Source: Trichosphaerium sp. ATCC 40318 | Taxonomy: Eukaryota; Protista; Tubulinea | Length of the DNA: 64,000 nucleotides | Reading direction: 5' to 3' | Assembly: GCA_038496445.1 (NCBI GenBank) | Contig: JALMLS010000199.1 | Coordinates: forward strand, 24,238 to 88,237 | Part shown: one piece after another, positions 1 to 64,000 of the stretch | Position numbering within the stretch: position 1 is the first letter of the stretch | Layout of the letters: each line of letters starts with the position of its first letter | Notes under the pieces: model-generated | What the model was told of the DNA's origin: nothing | The model's input: only the letters and a program-made list of their open reading frames with translations | The model's database searches: none | Made by a program: the position numbers and the translations under genes

Positions 1-150
1 CCAAAGTTCTATTCACAATTTCTTTTAGTACACCAAAAACCTTAAATTATATTAGGTCTCTCTAAAAGCTGCAAAGTATTTTTGTGTTGAGAGCTTATGC
101 TCTTTTATTGTTTTTTTTCATGTTTTTATGTTGTATAATTTGTTTATTAA

Positions 151-2044
151 GGTCCTCGAAGTGAGCGGAAAAAATGGCCCTGTACCTTTTCTTATGTAAA
201 TTATGTTTGCTACATGGTGTCACTAACAGGGTATTCTTTTTTTATTCCAGTAAATGGTGTCACATAAGGTTTTGTTGTTGTACAATTTCTTGTTTTGTTT
301 GCTGTTGTGTTGGATTTAACTCTCAAGCTTCATGCATGTATTATATGAAGATCCGCACATAAATGCATATACAGAAGAGAAATGTTTATTTACAGAAGTA
401 ATTAACAGCAAGTGGTTAGAACATGCTAGTGTAATTGTAGTTTTATCAAAATACGATCTTCTCAAAAGGACAATGCCAGAGAACTTTGGTAAATTCCAAA
501 CAATATTTCCAAACTACAAAGGTACAGAATACAATGCTTTAAAGCCATACAGAAGACCTAAAAGAGTTTAATTTGCTGGCAGTGCAAATGCAAGAATGAA
601 TTCCTATTTTTTTCTTTCTTTTTGGCAATTGATTGTTTTAATTAATTTCTTTTCGGGTCACCTGATCTTGATGAAATTGTCTTACACGTGATTGAAGATT
701 TGAAAACGGCCATTAAAAAAGCAAGATATAATGTCGTGTTCATTTGCAGTACACTGACAGAGTTCGATTTGTACTTTCCTGTGGAACCCTTAATTGAGAA
801 AATTGCTTATAAAACAAGACGTGTAGGTTCGTCACTACTAATTTCAATAAACACTCATAATATGAAAGATGAGACAGGGAAGAGTAAAGTAAAGGATAAA
901 ACTCGATTTGGGAAGTCAATTAAATCTTACTTGTTTCCTGATTTAAGCGATGCTACTAAAATTCCATCAGAGTTTAATAGGCTCAGAGAAGATAAATATG
1001 ATGTATTTAATGACTTTGAGTTTGAACTCAATCAAGGGTCATCACTTAAGATCAGTAGGGTAAGAAAAATCACAAAATAACAGTAGCTTACTTTTTCCAA
1101 GGTATTAGTGGAGAGCCAAGTGCCTGAACTGTTTGTAGATGTTGGAGCAAGTGATACTATACTGAAGCTTGCCCATTCTTCTAGAGCGTTCAATACTTTT
1201 GTTTCATGTATTTACGGTATCCCAGTTAAACACTATGATCTGGTGGAACCGTCATTTGCCAAACTGTTGGATTCATTTCACCAAAATAAGCTTGCAAAAG
1301 AAATCCAAACGATTGAGCCTGGATGCCACTTTAACAATTCTATGGGTATCTTAAGAGGTTTAAAGAGTCTGTACAAAAACGAGCAATCAAAGAACCTAAT
1401 TCTAAAGACTGGTGATGACAACGAACTTACGTGTCACAAAGTATGTTTATTTCTATTTTACGTTTCTTTCTTTGTATGTGTTTAATGCTTCAGCGTTCTT
1501 TTTTTATCAATCGCCAACACTTCAACTATGTCATAGTAATTTAATATCTAATTGCATTATTTTTAGGTTATTTTAGTAGCACGCATACCATTCTTTGAAC
1601 AAATTCTGTTATCAAATCAATCAAATGATAAGAATGCTAGTGTCCTCAAAATTGGTGAACCTCTTCACGTTGTTAAACTTCTATTGGAGTATGTACAAAG
1701 ATAAGATTCCTATCGATGATGTAGACACTCTTTGGATGCTTTACAAGTTAAGTGATAAGTACCAAATAGAAAGAATGAAAGGATTTGTTTTATCAGGGTT
1801 TATAAAACATCTATGTGGTATTGAGTGCCTTGATGTCTTTTTACAGATACTAGAATACACAATTTACATGGAAGACGAGCTTATAGGAATGATGTGTCAT
1901 GACTGGTTTGTACGTCATGCTTGTAACGGACATGATTTCGTTTTAAACAAAGGAACAAGCGAAGAAGTTGTTGCTTACATAAAAACACTTCACCCTGTTT
2001 TAAGAGATACAGTTACCATTACTGATAACAATACAAGTTTTTAA
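151..2044 (+). pseudogene. Atypical heterotrimeric G-alpha-like domain fused to a C-terminal BTB/POZ domain (5' part outside window; apparent frameshift)
   Basis: GPRSERKKW at 151-177 (G-alpha GQRSERKKW switch II); VLYED..N..E..LF..VINSKW...VIVVLSKYDL (G4 NKxD variant); BTB signature LILKTGDDNELTCHK|VILVARIPFF...LLEY/MYKDKI...LYKLSDKYQIERMK. The reading frame shifts at ~1690 (gagtatgtac where gagtatatgtac is expected), which could be pseudogenisation or an assembly error. Confidence 0.65.
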
Positions 2045-3276
2045 GACCAAGAAGGATGCTACAATTATAAACAATAAAGCGGTTATAAATATGTTCATGA
2101 AGTTTGAAGGGTTGTACAAAGTCATTTTATACCAATTACTTTACTGGCTTGATTGACTTATAAAGCACTGTTTACTTGTTTTTCATACACCAACAAGTCA
2201 CCACCATTTTCATTCGCTCGCTGAAATCTTTTAGGCCATTGTGTAAATCCAACGTGTTTGTAGCCAAGTTTCTGTGTCATAGTTAAAACAACAATAACAA
2301 CATTAGAAGGAAATGTTGTGCCTGGTAATAAGTCTTCATCTCAGGAGTCATAGGATTTACTGTACATTGTATGCGGGTGCAACCTCGATTTATTGCACGT
2401 CTATGAACTTCTTGCATCATTGCAAATCCATAACCTGTTTGGTGCCGTTAGGTTGTATCATTCAAGTGGAAGAATTAGATTCCAAGATACCAAGAACTCC
2501 AGAAAGAGTCCATATCTTGTCAAATTGAAGCCCAGTAAAAAATGTGGTTGGTCGCTCACGCGAAATGTCAAGAAGTTCTTGGTAAATCCAGTTTTGACAA
2601 CTTTAAAGTACAATACAATGAAAAAAAATCACGTGTTCTCAAAAGGTATTTTACCTTTTTTGTGAAATCTAGGCCATACTGCAAAACAGCCTTTAGAATG
2701 TGGATCAGCTCTTTACAACCCAATTTTAATGAATGTACCGAAGTATAGAACATTATTGGTTTGTTTTTCTGTCGTCATGCATCCAATAAGTTCGCTATCG
2801 CCTAGGGTATGTAAACTTAGCGTCAAAGTAGCGTACTAACTACTATACGCCAGAATAACAGTTATTTTTTTACTATGAACAAGCTGTCTAAGCTCAGAGT
2901 GCGTAATACGACATCTGCCATGTACTTCTACTGTAAACGAGAAAGCAGCATTTACAAGCCTGCATATCTCTTCAGCACGCCCATCTACGATCACAAATGA
3001 GGTACTATATAGTCACGTTATCATTACCATATAATTTGTAGATCTCGTATCGAAGCATGTTTTGTTCTGAAAACGGACAAGGTTGGCAATCAATTGACTT
3101 AAGTGTAACCAGCTAAGTTTGAGAAAGCACCAAAGGTCACTGCTTGCCTTTCTTCAGTTACCCGAGCTTTGGCGTTTTAGTTTACAATAGATAGTCCTGA
3201 CACAAACGATAACTACAGGACTACACAATTTATTAGTTGATTTATTGGTTTTTAGTTTGGTTTGCCTTTGGCGAAT

Positions 3277-5250
3277 TTACATAAGTGTTGCAAAGAATAC
3301 AAGTACTATTAACACGTTTGGCACCAATAGTTGTGTTACTCCGCTTCTGCACTGGTAAAATATTACAGCAAGCATCTGATTCTGTCGTAAAGAAGCGGCA
3401 TAGTCATCAACACACTCAGTAGGTGCCATTTGGATTGTCGGCGTAGCTACTTCACAATTTTGTTGTTGAGAGATAAGCATTGTAATATTCTAGGGTTGTT
3501 AGCATTCATATAGCTCATTCAGGACAATTTAAGCGTACCAGTTCGGACCCTTGCTAGTAATAAATATGAGAATAAAAAAGGAAAAGACTTCTTTAGTTTG
3601 AATTCGAAACGCACCCTTGAGTTTCTGGAGTCAAGTGAGAAATCTCCATCAATACAGCCTGTAACATCTACAATACTATACGTATCTTCAAGTACAAGTA
3701 CTGTATTATCAAGACTCAAATCTCCTATTAAAAATAAGTCTCGTTGAATCTTACTAGAGTTTTACAATCAAAACGTTACTGCAAGATTACATAGACAGAA
3801 AATAAAAGAAAGCGTTTATGGAAACGCAACTAGTTTTAACTGCATTTTTGAGGTGTTAGATACACCGCTTACCATTAACATAAACATTATCTGCAAGCGA
3901 CAGAATAGGCTCAACAATAGACACATCAGCTAGCGAAAATGATGTTAATTCCCCACCCCAAAGATCATTTTAAGTCTTAACGGGTTGGAGACGTGCCTTT
4001 CTCCCTTATATTAATATCTCGTTCACAAATAACGTTTGTTTTGTGCTCTGAACACCACACATCTATCCAATAAGGACCACCAACTTCACCGCTTGATATT
4101 GTAACACAATGCTCTTGTATCCTGTAGTCAATTAAAAGAGGTTCCTTCGGTCCCCACGGAAACTCTCTGAAAGTTGCACCAAAATCACGTGTTTCGTTCG
4201 TGATTGCCTGTTAGTTTGAGGAAAAAAATAAGACTATCGACGATTGTATTTATCAGCTCTATTTGATCATTCTCGTACCCATTGCCAGTCTAAGTGTCCT
4301 CGCAGTCCTGTCGTCAATCCAGTCCACAAAAAGCTTTGCTCTTCACCAAATAGATCTTCAGCAAACTGAAGTACAGCATCAAATTCTTCTCGTGATGTTG
4401 TAGTTACCAAATATGCACCATCACGCATGCACAACCCTACACAATTGTCACAAAACGTTTACAAAACAAGTTAATCATTCATTTCACCTTGTGCTGTAAC
4501 CCAATTCACTTTTCGCTGTATTCCGTGGTAGCAATGACCTACAATGCAACTTTATGTCAAGGCTTTAAAAAATAAGATCGAAGTGCAGGCAACTTACCTG
4601 CTAACACGTGAGGGCAAGAAACATTTTGGTTTACCTCCAAACATGGCGTTGACACATTTGACATACTCGCAGGAGTATCAGACTCGCATACATAGTGTTC
4701 AGCAACGCACTCACCGCGTATTTCCTGTGTAGTGTTTTAATAAAAAACCTCCGCCTGTAATTCTGCTTTTGTTGACTTACGCCGCCTATGAAATGCGTGC
4801 AAGTGCCAGCATCGTGAGGTGTATTTCTTATAAAGTTTATATCAAACAGTCTTGTTTCCGCCCTACTACCATCGTACCAAACGTAATCTGTACCATTGGG
4901 TCGCAAATACAATCTTAGAGACTGTAATACAAAAAAGGTCAAAAAAAAGTGAAACGCTTCGAATTGACTTGTTGCGAGCTCTTACGGGAAAGTGAGTCAT
5001 TAATGACACTTCTAGTATGGTAGTATCCATTATTAGCGGGTGTGATCCTGTAATATAAATGAAATGGGAGAGTTGGGGAAATTAAAGTGGGTTCTTTTAA
5101 TTGCTCTTACGGACCTACTTCGCATTCATCAGCCGTTCCATTTACTGTTTTATGTAAGTGGTAAATAGTATCTTCCCAATAACATGAAGATAATAAAGTA
5201 CAGTGATATCCTGCAGCACACAGAAGCAATATAAATAAAGCGTGCGACAT
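3277..5250 (-). CDS. Secreted/surface protein with C-type lectin-like domain(s) and hydrophobic C-terminus (TM/GPI signal)
   Basis: Signal peptide MSHALFILLLCAAG at 5250; YVWYDGS; exon ~4020-4200 reads FPWGPKEP...EHCVTISSGEVGGPYWIDVWCSEHKTNVICE (CTLD W..EP / C...W.D..C...ICE pattern); C-terminus VLIVLVFFATLM*. Multi-exon; some junctions uncertain. Confidence 0.65.
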
Positions 5251-5767
5251 TTAATTATACGCGTTCTGGAAGCGAAAAATAGCAAGAAATCTAACGACTG
5301 TTGTAAGTTAGTAAAATAAAATCACGTGATAATAAAAAGAAGAAAACTCCGTTTTTCCACGCACACAATGTACTTATGGGGTTGCAGTATTTGAAGTCCA
5401 CAAAATGACTTGCTAAAACCTGTTGCGACATTGTGGTACAAATAAGGGCAACTTAGACCAACAGGTGTAATAAGTGGTTAATTGGTGCTAAACTCACGTA
5501 GATATTGGAAGCTACTGCAGACGATGAGAATCTTTTTCAAAGGAAGGTGTTTGATTGCAGATTATCCACATACTTTCACTTGCAGGTGTATTTATCTCCA
5601 AAAACGCTCACATTCCTTTAATTATCACTGACAACTTTCAAATAAAGGCGGATCGCGGTCTTCACTTTTATGACAAAAAAAACCAGAATAACATACTTTC
5701 TTGTTTTTCAAGTTCTTGGTGTATTACTAGATAAAAAGTTTTTGCAGTACAACAAAAATAATTTTTG

Positions 5768-7885
5768 TTAGTGTCTTCCACGACGTCTGTCTCTGCTACT
5801 ACTCCTTCGCCTACTTTCATACCGACGTTTATCTCTTCTATAATCACCATCTCTTCCTCGTCTACCTCTATCATCCCTTCGTCTATCTCTACTGTACCTA
5901 CTATCACTTCGTGAAGACCTATACCTCTTTCGTCTGAAAAGAAAAAAAAAGTAAGTAAACAAGAAAACAGGTAACAAAAAACCACCTTGAAAAAATATCG
6001 CATGCAGCATAGCTGCTAAACCGATTCTTTGGAAACTTAAGTTTAATAGAGTGCAATGATGTAATACACAAAAAAATCAAACAGTTGAAACATAAAGCAG
6101 TGAGATACACTCAAAAAAACGGATGGATAAGAAATTGTAAAAAAAACTAATTAAGTTAAACTAACCTGTCACGTGATCGTGAATGGCTTCTACGGCGTTT
6201 ACGTCTACGTCTACTATCACTTGAACTTGAAGAAGACCTAGATCTAGATCTTGAAGAGTAAGAAGAACGAGATGAATCATCATCACTATCAGAATTATCA
6301 TCATCGCCTTCTTTTTTTTTCTTATCATCACTTTTTTTAGAAGAAGACTCTTTTTTATCACCAGAAGCACCATCCTTTCCTCTTATCTCCTGAAAAGGTA
6401 GTACTTTATCTTCCTCCTCTTGTAGCTTCTTTTGTGCTGCAAGGTCACCCATCATTGCCTTCTGTTTCTCCCACTGTTCTTCGATTCTTTGTCGCTCAAG
6501 TTCGTCTTTTATTTTTTTCTGTTCTTCCTGTTCTTGTTTTTTTTTCTGTGCTTCTATTTCTTTAAAGTTTATTGTAATCACCTCATCCTTTGATTTTTTC
6601 TTCTTTCTACGTTTTTTTTCGTTAAATGTTTTCCAACTATCAACACGAACAGTACTAAAAGTTAAACATGTGAGACATCAAGACATCAAATTGAAGTAAA
6701 TAAAATAATTCAAAAAAAAACATAGATATAGTCTTACCGTTGTTCAAGCCATGTCTTCTCGTGAGCTCTCTCAGCTGCTTTCTTCCTCAACAACTCTTGT
6801 CTCAACTCTCGCTTCTTCATATCTTCTTTAGCTTGAACTTTAACAAGCGTTTCCTTTGCACAAACCATTAACAAACATGTCACAAAAAAAAAAAAGAAGG
6901 AAAAACAAATAACAGAGTCAAAAATCCGAGAAAGAATAACACGTGATTTTTTTGAAACAATTAGATTCATCAATTTAGATTCTATCATATTTTAAAATAG
7001 AAAGTGCAAGTGCCGTAGCACACCACCAAAAAAAAAAAGTTATTTTCGGAACTCTAAAAAAAATCGTACCTGACGTTGTTGTAGCTCTACAAATATCTTA
7101 CATAACTCTTTCCTAACTTCACGCTCGTAGTCATCATTGGTAGGTTCACTATATACCTCTCTATTGACTATACACTGAGTTTTTCTCTTCTCCTCCCTCT
7201 TGTCTATTCTCTCTTTAGCCTAAAAAAAAAGGACATTTTTAAACAAATTGCTCCATTCAAGCGAAAAAAAAAGCGCTAAACGTTGTATTTTGCCAAGTTC
7301 ATCTTCCTGCGCATGGCAAGGAAGGTTGTTTTTCGTTTTAGTTGTTTTTCAAAATGTTTGAATTAAAAGCGGGTTTTTGTCTTTGATACTACTTTAAAGG
7401 CCTGTATAGGCTTATACATACCTGTTCTATAACACGTTTGCAATATTCAAGCTGTTCTGTGTCTGTTAATGTTTTGTAAGCATTACTATCATGTGTTAGC
7501 AATGTGTCGTATAATTCTATGTGATTTGTTGCGTTAGAAGGGCTTGACGTACTTTAAAACAGAAAATGCTTTTTTGGACCTATCAGAGCCCTCATTCCTA
7601 TCTAAATAGCGTTAAAATCATGATCGTGAGCGTGTTACCATACCTGGATGTAATTTTCGTGACAATACTTTGTAAACGCGTTTAACATAGGTAGGTTCAA
7701 GGTTTAACCCTACTCCGAGCACTTCCATTGGGTTGTAGTTCCAATACTTGGCGCCTAGAGAAATTTTAACGTTACATTGTGTATTTAAAGCGCGTAATGG
7801 TTAACGCACCTTGTCTGTCAAGCAAGCGCGTGAAATGTTGCTCAGAGCTGAGAGTGAGGATGTCATCATCAGTCCACGTAGTCAT
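5768..7885 (-). CDS. DNAJC8: DnaJ subfamily C member 8 / Spf31-like spliceosomal J-protein with RS-rich C-terminal extension
   Basis: Spliced translation: MTTWTDDDILTLSSEQHFTRLL, YWNYNPMEVLGV, LSRKLHP|D (HPD across an intron), SKKAFSVLK, coiled coil, RVDSWKTF (DNAJC8 RVDSWRNF), then an SR/RD-rich tail. Confidence 0.85.
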
Positions 7886-8045
7886 GGTAGCGGCTATTAC
7901 ACACTACAGCGCCAATGAAAATGGCTTTGCGTTTTTGTGAAAGTCAGGCGCTAGTCATTTTCCCAGTTATTATTCCACAGGTAAAAAAAACTGCTGGGAG
8001 CTTGTGGTAATCCTGGTTCATTGTAGTAGCTTTTTCGAATACATT

Positions 8046-9389
8046 ATGCTTCGGAGTACGGTACCGTAGTATAATTAGAACTAAAATGGAGCTGTAAGGG
8101 AATTATCTTGCCAACCGCGGAATAACCACATCAATACCTGTAGTAGATAACCGCGCGCGCATAGACACCGATACGAAGAGTAAACGATTCGTGTCATTCA
8201 TAAGTTGTGACACAAGGCGCCAGTACGCTCCAGTTTCTAGAATACGTAGTTTGAGAGTACTTCGTCATCTTAGTACAAAAAGTATTACCTTCTGGCAACG
8301 CGAGAAAGTGTTTTGTACGGTTGTTTTTTTTGAATTTGAAATTACAATCTCACCTAAAACGCAATGTAGCGCAAACACGTGGATTTAAAACTTCCTCAAA
8401 TTTACTTTGTGGCACCGAATCATCCAGTAGTAGCAAACTTGAAGTCATTGAGGCACGTGCATAGTTAGAAAACATGAGATAGCTAACCTAAAAAGGAATT
8501 CCATGAAAATGGTAAGTTGTCCGCTAGATACCACCAACGAGATGGAAAGACAGAAGGACCATTTACCCAATACTATCCGAACGGAAACAAAGAATCAGAA
8601 GGCATTGTAGTAGATGGAAAGATGGATGGACTAATGAAACAATACTATGATACAGGAGAACTAGAAATGGAAATTAGTTTATCACGTGATGAGAGACATG
8701 GTGAAACAAAAGATTACTATCGTAATGGACAACTGAAAGTTTCTAGTATATTTGTAAATGGTAAAGAAGAAGGGAAACGTACAAGATGGCATGAGAATGG
8801 GAAGATAATGACTTACTCAAACTACAAACAAGGTATACTTCATGGAAAACTAAAACAATACAACGACAAGGGTACAATGAGTATCTATGCTAACTACGAA
8901 AACGGTGTACAAAACGGACCTTATACTACATGGTATGATAACGGTAAGATGCATACGTATGGAAGCAAGAGAAATGGTAAGTATCATGGTGAGTATAAAC
9001 AATATCTCGAAAATGGAAAGATGGATGTCCATGCTTTTTATAAAGATGGAAATATTGTTGATACATATAAACAATGGCATCATCCTGAGTGTGAACATTT
9101 ATCTTTTCTTATACAAGACAGATTTATGGGTAGAGAGTTTAAACACTTTTATCAAGATGGTACACTACAGATTCGTGGATATCGTGAGAACAATATGTTT
9201 GATGGCTTATATGAAGAGTATTATCCTTCTTCTAAGTTGAAGTTAAAATGCAATATGAAGCAAGGCAAGATTGATGGTAAATGTGAAATGTGGACACCAG
9301 ATGGGGCAGTTATTGACGAGAATTCAGATAATGGCATCGAAATGATGAAGATAGCAAACAATAGAGACCATAAAGAGGCTCTGTTTTAA
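8046..9389 (+). CDS. MORN-variant (YwqK-like) repeat protein, probable N-terminal mitochondrial presequence
   Basis: About 12 repeats of Y/W-Y/H-x-N/D-G-x(10)-G in 8496-9389. The upstream exon joins via a GC donor (attgag|gcacgt ... ctaacctaaaaag|) and reads RSLRVLRHLSTKS...TRGFKTSSNLLC. The start at 8046 (MLRST) is tentative. Confidence 0.75.
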
Positions 9390-9770
9390 GTAACAAAAGT
9401 AAACATTCGTAAACCTTCTTTTTTTTTTTTGATATGAAACCATTTTCTGCGTGCACCTGCCAATAACTTGACCCTCGTGTATTATTCCTGTAACATTACT
9501 TAAAGTGATGGTATAACAGACGGAGGTGTTGGTTTGATTATGGTCCCCGTAGAGGTGCAGTATACTGTAGCCTATTATACGGAGATCTTGAAGACTGTAC
9601 ATTTTACATCAGCAACACAATAAAACAATACAGTACATATGTTGTACTTCAAACTAAAAACATCTCTTCTCTCCTGTTGTTTTTAGCATGAGCGCTTCAC
9701 TACAAGTCTATGAGCGACACTTTATGCACTAAGTTACGAGGAAGTGGACCGTCTACTAGTATGGTATTAT

Positions 9771-9863
9771 TAGAGATGCAGAAATACTAGTCCGGACCGG
9801 ATACGGACCGAAAACCGAAATCTTGAAACCGGACCGGTATCGGTCCGGTATTTGCCACCTCTA
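9771..9863. mobile_element. Short non-autonomous hAT-like MITE
   Basis: Imperfect TIRs TAGAGATGcagAAATAC ... GTATTTgcCACCTCTA (cf. Ac TAGGGATG); interior packed with ACCGG/ACCGA subterminal motifs; GC/CpG-rich island in AT-rich DNA; flanked by degenerate direct repeats gtatggtattat / gtacggtactat. Confidence 0.6.
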
Positions 9864-11070
9864 GTACGGTACTATAATCCACTTCCCTGTAATGTGCACA
9901 GCAGTCAAACGACTCCTCAGAATTGGAGGGCTGCCATAGTGAATCAAGAAACAAGGTGTCAAGCACAGATTAAATAAAGGGGCATACCTTAGACTATTAA
10001 CCTAGTATATCATCGCGCCAACGAAACATTTTGAAAATAGGCTGTTCAAAGAATAAAACGATCTTGTGTTGATTTTCTTGAGTAGGGTTTTGCCTGTAAA
10101 ACTCATTATCAAAAAACCCAGAAAACAAGACAACAAATGACTTCAAGACAATGCCGTTCGTTAAATCATAGTGGAATTATTAAAGTTGCAAAGAATATGT
10201 CGCTCAAAGCTACTAGCATGTCAACAACCTCTAATACAAATCTTATGCAAAAGTACCTAAAATAGCTCTTTTGTTTTCTTACATAACTTTTTACAAAGGG
10301 CTTTGAGGAAAGCCAAGGCACATCACATTCAATTCAAATGTGATCAACGCTCCATTTTGAAACATTATAAACTAAATAAGCCGATGAAAGACGCTACAAA
10401 TGTTTCATGTGCTTCCACAAAGACAACCTTTCAGGAAGAGTACAAAGGAAACAACTATATTTCTTTGTCGAAGAAAAAAAACATAGAAGTTGTCAAAAGA
10501 ACATGTCACGATTGAAATACTTGTAGCTGTAATCGACTTTTTTAATAAAAATACTACCTCATTTGTACTACACATGTATTGCAACTTACAAGTTGGCTTT
10601 AATTGCTCGCAGTGTTGAAACAGTCAAAAAAAATAATTCTAGAAGAACGACTGAATAGTTCCAAAAACAACTCCTGAAGAAGTAGCTGAAGTAGATATAC
10701 TGACAATCAAAGAAGGTAATAACAATACCACTAGCACGTGAACCTGTTAAAGCATTAGCTAGTTTTCATATGATTTATCTTGACAGATGAAGGTGTCAAG
10801 GCGTAGCTGAAAGAACTGTAAACAACGAAAACACGGTTTCAAAAATCTAGATCAACTTAAAAGAAAATACACGGATACTGAGAAAAAAAACTGTATGAAC
10901 ATACGGACTTGCGTACATAGTGAGAGTACTAACTGTATAAAACAATGTGTGAGTTTCATATTTATTTACATTAGACCAAGTGATAAATAACAGTCTCTTT
11001 AGTCATTAACAACACTACAAATAGCGGAGAGTATCTTCCAAGATTTTTGAATCTAGGACTATTTTTCTAT

Positions 11071-14000
11071 TCACATTGATGGCGTAGCATTCGTTCTACT
11101 TTTTCTTCGCCTGTTTAGCTTTAATGTTATTAATTCTACTCCACAGTAAAGGTCGTCTGTTCGCTATAAAAAAAAGAAACAACAGTCAGTCGAGAAGAAA
11201 CAAAAAAAAATCACGTGATTTTTATAAGACGGTACGTACAACGAATGTGTAGTTTCTTTCTTTTTTAGTTGCTGAGTTTACTATTGCTATGTGATTGCAA
11301 TTTTCTAAAGCATCTAAAATATCATTTTCCTAAAAGAATTGCCGGTAAGCTTCGATGAACAACTTCATTATTTTTCGTACTTCTTTCCAGGTTGCAACAA
11401 ATGATGCAATATGTTTTTCTAGTATATCACGATCGTTTGGACCAATTGCATTAACAACACGCTTAGTGACAGCCTATTTATAAGTTAATGGTTGAGTGGG
11501 AGCACAAACGTGACAAGTCCAAAGAAAAAAGAAAAGACTTGATCAAAGGGTAAAAAAGTCATAATTGTAATGTTTCTTCCTTTTGGCTTACCTTTATTGT
11601 GCCCCGAGAATTAATGACAATCATAGGAGTCGACTCTTTTAGTAATGAACTGAATGTACTTCCCCAGTCAACTTCCTTGAACAAAAAGACATATTCCTTT
11701 TCTTTGTTAAAAACTTTTTCTGCCATTGTTATATCCACTAGTTTCTCTCTACCATTCTACGCACCAAGTGAGATTTACGATTTTTTGAATATAATGAACG
11801 CATTGTTAAGACAGTATAGTATATTGTTAAGACAGTATAGTATCGACGTACATGACAGATAACTTCATCACGGAATGTCAATGAATTCTTTCCTGATGAA
11901 AAAAATACATCATCTAAATTTTCTGGTAATTTCTCAAACTCTTTGTTGTTAACCAAAATCTTTGTTATACATCCTTGGAACAGATTCGACGCTATTATCC
12001 AAAGTTAATCACTTCATAAATAAAATAATATGTTTGGTAAGTACTTTTATATCCAAGGAACGAATGAGCCTAATAGAAAATGTCAAGAGCTGCCAAAAAG
12101 TTCTTGGGGTAATACCTTTTTGTTTAAGAATTGAACTTTTCCATCCAAGGTTGTAATTAGTAAAGGGGTGCTTATTTTATCCACGTGATAATCTGGTGGC
12201 TCTTTCTTCCCTTCAACCATAACTTTACCGCTTTCATCACTAACATGTCTCAGCATTTCCGTAACATCAGCTACGCCTTCAACCACTAAAAAAAAAATCA
12301 ACACGTGTTTTGAAATAAATCGTTTATATATCTTACCTCGTAATGCTCCGCTACCGTCAGTGAATTTTATTTGATTATCATCACTACTTAGTATTTGACG
12401 GAAAATGGAATGCGCGTTTTTCTTATCTACTTGTAGAGTAGAAGTGCCTTGCCTATAAAAAAACAAGTCAATTTAACTCTCTGTTTTTGGCTATGATTCG
12501 CCAATGCCTTACATTGAAATTGCTCCGTTTGTACTCTTACGATCATCTGTATTCTGTTTAGGCTCCTTAGTAGTCTTACAAGGTAGCACTAGTGTTAAAA
12601 CTAAGTTTCCAGGGTTGCCCATATTCCATTGAATTTTTCCACTCAAAGCATCCAATAGCGATCGCACTAACGCACTGGTTAATAAACTATTTTGGATATA
12701 AAGTGCACTCACAAGCATGAAGCGCAGCAAATGACCCCCTTCCTATAGGCTTATTTGCTTTCCGAGGCTCATCTTGAGCACGTGGAACGAAGTCAGTAAT
12801 TTGAAGTTTAAGAGTGTTTTGCCTTGAGTAAAGATGTTAATATCAGGCTTGAGAGTTTAGTACAGCCACGTACATTAACCACGGTGTTACAAGTATTTGA
12901 GTTGAGTTTGCATATTCCAGCAAACTCCACATTGCAACAACTAAGAGTAGTTTAAAGTTATCCGAATTACCAATAACAATGCTATGTTTTTGTCTAAAGA
13001 AACAACATTAGACAAGGCGCTTGATAGAACAAAAAAAGTACTTACTTCGGATAGTATGCAGTAACAACTGTTCCTGCTCTCGCCAAGTGTTTGATGAGTT
13101 CGATTGATGAGTTGACAAGCTTATTTAGACGTGTAGGTTTTGGTGCAGTTGAACCCTTTATGCCTTTACTAGACAAGCTCCCGAGTAATTGAGTCATCAA
13201 TGTTACCATTTGTTTTGAAACTACAAAATAAAACCATCAAAATCACGTGATAAAATCTATTAAAGACGAGAAAAAAGTGAGTTTTCATCTTTTTTTTCGT
13301 ACTTGTTTTTCCTCTGTTATCGAGCACTTTCTTTTCTATTGTTTTACTCATAGCATGTGTCATTTCTATTAGTTTTTCACGCGCTTTTGACATACGCATC
13401 TCTTCTCTCTAATGAGAAAAAGTCAGTTGTTTTTGTTCTTTTTTTTGATATATGTCCCTGTAATAACATAAATTTTCTGAGCAACTGTTGTTGATTCTGC
13501 GACAATGCAAAATAAGCTCAAAATATTCATTTCATTTACATAGTATTAAAATAGGTTCATTCAAACACTTACCATGTCTTTTCCTCCACTTTGACGTCTC
13601 TTTTGATGAGATGGTTCTGGCACATGTTCTTCAGTTAACTCAACAGACTTGAGATGCATTTCTAAAGCAATCAGTAACGCATTAAAACAAAAAGTTGACC
13701 GCATTGGACACTGTCTAGTATGTCCTGAATCAACTTACCGTCAACTGTTAGTATAGTGCGCTTGTGCTTTATTTCTCTTAAGAACTCTAGGATATCATTC
13801 CTTGGTTTTATATCGTACAAAATTCTGTTTTGCATAATAAGTATTGAACCCATATAAAAATAGTTTTAGTTGTACCTCTGAGAATCTACTAGCAACTTGA
13901 AATTACGAGCTAATTCACGCATTTTAGTCCAATTCACATATTGCTTTTCCTTGTCCATGAATGTTGGAGCCTCCTCAGCATGAAAGCAATCGTGAAACAG

Positions 14001-16385
14001 CAAATCTGTTGAGAGAGAAAAAAGTAAGCAAACAGGCTGAGTATTACATCTGTGAAGTGCATCACTTACCTAGAGCAGGAACACAAGGACCAGCACGTTT
14101 ACGTTTCCATGCTGTACGATATCCTTTACTATTCTGTCTTGGGTCTATTATAGTCTCTAGTTTTTGATACATTTGCATCACCTGGCTCGGTACGCTTCGC
14201 CATTCTTTCTCAAGACGTTGAACGTTCGATACACTCAATGCACTGTATACTTGACGCATACCATAAAAGTTATTCAAGTCCCTTAGTCTCTAATAAGGGT
14301 GTTATTTGGAGAAAGAGAAAAAAAAAGGAAGATAAAAAAAGCCTATTTTTAGTCTTGTCATCTCGTGCTTGCGCTTTAACAATTACTAAAAAAATTACTT
14401 GCCTGTAGAACATTAATAAATGCTACAATCAAACCCACACGAGCTTTTTTCGTTGGCGCTAGCAAAATCTCGCTTGAAATCCAATAGGTCATCTAATAAA
14501 AACACGTGTTAATTCAAAAAACAAAAGAATGAACGAAACATGTCAAGCAGGAGTTTTTGTGAACAGTTAATGATGTTCACCTCACGGTATAGAATATAAA
14601 AATTATGTAAAACTGAACACGTGGTTTGCTTGGTTCCTAGAGGAAGGAAAAAGTCTTACGTTGTTGGAGTGTTCAACAGCTAATGTTGTAGTTTTCTTTG
14701 CATGTCCTTCATCTCTGTATCTCCCCTCAAATAGGTCGTCTAGTGATATGAGACAAATGAAATCATGATCCAGAATTGTCATCTGATTCGCTAGTTCCAT
14801 TGGGTCGTAATCGCATATCTTGAAACGCTTAGTCGAGGTTAATGTAATTTTGTGTTTTGGCTGCTTAGTAAAACTATTGAAAAAGAAAAAAGAAGAATGT
14901 CAGGACAAGACATTACGCTATGGTACAGAAGAAAACTCTCTACTTTGTCTTGAAAGTAGTGAATGGATTCGTTCACTTGTGTCTTGTCCAGGCATACTTA
15001 AAAGCCTACATTTTCTCCGCGATGTCTCACGTTGAATGGTACACGAGCAGAACTGCGTTTGCTCTTTGTGTCAGTTGGCGTATCAAGTTCGTTGCTCTTC
15101 CTCGGAGGTGATGGGTTCTAAAAAGTTTATAAGACAAAATTTAGTGCAACAATAAAATAAAAATTATCACGTGATTTTTTGTGTAACGTCAAAATAAGAA
15201 AAGACAGAAAAAGTAGAAAAAAATATTCTGAAATTGTATTTTGAAAAGTTGCTTACCATTTTCGATGTTATTATCTTTACAAACGGCGCACCATGCACAT
15301 CCGTCTCTAAGAACTCCAAAAATTTATCAAGGATGTCTTGCCATTCAGTAATATGTTTAAGCGTTTGGTAGCGATACTCAAGAAGAGTAACAAGCACATT
15401 AATAACTCTGTATATAAAAATAAGGAAAGAACAAATTAATTATTGTAATACAAAGAATATAAAGAATGTGTACCTCACTCGTGCTACCTTTTGGTCTCTC
15501 TCAAACGTTATACTAGTTTTAGACAATGTAGGTGTCTGTTTATAACAGGTATTTGTCAAGGAACATAAAAAATAAAGCAAAAAGTATGGAATAAAACTTC
15601 CACGCCTTATTCTTCTTGTACGACAAAATTATGATAGTACATACGCGTTTGCGCTTGCACTGCGCAGTATACAAATAGTTTTTAATAAAATGTTTCAAAA
15701 AGAATATTGGCGCTTTTGCAGTTTAGGGCGTAAGGATACTTCTTGATTAGGAGGCGTAGACACTTTATAGGAGTTATGTAGTAGTCAAGAGTTAAAACAA
15801 ATGTTTCTCTTGTTTCTTTATCTATAAAGGAGAAAATAAGTAAAGAGCTTCATGTTGTCTTTTAAAAACATAAAAAAATACATAGTGTTCGCTTATAAAC
15901 TATCCACGTGATGCGAAACGACAGTTTCTATAAAAATACAAAAAAAAAAGAGACAGAAAAAACTCTAAAGATGATTCTCTTACGTAACAACTCAAATACC
16001 TTTGTAGAAATAGAGTTGTTTTGAAAAGTAATCATATAATTATATTTGCCTGTTGTTTAAAACAATGTTACGTACCTGCGTCTCCTTTAACACGAACAAG
16101 TGTCTTTACCATACCAGGTACAGTAGCTTTTGTAATACAACGCTTCATTTGAAAAGCCGTAGCGGTGCTATATTCAACTTCAGAAGCAGCACCGGAGCCT
16201 GAATCTGAAGCTCCATCCATTGTGTCGACTGATCTTCTCCTTCTCTTGCTGCGTGTTGGGTAATTTTGAAGGTTGCTGGTGGATTTTTTTCTTGAAGCGA
16301 CTCTTTGCTCCTTTTTACTTGGTAAACTCTCCAGTGAGCGATTTGTATGGAGCCTAGAAGTACTCCGTGAGCCACCCTCCGACAT
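11071..16385 (-). CDS. RasGEF (REM + CDC25) with long C-terminal region containing PAS-like repeats
   Basis: ITKATVPGMVKTL (REM); PMELANQMTILDH, LNNFYGMRQVYSALSVSNVQRL, GPCVPALG, YVNWTKMRELA (CDC25). Exons continue in frame through 13.6-11.1 kb, with STPLLITTLDGKVQFLNKK and STPMIVINSRGTIK (PAS beta-hairpin-like). RasGEF is confident; the PAS call and the fusion are less so. Confidence 0.8.
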
Positions 16386-16765
16386 CTACGTGCGCTCAAA
16401 GACCTCTAGAGAAAAATGACGTAAAATGTGAAACTGCACAAAGAAAAAAAGAAGCACAAAAAATTCCTGTTGAGGAGCATTGGCAACTCTACTGCTTTTA
16501 TTTTTTGAGTAGTACCTGTTTCTGTAGTGGGCGAAAATAGGAGTATGTGACACTTTAAAACAAAAGTCCTAAAGTCTGCGTGTGGGACTACCTTAGCCTT
16601 GTTAGTATTTTTATTCTATGCGCATGAGATATACGCAACCGCCTAGTGCTTTAGTTCAAGATTATTAGGCGGCTCAGTGACGTGTAGCTTAACCCTTTGT
16701 TGCTTTAAGTTAGGCTCTCTGTTGTACAACTTTGTTTCGACAAAACTAAACGTGTTGATGATTGA

Positions 16766-19700
16766 ATGACCGAAACAAACCTAAACATTCGTGCAAAAGT
16801 ACTCTACAAGTTCGACGCGCAAAATGAAGAAGAGTTAAACTTGGCAGAAGGTGATATTATCGTTATTAGTGAAAAACACGACGATGGGTGGTGGATAGGA
16901 ACATTTAAGGGCACTTTGGGATACTTTCCGGGTAGTTATGTCGAGGAGCTGCCTGAAAAGGCTCCTGTTGAGGCTGTGAGGAAGCCTCCAACGAAGAAAG
17001 CACCGAAAGCTCCAACAGGTATACACTCATCGTTCTACACTCGATACTCACAATGTTGCTCTATTTCAGCTTTGAAAGCCACAAGCAATGACAGCGCTAC
17101 AAAACCGTTATCAAAGCGTCACACAACGAACAGTATAGCTGCTGAGGAAGTAAAGCCAAAACCCAACCCTAAACCCAAGCTACGAACAGCAGTAAGCGCG
17201 CGGTTTCCAAAAGGCAAACCTTTACCCAAAACGCCACCGAAGCCAGCAAAACTCAACTCTAGAAAGTCCACTAGCCCCTCAAGGATAAGACGCACTACAA
17301 GCACCCAGTCAATCCCAGGTACGCCTTAAAAATAAAAATCCGCTAGATAAACACTCTAAACACTCTACTACGCCTTTAAATGACTACGTTATTGATATCA
17401 ACCTCGTAGTTATTTTTTCCGTGTAAGTTTAGAGTCTCGAATGCAATTTTTTTATTTTTCTTCACCAACGACCCTCTTAACCCTTTTGTTGTAGTGAAAC
17501 TAGTGCGTAAAACGCAAGCAAAGAAACCAAAAAAAAGTACAGATAGTTCAAAGCCAAGAAAGCTGCCTGCTGACTGGGGTACGTATTTTTTTTCTGTTTT
17601 CTAGAGACTAGTTTATTTTGCTGTTATTTTTTTTTGTGGAATAAGGTGAAAGACGGACACATAATCGGTTGTGACAGATTTTTATTTTATTCTTCATTTT
17701 TTTTTTTTGTTGTTTCAGATGTCATGTCGTCTGTTGTGAAGTAACCTCGGTTTTTTAGAGAAAAAGAGAGCTTATACTGCCAAAGAGATATTGGATACTG
17801 AAAATAATTATATTAAATCGCTTATGATGGCTGTTAATGTGCGTTTTGATTGATTTACTAAAATATACAAAAATATTCATCCAGACGCAGAAAAAAACGC
17901 CAAAGCAACTTTTGGTCAACTGTTGCGACTATTTGTTTTCCCTCGTGCACGAATATTCATATGTCTCATATTTATTATAGAATTTCTACGAGCCGATAGC
18001 AAAAGCAGCGATTACAGACTCTAAAATTCCAATCAAGGATATTAATGTCATATTCTCTGATTTACGTCAGATTTTACCTCTCAACTCTGATTTAGCCAAG
18101 CGTAAGTAACACCTTTGTAACCAGTTGTTTCCTTGTTTTTGTAGCGAGACTTTTTAATTAATTAAATGGCATGTAGAATTAAAGGTTAGAATGAAGAGTT
18201 GGACTAGTCAGGCTCGTATTGGTGATATTTTCGTAAAATTTGTACGCGTATTTAAAAACATTTTCTTGTGTTATCTATTTTTTATTTGGTTTCCAAAAAT
18301 AGCAACTAATTTCGGCACTTTTTACATTTTTTTTTTCGCCTTCTGTTTGTATAAAGTCACGTAGCTTAGTATTTTTTGAAATATTGTTGTTTAAGTGCTG
18401 GCTTGGTTAACGTTTTACAAAGGCACCATTTTTAAAGATGTATACAAACTTTGGTAACAACTATGATGCTGCCTTGGAGCTTTTGGGTCGTATTAAAGAA
18501 GAGAGGTGGTTCACGTCTTTATGTGGAATTAATGGTGCTCGTGATCTTGAGGCTTTGTTGATTACACCTATACAAAGGATACCTCGTTATAATCTATTGA
18601 TAAGTGTAAGTGTAATTCTTTTTTTTGACAATGTTTTTGAATTCATTTCAGCTCTTGAAGGGTATCTTAAAGAAATTTAATTGGCCTTTAGGATATGATC
18701 AAGCTTACACCGGATGATCACCCTGATTTTGAAGATCTTACAAAAGCGTTGCAGACAACAGTGCGTTGATTTATTGGTTTTTTTTAATTTGATGAAGTTT
18801 TCTGGTTTTATTAATACAAAAGCGTAGCAAGAGGTGTCTCAACATATTAATGATTCTATAAAATATTCAAAAAATACAGATAAACTAGCAGAAGCTGGAC
18901 TCGGTGTACGTAATTCGCTAAATTTATTTTTTGTACGTTAATTTGTTTTTTGCTTTAGGAACTTATGGCACCTGCACGTGAACTTATCAGAGATGGTAGC
19001 TTGAATGTGCATTCAGATGAAAATGCTGGTAAAAAGAAAATAGGTATCATGCCTATAAAGAGATCAAGAGCATTGCGTCTGTACGACATGAATTTTTTTT
19101 ATTTTTACTAGTAAAATTTCTTTGAACCTAACACTGTCTTTAGAAATCACTTCCTATTGTTTAATGATGTATTATCTATTGTCGATGAACCATTAGATAG
19201 TAGGATAAGGCGTTATAAGAAAGCTGATAGCAAGAAGAAGTTGAGTAAGCCAATTAATTGGCCTCTCTACCTCGTTTGGTTAAAAAATATTTGTATCCAC
19301 TTTTTCACTGTTTTTTTTACCTTTTAATTTGTATTACCTTGACGACATTAAAGCAACATCAAGCTTTGAGTTGATTGGTCCAAACAAATCTGTTATAGTA
19401 TACCCTGCAACAGCTACTGAAAAAGCTGCGTGGTGGGACTCTTTAAAGGAGTACATAGGTTCGTCGTTTTAACACATTCATAAGTATTTTATTAAGATTT
19501 TTTTTTATAGAAGCTGCTGTCCGCCTTCTTCCTGAACAGGAAGGTGCACCACAAGAAAATCGTGCTGAAAAATTAATGGCTCGTTATGGTAAGTATGAGT
19601 TTGCTACAGGAGAAGAGTACGAAGGATGGTGGTATCAAGGAAGGGTATGTTGTCGTTATGTATTTTATTATATGGTTTCAGCTTGGTTAATTAAATTCGC

Positions 19701-21091
19701 TGTTTTTAGATGCATGGAGAGGGTATATTCACATCGTTTGGAAGTGTTTATGAAGGACAGTTTGAGAATAATAATAAATCAGGCATTGGATTGTTAACTT
19801 ATACATCTGGCCAACAATATGATGGTAAGAGCTTTAGTAGTAGTCTTGGTTTGATAGTATTTGATTGACTTTACTTCTAGGTGAGTGGAAGAACGGTAGA
19901 CCACATGGTGTTGGTGCTATGTTGTTTGCACAAGGTGTTGAGTACTCTGGTGATTGGAAAGAAGGCAAACAATGTGGACATGGTGTTATGAAGTATGCCA
20001 ATGGAGATGTATATGATGGTTCTTGGAAACTTGGTCAGCCTGATGGAAAAGGACACTTGAAAATGACTAATGGATTCACTTATTTTGGTGATTTCGTTAA
20101 TGGAGAAGTAAGAAATCAATTTGTGCCCACACAAAAAAGTTGTTCTGATGACGTTTTTGTTTTAAGTTTGAAGGAAATGGTACTGCTGTACGGCCTGACG
20201 GTTATACATATGCTGGGGACTTTGAAAAAGGTGTAGAGTCTGGAAAGGGTGTAGCCACGTACACGACAGGAAAGTATACTGGTGATTTCAAAGAAGGAAA
20301 AGTACGTTTAAACGGTTTTTTTTTTTAGGTAAAGTACTCTCTGTTAATAACTTTTTTTAGCGCCACGGTCGAGGAATATGGGAAGGAAATGATAACTCAC
20401 ATTATGAAGGTGAATGGCGTGATGATATGAAAGAGGGTAGTGGATCTCTTACCAATGAAGATGGTAACACATACACTGGCATGTGGAGGTCAGGAAAGGT
20501 ACTTTAGTTAGCTCCTTCTTTTTTTACTTCCCTTTTGTGTTTACGTTTTTTTTCTTTAGTTCTCTGGTCCTGGAACGTGGGAGTCTAAGACTGAGTTCTT
20601 ATGTCATTATGATGGACACTTTGAAGATGGCTGTAGAGACGGAAAAGGCGTTGCTACGATGTCTAATGGAGATGTTTATGATGGAGAGTTTAAACTTGGA
20701 GTGTTTCACGGTCAGGGTATTTATACTTTTTCAAATGGTACCGTTATTGAAGGAAAGTGGAGTCAAGGTGTCAGGTATGAAAATAACAAAGATTCACAAA
20801 TTGAGTTGGGTTTTTAAGTCAAAAAAAAATCACGTGACATGTTTCATTGTGTTGTTTTTTTTTTCTTTTTTTTTTTTTTTTGCACTGAAAAAAAGTGCGT
20901 TTGGGAGTTCCATTACTGTCATTCTCGCTTGGTATTTTTTGGCTTATGGGTTTGCTTGTAGGGAAGGAAAGTGTGTTGTTAAAAATAGTGATGGAAAGTC
21001 TCTTGTTATAGAAGCCAGTTATGAAGAACAAATTGGAACTTTTTATTGTCCACCATTTAATCCTCCTGTTTTCCAGTTTCCTTGGCCTTAA
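16766..21091 (+). CDS. SH3 - Pro-rich - RhoGEF(DH) - PH - MORN repeat protein (alsin-like DH-PH-MORN core)
   Basis: AKVLYKFDAQNEEEL...DDGWWIG...GYFPGSYV (SH3); EILDTENNY, LLITPIQRIPRYNLL, TPDDHPD (DH); FLLFNDVL...EKAAWWDSL (PH); multiple Y.G.W..G..HG.G MORN repeats at 19.6-20.8 kb. Confidence 0.9.
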
Positions 21092-21968
21092 GGAATTAGG
21101 AAAAAAAAAATGACATAAATGCATAGTGTACTTGTGTAAAGAATTTAATTAATTTGTAAATAAACCCTTTGTCTTTGTCATACGTTTTAAGACAGCAAAT
21201 ATAAAAAAGGATAAAAACTATCATGTCAAAACATTATTACTACATAGCACTGGAACAAGTGGCCGCCACTTTAGTGTGGCATGCATGGAATGATGTAGGA
21301 ACAGCAATAATGTAATAGCAAACTCATGAATGTGGCGTCAGGTCGGTGTAGCGTCACAATAGTTGTTGCTGATGGGTGCAATCAAAAAATATAATGTAAG
21401 GTTAGTAGCGCATCACCAATATCATATTGATGCTGTAGTTTTAAGCGGAGAAAGGCGATTGCTTTGGCAACTCTTACACTGTTTAAAGTTTTACAAATCG
21501 AATTAAAACACGTGATTTTTGAAATTCAAAAAAAAGCGGACGAAGGGTTTTACCAACCAAGGCCAATACTGTCTAGACAAGTATTTTAATGAATGAAGGT
21601 AGAATACTATTTAAATAAATATTTAAAGGAAAAATCTGGATTGTTGATGAAGCACGTGTTTGTAAATTTTCAATCAAAATAACGGCTTGCGGATGGACCT
21701 GATGCAGGAGTTGGTGTTTTTATCAGAAAGCTACTTTTGACATCACTTCGTTAAGCAATCCTTTTTGTTAGTTTAATTCAACCGTGATATTTACAAAGCC
21801 ATGTTATTTTACTGTAGGAACAAACCATTTACCACTTTTTTTTATTATTCTGTCTTTAAGAATTTACAGCTGTTGCTGTTTGTATGTTAAACAGAGTTGC
21901 AGTTAAATACTATCAAACCTACTGAGTGAATAGTCACAACCTTCACTGTAATCAATCAGTTTACTTTT

Positions 21969-23383
21969 TTACCTCACCATCACATACATATGCTCTTTGA
22001 CAAGTTTTCCGCCGCTTTGCCATTCTTTGAACTTGCCATGTTTTTTATTTTCAACAACAAAATAGCATTGATATTTTAGCTGTCCATTAGCATGCCACCT
22101 TTTATACTCACCATTCTTCTTGCCATTAACATAAAAAGTCTGCATCTCAAGTTGTCCATTCTCATACCAACTGCTATACTTTCCGTCATAATGCACCATT
22201 TATGAATCCAAAGTTGTCCATCGTCATACCATTGCTTATACTCACCATTTTGTGTACCATTGATGTACCGTGTATGTGCACAAAGTTGTCCATTGCTGTG
22301 CCATCTTTTGAATTCTCCAATGATTTTACCTTCAACATACCAGCATTGCGTAGCAAGTTGTCCATTGTCATGCCAAGTTTTGAACTCACCACATCTCTTA
22401 CCATTAATATTATTGTACCGGCATCGTAATTGTCCATTGTCATGCCACTTCTTATACTTGCCATTCTTCTTGTCATCGATATACCAAATTTTCTCTTTAA
22501 GCTGTCCATTTCTATACCACTCTTTATAAGCATGTTTCTTACCACCACGATTATTGTAATACCAACAGTGTATCAAAGGCTGCCCATTATCATACCATGT
22601 TTTAAACTCACCATCCTTTTTACCATTTACATACACACATTGCAGTTTAAGGTGCCCATTCTCGTGCCATTTCTTGTTGTCACCATGCTCTTTATTCTGA
22701 ACAAACCACTTGTGACTTTTAATTTGTCCATCATACCAGCTTTGAAATTCACCGTTCACTTTGTCATCAGCATTCCAATATTGCATGTTAAATTGTCCAT
22801 TTTTATGCCACTTTTTGTACTCACCTTCATTTTTACCCTCAACACACCGACAATGTATGTCAAGTTGTCCATTTTCATACCATTGTTTGTACTCACCATT
22901 TAATAGACCATTAGCATACCAACAATGTATTTCAAGTTGCCCGTTTTCATACCACTCTTTGTATTCACCATCATCTTTTCCATCAACAAACCAACAATGC
23001 TTTGCAAGTTGCCCGTCTTCATACCACTGCGTGAACTCACCTTCTTGTTTACCATCAATATACCAAGTGAGCACCTCAGGTTGTCCGTTTTCATGCCACT
23101 CTTTGTACTCACCATTTGTCTTGCCATCAACAAGATTGTGTTTGCACTGTAAGTTATTACTGCAAGTATACCATTCCATCCAAGTACCATGTTTCTCAAG
23201 TTTATGATTGTAGTGAGTGTTGATTGCAGCACGTTTTGATAGTTTATGGAATTTGCAAAATAATTCCTTATCAAATGTGCATATATAACGTTGAATGTCA
23301 CAAGGGATATCCAGCAAATAAGTTGGGTTGTAATCCCAGAAATATACTCCAGGCTTTGATGGCATTAAAGTTTGTGTGGACAT
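21969..23383 (-). CDS. Intronless F-box-like + MORN-variant (YwqK-like) repeat protein with a frameshift near the C-terminus
   Basis: LLDIPCDIQRYICTF (F-box-like) followed by ~17 24-aa repeats W[YH]xNGQL...GEYK. The repeats move from ORF 22076-23383 into ORF 21969-22199 at ~22190. Confidence 0.8.
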
Positions 23384-23948
23384 ATCTAAAACTCATCAAT
23401 ATTACGAGATACTGAATGTACGACAAAAAAAAAGCCTAAGAAATGAGCACCGATATTGACCTAGATTTACTTAAAATTGGTTTCAGGGTATATGATTTCT
23501 AAATCATCAAACATTTCGTTGATTGGAAGCGTATTGATTCCTCTATTAAGAATGATTGTAAACGTTGCGTGTTACTGATGCTGTGGTTATTAGAGTTGAA
23601 GTCGGAAGCGTGGTTGGAGGTAGAGTTGTTGGCATTAAAGTGAATGAGAAAACACCAGATGAATCAATGTAAAAGATGATATTAGAAGTATTATCAACAT
23701 ACTAACTCTCTCTAGTTTGTACGTTTATTCACTCGGCGGTTCCTTGTTTATTCATTGCAACTGTATTGTTGGTGAAAAGGGTCTCCTAAACACTGTGCCA
23801 CTGTCCTAGTCGAAATTAAACTGCAAGTGCTTACAAATTTGGCGTTTATTTCCACGTGGAATTCAGGTGAAAATGTGAATTTGGCCTTCAAGCTACAGCT
23901 TTCGTCAAAGTTAGTCTTTTAGCGTTTGCAAGCAAGCAACGGGTAATA

Positions 23949-26103
23949 ATGCTACTCGCTATAGACGTAGGAACGTCCAATATAAAAGGTAAGGGCTTAT
24001 AAGGATTTGGACAGCTTTTCTCTTACAAACGTAATAGTGGCGTTAATTACGCGTCAGGGAGAGATTTTAACGTCTTCAGAAGTTCATTGCCCTTCGTTAA
24101 CGTATCCTGGTGGTAAAGTTGAACAAAAGCCTGTACAATGGTGGGATGCTACTAAATACGCTGTCTTACAAGTACAAAAGCAATCAGCGCACATTCCAGT
24201 TCGTACGGCTTAACCTCATTAATTTTGCTCAAAACCAATCAAATCTTCTTTTATTATCCGTATAGTGGGTCATGAGACGAGTGGTGATCCTTTTTTCGCA
24301 TCACGTGTGCTGTGGTTTGCATATGTCTTAAATTAGGCTTTAGGTATTGACGGCGTAGCTGTAACAGGTCAGATGCAAAGTTTGATTACTTTGGACGAAA
24401 GCGGTTGTATTCTACACTTACGCGCGTTATTACACTCTGATGTTAGAGCCACTGAAGAAGCAAAGGCTATAGAAGATAAAATAGGTATTGATAAGTTGAA
24501 ACAGATCGTTGGAAACTGGAAAGGAGCAGCAAGGTAACTTTGTTTCGAACCTAGAAAAAAAAAAGATAGACACTTTTCTAAGTGCCTTCCGTAGTATACC
24601 ATCAAAGTGGTTGTGGTTAAAAAAGCATCTGGAAGAGACTAAAGATGCACAATTCTTACATAAAGTACTTCTTGGTGCTCATGACTTTTTGTATTTCTTG
24701 ATGACACGAAAGGCTGTTGTTGATTACACCAATGGTACTTTTTTTTTCTGCTGATGGCATGTTTTTTGCTGACTTTCTTGTTAGCTTCTACTACTGGTAT
24801 GCTAAATATTAGAACCCGTGAATGGGCTACGGACATCTTAGATACTGTTGGTCTTGATACAAAAGCACTTCCCCCTTTATCACATGTCACAAGAGCTAAA
24901 ATTAGAACAAGCGCTTATAAATTTTTATTCCCTGTTTCAAAGGCAAATAAATGTGCTTGGGAAGTATCTACAAGTGTACCTGTATTCCATTGTGGCGGTG
25001 ACATAATGACAACAACTGTTGGTGCTAGCGCAGGACTAGCTGGTACCGTCTACGGGTACCTCGGAACAAGCGGTATGCAAGAAGAAATTTTTTTATTCTT
25101 AAACTTTCTCGCAGGTTGGATAGCAAATGTGGTCAATGGATTCCCACCACAAACACCTACTGATGAATGTTTCACATTGTGCCATGCTTTGAAAGATAGT
25201 TATATTCGCGCATCATCAATGGTATAGCCCAAAAACATCAAAAAGTGCTCAGTATCCGAAAAAAAGTGTTGTATCTTCTACTGCGCTCTTTCTTACCTTA
25301 TTATTAAATTGCTAATTGGATGTTTACTAATTCGTACTGCTAGGCAACAGTTGGAGGAAATCTAACATGGTACAGCGAGACATGTGGAATGGATCTCGAC
25401 TCTTTCTGCTCTCTTGCTTCTACGGCTTCGCCAGGATGTGGTGGTGTAGTTTTCATGCCACATTTGAGCGGAGAGAGATCACCTTTTATTGACCCAAATG
25501 CAAGGAGCTGTTTCATTGGTTTATCAGCATCCACATCAAAACCTGAAATGTGCAGGCAAGTTGTAATATTTCTCGTTCATCTAAGATTTCTCACTTTTAT
25601 GATTGTTGCCTTACTTAAGTGTAGGAGCGTTTTGGAGGGTATTGCTTTTGGTGTAAAGAGCCTAATGGGTCCGCTTGGTGTAGATGTTAAGGAAATGATA
25701 ATTGTTGGAGGCATGACAAAGTCTGATGTGTTTTTACAGATTCTGGCAGATGTTTTGGTACGATTGGTTTTTTTTTGGTTTGACAAAAACTAACATGCTT
25801 GTTTAGGGTATAAATCTTGTTGTCCTTAAGTGTTCTGAGCACGTTGCCACACTTGGAGCTGCTATACAAACAGGCGTTGAGCTTGGTTGGTACAAATCTT
25901 TGGTACCTACAGGCGGTGAACACTTTGCTGTGTTGAAGAAGGTTCAAACTGAGGAGGTACAAGACATTATTCGAAAACTAGATTCTGATGAGTTTTAGGC
26001 GAATAAAGCTGTTTATGATAGTACCTACGGTGTATACAAATCTTTGTACCCCAGCCTTAAAGGCGCTTTTAGTAGTTTGGCGAGTATTCATACCTCAGAC
26101 TAA
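23949..26103 (+). CDS. xylB: Xylulokinase / FGGY carbohydrate kinase (bacterial XylB-like)
   Basis: MLLAIDVGTSNIK; VEQKPVQWW; VTGQMQSL; SDVRA; DYTNASTTGML; GGD; YLGTSGW; FMPHLSGERSPFIDPNAR; VLEGIAF; VGGMTKS..LQILADV. Confidence 0.85.
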
Positions 26104-26598
26104 TAAAATGTCATCAAAAAAATCAGATTGTTTGATATGCAAAAATTTTCTTTTAAACTAGCATTTGCTTTATAGTTATGTGGGTGTAAGGTATTCATTA
26201 CAGTCGGCATAAGTAAAGTTGAGCAAACAGCAATATGTGATCAGATTTACGAGAGGGGGATTTGGATCGTGATGGTACGCAGTTTAAAGGCAAACAAAAT
26301 TTTTATAGACAACTTTCCATGCATGGTGCATAAACTAACTATCTTAGGTATGTTCGTATCAGACGATTGTCGCAGTTTTAAATCTACCTTAGACTACAGA
26401 CGGTTTATAGTTCTTCACTAAAGGATCAACAGTCAAGATAATTAATGACTGCCAGAATTATGTCTAAACCTTAATTGTATAACACTACAAGCTGGGAGTC
26501 AAATCTATGTAAACAATAACCTGTACTACGCTGTTAAAGTAGCAAAGGAAATGTTTAGTCTTTTCTATTTATTATTCTATTCTCTAAAGTTATAGGTA

Positions 26599-27943
26599 TC
26601 AACAACCTGTACATGCTAATTGTCCGGATGGTGTCATACAAAATCTTGTAGCCTCTAAAGGTGTACGACATTTGAAGCAATTAAAGCAGCTCAAGTGTAC
26701 TTTTTTATCTGAAAATTGCAAGTACTTTCCACCATCAATATTTTGACGACATACGATGCATCCACCAATATGACTGCCCTCTAACAGCGTAATACCCTAC
26801 AAAATAAAAATAAACACGTGACCGTTTAATAAAAAAACGTGACAAGCTCAGCAGTTGTCATGTGGGTTTTTTTTGTATCATACCTGTTTCTGTTTAGCGC
26901 AAGGTACACAATATGGTTTTTGCTCAACGTTGGCATGCTGACCTTCGCCAAGGCTTTTGTTACAGGATGTACATGTAAAACACTCGAAGTGCCAAACGCG
27001 ATCCATGGCGAGTATTTGTCTGCTGTCTACTATTACATCGCATTTAGGGCAATACAAAGACTTGCAATTGAGGTGAGCCATTTTTCCATTACTAAATTTA
27101 ATGTAATTGCCGACAATCCCTAAATAGAAATAAATACGCGGCGCCATTGCTGGAAAAAACTAAAACAATCACGAGAAAGGAAAACAGAAAATAGGAAAAA
27201 CAAAAAAAAGTAAAAACTCTTTTGAAGTTTTCTTCCGACCTTCATGGCATCTGAAGCAGTTGAATACTTTCGGAAGACAATCAACGCAGTAAGGTATTTT
27301 ATTTGCTAAGTCCTCATAGTACTTCCCTAAATTATAATATCGTTAGGATCGGGGAAACGGAATTGTAGTTTTTTTTTCTTTTTTGTTTCTCCTGTTTTTG
27401 TAGTAAACCACGTGATTAATTTCTACGTTACCTGATCCTATATTCAAGCGTTTACCGCAATGTCCACAACAAAAGCATTCTATATGAAAGAAAACACCCA
27501 TAGATTCAATATGATCACCTATACAATCTACACAGAGGTCAGATAAAGAGAACTAGAGGATTATTAAGTTTGTTATCGAATGTTACCTCTACCGCATTTT
27601 TTGCATTTATTGTAAACTATCTGCGACCCATATGCGCCTCCTCTTCCGCCGGGCAATCCTATAGAAGCGTAAATTTTTCATCCTGTAAAACTTTTTTGGG
27701 CAGTTTGTTCTGTTTTCGTACTAATCTGTTCCTTAGGCCCTCTGACCAGTTTGGCATTGCCTTCAGCAATTTTCAATATCATCTAACGAACATTACAAAA
27801 CATCCAAACGAAAAGATCGTTGCTGTAAAGCACGCGCGAAAAGTAGACTAGAAAGGCAGAAAACGAGCACTTACTTGTTCATAATCAGATATCATCTTTG
27901 GCACTTTTTCTCGGGTAGCCCGCGGTTGCCATTCATATGCCAT
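26599..27943 (-). CDS. Triple-LIM domain protein (paxillin/zyxin-like)
   Basis: FFHIECFCCGHCGKRL; CPKCDVIV...AMDRVWHFECFTCTSCNKSL...PYCVPC; CIVCRQNI...VHLSCFNCFKCRTPL...LACTGC*. Confidence 0.85.
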
Positions 27944-28262
27944 GTTTATTTATTGTATTTCTTTACAGGAAAATGAAAAAAACGGGCCTCTTTGTTGCGT
28001 TCTTGGGTGACCGCAAGCTTTTTGTGGAACACGTGCACTTTTTTAATATATTGAGAAAGGTATCCCGAAAATAACAACCAATCTCAAAAAAAGTAATCAC
28101 GTGACGTAGTACAGTCGATTTTTTTGAAAACAAAGTGCAGTTGTGTTCTTTTGTCAACGCGCGGTAAAATTACAGTGAAATGCAACTAGCGCGCTTTATG
28201 GTGGTCGCAAGTTTTTTATTTAAGCATAAGGAACAACCTTAGAACTTAGAGCGGTTTTTTTT

Positions 28263-31200
28263 CTAACGTCTTGGATTATTTCTCTTTGCGTACTTGCTAG
28301 CGTACTTTATCTTCCCGTGCCAAAGAGCTTTCTTCCTAGCTGTAAAATCTATAGCCTTTTGGTGTCGTTCTCTAGCCTCAAGAAGTTCTTTCGCTATTTC
28401 TGGGCCAAGGTCTTTGAATTCTGGCAACCCAACGAATTGAGTGTATTTCTCTACGAGAGCAATGTTAGAGTATTCAGTGTATTAAAAGAACGCACTAGAG
28501 ACAAATCGCTTGCATGCTGAACGAAGCATGTCGCAATCAAACATGTCTGCAGACCGGAAAAGAACCAAGACGCTGTCGTCATTGATATACTTTAACATTT
28601 CATGCTCGCACCTAAGAAATGAGTTTAGTAGAAATTTTATCGGAGGATAGGACAAGGAGAAAGGCCTATGTTTTGTGAAGAACGGGGTACCTGTTCTTTA
28701 AGGACACAAGATCATAAAGTGTTGCTTGACACATGAGATCAAAAATTAATTGTACGTCATCACGTGGTAGACTGTCAGAATAAATATATTCCATTAAAGC
28801 CAACAACACTGGAAATTCAATATCCTAAAGATTGTTAGGCCTTCTTCAAAGGAGCAAACAAAAAAAAACATTCATGTTTTTTTCCTACTAGTGAAGTCAT
28901 GAATACGTACATGCAAAACAACAGCTACTTCTCTACTCTCTTTGAAGTATCCAGCAAACATGGTCTTGAAGTATGTAGACCTCGATGCGAGAATTCCTCT
29001 ATGTCCAAAGAAGTTCTGTTCACCAACTCTAACAATGACATCTAGATTTTTGTTATTAGTGTATGCAACCACTGAAAATTGTATTTCTAGGATATCAATA
29101 GTACCACAATAATAACGATGTTTGAAGGCCCACAGTAGATTTGCATTAAACGTAGAAGCTGGAATAATAACACGCTTGTAAGTGGATTCACACAAAGAGG
29201 CGAGTTGATCTAATCCAAGAAGTCTAGCTATTGGTTCAACATGTTTCGCCTGGTATTGAGTTAGGTAAGAACACCTGAACGTATCCAAGCAAGAACGCAT
29301 ACCAATCTGGCTGTAATAGTTACAGCATCCTCATATATGTAGTTTAAGACTGTTCGAATAACAGGTTCATCAATGTCAGTCACATAAATATCTGAGTGTT
29401 TTTGTTTATAAAATTGTTGGTATTGTTCCTTGCGGTCATTGTTAGTTTTCAATGCGCAGTGAGGTATGTTTAGAACTACCTTTTCAGATAGAAATTCTTC
29501 TTCAACGTTGTGAAGCGGCTCTTCGTTCTTGGAATCAGAATTGTCATCTTTACTTTCTTTATTTTTATCTCCCTTTTCACCTTCTTCTGGTTTCTCAGTT
29601 GTGGTTTTCTCCTCTACAGCCTTAACTGGTACTACAGTTAATAAATTTGAGGTTCTACAAGGTGTATCATACCTGGTTTCGAAGATTTAGCTTCATCAGG
29701 GACAGCATCTTGAAGGAGAACAAGTTGTCCATTTGCAACAGCTGTAACTTTTCTAGGTCTTTTTAGTGTACATGCTTGGTTCCTATTGCGTACCCTGCAA
29801 ACATGTTTCTAAAAGCCATACAACGACCAGCAAGGATAATTTTATGTGCTTGAATCTTTGTTGCGCCAACATGAAACGTAACATCTCCAGTTGCCTTATC
29901 ATCAAGAATAGAAACAAGATCTTTTCCAAGCGTTGACAAAAATGAACCTAAGTACACGTAATATAGTTAGTAAACTATATTCAGATATTCAATAACACTC
30001 ACTTGTATCAAAAACGTTGTTAAGAACAAACAGCTATGAAGAAGCGAGTTAAGAAATTGTCAGAAAAACTCAAATAAAAACCCTAGCCAGCTTGTTTTGT
30101 TAATGTACCTCTTCTGTGTGCTGAACCTTATTGTGTCCACCAACCATTATAATCTTATCGTACAAGCGTACCATACTCTGAAGGCCTCTAGGTTTTGGTA
30201 CATCACCTCTAAAGAATTGTAATGAGGTACCATCATATAACAATGTTGTGAACTCATACCTTACTGCTAGAGCTACAACGCTTAGCGTTTTAGTGTTAAT
30301 AATAAACATGTTGTTAATTGGTACACCATCAGAGAAGCCTCCAAATACCAATATACTCGTTTGAATCACAGCACATGAATGATATGCAAGTGGAGGTAGT
30401 GCTTGTCCAGAAACTTTATGACAGTTAATTACTATTCTCACAAACAGATGCAAAAAAAAAAAAGTAATAACTTACGTTCCAAGCGCCTCCATGTAATTGT
30501 ACGCATATCGAGACAATATACATCACTGAAAGCGCCTTTTTTGTTGACTCCACCAACAACGTACATGTCGTTACGTATTAGCGCAGCTGTGTGAGAAGCT
30601 CTTGGTGAGGGTATATTACCTTGGGTTCTAACCTTTAGTGTCGTATTTGACTGTGCTTGCATACCTTTAGCATGAGGGTATAGCCATTTGTAATACTGTC
30701 TTGTTGTTTTTTTATCGTTTTCCAAGCGCCTCAAGGTTAGGTTGACAGATCCTGGATTGGTACTCAGTCCATAGAGGGTATTACTTACACAAATTAGTGA
30801 TGGTAGGGAGAACTCTCGTACTTAAATTGTGTGGCTGAAAGACGACCTCCCCAGATATACACGACGCCCCGGTACAAGACAGCAGAGTGATGAGATAGCT
30901 TAGGGACATGAGAGTCATTTTGAATAAGCGTAGGAACAATGTGTCGAGCACGAAAGCGCTGAAGCAAGATTGTCAGTACTTTCTCTTAAAAACTTGTATC
31001 GTGCCTTTTTACCAGAACTACCTGAAAACATATCTAATTTATCAGAACACCCACACCACTCCTTTTCTACGTCAACAAGAGAATCAACCCTGCCCTTACG
31101 TTTTCGTTCATTACGAGTTAGATTGCGTGCATTTTCATTAACCATAAACTGGTTTCCCTTGTGATGTTCTCCCCAAACCATTTCATGATGTTCTCTGTTT

Positions 31201-32335
31201 GCTGAACAAAACAAAGTAAGCAATCTAGCTAACAAATTTTCTTCGTTTACCATTGTGCAAAATGTGAACTGCATTTCTACGACCTTTCGAAGTAACCCCA
31301 CCAATAACGAAAACTCTAGTACCATCACTACCTAATCACAGATATTATCAACACACAAAGGACTTTCATGTATATCAAACCTTACTTAAAGTAGAAGTAT
31401 GGCCCCATACTTTTCCGACATGCTCTTGGCCGGCAATGTGAACACGCTTTGAAGCAAATGTACCCATATCAATAATATTAGCAGAAGCATCAATCTACAA
31501 AAACTGTTTGTATATTGATAACAAAACAATCGTTTTAGTTCCTCATACCTGAGTGCCTCCAGTAATCAACAACCTTTCATTTCCTTCTACGTTTGCCTGA
31601 GGTATAAGAGTGGCACTTTAGAGAATATTTAGTCGAGGTTCAATAAAGAAAATACTGTACCTATGCGAGGAGCATCCATAATTCACATTCTCATCTTTGG
31701 ATGTGTTAGTGCTAAATTACATTGCCTGGTTGATGGCTTGTTTTAACGTACACGATTCCCAAAACATGTGGTTAGACATAAGACTTGGTCTGAATTTAAT
31801 CTTTGCATCTGGATCAAGAATAACCTATTGACCAGTTCTTAGTTTTCACATCACGTGATACCCGTACCTTTGTGACTAGAAGCTCTTCGCGTACGCGCTC
31901 TTGTGATGAATGTAAGGACAGCTGGAGTTAGAGTCAACAACATCTGTGAAGAATGGTGGAACTGAACCTTTGACACATCAATTTTTTTGACATTAGAATA
32001 ATCTGTTGGTATGAACAAGTCTTTGTCAATCTTATATAAAAACGTTACGCTTATTACTAAAAAAAGCATCATCAGGGCTTACGCTTGTTTTAAGAAGTTT
32101 AGATCCTGTAGCTTTGAAATACTCATCTAAAGTTAGTTTCTCATTGTCGCTATCGTCGTCATAAGCGCCGTATCTAACGTTCTAACAATATCGTTGGTAT
32201 TTTGCTCAAAATGGACTACAAACCTCATCTCCAGAGCTTATGTACTCTTCTTCGTCGTACTACGGCAGTTACAAGGTTAGAATACGCATTTTGAATTGAT
32301 GGTAGCATAATAATGCTTACATAGTACTCAGCCAT
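28263..32335 (-). CDS. Kelch-repeat + double BTB/POZ protein (LZTR1-like)
   Basis: Kelch motifs (PSPRASHTAA..MYVVGG; LAYHSCAVI..ILVFGG; PRGLQSMV..IMVGG); BTB1 GDVTFHVG..IQAHKIILAGRC; BTB2 DVIVRVG..FFGHRGILASRSTYFKTMF; BACK-like tail. Confidence 0.85.
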
Positions 32336-32517
32336 GCGCTTTTTGCGTTTTAGGCGTCGGTTTATTGAAAAACTCAGCTTAACGTCCGAAAACTTAAAAA
32401 GACAATGCAGTGAAAAGTGTCATTGTTTTCCCTGTATTAAGAATGCTGTATTACTGAAACACCATTTTTTTTGTTTGATAACCGACGTGGGGTACTGATG
32501 TACATGAGTTTATCATT

Positions 32518-33623
32518 TTACGAAAGAGATACTGTGTTACACATGTTAGGGTTGTTCGTGAAATCTTTAAAAAGTTTATCAACTACCCATGTGTTGTCAA
32601 TGTTCTTGTTGTTCACCTCAAATAATGGAAGAGCAACGTATCCATCATGTCTTATATTTGGTAATCCGTTTGGTTCCAAAAACAAGTTGTAATACACGTA
32701 TCTGAGAAAAATATTAGATTAGAAAAGCCACGCGTCCAGTTCAGAACAAGTTGAAAGAACTTTGAAAAAAAAACCAAAATATCTTACCCTGAGAAATCCA
32801 ATGAGTGGCTTAGGCACACTTTACCTTTGGCCCAGTTGTAAGATCCAGATGGATCATCTCCTTTCGACGACGTGATTTCTGTAACGTACTGCTTTCTAGG
32901 TTGAAATTGCTTAGTGTCAGCCAAGCTACCTCCGTAAAGGTGCCATCCAATAATGTCATTTTCTGATTGAGTGTTGTTTAGAACTTTCCACGCGTATGCA
33001 ATACCCTCAGAGGTTGGATTGTGATCAAAGACTAAAACGTTGATTGTGGGATCAACTTTCGTAAGTTCATTTCTAAGAGATACTGCTCTATCTGCGTCCA
33101 AGTTGAAAGAAGGATAGCCATTCGTAGCGTACATTGGTTCGTTTTGCAAACTCAGATACGAGATGTTAATGCCTGCTGTAGCGTAGGTTTTATGCCATCC
33201 AGCGAGCACTTGTGCGTACTTTGAGGGAAAACCCGAGTTATTTGGGATTTGGCAAGGGCTGTTTTGGTTGTTTTCGCACATGTGTTGCGGAGGAGACCAA
33301 GGAGAAGCCATGAATTGAACGTGAGGAGCCAATTTGATCAGGCGTTGTAGGAAAGGTATTTTAACATTTCTGTCGAATACGGACCCATTGGCATCCCAGT
33401 CGTAGTTAGTTAGCGAATAATCGCAGGGGCCCACAGATAGACGTAGCCACGTAATGTCTACAAGCGCTTGCTGGAGTACACTGTCGTTTAACGTAGATCC
33501 AACAGAAATAGAGGAATCAGAGAGCATAGCTCCAAACAGCAAGGTGTTGGCGTTATTTGAGCGAACACCACTACAAACCGCAAGGAAGGAAATAAGAACC
33601 ATGTAAAGTGTTAAACGATGCAT
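32518..33623 (-). CDS. Secreted glycoside hydrolase family 30 (glucosylceramidase / beta-1,6-glucanase-like)
   Basis: Signal peptide; MASPWSPP; LSLQNEP (acid/base); VFDHN; GWHLYGG; YVTE (nucleophile); second exon YVYYNLFL. One intron at ~32703-32787. Confidence 0.85.
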
Positions 33624-33848
33624 TAGAGGGGAAATTTCTGTATCTGGTAACAGTCAACCTGTTTGTGGACAATTACACATTTCACTACCAAAACAACTCA
33701 GAATAGCCTGTCTACTAGAAGCATCATTTGTAATTTACGTCGTGAAGCGTAACTAGAGTCTTAGGCAGTACTGTAATCGCGTATCCGTTGTGTTTTTATA
33801 TTTACATTTGAGGAGATTTTGTCAGCCTCTGTATCTCTCTAGGGCTAA

Positions 33849-34589
33849 CTAAACGTCTTGCAGTTCATATTTCATTATCCTGATCTGATCTAACACTTCA
33901 TTAATTTCAGTTATAGACTCAGCGATATTCCTTTGAGCCTCTTCAATCCGTCTTTGCACTATTTATTATCAAGTCAGTAAGCAAGCAAAAGATTTAGATG
34001 GTCACGTCAACAAACGTACTGACTGCTTCCTCAAAACCTTCATAGTCATCTCTTTTTTTACTATTCTCTTCTACTAGAAGCTGCATTTGTATAGTCTAGC
34101 AAATAAGCAAGTAAGCACAATGTTCTAACAGCTTTTTTTGAAAAGAAAAAAACACGTGCCCTTTGCAACTGAGTCTTTTCTTTTTGTTGTAACTCCTCTA
34201 TGATTACTGTGGCAATGTCTGCGCCTTTAGTATCTTGTAGTTTTGATGCAATTTTTTTAATGTTATTAGATATCGTTGCAAAGTTATCTGTAGCAGCTTT
34301 GACGATAGTTTGGTATGTTTGAAGGTCTCCAGTTTTAAGATAAATGTTAAATGCTCTAAATGATCGTTGATACGCCGTTTCAATTATTCAATAATACGTC
34401 GTACGTTTCCCAGTGCTTATACCTGCACATTGTTAGTCAATATATCACAAATCATACAAACAAGCACAAACACGGCCGTTACGCGTTAATTACGCGGTTA
34501 ACGTACACTCGCGGTCTTAATTCTTGATTTCGCTCGAATTCAAACAATAATTCTGCTACTGTCTCTTCCTTCTTTTCTTCTATGCTCAT
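33849..34589 (-). CDS. REX1-B / C19orf60-like small helical DNA-repair protein
   Basis: Spliced: LLFEFERNQELR..Y..WE.AFNIYL...YQTIVKAATDNFATISNNIKKI...LQQKEKTQL...INEVLDQIRIMKYE. This matches the REX1-B family pattern as recalled. Confidence 0.65.
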
Positions 34590-34840
34590 AGCGGCAAGAT
34601 ACTAATATTTAATAACAAACAAGCTTAAAAAGGTACAAATGCTGTAGTACATACTTGCGTGATGCTATTCAATGGTGGTGGTCGTTTAACAAACATATTG
34701 CTTTATTACTTGTACTTCACCGTGTTACTACGCTTCTTGATTTTGCGATGACTAATTCTGACTGTCACCACGTGATTTTACCAACGTTCTTTCTATCTTT
34801 GTACCGCCTAGGTTGTTTCCTTCGACCGTGCGTATTTATC

Positions 34841-36358
34841 TTAATACAGCTTGCTTGTGTTGCCAATGTACTTGAGCTTTTTTCTCAGTTGCATGTCTAC
34901 ACTTCCACAAATAGGCGACTTGTTCTAACAACCAGAGATCTGTGGTGTATTAGTGCTAGTCTACCATTATTTTGGTATTACCTTTGAAGAGGGCGTCTGC
35001 GTTGGTTAGAAAATTGGTGCCACTCCCAATCGTAGTTGGCGTATGTTGATAATGCTCTGGGCCAATATCGCAATAACCCAGCTCCACCAAGGTAGGACAG
35101 TTGTGTTCGAGAAACGCGATACCAATCAGTAGGACGCTTTATACTCAAATTTCGTGCGACACCATCAAGAAAGACATGTACATTTTCTTTTGATTGCCAA
35201 TAGTTATTTAATCGTTGCCCTACACCGAACCCATCAGTTCAAAACGCAAACCCTCTTATCAACCGTACTAAAGTCAGAGGTTGTCCACTGTTTTTCAGGG
35301 TAAAAATCTTGTAACATACTTTGAACAGAGCCATTATATTGACTAGCAAACATTAATGAACAAGATATCAAAAAAAAAAGCAACGTACTTTGTCACAAGC
35401 CCACGTCCGTTTTCCATTACCACACTTGCTGGAACTGTTAACCATTGATCCAATGACTTTATATCATACTTTTCTTCTAACTACACAATAATGGTAAGTC
35501 ATCAAAACAAAAAAAACCGTACGTGACAAATAAACTTTATTTTGTTTTCTTCATTCCTCCAAAACGCAGCTGGTACAGTACCTACGAACATGTGTAAGCC
35601 TTTAATGAAATCCAACCAACAACACTCACTGAAATCCCACTCTTTCCACGTGAAATTAGGATACACTGCACTCAAAAGCTTGCATAAGCTATCTCCTCTA
35701 ATTTCAAGTCAAACAAGTTGGTTTTTGCAATTAAAAAAAGCAACCTTAGTATTGTAGCTCCTCCAGCTCGCTCGACATCATCACGTGCAATGTGATGCCA
35801 GTCATCTAGAGTCTTTATTTGTTTGGAAGCAGCTACCTACCATAGATAGGGTAAGTAAAGTCTTAGCGGACACTGTTTGCACGTGTTCTAGAAATCGCTT
35901 TTTATTTGCGATACCGTCCCAAGACCTTCGCGGAGCACGCTCTGTTTGAGACAATCAATGCATCATGTTAACGTAGTGAGCGTACCAAACTTCCATGGCA
36001 TCCATTCATGGTCAGTGTACACAAACTTCAACATGTCATAGATTGAATAGTTGAAATACCTTTTAGTACGTATAAGAGAGGCTAGTGACGCTCTATCGAC
36101 GTACTCATTTAATAAACCGTAGCCGCCAATAGATTTTATGTTATCAGTACTTATTTTGTACCAATCGTTCAAATCTTGTAGTTTGTACTTCTTTTCAGCC
36201 TGATAGCGCGTTATTGTGAGTATTGAATGTGTTTGCTCATGTACCTTTCTAATAAGCTCTGGAAGTCTATCAGGACGCTGCCAGAGGAAACTAGCTTGCG
36301 TGTCAGGTGATATATAGGGCTCATTAGCTTGAGCGAACCTATAAGGTAGCGCGCGCAT
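34841..36358 (-). CDS. Uncharacterised helical-repeat protein (DWY...GG.GLL...VYP..W..W.F repeats)
   Basis: About 4 repeats: DWYKIS..IGGYGLL..VYTDHEWMPWKF; DDWHHIA..AVYPNFTWKEWDF; VPAAFWR; DWYRVS..LGGAGLL..YANYDWEWHQF. Multi-exon. Confidence 0.65.
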
Positions 36359-36447
36359 TACACTCGTACGCGTGATACTTAGCCACGATTATAATGTACG
36401 ATTTTGGCTACCAAAGTTACAGTTGGTTGTAGCAGCTTCATTTTCAC

Positions 36448-38129
36448 ATGTTAAAGCAAGTAGCATCGTACTCGCGCCACAGAGCGTATGGGCGCACTCG
36501 AACACGCTTTTCGCGCAGAACAAAGGTTGCCAATACAAAAAAAGACCCAGTAACACGAACAGCGCCCAAAATCGCCTTAACTGTTGGTCTACTGGCAGGA
36601 GCCGCTTTGTTCTTTTCATCACAAGCCAGTGCCGAAGAAAAAGCTAACCACAGCGTAGATTTAGCGCCTATTGAACAGGTATGTAGCTATAATACTTTTA
36701 TTTACACAATGCATCTCAAACGCCTCATAATTGTTCACCACGCTCACAGAATATTAGTCCAAGTTTGGTAGCAACAATGAGGTGGCAAATGTAACAGTTC
36801 GTGCTCCAGGCAAAATTATTCTACACGGAGAGCATGTTGTAGTACAAGGACGAACAGCCATCGCTGCTGCGATAGGTAAATATTGCTTGGCAGACTTTAA
36901 ACGGTACAGTAACGTAATTCTGGTTGTAAAGCTTATTTTGGCAGTCCTGAATCCTCTGACACTTTCCAATTGACATACACACTACCAAACGAAGACGAGA
37001 AGACACTTAGGTGGCTCGTAAGCGATATTAAACGCGTGGGTAAGGTTCCTTCACAGGTTTTTAATATCGCCTATTAATTTCTCACTGACGTTAGCTGACA
37101 CGCTTGATATTGATGCTGCTGTTATCCAAGAACAACCAAAAAGAGTAATTGACGAACTAGAAGCCGCATTACAAACGTTATGCAGTGGAGACAAATCAGC
37201 AATTACTTTTACATCTATTTACATTATTATCAACAAATTATACAAAAAACCCTTCCTCCCAGTGTCTTGTACAGTAACATCTGAAGTACCTCTTGGTGGA
37301 CTTGGCTCATCTGCAGCATATAATGTTGCTATTTGCGCTGGTATGGCTTTGATTAGTTATGTTCTGTCTAAGGTTTTCGTTAGGTATGAGCCTTTATTTG
37401 AAAGCAATCAAATCTATTGATAATAATAGACAGACAATCAATGATTTTGCCTTTTTAATGGAACACTTAATGCATACAAAACCGTCTGGTATTGACAACT
37501 CTGTATCCACATATGGTGGCGCTATTGCCTATAGAAAATTCGAAAAGGAGCCACTATATAGACTAAAAAATATGCCTAATTTGGATTTAATTATTGCCAA
37601 CACATGCGTTGCAAGAGAAACAAAAAAAGCAGTTGAGCACACACTAGGAATGAACGAAAATTTTAAATGTATGGATCTAGTTGCAGATGCCATAGGTGCA
37701 CTAAGTACTGAAGCACAAGATATTTTTGAAGGATCAAATGGAAAATGTTAGTGGTTTTTTTTGTGCCATTCTCATTTTCACTTTAGCCCTCACTCCAAAA
37801 GAAGCTTCTCACTTGGCTTCAATGATCACAATAAATCATCACCTCATGAATGCTTATGGTGTTGGTCACCCTAAGCTTGACGAGATTACAGAGATTGCAC
37901 AACGCCATCAACTTCATGGTAAATTGACTGGTGCCGGATGGGGTGGTTCAGCGTATATTTTTGTTCCACCTGATCAACGTACGCTCAAAAAAATCAACAT
38001 GAATCAAATTGTTTAACTGATTTAGTCGCTGGCACTGATGCTGTTGTAACTGACCTAGAACAAGCTGGTTTTCCATCATTTGTAGCAAATGTAGGTGCTA
38101 GAGGTGTACATGTTGTATCAGACCTATAA
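36448..38129 (+). CDS. MVK: Mevalonate kinase with N-terminal basic presequence + hydrophobic segment
   Basis: APGKIILHGEHVVVQG; SEVPLGGLGSSAAY; HTKPSGIDNSVSTYGG; GVGHPKLD; KLTGAGWGG (GHMP motifs). Confidence 0.9.
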
Positions 38130-38205
38130 TTTAACAAGCATAGGAAGATAACAATAAAAAAAATAATGTTTTCTGTACAAAGGTTGGGGTATTTTTTATT
38201 TTCGT

Positions 38206-39528
38206 TTAAAATACAGGTTTTGCTGTGTAGCGCGGTTTCTTTTGTCTGGAGTTCTTGCCTTGTCGTCTTGGCTTTCTCTTTTGACCGCTTGATTGCCCAC
38301 GCTTCTTGTAACGATCCTATATTAAGTTAGTAAAACAATACTTGCAAAAAAAGTGTCAAAAAATTCATTATGTTGACGTACTCTGCTATCGTCTTTGTAA
38401 CCTTCCATGTAACTCGAAAATGTATTGGTTTTATTCTTGACTCCCTTACCGCCATATTTTTTATCTTTTCCTCTACGTTTCTTTGATCTAACAACCTCAT
38501 CAGCCAAAGTTTCAAAATGTCAAAAAATGAAACAAAAATGTAATACCTCGTGTCAGCATTGATGGCGTCTTCAAGGGCTTGCTTTGCGTCCCACTCTGAT
38601 AAATCCTTGTTGAGACCCTTACGTTGTTGCTTGTACTGGTACAAAGCTTCATCATGTAATTTACGCTTGGTACGCTTCTCACTCTCTACAGCACGTTGCA
38701 TCTGAAATAAAGTGTCAAAAAACAGAGTGATTACACCTCATTTACAAACAAAAAAAGGAGCTTTGACAGCTTGGTTTGTTTCGTACCTGTTTACCGTATA
38801 ATTTTTGTTGACGTTTCTTTTTACGCTCTTGTGCATCTGAAATACGACGTTGGGTGGCTAACAACACATCCTTCACCTATCGTAGATGTTATTACAACGT
38901 TCAAAAGTAGCACAGAAATAGATGTTGTGTATTTTGAGCGGTTTTACGTACCTTTGCCATGTGCCAATCTGGTTTTACCATTTGAGCAAAGTAATCGTCC
39001 GGACGTTGCTACCAAGAGGTAAGGATTGAATTAACATGCGTTACAAGTACTTGTTTGATGCCATTTTCTTCTAACATATCTCTGCCTTTTAAAAATGCAT
39101 CCATAGCCTGCATGTAGCTTGTTGTGTTAAGGAAAAATAAAATAACGAAATATAAAATTGTAAAGTGTTGTTTACGCCATGTTTGTAGCGCAACATTATC
39201 AAACCCGCGTTGCAGGAGGATACAAAGCCATTTCGCGTTTTAAGTCGTCGTTGAAATCAACTTCGCTATTATCATTCTCAGCAACAATTTCTAGCGTATC
39301 AGGCCAGCACTCGCGGTCTACCCAGCATTTTCTCAGTTCTTCAATTTTCGTGCTTATTTCCGCATCATTGTTGATTTGTTCCTCTAATTGCTCTGCAATT
39401 AACGTTTCCTTGTACTTGTCGAAGAAAGCTACTTCGTCCTCAATTTCAAGGTTTTCTTCTGCAATTATATCTCTGGTCTTTTCTAGTACTTGAAGGTACT
39501 TGTATTTTGGTTTCTGTTGATCTGCCAT
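38206..39528 (-). CDS. EBP2: rRNA-processing protein EBP2
   Basis: NDDLKREMALY; RPDDYFAQMVKPDWHMAK; KDKKYGGKGVKNKTN; basic C-terminus. Confidence 0.9.
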
Positions 39529-39639
39529 TGTGGGCTATGACACTTTGGTGAAACTGAAATATTTTAGCTTGACGCTGTAGGACTGCTCTAGTTCCAAACC
39601 CACGCCTAAGGCACAGCAAAGGTGTTAGCCATTGTATAG

Positions 39640-42600
39640 ATGAACCGACCGGCAAAGCGCGCTAAGATAGAAACATCAAAGAGGTTTCAGAGCTAGCAAA
39701 AGCTAAACATGCGCTAACTTACTTGTAGGCCGTTGTATTGGCGTGAATTGGTTCTATTTTGCCAGCTAATACCGTGCTGTCAGCATTATGTCGACTCGTT
39801 TAAAGCAGATTTCGAGAACGTTATGCAGTCGCGCGTGGGCAACTATGGCAATATGTACGTGATCATTCCTCGCCAAAACAGTTTTTAAATGCAAAATGAT
39901 GACTTTATCTCTCGGCTAGCGAATAAAATTATGTGCTAATGCCTTGACGTACACACACACTTTACTGATTGTCGTTAACGCCAAACAAGTTTTTACCTTC
40001 ACGGTCTCATCTGTCTAACGTGTTTGTAGAGGCGTATTTCGCGAGTTCTTGCTCTCTCACCCTCGTAATCAAGCAGTGGCAGCAGGCAAACAGAGGGAGT
40101 ATCTCATTCGTACGTCTAAAGAAGACAATCCGGATAGCAACGCAGCACAGCAATCCATAAGTGTTGGAACTTCGTCTTGGCATCAAAGTATAACATGGGA
40201 ATTCACCTTGTGCTTGATGCGTAATATCATCTGCCATGAGTACCAATTTGATTGGAAATGGTTACGGTACGTTGTCACTGTAGTTCTTTGTAGACTCCCA
40301 CTCATACTGGAGGTCTTACTTGCCTACAAAAGTGGCAGTGACTACTTCTCCTTGTTTTACCGTTACTCTTAGAGAACTAAACGTAAAAGCTCTTGAGTAC
40401 TTTGGAACGCAAGACGAGATTGCGTTTTGTATTGACACATACAGGCAGAGTGTCATTAAATCAAGTACATCTAGATACGCTTCAAAAGAAATAAAAAAAA
40501 TTGAAAAACAAAAATTCCTCTCTCGATTCCTTTACAGATTTTTTTTCTTTCTAAACGCGTTTGTGTTCTTTATTATGGTTGTCTTGATGATATCATATGA
40601 TTAAGTAATGGTAGAGCAGCTCGTTAATGAGTGGTGCATTCCTATTTTACCAAGTATCGCTCAAGAAGCGACTTATGAGAGGATCTATGAAGATATCATT
40701 TTGTTGTCCACTTTGATTGTTTTGAGAACTCTCAATTCACTTGTATGTGCTTCATTCGAACGTGAAATGAATGAGCGCATTGGAGATTTTGGAGACTGGG
40801 CAGCGTTTGCAATGTAAACTTGACCTTTTTTTGTTGTTTCCGTTGAGTTGGAGACGTCATTTTTTTTGTTGAACAAACGTTAATGTTCGTTTATGTATAG
40901 GTTTCTTAAAACCCATCCAGCAAATCCTGAACAAACACATGCTAATATTGACGAAATATCGTGGATAATGGCATTACGTTTATGTCGTAATGTGTTTTGC
41001 CATGAACATCATTTCGGTTGGAAAGGACTTATTGATCTTTCAGATTGTATGTTAAATTTCTTTCAAACAAGGTATACTTTGAGCGTATCTACAACACGTG
41101 CATAACAATCGAATTATAGAGAAAACATTAGTGATGTATTCGAGCTTTACAAGCATAAATGTTCCGGTGATAAGGCTGTGAAAGCTGGCAGTCCGGGTAA
41201 AACAAAATTGTACAACTTGTTGTAATGTAATTTAGGTCAGCTTCATCCTGTTGCTAGTATTCAGTTGTATCATCACTCAGATATCAAAGTAAAAGATCTT
41301 TCTATTCAATACAATTTTTACAGAGAATTAGATATTATGTACTGACGATGGAAGATCCTCACTAGTTGGATGTATTAGTACAGCTCAAAAGTTTATTCAG
41401 AATTTTTTAAGAAAAGAATCACAAATATTTGATAATCTACAGAGGCGTATGGTGAGCTCTCCAATTCAAAATCAATTCAAGTCTAATACTAAAAAGGCGC
41501 TTTTGATAGTTGGTACACCTCAGAGTGGTAAAACAACTCTTGCAAAGCACATATTTCCTTGGGCACTCAAAGGCAGCAACGATGCTCATCACGTGGTATA
41601 TGTTCATGGAAATGCGTATATGAATGTCACTGCTTTCAAGTCATCTTTAGAGCACGTCAAGATTCTTTTGTTAAAGCCTGACCATTCTAGTGAGCGTTTG
41701 AAAACAATAGCAATTGATGATTCTGTGGTTGTACTTGATGACTTTGATAATGTGATTCATGCCTTGCCTGAATCCCAACACCCTGAGCTTTGGACGTACT
41801 TGACTGGTACTCTCATACAACAATATCAATAACTTACATGTGTAGAGCTCGTTGATACTGTGAAAGTACGCTTGATTGTAGCTGGTAGCTTTATGCTTGC
41901 TGTGCAATGGGAGTTGGCTCGAAAGTTGTCCAAAGGCATCTTTTCTGGTGTAAGGTAAGGTTGGAATCAAGAAGGTTACGTACTGACTGTGTTAGCACAC
42001 GTGAAAAACGTCGTTATACCATGCCACTGAAACTAGTTTATTTTCCGCCACTTTGTAAGGTTCTTCCACTAAAAGATGCAGAACAACGTAGAAATGCGTG
42101 TCACGACATTCAATTGTGTCTTCGCCATTATACTGAATGTGACAAGTATGTATTGAAGCGCATTGTACGCTTCTTGAATGGGTACGCTGTTTATTTTTGG
42201 ACGAAAGTTAACACATTAGTTGCAGGCATACATCGTGGTGCTGGAGTTTTGAACTAGTTCAATTAAATGCTATAAAAGGGAACAGTATATCCCACCAATA
42301 TGTGTATGACTTTAAGTACGTTGATGTATTTAACATATTTACCTAGACGTTTGGCTACACCTTCTGCAGTTCTTGGCATTTCTAAGATTGCAGCGAAACA
42401 TGATACACCTGAAAAAGCTGCATCGGCATGGGTTGTATCTAATCTCATTGACACCCACAAGCGCATTTATGCCAAGTGTTTGAAATCAACCAAAGCATAT
42501 CAATTGATCGAGGTATTTGTTTTGTGTGCACCTGCTCAGTTTACTGGAGATACATTTGGGTTGTTATTGGATAAAAAAGCAAGTCATTTTGCATCCAAAA

Positions 42601-43130
42601 AACCAACCTAACTGTTGTTGTAGGGAAGTTTTCTAATGTTGAAAGACATCTATATATGGACTATAGCGCTACTGGAGTATATGTCCGAACCATCTTTTAA
42701 TTTAGCAAAGATGCACGTGTACAAAAATCAACACAGCGAAACATTTTGGTATGTACCTACATACTTTTTACTTTGTGTCTATCTTTTACAATAAGTAGGA
42801 GAGATATTTTTAGTATTCTACCACTTGCTATTTGTAGTCGATCCGATGTTACTATATTGGACAGGTACCTGCTGCATACGCTGCATCACAATATTCTAAC
42901 ACGGTTTTTTTCATAAGCTTTAATCAAGCTTGTGCTTCGATTGGAGTAAGCGATGCACAAAGTGCATCTTTAGCGAGCATATTAGGTATACAACCAAAGG
43001 TATTTGTAGTAACTGCGACTATCTCACTTTACTTAAACGGTTTAGGACACGTGTGAATGGATTGATATTTTTAGAGCTATCGGAAAGCGATTTTGTTGCA
43101 TTGACACCTGGCGTACAGTTGAATCTATAG
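39640..43130 (+). CDS. Tandem HEPN-like (2x RNxxxH) - P-loop NTPase (STAND/AAA+-like) - SAM-like protein
   Basis: Start MNRPAKRAK; duplicated domain with RNIICH (40220-40237) and RNVFCH (40986-41003); Walker A LLIVGTPQSGKTT (~41500-41538); Walker B VVVLDDFD; sensor VRLIVAGS; IVRFLNG|H; C-terminal VNGLIFLELSESDF. The last exon may extend to ~43234. Confidence 0.75.
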
Positions 43131-43350
43131 AGTCATTGTTACTCACATGTTATGAATATTTTGGGAGCAAATCAATATTCTTTAATCTTGTTGGTGAGTT
43201 AATAGAACATACAAAGGTTATTAAAGAGCAATAATACCAAGGTGTAGTTGTTGTAGGTTGGTTTTTTGTCAAAATAAATAAATTTGCAATTTATGGTTTA
43301 CAACCTATTATTATACAATGGTGTACACCTATAGGTATACCCTAAATCTT

Positions 43351-46300
43351 TCATTTGGCTTCGTCAGCTGTTGTTTCGCCTTCTTCTTTTTCACCTTCTT
43401 TTTCACCCTCTTCTTTTTCACCTTCTTCTTTCTCACCTTCTTCTTTTTCTTCTTTTTTGTACATCTCAATGCCATATGAAGGGCAAATACGTTTAAGGTT
43501 GTCATACTTTTTATCCATTTCAGCCAAATCTGATGCGTGGCCTTTTAAGCAATTTGTGAGGATATCCTCATCTTTTAACTCTTTAAACATTGGATGCTAA
43601 TGATTGATGTAAGTGTGAATCCTAAACACAATAATGCTACGCTTCATACCATTAATAACACCTCTGCGGAAGGCCGCTTTGTAGGTGCTTTCTGCAAACA
43701 TGCAGCAATATAGCTACGTAATCCTTTGGACCAATGTTCCGCTCTGTAAAAAGTGTGAGTATCAATGTAGATATTGTGATTACGTACTTGAGATTAGGCG
43801 ATTCACTCTTTGATATTTGGAAAAGCGCAGCAATAGGTGATAAGTCCGAGAAAGGAGGCTTACGCTCTGCAATTTCTAAGGTATTGTTGTGAGAATAAAG
43901 TGAGATAATTGGGGTTTTGTACCTATGATTGTGATGCCCAAACTCCAGATATCTACGCTATTTGTATGCCCTTCTCCTTGGAATATCTCTGGGGCCATCC
44001 TATGAATGGAAAAATGAGATATTACGTTCAAAAAAGTATAAAGGTTTACCAATATGGTGATCCAATTGTTGTACTTCTGATTTCTTCTAACGATGATACC
44101 TTGGCTGATATGCCAAAGTCGCCTTAAAAATATTAGTGTTTATACTATCGATAGGATAAACGTACTTAATTTACATTTACCATCAGTACCAAGAAGCACA
44201 TTTTGGGCTTTAAGTAAAGTGTTAGCTAAAGATACGCTACCATAGTGACTTACACTTTATGTCCCTGTGTATGATATTGACAGAATGGAGATACTTAACA
44301 GCTTGTGTAATCTTATACACAATTAATTGTACAATATCTTCAGATAGATCTACAACACAAGTCAGTAACCGAAATTGGCAAAATTGTAAAAAATAAAGCA
44401 GAAAAAAAAGTACCTTCGGTTAATTTATCCAAAACGTTACCCAGACTACTACAATCAAAGTACTCCATGATTACCTATCTCTATAAGTCAATATCACCCG
44501 ATGTGTGCCTCATCTTACCCAATGGTATTCGGAGTGGAAATATGTGGCATAGTATTTGGAAGTATGTTCTGTGTCCAAATGTGCAAGGAATTTAATTTCC
44601 TTTTCTAATTGTTCTTTAACTGTTTTCGAGTTTCCAGGTGTAGTAAGTAGTTTAATTGCTACAATACTTCCTGTTTGTTTATTTTCTCCTCTGAATACTA
44701 TAGACGTAGCACTACAACAATGTCAAAAAACCATCTAGTACAAAATTGCAAAGAATCGAAAAAAAAAAAAGACATTAGAACTGTTGTGGCACTTACCCTT
44801 TACCAACGACATGTGTAAAATTAAAATCTTCCTGAATGTTACCATTTATATATAAATCGTCTGGCTGGGCCTTCTTTAGAAGGATATTTTCGGTACGTAA
44901 ATCTTTCATCTTATTTTCCAACATAGCCAATCGTTTCTAATAATCAGGTAAGGTTCATTGCTTTAATTCTAAATTTAAAAAAAAGGTACATACAGCCATG
45001 GCTTCGAACTCTTTTGTGTTCCTTTTATTACCGCTCTGAGATGGTATAGAACTTCTATTTGATGGCTCTGAGCTACCCTAAAAACGCATAAATTGACATG
45101 AACAACACTTTTGTCCTAGCATTCGAACACAACTTACCGTTTGTCGTTCTAGTCGGAATGCTTTACTTTTTGGTGCTGATGAAACATCATAAGATTCAGA
45201 TGCTGATAGCATAATATTGTTATGTGATTTGGGCGTTTTAGGTGCCTCTTCAACTGTATTTGTTGAATTAATTGATTTTGTTTTAGCAAGGTTAAGTCGC
45301 TTTCTTGACAGTCGTTTAGGTGATGTTTGGATTTTCGGTGTCATTTGTGTATTTGTATCATCTGTTGACGAGGAAGCCACGGAAGCAGCACGTGTTCGCT
45401 GGGCTAGGAATGGGGTGAATAACAAAAAAAGAAAAATGGTAAAATCGTACAGGAAATGTAGCGCTGAGCTGTGTTCTTTAATTGTAGATGTAAAACGACA
45501 GTTGTATCATTGAGCATAACTACGTTGAGTACTACATCTACCTATGTACTTTGTTAGCTGGTAGAGAATTCACATGGACCACTAAGAAAAGAAGTACGCA
45601 CCATGAAGCCACGCTTGTTCTTCATTTTTGTGTCTATGGTGGTCGTACCCATCTTTATCTGGGCTAGTAGTTTATTGCATGTTCTCATGTTAGGTGGCAT
45701 GTATGCCAAGAGTTTTTTACCAACAAATCTACCACGTTTGTACCTTGATGGGATATCAGTACGCCACTCTGACGATTGTAAGTAAAAAAATATAAACACT
45801 AACCCTAAGGCATCAATAGGTCCAGTTACTGTAGTTACACGTGAGTTGTTGACATTGCAAGTAATAAATATGTTATCAGTGTTCATGTGTTCAGATTGTG
45901 ATCGTTGTGTTTGATAAGTTTGAAATGAAGCTTGTGTGGATAGTGTAGCCGAGTTTGATTTAGTTATAGATCCAGACAAAGACACTTCTTGCGCGCTACT
46001 GCTATAACGTCAACGGATTTCTGCTGTGTATTAGAAATGTCACGCACCTCACGTCATCTTCTACAGGGCTAATGTCGCTTCGCTGAGAATCGGCCTGAGT
46101 AGGATTAACTTTTTTAGTATCTCGCGATTTGGCACGTACCCTGTGACTTTTCGTAGACGCAAGTACTTGCAATGGATTGTATGTGAGCGCTGCCATCCAA
46201 CTACGAAGGACTAGGCTTGTCAATAGCTACAGTACATTGTTGCGTTACCTGCTCTTGATGAAACAGCTACTGTGAAGGGTTTTCTCTTTTTTTTTGACTT

Positions 46301-46719
46301 CTTGGCGGTGTTTGGCGTCTGTAGACAGTGTTAATCGAAATTTCGAAAATCTCAAAATTGTTTCTTCAGCAGCGTAAAAATGTAATAACGCGTATACTGT
46401 GTTACATACCAATTGAAAGCAATACTTTCTATCGTTTGTTTTGGTTTCGTTGACAATAAACATGCTAAGAGCTTTGGATTTAACTCTACCGGCTTTCAGT
46501 GCCTATGAAACTGTCAATACTAGCGCGCAAACAATGGATGTTTTACTTTTTGGCTTGATGCATAGGTAAATACTCCGCCCCTCGCTCTACCATAAATTGG
46601 TTTCCATTTTGTACCGTCTTTACGCTCCACAAACCCTTCTTGCTTCTAATGCACATTAAGAGGTGAAATAGAGGAATTATGAATTCAAAGACACATACGA
46701 CGTTTCTTTTGGAGCTCAT
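43351..46719 (-). CDS. PH - PAS - STE20-family Ser/Thr kinase
   Basis: PH: KQEGFVERKDGTKWKPIY...RKYCFQL...LRSWMAAL; PAS-like: IFITCNVNNSRV..LG..GRFVGKKLLAYMP...MKNKRG; kinase: VGKG, VAIK, IIHRDIK, DFG, TIGSPYWMAPE, DIWSLGITII, KRPSA; acidic EGEKE tail. Confidence 0.9.
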
Positions 46720-46827
46720 GTTCAGGAGCTTAACATTCAAAAGAGTTGTTTGGTCTATTTTTGCCAATAAGTCAGTTTTTCCGTAAACCGTCTATTTTTC
46801 CAACCAAAATCCTCAAATAGCTTCGAC

Positions 46828-49027
46828 ATGGGCAACTCACCTCTAAACGCGAACAACTTGCAAGTTGGCATTAGCAGCAAGCAAGCTAAAGATATTCATT
46901 CACAGGTGAGTCACGCCACATAATTTAGCGTTTTCTTTGGATGCTTCGGAAAGCGCTTACCCTAGCTGTGTAGATTGTATTTGAGTACCCATTTTTGTCT
47001 TCAATATGGGAATCTATGGTAGTTTCAGACATGCAACAACCCGACCAACCGATCGTTTTTTGCAACGAGCAGTTCGAGAGAATGACGCACTACCCAAAGG
47101 TATGTCGTTTGGCGCTACTGAAAAACCAAAAATATAGTAATACTCCGACACTTCGTTATCGACTCGTATATCTAATGTTTATATGTCATAGGAAGAGATT
47201 ATTGGTAAAAATTGCCGCTTCCTACAGGTACATAGCTAAAAAAATCAAAAAACAAGCTGAGCTCTTTTCCGAGTTTTAGCCAATTGCACCTATTTATCCG
47301 CTTCTGAAAGCTAACGCACAATTAATAAGGGTCCCCTCACTAACCAAGAGACTGTTCAACAAATTCGCGATTCTATTGCCAACAACGAAGCTTTGGACGT
47401 GGAATTATTGAATTACAGAAAGGATGGTACGCGGTGACACGTTTAACCCAAAGTCAGCATGCTCAGTTTTTACGATTTTCAGCAACACTGTTTGCAACCT
47501 ATATTTATCTTTTGTCCTAAAAACTGACATTCTTAAGGTGTGCCGTTCTGGAATCAATTCGTCATGTTACCAGTCCACAAAAGAAAGTACGAAAAGATAT
47601 CCTAAACTGATATATTTAGTTTTTTTTTTTGTTGGTTGTTGCGTTCAGCGATCTTACTGTACTTTTAGAAAGAGATCCGGTCCTGCTCGGTACTTTATTG
47701 CCATCCAAAAGGATGTAACAATTATGAAAAAGAGCGGCGACCACCCCAAGACATGGATAAAACCAGAGGTTGCAATGTGGCTCGACCATGTTGGTCTGTC
47801 TGAATACGTTCAAGAGTTTTTCAGGCGAGATATAAACGGAAAGGCTCTCGTTAGAATGAGGAAGGTATGTTCGTAACTATTATTGCATGTAGCTAACTCC
47901 ACGCGTTTAGAGCGTGTACAGCAAGATATTTACTGATTCAGAAGATAGAAGAACATTCGAGCAAGCTTTAAACGTACACTTTAATTGTTGTTTGCCGCGA
48001 GAATTTCAGCTACAAACACTTGTTTTTATCGAATTTTTGGTTGCTTTCGTTGTTTTCCTTTTGCTCTTTTTTTGGAAGTTGTTGCGTAGTATTTCTTACT
48101 TTGAGTTGTAGAGCATTATTGCAAAGCCAAAGAATGCATTCGACACTGATAACCAGGATACCAGAAAATACGTTGAGTCTGGTCAGACCATATTACCCTC
48201 AACTGACGTTACCGAAAAACCATTTTGGACAAAAAAAAAGAAAGGTAAAGAGTACTAGATGACTAGGAGTCACTAATTTTGTACCCAACAACTAACCCTT
48301 ATATAGACGGCAAACTGGTTGTTAAATGCCAATACAAAGAGCAGGAGCCTTGGATATTCCAGTATGTCACAGTTGCTATTGCAAAACAGTACTTATGTTA
48401 AATTTAGACTCCGCGTAAAGGGCGCAAGTATAAAACAATTGAAAAAGAAGATTGAACGCCACTATGATCAAACTATGCGTATTCTTACTGAAGACAATAC
48501 TCTAGAAGATGACTACGATCTGTACGTCTATTGTTAAACCAAGTTAAATCCTGATTGCGTTCAAATTAGAAAAGCATGCATCTCTACCCTACCATCCGAA
48601 GTCTTGAACGTACAACTCCGCAAGAAGTACTACGTACCTGTAAAGAGAGTTGAAGAGCATTTAGACTGCCTTACTGTACCTGTATGTATTATTGATGCTG
48701 ATGAAGAACTCGTCTATGCTAACCCAGGATTTAAATCTATGCTTAAAGTGTACGCCAAAACAAACTCTTTATTTACCGTGTAGATCCTTATTGTTGTACT
48801 ATAGAACCATGAGATCATCTATTAGAGAGTATGTTCAAGCAAAGAGCCTCCAGCCAGGCTTAAGAGCTATCAAGCTTAAAGGTGTTGGAAAATGTCTTGT
48901 ACACATTTCAGAAACGCCTGGGTTTACACGCTCACTCATTTTCTGGGAGAGTGATGGCGACGATAGCAGCGGTGTAGACGAAAATGAAAGTGGCGAACAA
49001 GAGAGCGATTCCGTTGAGGAGTCTTAA
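46828..49027 (+). CDS. N-myristoylated LOV - SAM - PB1 - PAS photoreceptor
   Basis: MGNS start; MVVSDMQQPDQPIVFCNEQFERMTHYPK|EEIIGKNCRFLQ|GPLT...LLNYRKDG|VPFWN...YFIAIQKDVT (complete LOV with photoactive Cys and Gln); W..PEVAMWLDHVGLSEY...INGKAL (SAM); VVKCQY...IKQLKKKIERHY...LEDDYDL (PB1); LTVPVCIIDADEELVYANPGF (PAS). Confidence 0.88.
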
Positions 49028-49147
49028 TGTGGCTCACTGTGTATAATTTGTAAAAGAACTAATGTGAAAAAAAGTAATTTTCCTTTTAAAAAGATAGTGT
49101 TGGTTTGTTTATTACAGGTGAGAAGTATGGCACAAGTGAGTTCACAT

Positions 49148-49399
49148 TCAGTTTCTCCGTGCCAGTGGTTGCATTAATACCATGAGATCTTCTTGATTGC
49201 GTTCGCGTTCTACGTGTGCATTTCGCCATTCTGCGTCCGATAGTCCGTAGCGTGATGTATGGTTAATCTGATTTATTGTTGATTCGAACGCTGGTTGTAA
49301 GTGTGCGGATTGCTCTGTAAAGTGCTTGTAGCTTGAATTTGCGTAAGCCACGAAAGTATTGAAAGTGTCACTGAGGTTGAAGCTAGTAGTATCTGACAT
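49148..49399 (-). CDS. Small hypothetical protein (83 aa)
   Basis: ATG-initiated intronless ORF filling the gap between the convergent LOV gene and the divergent mL40 gene; protein-like composition; no recognised motif. Confidence 0.45.
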   Translation of the reverse strand: MSDTTSFNLSDTFNTFVAYANSSYKHFTEQSAHLQPAFESTINQINHTSRYGLSDAEWRNAHVERERNQEDLMVLMQPLARRN

Positions 49400-49515
49400 T
49401 TGAAAAGGTTATTTGAGGTGCGAGGTGCGATGCTGGTGTGTATAGCTAATAATGTTGAATTCAGAGGTCAAAGTTTACAATTTTTTCGTTGAATAAAACT
49501 GTTTTAAACTCAGTA

Positions 49516-50639
49516 ATGTCACAAATTGCAGCACGTCGTTTTATTTGTACTAAAAAGCACACCTTGCTGAATGCAGCACCCTGTAGTACATATGGTGGCC
49601 CACATTTTTTTGGGGAAGTGCTTGGCAATAAAAGGTCTGCCGAGACCCAATAAGACTACCGCAAGCTGAGAGCCTGGCCTTTACTTCAAACGCTTATAAT
49701 GTTACTTCGAACGCTCAATCGTACAGCTGTAACGTCGCAGACTTCACAAATACAATTTACAAGGTAAAATTAACAACTCGCTCAATTACAACTCAAAAAA
49801 TGTAAATAGAGGTATTTCTAAGAGGGCAAAGGCGAAAGACAAAGATTTGATGGCCCAACAACGTAAGGGCCAGGAAGTTCAAAGGCAGAGAGACAGCAGG
49901 CGAGAGGCTGCGACTAAACAGAGCGCTGCTGACGCTGCAAGAAAGCAATTGGAAATAGCGCACACGCCTTTGCTTGCGCCGTACTATTTCGAACCAAAGC
50001 GCACCGAAGAGGAAATAAAGGAGGTACTCTTTCTTTTTGAGTTTTTATCAATTGAACCTTCTTTACTTTTAATTACGCTCAATTGTGCTCACAAATCGCT
50101 AGCGGAATGAAGTTGTGGGAAAATACGGGGCAATGCTCATGTATCATCACAGAATTTTGACAGCTAGCCTTGCCAACAGAATAAGGTACTGTACAACGCG
50201 CCACCAGTTGATTCAAACTGTTGACGAGCCTATCAATCTCTCTGAAATCACTTAGAACACAAAAAATTCATTATACTCATTTCGGTTGTATTAGGCTACG
50301 AAAATTGGCAATTGAAGAAATCCCAGAGGGATACTTGTTAGACGACGCACAAAAAATCGACGATACACCTATTCCTCCAAACTTTATTAGTGTTCGCACT
50401 TTCCCTGCTATTGGCAATCCAATAGGTGACTACCAGAAAGATACTCCATTGGACATGGCTTCACTTGGTATGTTTAAACTTGGTCAGCTTTTTATTTTCT
50501 TTTCTCTTATGTTTATTTTACAGATCAATTCCTCATTCCTGGAGATGAACAAAAGATTCGTATACCTCCTCAAGAAGAAATAGAAGAGCGGGCCAGATGG
50601 GAAAAAGAAAAAGCTGAGATGGAAAAAAACGCAGCGTGA
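49516..50639 (+). CDS. Mitochondrial ribosomal protein mL40-like
   Basis: Presequence MSQIAARRF; RTEEEIKE|RNEVVGKYG...HHR...RLRKLAIEEIP..LLDDAQKIDDTPIP...RTFP resembles the mL40 pattern as recalled. Confidence 0.6.
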
Positions 50640-50704
50640 TTTTTTAATGTGACATGTCACGCTGTGACGTTTTATTTTTTTTCATTTTGGCAGCCCATAC
50701 AAGT

Positions 50705-52714
50705 CTACTCCAACCACTTCAGATCACTCACTAATAGTATATTTCCCGGTAATGGACCTGCGCATGGTGCAAGTACTGTTAGTCTCCGTTTAATTGGATT
50801 TACTTCAGTTCTACAAAAGGCTTATGTGAGCACAATCAAATTGACATATGTATAATAAAAATGACATGTGTTGGCCTACCAAAAAAAGAAAGAAAAACTT
50901 CAAAAAAATAGCGTACACGTAAAGGAATCCTGCAATATTTTGTTCTAGTACATCCTCACTTGAATTTGCATAACAAAGAGCGAGAACGGAATGTGTAATG
51001 TCTTTAGTAGGCGTGACTTCAACAACACTAAAAAAAAAAGTAAGGGCAAAACAACCCACTCATTTTCCAGCCGTACTCCAAGGGATCAGAAATACGCTTA
51101 GCGCCCAATGGTAGCGATGATGCCGGCGCTTGTGGAACTAAAAAGTTTTGTGAGCATTGTGAAGTTGTTTACTATTCTTTTTAGCACCTCCTCCAACTCT
51201 GTAGATCTTGAAATCGGTAAACGAAATTACTGTTGATTGTGGGCTTAAAGTGTCAAAATCGCCATAAAAATATGCTCTGATCCTGCAGACTCTAGATCGC
51301 CTACGAAACGCTGTGTCCCTTGTAACAACCTTTGATTGCGTCAACATAGCATACAATAAATTATAGACGTGCGCCTCCTGATTTTTGCATCTTTATGATT
51401 TCCATCGAAGCTCGTGACGTTTTGAAGTGCTGTTTCAGATCACTGTACAAACGTTCGTGTGCCATTACTAATAAAATAAAAAAAGTGAGTTGTTGAAACA
51501 GGTTCTTTTTGTGACCTACCCAATACAACATCGACTTTAAATTGCTCTATTGAGTACAGGAGTAGCTGGTAGCCAAGGCCATCTACCCAACCACATGTAT
51601 TAATAATCATACCGGCAGCTGCAGCTGGGACAAAGTTAAATAGAACCAAGTACTGAAGCGTTTGTCATACAATCCTTGTTGGCTCCCATGTGCTCATCAA
51701 CATCTTTTGCAAGTCTTGCAAGCTGTTGTTTATATAATCCTACATTCTTTCCTGGAGATGTGTGCCCATAGTAGTAAACTAATGGAGCTTCCAGTCCAAA
51801 TCCGTCCTGAATTTAGGTGTCAAGAAGCCATTGGTTGGGGCTACGCACCTCTAGGTCAATAGGTTTATCTACATTAATTGCAGCAAGCATTCCGGGAGTA
51901 GAAATAGTCCCTTGGCCAACATCCAGATCTACAAAGGTAGCCTGTTTACACATGTTAGAGGTGTTGCATGCTTTAAGCTTATACCTTGTGACTTCTTCGC
52001 GTGGAGTAATTACATAGTATCCTACATAGCGCTTATATCGTAGTTAGTTGTTGAAAAAAAAGATTCAGGTTTTTTTTGTTTTCTTTTTAACTCACATGAT
52101 TTTCCGGAATCTGTAGCTCCAACAATCATTACTCTTGGGCCAGCTGCACCGTTCTTCTTTGCTAGCTCTCGTTTTTCATGAAGAACTTGATGTGTGTTTA
52201 TATACAGAACCTACAGCATTATCAGAAGGAAAAAGGCTATGATAGAGGCTATGCAGCCATACCATTGGTGTCTCATCGGCAATATATGAGTGGCAGTCAC
52301 CAACTATACTGTAGTCAGCGATGTAATACTTGATTCATTTTTTCTCTTTGACAGATGTTTAGTTAGATGTAAGTACCAATTTCAACCTTTGCACCGTGCC
52401 ATGTGAATATACAACTGCGCAAAACAAGTAAATAAGACAACGAGGTATCGGTTTATCGTACCCGTTGGTAGTTTTGAAGGAATAATATTTGTCAATTGCG
52501 AGTTCTGTGCCAAAACACTCAGCATCGCCGTCAATCAGCTAATTTGAGCGTTAGGCATGTATAAGAAGTCTCTCAACAACAATTATTTTTCAACTATTTT
52601 GTAAGTTACCTTTATTTGAATTTTAGAGTCTCCAACTTCAAATCTAAGCTCATTTTCGCGTTCCAGAGTCCATACGCGTTTGTTACCGCCTGTTGTTTGG
52701 TCTGTCGCTGACAT
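50705..52714 (-). CDS. CLP1: Polyribonucleotide 5'-hydroxyl kinase / mRNA cleavage factor Clp1
   Basis: WTLERENELRFEV; GDAECFGTEL; IFTWHGAKV; ETPM; GPRVMIVGATDSGKS; FVDLDVGQG; GMIINTCGWV; RIRAYFYG; NIAGFL. Confidence 0.92.
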
Positions 52715-52879
52715 TGTAGAAAAGCGTCTTGCAAGATGTGTGGGCACACTAGTTTACAACTGTCACAGAAAATGCGTTGAGAAATCTGGTAAAATCCTTG
52801 GCGGTTTTTCATCACAAAACGGCCTTTGACTCAATTGTAGGCTGCAAGACTCAATTGAAACATCGGTGGACACGTTACG

Positions 52880-55557
52880 ATGAGTGGAAAGTCTGATGTA
52901 CGCCAAAATAAACAATAAACAGCACGAAAAAAACGCAACGCGTTTGTTCTGTCATGTATTTAATTTATTAACGCTTCATAGCCAGCAGATTGGACCGTAC
53001 ATACTACCTCCGATGGTAAAAAGTATTATCATCACAAACCTTCCAAGACAACGCAGTGGGAAAAGCCTGAGGCCTTGCAATCAAACGAAGAGGTACGTAC
53101 AACGCCGCTCATAGTAACAGAGGTAATGGTTGCGTGTAGAAGAGCGTAGGTTCGTGTGTTTGGAAAGAATATCCAGCCGATAACGGTAAAAAGTATTATT
53201 ACAATAACGTGACGGGCGAGTCTGTGTGGGAGATGCCAAAGTACGAACAAAATTTTGAATTTATTGAAAAAAAAAACTGTCATTTCCTTGATGAGGCCCA
53301 CTAATGGCCACTAGAGATTACAAGCTTTGGCTGGACCAGCAACAAACAAGAGCGAGTGCACCTGCTCCAAAAGCAGGTAAGGGTGTTTCGTAGTGATAAA
53401 TTGTTGTGATAAAAAACATCAACAATTTTAATTTTGTTGATCGATTGTGGAAGTATTAACGTACCCATAGAGCAACCTAAAGCCGAGCTAAGTGACAGAG
53501 AAAAATTTAGAAAGTGCTTGACACAACATGGCATGACACACACTTGGACTGTCGAACAAGCTATGCAAACTACAAAGTCTGATGAAAGGTGATTTTTTTT
53601 ATTTGTTTTTGGCAACGCAAGAAACGTTAGTATATTGACCTTACTAAGGTGGAAGCTTCTCAAGATGGCTGATAAAAAGCAAGTATTCCAAGAGCTATCC
53701 CAGCAATTGCGTCAGCAGCACAGAGACGCAAAAAACAGAAAGGACAACGAAGCACGCAAAGAGTTCATAGATATGCTGATTGAGCATCCAGAAATAAACG
53801 AAGAAATGCCTTACAGGTGCGCTATCAGTTGTTAAAATCCTTAGCATTGACACTTATATTTTGCAGAGACGCTGTAGATGTTGTAAAGCACGATAGACGT
53901 TACATTGCAATATCCACAGATAGAGAGCGTAAGAGACTCTTTGATAAATTCCGTGATGAAAAGAACAGGCGGCAGAAGGTACATTTAGTGCAGCATAATT
54001 GGCGTCAGCTAACAATCATTGGTAGCAACAACAACGTGAACAAAGACGTACAAAACGAGATGCATTCAGCAAGGTGCTTGCAGCAGATAAGGATTTAAAT
54101 GTGCGCACACAATGGCGTAGATTTAAAGAGAAATATGCTGAGCACGCTGATTTTATGGCCTTGGAACCATTGGATAGGCTTTCGATGTTTGAAGATTACA
54201 TTAGGTGACTTGCATTTTTTTTATTGTCAAAAGGCTTTTTTTTGTAGCTGCCATACTTACTAAGAGGGGTAGGACTCTAGAACGAGCTGAAAATGAAGAG
54301 TTCAAACGCATTAAGCAAGAGGCTAGACTAAAGGCGAGAAAAGCTCGGGAGCGTTTCAGAGTAAGTTGATATAACACCTTTGCTTATCTTGATTTCTCAC
54401 TTCTTTTTTTGTAGGAATTTTTACACACTCAGTGGATGGCTGGAGATATTACTATAAAAACTGTTTGGAAAGATTATGTACCAAGCATTAAATTTAATGC
54501 AGCATACATCGGGATGATGGAGGTCATTGGGCACGCAAATCCCTCGGGACATAGTTCTCAGCAACAGTTCGTTGTAGCCATTTTATCTCTATTTCTACTT
54601 TTTGTTTGTATTTTTATAAGTTACTAACAACTTAAAATAGATCTACACAAGCGGAGCTGTTCTATGATTTTCAAGAAGAGCTTGAAGATCGGTTGTACAA
54701 AGATAAGAAAATTGTCAAAGAAATGTTGATAGATGCTGGTGTTTTTGACGACATGTTTCCAAATTGTGCCTTTGAGGACTTTACAGATAAGCTTAAAAAC
54801 AACCCAAAGAATGTGATCGTGGAGCCAAGCAACTTGAAGTTTATATATGAAGACGTACGATGATATAGTACCTAGGTTGAGGTGTTGACATTTTTTGTTT
54901 TAGTTTGTTGCTAAAGCTCAGCGAAGTCTGGATAAAAAAAAGAGAAAGCAGCACAAAGGATTTCGCTCAACGCTCAAAGACACAAAAGATATCACAAAGG
55001 ATTCCAAATGGGAAGAAGTACGTAACACTGCAAGCAGTAGTAGTTTTTTTTTTTGTATTTTCAGAAATTGCTGTGTTGTTTGGTACAAAATTATCGGTGC
55101 TGATTAGTGTATTAGTGGAAGGACAAGTTTATGGATGTTGATAATTTGAATGATGAGGATAAAGAGCAGGTATTCAATACGTACATTGAAGACCTAAAAG
55201 AAAGGGAAAATGGAGATGATAGGGACAAACACAGACATAGGGTAAATTATGTTTTTTAATTAATTTAACATTGTTACTTCTTAATTTATTCACGCTCATT
55301 CAACTAATGTGCACTACTAGGATCATGATCGGTCTAGGGATAGAAAAGACAAAAGACGGCGGTCCAGCAGGAGGCACAGGGATGATAGAGATCGTGATGA
55401 CAGAGACAAACGACGCGATAAACGATCACATCGTTCGAAGAGAGATCGGGATGATTATTACAGCGATGATGAGCCTAGGTCAAAAAGGGCACGTGTTGAG
55501 AAAGAAAAAGAAGAACGTGAGGAAGGAGAACTTGAAATGGGAGAGATCAGGGAGTAA
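52880..55557 (+). CDS. PRP40: Pre-mRNA-processing factor 40 (WW-WW-FF repeats)
   Basis: WTVHTTSDGKKYYHHKPSKTTQWEKP; WKEYPADNGKKYYYNNVTGESVWEMP; multiple FF repeats (DRLSMFEDY, ARERFR); RD-rich tail. Confidence 0.92.
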
Positions 55558-55803
55558 AGAAAGCCCTGTACCCACCTACTATTCACCTGAGTCTGCTTTT
55601 TTTATTTTTACATTTACCAAAACGCACACTTTCACATAAATCAGGAGGTTTGTGTTGTTTTGGTTTTACCCACCGCCACGCGCTTGTAAAGAAACATTAA
55701 AAAATACTAAGGCATCCTTCTTGGCCTGGAAACAGTTCGAAATATGAACGCTTTGTTAAATCCGGCTAAACATTATTTCGCGCTTAAGTTGTCAAGCTGT
55801 TTT

Positions 55804-58800
55804 ATGGGCAACGACGTAGCTCATCTCCGTGCTTCCGAAACAAAGAAAGCGTTTAGCTATTTTGATTCAGGTAAGAGAAATTAACAAAAAAAAAAAGGGA
55901 GAGATAGACGTATTTCTAACAAGCACGCCATAGATAAATCTGGTGCGTTGACTCTAGACCAAATACTGGCTGTTAGAGATCTTCCGGGTGTAAATGTGCC
56001 TGTAACTCTTTCTCCTTTGCTCGTATACAAGGTATGCGCGCTTTTACATCGAGAAAGAGCGTTGGTTAATCGGTCGCTTGTAGTTTGATGAAAGTTTCGA
56101 AGGATCCATAAACAGACGCGAGTTTCAGCGGTTTTGTGACTTTGTGCAGAGCTTGGCGAAGAAATTAAACAAAAAGCATGTGACAATCTCTTGCTCAAAA
56201 TGGTAGTTTGATTGCTAACATATAGTGACTAGGGGCAAGTCATACAAGGATGCGTTAACGGCTAGCACAGAGCGCGTTTGGGTATCTGTAACGTCAAGTA
56301 CAGGTATTGTGTGGTTTTTGTTTTTTTTATGGAGCGCTGTTAGAAGCGCTTTTCTTGGTCGAGAGTGCGTGTGGATTGGTTTTAATTAACCCCTTTTTTT
56401 TGCAGCTGGTAATGATTTTGATTTGGATCGTGCAGCTGAAACTCCAGTTTTTACAGGCCAATCTAACAGTTCGCGGGGAGTAACGCCATCACATTCTCGT
56501 ACGTTCTTGTTTTTTGTTTAGCAGTTATCAAAAGAAAAAAGACAAGAGTTTTCATCACAGCACTGTTTTTCTAATATTGTAGCTGTAGCAAGGACGAGCA
56601 TTGATGGTGGTGACCCTGTGGGTGGATGGCCTAGAGAATCAACCGACTCTATCGCTGATGTACGCAGATCGTAGTTTGCGGTTAACTAATTTACTGACTT
56701 GATTCTTGTTTCAGCAACAAGAAGCACTTTTGCGGAAAGCTTTGGCGCAGCAATCTAAACAATTTTTTGACAAGGAGATAAGAAACAATAAGAGTGGCAG
56801 GCGTAAATTTATAGCGTGGCTGTTCAAATTGGTATGCTTTTAAACATCTACTTCCTTTTATGTGTAATAGCAAAGTGTAGGCTGATATCGACAAGAGCGC
56901 AAGTATTACTGTTCAAGAGCTAAAAACGATCCTTCAAGCGTTTATTCAAGATGGTATTATGCCAGATAACCTCACATTTGACTTTGAGCACGACCCCAAG
57001 CGAAAGAAACATTCCAGGACACCCAGTGTATCATCGCGAACGTCAACTGGTAGCCTACTTAACAATGTTGATATTGATCTGGACGAACTTGCACCAAGGA
57101 TAATGGCCAACTATGACACTAAACATACGGGATCCCTTTCAAAAGATGAGTTTGAGGTGTTGGCTGAGCTTATTATCAGACGCTATGAGGTGAATCATCA
57201 GGTGCGTTATTCGATGTGCTTAAAAAATTCACCAGCCATTATTTTGTTAGACAGTACAAAATCAAGTAGGAAAGTATGTGCTCACACGAAAGATTGGAGA
57301 AGGGGCAAATAGTACTGTTATGCTAGCCAAAGGTAAAGCGTTGTGTGTTTTGTTAAGCAATTGTGGAAACCCCTTACCATCTCGCTAGATATTGAGACTG
57401 GTGAAAAGCGAGCTGTTAAAATAATTTCAAAAGGTGATGTTGTAGACATGTCAAGACTTGATACAGAAATAAAGGTATGTGTAGCGATTGGCACGTAATG
57501 GTGGTATCTATCTAATACTCTCGTATTAAGGCCATGTTAATGTTATCCCACCGCTATGTAGCAGTGTTACATGAGGTACCGCTACAGGACTGGTTTTCTG
57601 TATGTTGTATTTAATTGTACTTGTAGGTGTTAGAATCTGACTCTCAAGTATTCTTTATCATGGAATTATGTGGTGGTGGTACTCTCAGCGATCTATTGGT
57701 AATGAGCGAACATGGAAAGGTAAGACTGGCGCTTGTGGCAATTATCTTTGTTTTTTACTTACGGGATGCATTAGTTGTCAGAGGATATTGCACGTTATTA
57801 CTTCATCCAAATAATAAAGGGCATGACATATTGTCATTCTAAGGTACGCGTTATTTGGACATTTGGGCAGTGTCTAAAATTATTCTGTTTTTAAGGGTGT
57901 CTGTCATCGCGATTTGAAGCTGGACAATATGTTATTGGATGATGAAGCCAGCATTAAAATTACTGATTTCGGTCATGCTGGTATATACGCTCCAGATTGG
58001 GACGTGTTTACAACGTCAATGGTTGGAGCTCTTTGTCATGTGGCACCAGAGCAGGTACATTTTTCGCTTTCTCACAAAAAAAGCACTAAAAATACAACTT
58101 GTAGATAACAGGTCGGTGTTACTCAGGTGAGAAGAATGATATGTGGTCACTTGGTGTCATTTTATACACAATACTGGTTGGTATTGGACCATTTGTTACT
58201 GCCAATGCACAACAGTTTTTAGATAACATTAAGGTTGCAAACTTCAGTTTTCCAGAATCAGCTAGCCTATCAGAATGTACGTTAAAGATGTGTTGTGTTC
58301 GAATCAACGTAACTGACCTAATATATAGCTGCAAAAGACCTAATATCTAAGCTGTTGAAACCTGAACCGGATGATAGGCTGTCCACAAAACAGGTGGGTG
58401 AGCATCCATGGATGAGTGTAAAAGGAAAGACGGACAAACCGCAGTTTCATCATTTTGTAGTACGTCAAAGTAGTCTTGTTAGTACCTTTAGGTTCTAACT
58501 AGTCATTTGCAGTTTAATGTAGACCGTCGCCAGGAAATATGGAAGTCGTCCAACGATATTTTGGTTACAATGAAAGAGATAATGAGAACACAACTTAACG
58601 TACATTGCATCTATGACCCAGAAGACAAGTGTAAGTTCTCATTGTTTTTTTCCATTTCTCATTTGACTTTGTTTTAGTTGTTAAAGCGTCTATACCAGAC
58701 TTGGAATTGCGATTCTACTTTAAGCATAAGCAAACAACACGTGTATGTGCTGTTTATGACCCTTAATCCTATTGTAAAACTGACTTGGGTTTTGTTAGCA

Positions 58801-59326
58801 TGAATACATAAAGTTCTACTTTATGGAGGGTGAAACGCATGATTTTATTTCTATAGGACCCAAGATAAAGGTTGCTGTGGCCAAGTATTCAAGGCAACAA
58901 AAAGTATGTATAGTTTGTTGTTGAGCGTGTACTAAAGGATTCGCTAAGGAAAGGGACAAACGTGATAAGGAGAAGCGAGAAAGAGAAAGAATGAAAAAAG
59001 AAAAGAAGGACAGGTCCAAGTCGTCCTTTGAACTGCTGAAACAAAAGAGTGTTAGTCGTAGGCAGCTAGTGGCCTACTATGAGACAGAAGTGCAACGGTT
59101 GAAGGAGTTGCTTGCAGCTCGTGATCAAACCATTGAAAAGTTGACACAGGAGAACAAAGCCCTAAAAGATAGTAGGAAACACAAAGGACACACTCCCAAA
59201 AAGAAGTCTAAGGATATATCTTCACGTAAAAGCCCTTCAAAGCAAAAGTTTGCGTTATCTGTTAGCTATGATGCAACTGCAGAGAGTAACACTGATGCAG
59301 AGATTGAAGTGTTACAATTTTCGTAA
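55804..59326 (+). CDS. N-myristoylated EF-hand + CAMK-group (AMPK/CIPK-like) kinase with KA1-like domain and coiled-coil tail
   Basis: MGND start; EF loops FDS|DKSGALTLDQ, ADIDKSASITVQEL, YDTKHTGSLSKDEF; kinase IGEGANSTV, AVK, CHRDLKLDNML, ITDFG, VAPEQ, DMWSLGVILY. Confidence 0.85.
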
Positions 59327-59729
59327 CAACTTTGTACATAATGTAAAACAAAATAAATAGTTTGTAGTTTATTTGGTGCTAATAATAGTGAGCAATAGCA
59401 GTGCTCCTTTTAGTCAATTGTTATCCCACCTACCTTGGTAGATTGAACCAATGTACACTAAATTGTATCTTTAAAGTCTATATTAAAACTATTAGTGATG
59501 TGTTTGTGCACAGGTTTTAGTTGATAACCCTTAACATGTGTAATTAAGAATCATTATTAAACACACATATAGTTGTTTTTAACCCTTTGTAACAAAACTA
59601 CATTCAATAAACAACCAAATAATGCCAAATATACCCCAAAATAATATGCTAGTATATTAAAATTACTTTAAACAAACTGCATACTAGTTAATAATATCAT
59701 TAACAACAATTCAAGTTTGTAAAAGGTGA

Positions 59730-59982
59730 GCCCTAACCCTAACTGTATTTAGGGTTATAAACCTAACCCTAGCCCTAGTCAGCAACAAAAGTCTATTTGT
59801 AATTAGGGTTGTAAACCTAACCCTAGCCCTAATCTGTAACCATAATCTTTCTAATCATTAGGGTTGTAGCCCTAGCCCTAACCCTAAATTTAGATTCAAA
59901 AGAGCACAAAACCCTAGCCCTAATAGACTAAAATAACGATTAGGGTTAAACCCTAGAAGCCAATTAGGGTTTAGGGTTTAGG
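59730..59982. repeat. Degenerate telomere-like repeat cluster (CCCTAA/CCCTAG and TTAGGG in both orientations)
   Basis: Repeated units TTAGGGTT(A/G)TAAACCTAACCCTAGCCCTA separated by ~25-nt spacers; ends in ttagggtttagggtttagg. Confidence 0.85.
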
Positions 59983-60298
59983 AGTATGTACCAACCGTAT
60001 TTTTTTGTACACTACTCTACCCTGTTGTAAAATTTTTTCGATTTTTTTGGCTTTTTTTTATGTTTTTTGCACATACAATCTCCCTGTAGGGTTACAGCAA
60101 GATAGGGTTTTTTACAAACCCAAGACCTCATCAACAATCTTGCAAACTGTCAAATTCTCATTTTTTTCTTACTTTTTTAAAACAGGCGAAATTTCCGGTG
60201 CACATTTCGAAACACGAAATTTTCCTGTCTATTTCTCAACGCAATTATTGGGGGAAAAAAAGCCTCATTTTACTTTTTTGACTTTTCATAAATCAAGG

Positions 60299-61748
60299 AT
60301 GAGCTCAGATGAAGACCTCTCTCTCATAAACATTGAGTTTTCTGATGAGGATGAGCCCTCCAAAGAAGCTGATGGTAAGCCCAGGCTCAGGAGAAAGAGA
60401 GTACTAGGTACTAACCTCTTTTTTACTCTTTGTTTTTTTTAAAACCCCCTTTATTAGTCTTATTTTAATTTTTAAAGACTAATAAAGGGGGTTTTTTTGC
60501 TTTTAAATGGTTTTTTCAAAACCCCTAATTTTTCAAATAAATTTCGAAAAAAAATGACGGTTTTTGTACACGGTTTTCATGTGTACGATTTTTCCGTTTA
60601 CCATGCGGTTTTTTTGCATGGTAGAACCAAACCCAAACGAGGGTTTCGTAACACGCAGAACGCGTGTGCGTTGTTTTTTCGTTTGGTTTTGGTTCACACT
60701 GTTTTATTTTGCTTCAATTTTCAACAGCGAGCTCGTCGCGGTATTAGTACACGTATATTGCGTGTTCGCATGTCGCGCTAGTTGGCGGTTGGTTTTGGTA
60801 CACAATTTAATTGTGTACTTTTTTTTTTAATATTTTTTTGTTGTTTTGCTTTTTTTTACAGACTGCGAGCTCGCCGTACGATTATAAACACGCTTTTTAC
60901 GTGTTCGTACATGGCCTCGAGCTCGCGGTCGGTTTTCGTACACATAAAAAGTGTGTACTTTTTTAAAAACTGTTTTTTTTGAAAGTCTTGCTTTATAACT
61001 GACTGCAAGCTTGGTATACGGTATACAACACATGTTTATTGTGTTCGTACCTGACCTCGAGCTCGCGGTCGGTTTTTGTACACATAAAAAGTGTGTACTT
61101 TTTTAAAAACCGTTTTTTTTTTTTGAAAGTCTTGCTTTATAACTGACTGCAAGCTTGCCGTTGTGTACAAACACGTTTTTAATGTGTTCGTTTCCGACCG
61201 CGAGCTCGAGGTCATATTTTCCACACAGAAAAAACGTGTTTGTATATTTATTTAATGTGCCATCTTCTAATACTCTTTTTAGCTCCAACAAGCCCTGGTT
61301 GGATGATTGTGAGTACCCATGGAAACCACAACACTGAAACAAAAATTGTGGGTACTCTCATTGGAGAACACAGAGATGTTATCTTTGGTTTTGAGTAAGT
61401 TGGTTGTTTTTTTTTTTTTACCCATTTAATTTCGCGTTCAACGCAACACGCGCGGCGCATGTTCGTAAACGTAGCTGTCATTTATATTTTTTTTTTATTT
61501 TTTGTTTTTTTTTTAATTTTTAATTCATTTCAACTAATTTATCTATGTAGAGGTGTTATCATAGCCAACCAGTTGGTTTATGCTAAAACCATGCCCATCA
61601 AGAGGATGAAGAGATGCCTAAATGGGTTTTTTGCTGCCAGCTTTGATAATGTGTTGGAGTCTCAAATAACTCCTAACAACAAGCTGAAGGCAGCATTCAA
61701 GGTACGTTTTCCGATACATACACGCGCGGGCCGTGTTCGTTTTATTTT

Positions 61749-61783
<35 letters not shown>

Positions 61784-63876
61784 CTGATTTTTTTTTTTTT
61801 GATTATTTTTTGATTTTTTTCCTAAAGTATTCATAACACAGTTTTCATGTGTCGAACGTGTGACCGCGAGCTCGCGGTCGTGTACGAACACTTAAATATC
61901 CTGTTGTAAAATCGTTGGCTTTTTGGTTTTTTTTTTTTTTGTTTTTTTTTTAAATTAATTTGTTTCTTTAGGAGAGATTTCCATTTGTTGAAGGAGTAGA
62001 CCAACTGCAGAAGTTTATCAAAGACGTCAGAAAAATCTACTCCTCGGACGAAGAAAAGTGGTGGAAGCCGATGCACTTCGAAGGCAACTACACCAGAGAT
62101 TACAAGGAGCACGAACCCATGCCGAGAGAACACGGAGATGAGGAATCGGAGGTAGAGGAGAAAGAAAAAAATAGATGGATTATAAGCTGCAAGTGGAAAC
62201 AGTTGTATTGGCAGGTGCTACTCTGGACTGGCATATTCTACACAGCCATGGGACTTCATGTCACAGATTCTTGGTACTACATTGCCCTTCTTTTGGTCCA
62301 TTTTAGAGATTCCTTGAGCTTTGGCAATGATTCAGATTTCCATCTCTTTGTGGAGTAAGTAACAATTTTCGCGATATTTTTAACACGCGTTCTACATGTT
62401 CGAAAACGAACGTCGTCGTTTTTTTTTTTTGTTTTTTTTTTTTTTTATTTTTATTTTTATTTTTTTTATTTTTAACTTTTATGTAGCTACATGAAGACAG
62501 GCACCAATAAATTGAATGGCTGCATCATAAAGCCATCAATACAAAAGGGCCTGTTAAGAGGGATTGCTGCCAACTCCATCAACAAGAAGTATCTGAGAGT
62601 GAAAAAGCCCTCATTTTACAAAGGCCCCTTGGACATGTCACACATAGCTTGTTTTTTGAATGTCAGAGGAGTCAACCCCAGGAACATTATACAAAAGATG
62701 CCTATTTATGAAACCTTCACCAAAAGGTTTGTGCTTTGTCCTATGCCTATTGTTTGGTGTGATGAGTACAATGCAGACCCTATTGTTGGCTTTGGAGTTG
62801 GAGATGGAGCACACTGTCTTTTGACAGAGTTGGCGTACGTTCGCGAATATTTTCGAACACGTTTTTTACGTGTCGGTCGACCGACCGCGAGCTCGCGGTC
62901 ACGTTCGAACACGAGATTTTCCTGTTGTAAAAAATAACTCGAACGACGAACCTTTTTTTGTTTTTTGTTTTTCTGGTTTTTTGCTTTTCCTTACCTTATT
63001 GTTCAATTGTTTCTTACTTGTTTGCCTCAGACAAAATGCAGCTACAACCTGCAAATTTGCAATCAAAAATGTGGAGTGGATAAATCCTTTCGCCAAGATG
63101 CAAGCGATAGCGATCTACTGCACCAAGATCAACTTTCTGCAAAGTCTGACCACTCCAGACTCCAAGGTGGATCGCTACCGCCACCTGTTCAAGATGTGGT
63201 GCGACGACGCGGGCCAGGTCTTCGATTACCAAGCGGAGGCGGGAGATATAGGTAAGGTGAATTTTGCGATATGGGGAGCCAGCAGAGTCAAACCTCAGCT
63301 CAGTCCTGCTCAATGGAAAGAGGTGAGGGTTGTTTTTTTTTTTATTTTAATCTTTTTTTTTTTTTTTTTTTTCGCAAGTATTTTTAAACAGAGGTTTCGC
63401 GTGTCGTATATCGTACCGCGAGCTCGCGGTCACGTGCGAACATTAAAATACTCTGTTGTAAAACCGACGATTTTTAGTTTGTATTTTTTTATTTGTATGT
63501 TATAACTGATTGTTTTGTTTAGTTTTTGGTTAAGATGAATCTATACTTTCCATATGTGACCAACTGGAAAGAAAGCAAGCAGTTTGTTAAGGCTGGCATG
63601 TTTTTTGAGCCATTGGACAGTGCTCTGATAGCAGAATTGGTTGCATCTGCTGAAAATGTGGTACGTAGGCTTTCGTCTTTATTAGAACACGCATTTCACG
63701 TGTCGAAGTACGGACCGCGAGCTCGCGGTCGGATTCGAACACGCATTTTGTGTGTCGTACAAAGTTTCGCCCATTCACTCACACTCTCATCATAGCACAC
63801 CAAACATCCAGTGGGCTACAGGACTAGAATATTGGCTCATGCTGCATGGGCAGAGTTACTCTCCATGCCAGAATAG
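60299..63876 (+). CDS. Eight-exon gene encoding a putative ParB/Sulfiredoxin-fold protein, probably mobile-element-borne
   Basis: Exons approx. 60299-60407, 61283-61394, 61551-61701, 61972-62354, 62487-62834, 63031-63322, 63523-63660, 63796-63876 splice in frame with GT-AG junctions. Motif NVRGVNPRNI...PMPIVW...VGDGAHC...AIAIYCTKIN. The gene structure is solid; the ParB call is inference; the gene may continue past an in-frame TAG. Confidence 0.6.
60441..60495. repeat. Perfect 21-bp inverted repeat (hairpin) in intron 1
   Basis: aaaaccccctttattagtctt ... aagactaataaagggggtttt. Confidence 0.85.
60860..61240. repeat. Tandem ~140-bp repeat (about 2.7 copies) built from palindromes
   Basis: Unit: gactgc(g/a)agct(c/t)g ... 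gtgttcgt ... gacc(t/g)cgagctcgcggtc ... gtacacataaaaagtgtgtac ... gaaagtcttgctttataact. Core palindromes at 60913, 61053, 61196. Confidence 0.9.
61862..63730. repeat. Dispersed intronic 18-bp palindrome GACCGCGAGCTCGCGGTC
   Basis: Perfect copies at 61862, 62883 and 63713; a 1-mismatch copy at 63414; each lies inside a GTGT(T)CG...CGAACA(C) larger hairpin, one per intron. Confidence 0.9.
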
Positions 63877-64000
63877 CAAGTCAAGTACCTTTTATATTGT
63901 TTTTTGAAAAAGGGTTTGTGTCTAACTTGTACATTTAGTTTGTCAAGGCACTGACCTGCAGGGTGTATCATGAGACCAATCAATCCTATTATTTGCAGAG

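Follow-up and report, generated by a model that had tools for sequence, protein, structure and literature searches.

HEPN RNases are generally dimers with a composite cleft, and in Ire1 and RNase L this cleft needs two KEN domains to be brought together. In Las1-Grc3 a HEPN nuclease is associated with a P-loop enzyme, and Swt1 carries a HEPN dyad at the nuclear pore. A 2013 HEPN survey (PMC3710099) reports KEN RNase domains following the kinase or pseudokinase in Ire1 and RNase L, and more rarely in other fusions or as stand-alone copies, and describes KEN, PrrC and RloC as metal-independent enzymes leaving a 2',3'-cyclic phosphate, in which the R and the H of an Rx4-6H motif, together with a polar residue after the R, are catalytic; the motif lies at the end of a core helix and the start of the following loop of an all-alpha domain. 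The same survey reports HEPN-STAND/NACHT fusions as recurrent in bacteria and animals (bacterial N-terminal HEPN plus STAND; animal DZIP3/hRUL138-HEPN and CXorf38-HEPN with NACHT), and HEPN dyads in Swt1 and Cas13 (PMC3710099).

The window analysed here (the whole stretch of amoeba DNA, 64,000 nucleotides) is a eukaryotic region in which short introns are abundant, and carries on its plus strand, at 39640-43234, a gene that is real and expressed. The spliced model has 18 exons and a single open frame of 836 amino acids, whose predicted product would be composed of an NLS-like tip, two KEN-like domains, a STAND-type NTPase, a helical region and a putative dead third copy of the repeated domain. 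The elements of the gene model are:

39590..39639, plus strand: 5' UTR (X1 cDNA contig end with SMART oligo)
39640..43234, plus strand: coding region (cDNA joints, canonical splice sites, frame continuity, collinear homology)
39640-39683, 39729-39854, 40030-40266, 40373-40464, 40606-40813, plus strand: exons 1-5
40901-41071, 41120-41196, 41236-41288, 41332-41651, 41691-41806, plus strand: exons 6-10
41846-41954, 41996-42181, 42226-42303, 42347-42578, 42624-42748, plus strand: exons 11-15
42799-42864, 42918-42999, 43046-43234, plus strand: exons 16-18
41652..41690, plus strand: in-frame GC-AG intron of 39 nt within the NTPase exon (X1 cDNA joint 41651->41691)
39649..39666, plus strand: NLS-like basic patch PAKRAK, residues 4-9 (sequence)

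The contigs of the public run X1 are cDNA. One of them ends at 39590 with the SMART template-switch oligo GGTATCAACGCAGAGTACGGGG as a loose end, and because of this oligo the 5' end of the transcript is placed at about 39590. Seven of the 17 introns (introns 1, 2 and 9-13, with GT-AG or GC-AG joints) are backed by cDNA contigs: the spliced joints 39683/39729 and 39854/40030 are seen in contigs of X1 and of a second run, X2, and a single X1 contig of 742 nt contains five further joints between 41651 and 42347. For the other introns we relied on canonical splice sites, on continuity of the frame and on collinear homology with the relatives P0024, P0028, P0033 and P0002. A spliced gene had been claimed in an earlier note on this DNA, and it is borne out by the ATG at 39640, the cDNA joints and the one 836-aa frame; the confirmation of exons by RNA reads which that note had proposed was obtained for the seven introns listed, the other ten being predictions. 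Introns measure 39-53 nt in the 3' two thirds of the gene and 45, 175, 106, 141 and 87 nt in its 5' part, and retention of the intron at 41652-41690 would insert 13 residues. An X2 contig covering 40208-40478 retains intron 3 unspliced. Among the X1 and X2 cDNA contigs none spans 40230-41499, so that it is relatives, and not the gene's own reads, that join the repeat half to the NTPase half. The NLS-like PAKRAK reported at the N-terminus is there, matched in the Pyxidicula orthologue by NKRRKL in the same place (residues 5-10); the basic N-terminus may direct the protein to the nucleus.

Relatives were searched with a profile of the two motif-bearing exons against 1.84 billion representatives. 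This search gave 21 hits, two of which (P0004 and P0005) were dropped as low-complexity artefacts; the true hits come from the EukProt transcriptomes of Pyxidicula operculata and Arcella intermedia (Arcellinida) and Echinamoeba exundans, all three Tubulinea, and from metagenome/Logan contigs. Among these representatives no member turned up beyond Tubulinea-like sequences, and the family appears to be a small one, so far seen in tubulinean amoebae only; the transcriptomes of Pyxidicula, Arcella and Echinamoeba yielded one gene each, and the tubulinean relatives share 24-36% identity. Repeat 1, repeat 2 and the P-loop NTPase lie in a single Trinity ORF in P0024 (693 aa, Pyxidicula); the repeats and the P-loop share a single ORF in P0033 (Arcella) and in P0032 (Echinamoeba); and P0028 (618 aa) includes repeat 2, the NTPase and the C-terminal region. 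The spliced model is collinear with P0028 over residues 221-815 (E 2e-57), with P0033 over 119-588 and with P0024 over 1-310, and every predicted exon maps by tblastn to homologous segments. This collinearity with cDNA-derived relatives indicates that the fusion is a conserved family feature, and on these comparisons the repeat-NTPase fusion is real; the claim that HEPN-like repeats and a STAND-like NTPase share one polypeptide holds in cDNA-derived orthologues from three or more species. At the Echinamoeba-type locus L001, Walker A lies about 60 residues from LLMRH..DKY, versus about 155 here, and no Walker B strand is evident; both RN...HE motifs are retained.

The N-terminal half of the protein is, on sequence comparison, a true internal duplication, as the earlier note had it. 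Between the two copies the motif-bearing exons share 47% identity, and an iterated family HMM detects two domains, and no more, in the window protein (residues 19-164, E 3e-51, and 194-306, E 1e-36) and two per full-length relative; no further repeat copy was found elsewhere in the 64-kb window. The features of the two copies are:

39730..40463, plus strand: repeat 1, residues 16-166, predicted KEN-like HEPN domain with two introns inside (HMM E 3e-51; orthologue model)
40220..40240, plus strand: repeat 1 motif RNIICHE, with R121, N122, H126 and E127 (R, N, H, E invariant, 30/30 copies)
40668..41168, plus strand: repeat 2, residues 188-309, predicted KEN-like HEPN domain with two introns inside (HMM E 1e-36; orthologue model)
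40986..41006, plus strand: repeat 2 motif RNVFCHE, with R265, N266, H270 and E271 (R, N, H, E invariant, 30/30 copies)

Both copies present the R-N-x-x-x-H that had been noticed in them, that is, an Rx4-6H with a polar residue after the R. The conservation of R and H among homologues, proposed earlier as a check, extends to the whole set: R, N, H and E of R-N-x-x-x-H-E do not vary in any of the 30 distinct repeat copies from relatives in Arcellinida and Echinamoeba (Tubulinea), and the repeats also strongly conserve H-P-x-N, F-E, two W, F and Y. Pfam reported no HEPN or KEN family for the window exons and 31 repeat sequences, bar one Abi_2 match (E 0.028, in one of the 31), and Ribonuc_2-5A was not reported up to E 5 for any of the 31; a sequence-profile search of the PDB with the repeat family gave nothing but one spurious 39-aa match. 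The language-model neighbours with a Pfam label were, for both repeats, HEPN_Swt1 and HEPN_DZIP3 clusters (0.86; 0.80-0.82), which are leads only.

The fold was predicted on the orthologous Pyxidicula segments (P0001), with a family alignment including the window exons. Both models are all-helical (repeat 1, P0001:17-160, pLDDT 86.3, pTM 0.82; repeat 2, P0001:200-325, pLDDT 90.7, pTM 0.84), with R-N at the C-terminal end of a helix and H opening the next loop: R95/N96 inside helix 87-99 and H100 directly after in repeat 1, R80/N81 inside helix 72-84 and H85 directly after in repeat 2. This position agrees with the HEPN criterion given in the survey (PMC3710099). In a structure search of 48,161 chains Ire1 was the top match for both models, which share one alignment, followed by RNase L. 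No Foldseek match to the PDB reached an E below 0.6 for either model; for repeat 2 the TM was 0.40-0.45 with IRE1 chains and at most 0.27 with all others. Foldseek gave no match among viral structures (BFVD), and the shape search of the ESM Atlas gave TM values of 0.40 or less. Residues 7-126 of the repeat 2 model align with residues 833-953 of IRE1alpha. The IRE1 segment ...MRNKKHHY... was found in PDB chains, and its numbering, including R905, follows the literature. Within the aligned range, R80 of the model is 73 residues away from the first position and 46 away from the last, and R905 of IRE1 72 and 48, so that by range arithmetic only the two R-N-x3-H motifs coincide within 1-2 residues. 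The family HMM placed the IRE1 motif segment in register with a score of 0.3 bits, within the range of shuffled scores. The repeats probably adopt a HEPN/KEN-like fold; of the earlier assignment to HEPN, the fold search favoured a KEN-like version (Ire1, then RNase L, with RN...H at the helix end), with no significant Foldseek E and no Pfam HEPN/KEN family behind it.

The repeats are followed by the NTPase, with these features:

41332..42181, plus strand: predicted STAND-type P-loop NTPase and following helical segment, about residues 340-580 (motifs, Pfam, language-model neighbours)
41512-41535, plus strand: Walker A GTPQSGKT
41725-41748, plus strand: Walker B VVVLDDFD
41869-41889, plus strand: strand RLIVAGS
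42114-42158, plus strand: conserved LRHYxxxDKYxLK

The Walker A, the Walker B and the (R)LIVAGS strand described before are all present, the first two in the STAND forms GxxxxGK[ST] and hhhhDD; the NG|H proposed earlier for the GxP position found no support. A single window exon scored 24.7 bits with nSTAND3, against a cutoff of 27.2, and was likewise under cutoff with NPHP3_N, AAA_16, NB-ARC and NACHT; the NPHP3_N cutoff of 24.8 bits was passed by the orthologues P0024 (32.4) and P0031 (27.4). The language-model neighbours of the NTPase were nSTAND1/2, NACHT, AAA_16 and ATPase_2 clusters (0.92-0.93). Because orthologues pass NPHP3_N and the neighbours belong to STAND families, it is reasonable to call the NTPase STAND-like. 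No kinase or pseudokinase was found in the protein, the KEN-like domains being N-terminal to the P-loop NTPase. A Las1-Grc3-like fusion was set aside, as the NTPase matches STAND families and not Clp1/Grc3.

The C-terminal part contains:

42226..42748, plus strand: putative C-terminal helical region (collinear with P0028; no Pfam match)
42744..43231, plus strand: putative third, degenerate repeat, residues 724-836 (hhalign)
43082-43102, plus strand: GKRFCCI in place of RNxxxHE in the third copy
43056..43094, plus strand: 'SAM-like NGLIFLELSESDF', read from the last exon in the wrong frame (splicing frame, homology)

The last exon (43046-43234) reads DTCEW...YEYFGSKS... and matches the C-terminus of P0028 within an alignment of E 1e-10; splicing and this homology set its frame, and the gene consequently ends at 43234 and not at 43130, as first thought. 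The SAM-like C-terminal domain of the earlier note does not survive this correction, its sequence being in the wrong frame and Pfam giving no SAM, nor any other family, for the last exon in either frame; oligomerisation through SAM loses its support with it. The region opens with FWRDIFSILPL... and closes with ...YEYFGSKS..., echoing the repeat. When the C-termini of the window protein and P0028 were compared with the repeat family by hhalign, the match had a probability of 73-81% (E 4e-6 to 1e-5) and extended over nearly the whole domain, with R replaced by G, and H by C (window) or S (P0028), in the motif columns; the family HMM alone was not significant on the C-terminus, so the third copy is backed by profile-profile comparison only. 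The metagenomic relative P0034 consists of a post-Walker-B region followed by a C-terminal copy with an intact RNIIAHE. Its N-terminal part matched P0028 with E 0.012 at the first pass and strongly only after iteration, for which reason the intact copy is only probably equivalent to repeat 3. From the profile-profile match and the intact copy of P0034, the C-terminus is likely to be a third, degenerate copy of the repeat without R and H. In the C-terminal exons Pfam detected no family of sensor repeats.

On the whole, analogy with known enzymes makes it fairly probable that the protein is a metal-independent endoribonuclease of the Ire1/RNase L type, with two KEN-like domains in one chain and under NTP control. 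A single chain would supply both intact domains, in the manner of Cas13 or the Swt1 dyad, and these would pair in cis to form one intramolecular composite site; the STAND module, by binding or hydrolysing NTP, would control the arrangement of the domains or a higher-order assembly. What we infer in this proposal is catalysis, a composite site within one molecule, control by NTP and the biological role. If the single-chain activity is true, this would be a compact eukaryotic RNase switchable by NTP. If the repeats are true KEN relatives, the KEN fold has also been combined with a STAND NTPase and doubled in cis, with a later partial loss of activity, a natural experiment on the assembly and control of composite HEPN sites, and amoebae, whose innate immunity and RNA surveillance are poorly known, gain a candidate regulated RNase. 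A bolder proposal, put forward tentatively, is an unrecognised KEN/HEPN branch, in which a KEN-KEN pair is hard-wired in one chain, a STAND ATPase switch replaces the kinase to give an NTP-gated eukaryotic RNase, and the dead third copy is a regulator or decoy partner of a live domain; such a single-chain NTP-gated RNase would bridge the logic of Ire1/RNase L and that of prokaryotic HEPN-STAND defence.

The alternative that survives best, possible although we would not expect it, is a housekeeping nuclease of nuclear RNA processing or surveillance following the logic of Las1-Grc3 or Swt1, with the NTPase as an assembly or proofreading switch. The NLS-like tip shared with Pyxidicula, the apparently single gene per species and the catalytic-type residues invariant across deep divergence are favourable to it, as is the neighbourhood: an Ebp2-like rRNA-processing gene stands head-to-head with the tandem-repeat gene, its cDNA 5' end (39560) 30 bp from the start of the latter. 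This pairing is, however, not kept at the Echinamoeba-type locus L001, the NTPase matches STAND families rather than the Clp1/Grc3 kinase family, and a core function would not usually be confined to Tubulinea-like sequences, as the family is in the search of 1.84 billion representatives.

Rather unlikely is an effector of innate immunity or abortive infection, in which the STAND module would sense an invader (e.g. a giant virus), oligomerise and free the HEPN pair to degrade host and viral RNA. HEPN-STAND/NACHT is a recurrent conflict-system architecture of bacteria and animals (PMC3710099), the family is confined to one lineage and evolves fast (its tubulinean relatives are 24-36% identical), and the structural neighbour RNase L is antiviral. 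Against these points, no LRR, TPR or WD40 sensor repeats were found in the protein, its C-terminus being probably a degenerate copy of the same domain; there is a single gene per transcriptome (Pyxidicula, Arcella, Echinamoeba) and no second copy in the 64-kb window; the NLS-like N-terminus is common to the one orthologue checked; and the PADLOC defence models gave marginal P-loop matches only, and the viral structures none. An RNA-processing role fits the evidence equally well as an immune one, because of the one gene per transcriptome, the possibly conserved NLS-like N-terminus and the lack of sensor repeats, and for the preferred Ire1/RNase L-type endoribonuclease we slightly prefer a role in regulated RNA processing or decay, perhaps in the nucleus, to that of a classical immune receptor.

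That the repeats form a non-catalytic helical module (RNA- or protein-binding), with a generic KEN match and a structural or ligand-binding RNxxxHE, is improbable, given that the top of 48,161 chains for both models is one of very few KEN entries, that the R-N-x3-H of this entry, with equal spacing, falls at the same position when judged by range arithmetic, and that R, N, H and E are invariant (30/30) yet disappear together from the probable third copy, as a catalytic set would be expected to do; if the fold match were merely generic, a lineage-specific family with a strikingly invariant RNxxxHE would still be notable.

The full-text literature search found no paper tying HEPN/KEN to these amoebae and none on this architecture. 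The earlier opinion that the architecture was undescribed stands in part: HEPN-STAND/NACHT fusions and HEPN dyads are known (PMC3710099), but a tandem KEN-like pair N-terminal to a STAND NTPase in Amoebozoa is not described. Within the literature searched, the KEN-like tandem pair with a STAND NTPase and a probable degenerate third copy is new.

Like the HEPN-STAND/NACHT fusions, the amoeba protein places an N-terminal HEPN-like effector before a STAND NTPase in one protein; those fusions, however, contain a single HEPN belonging to different families and, in most cases, sensor repeats or death-fold adaptors at the C-terminus, whereas here there are two intact copies and probably a degenerate third, no sensor repeats and no Pfam HEPN_DZIP3 or HEPN_Swt1. 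With Cas13 and Swt1 it shares two HEPN-type domains in cis that could form one composite site, but Cas13 is RNA-guided, bacterial and without NTPase, and the Swt1 dyad is reported inactive, fused to PIN and also without NTPase. In the bacterial, restriction-modification-linked anticodon nucleases PrrC and RloC a P-loop NTPase regulates a HEPN RNase in the same polypeptide, as is proposed here, the ATPase there being of ABC type and N-terminal and the single HEPN C-terminal. A further likeness is to the KEN domain of Ire1 and RNase L (Pfam Ribonuc_2-5A): all-helical, of about 120-145 residues, the best structural match of both repeats, with the R-N-x-x-x-H spacing at a helix end and an aromatic-F pair about 25 residues on; KEN needs two copies side by side and is coupled to a nucleotide-binding domain controlling assembly, as is proposed for the amoeba protein. 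In contrast, the amoeba repeats have no detectable sequence similarity to KEN, their partner is a STAND P-loop NTPase and not a kinase or pseudokinase, the protein lacks a transmembrane/lumenal domain or ankyrin sensor, and the nuclease-like domains are N-terminal and in tandem in a single chain.

The Ebp2-like gene is the divergent neighbour of the main gene, which encodes the protein with two KEN-like repeats and a STAND-like NTPase. The 5' end of its cDNA, marked by the SMART oligo in the public sequencing run X4, lies at 39560, only 30 bp from the start of the main gene transcript (39590), which makes for a very compact bidirectional promoter. This neighbour and the two GC-AG introns present in the main gene are as follows:

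39199-39560, minus strand: Ebp2-like rRNA-processing gene, divergent from the main gene; its first exon scores 25.1 bits against PF05890.
41652-41690, plus strand: GC-AG intron of 39 nt, in frame, confirmed by cDNA.
42579-42623, plus strand: GC-AG intron with donor GCAAGT, predicted only.

If the first GC-AG intron were retained in the transcript, the stretch from Walker A to Walker B would grow by 13 residues. The introns of the main gene (39640-43234) fall into two length classes inside a single gene: 45-175 nt in the 5' part, and 39-53 nt in each of the 12 introns from 41072 onward; across the gene, most introns end in a TAG acceptor. In one contig of run X2 (window 40208-40478), intron 3 (40267-40372) was unspliced and the sequence read on past the exon 4 donor, reflecting either intron retention or genomic DNA within this run; intron 1 was spliced out in a different X2 contig. 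The X1 cDNA contig differed from the window at three positions (40075, A>T; 40138, C>G; 40143, C>T), all of them within the variable insert of repeat 1; variation between strains or alleles is the probable cause.

Two metagenomic relatives were compared with the main gene protein. In the Echinamoeba-type locus L001 (6001-7811), a single 335-aa exon holds both repeats, and RN...HE is intact in the two of them. Its NTPase seems to be shortened: about 60 residues extend from Walker A to the LLMRH..DKY motif, and a clear Walker B was not seen in this domain. P0034 (metagenome contig, 340 aa) carries a C-terminal repeat copy with an intact RNIIAHE; the region before this copy shows weak similarity to what follows Walker B in the family. 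Three live copies may have been present in the ancestral protein if the position of this C-terminal copy corresponds to that of repeat 3.
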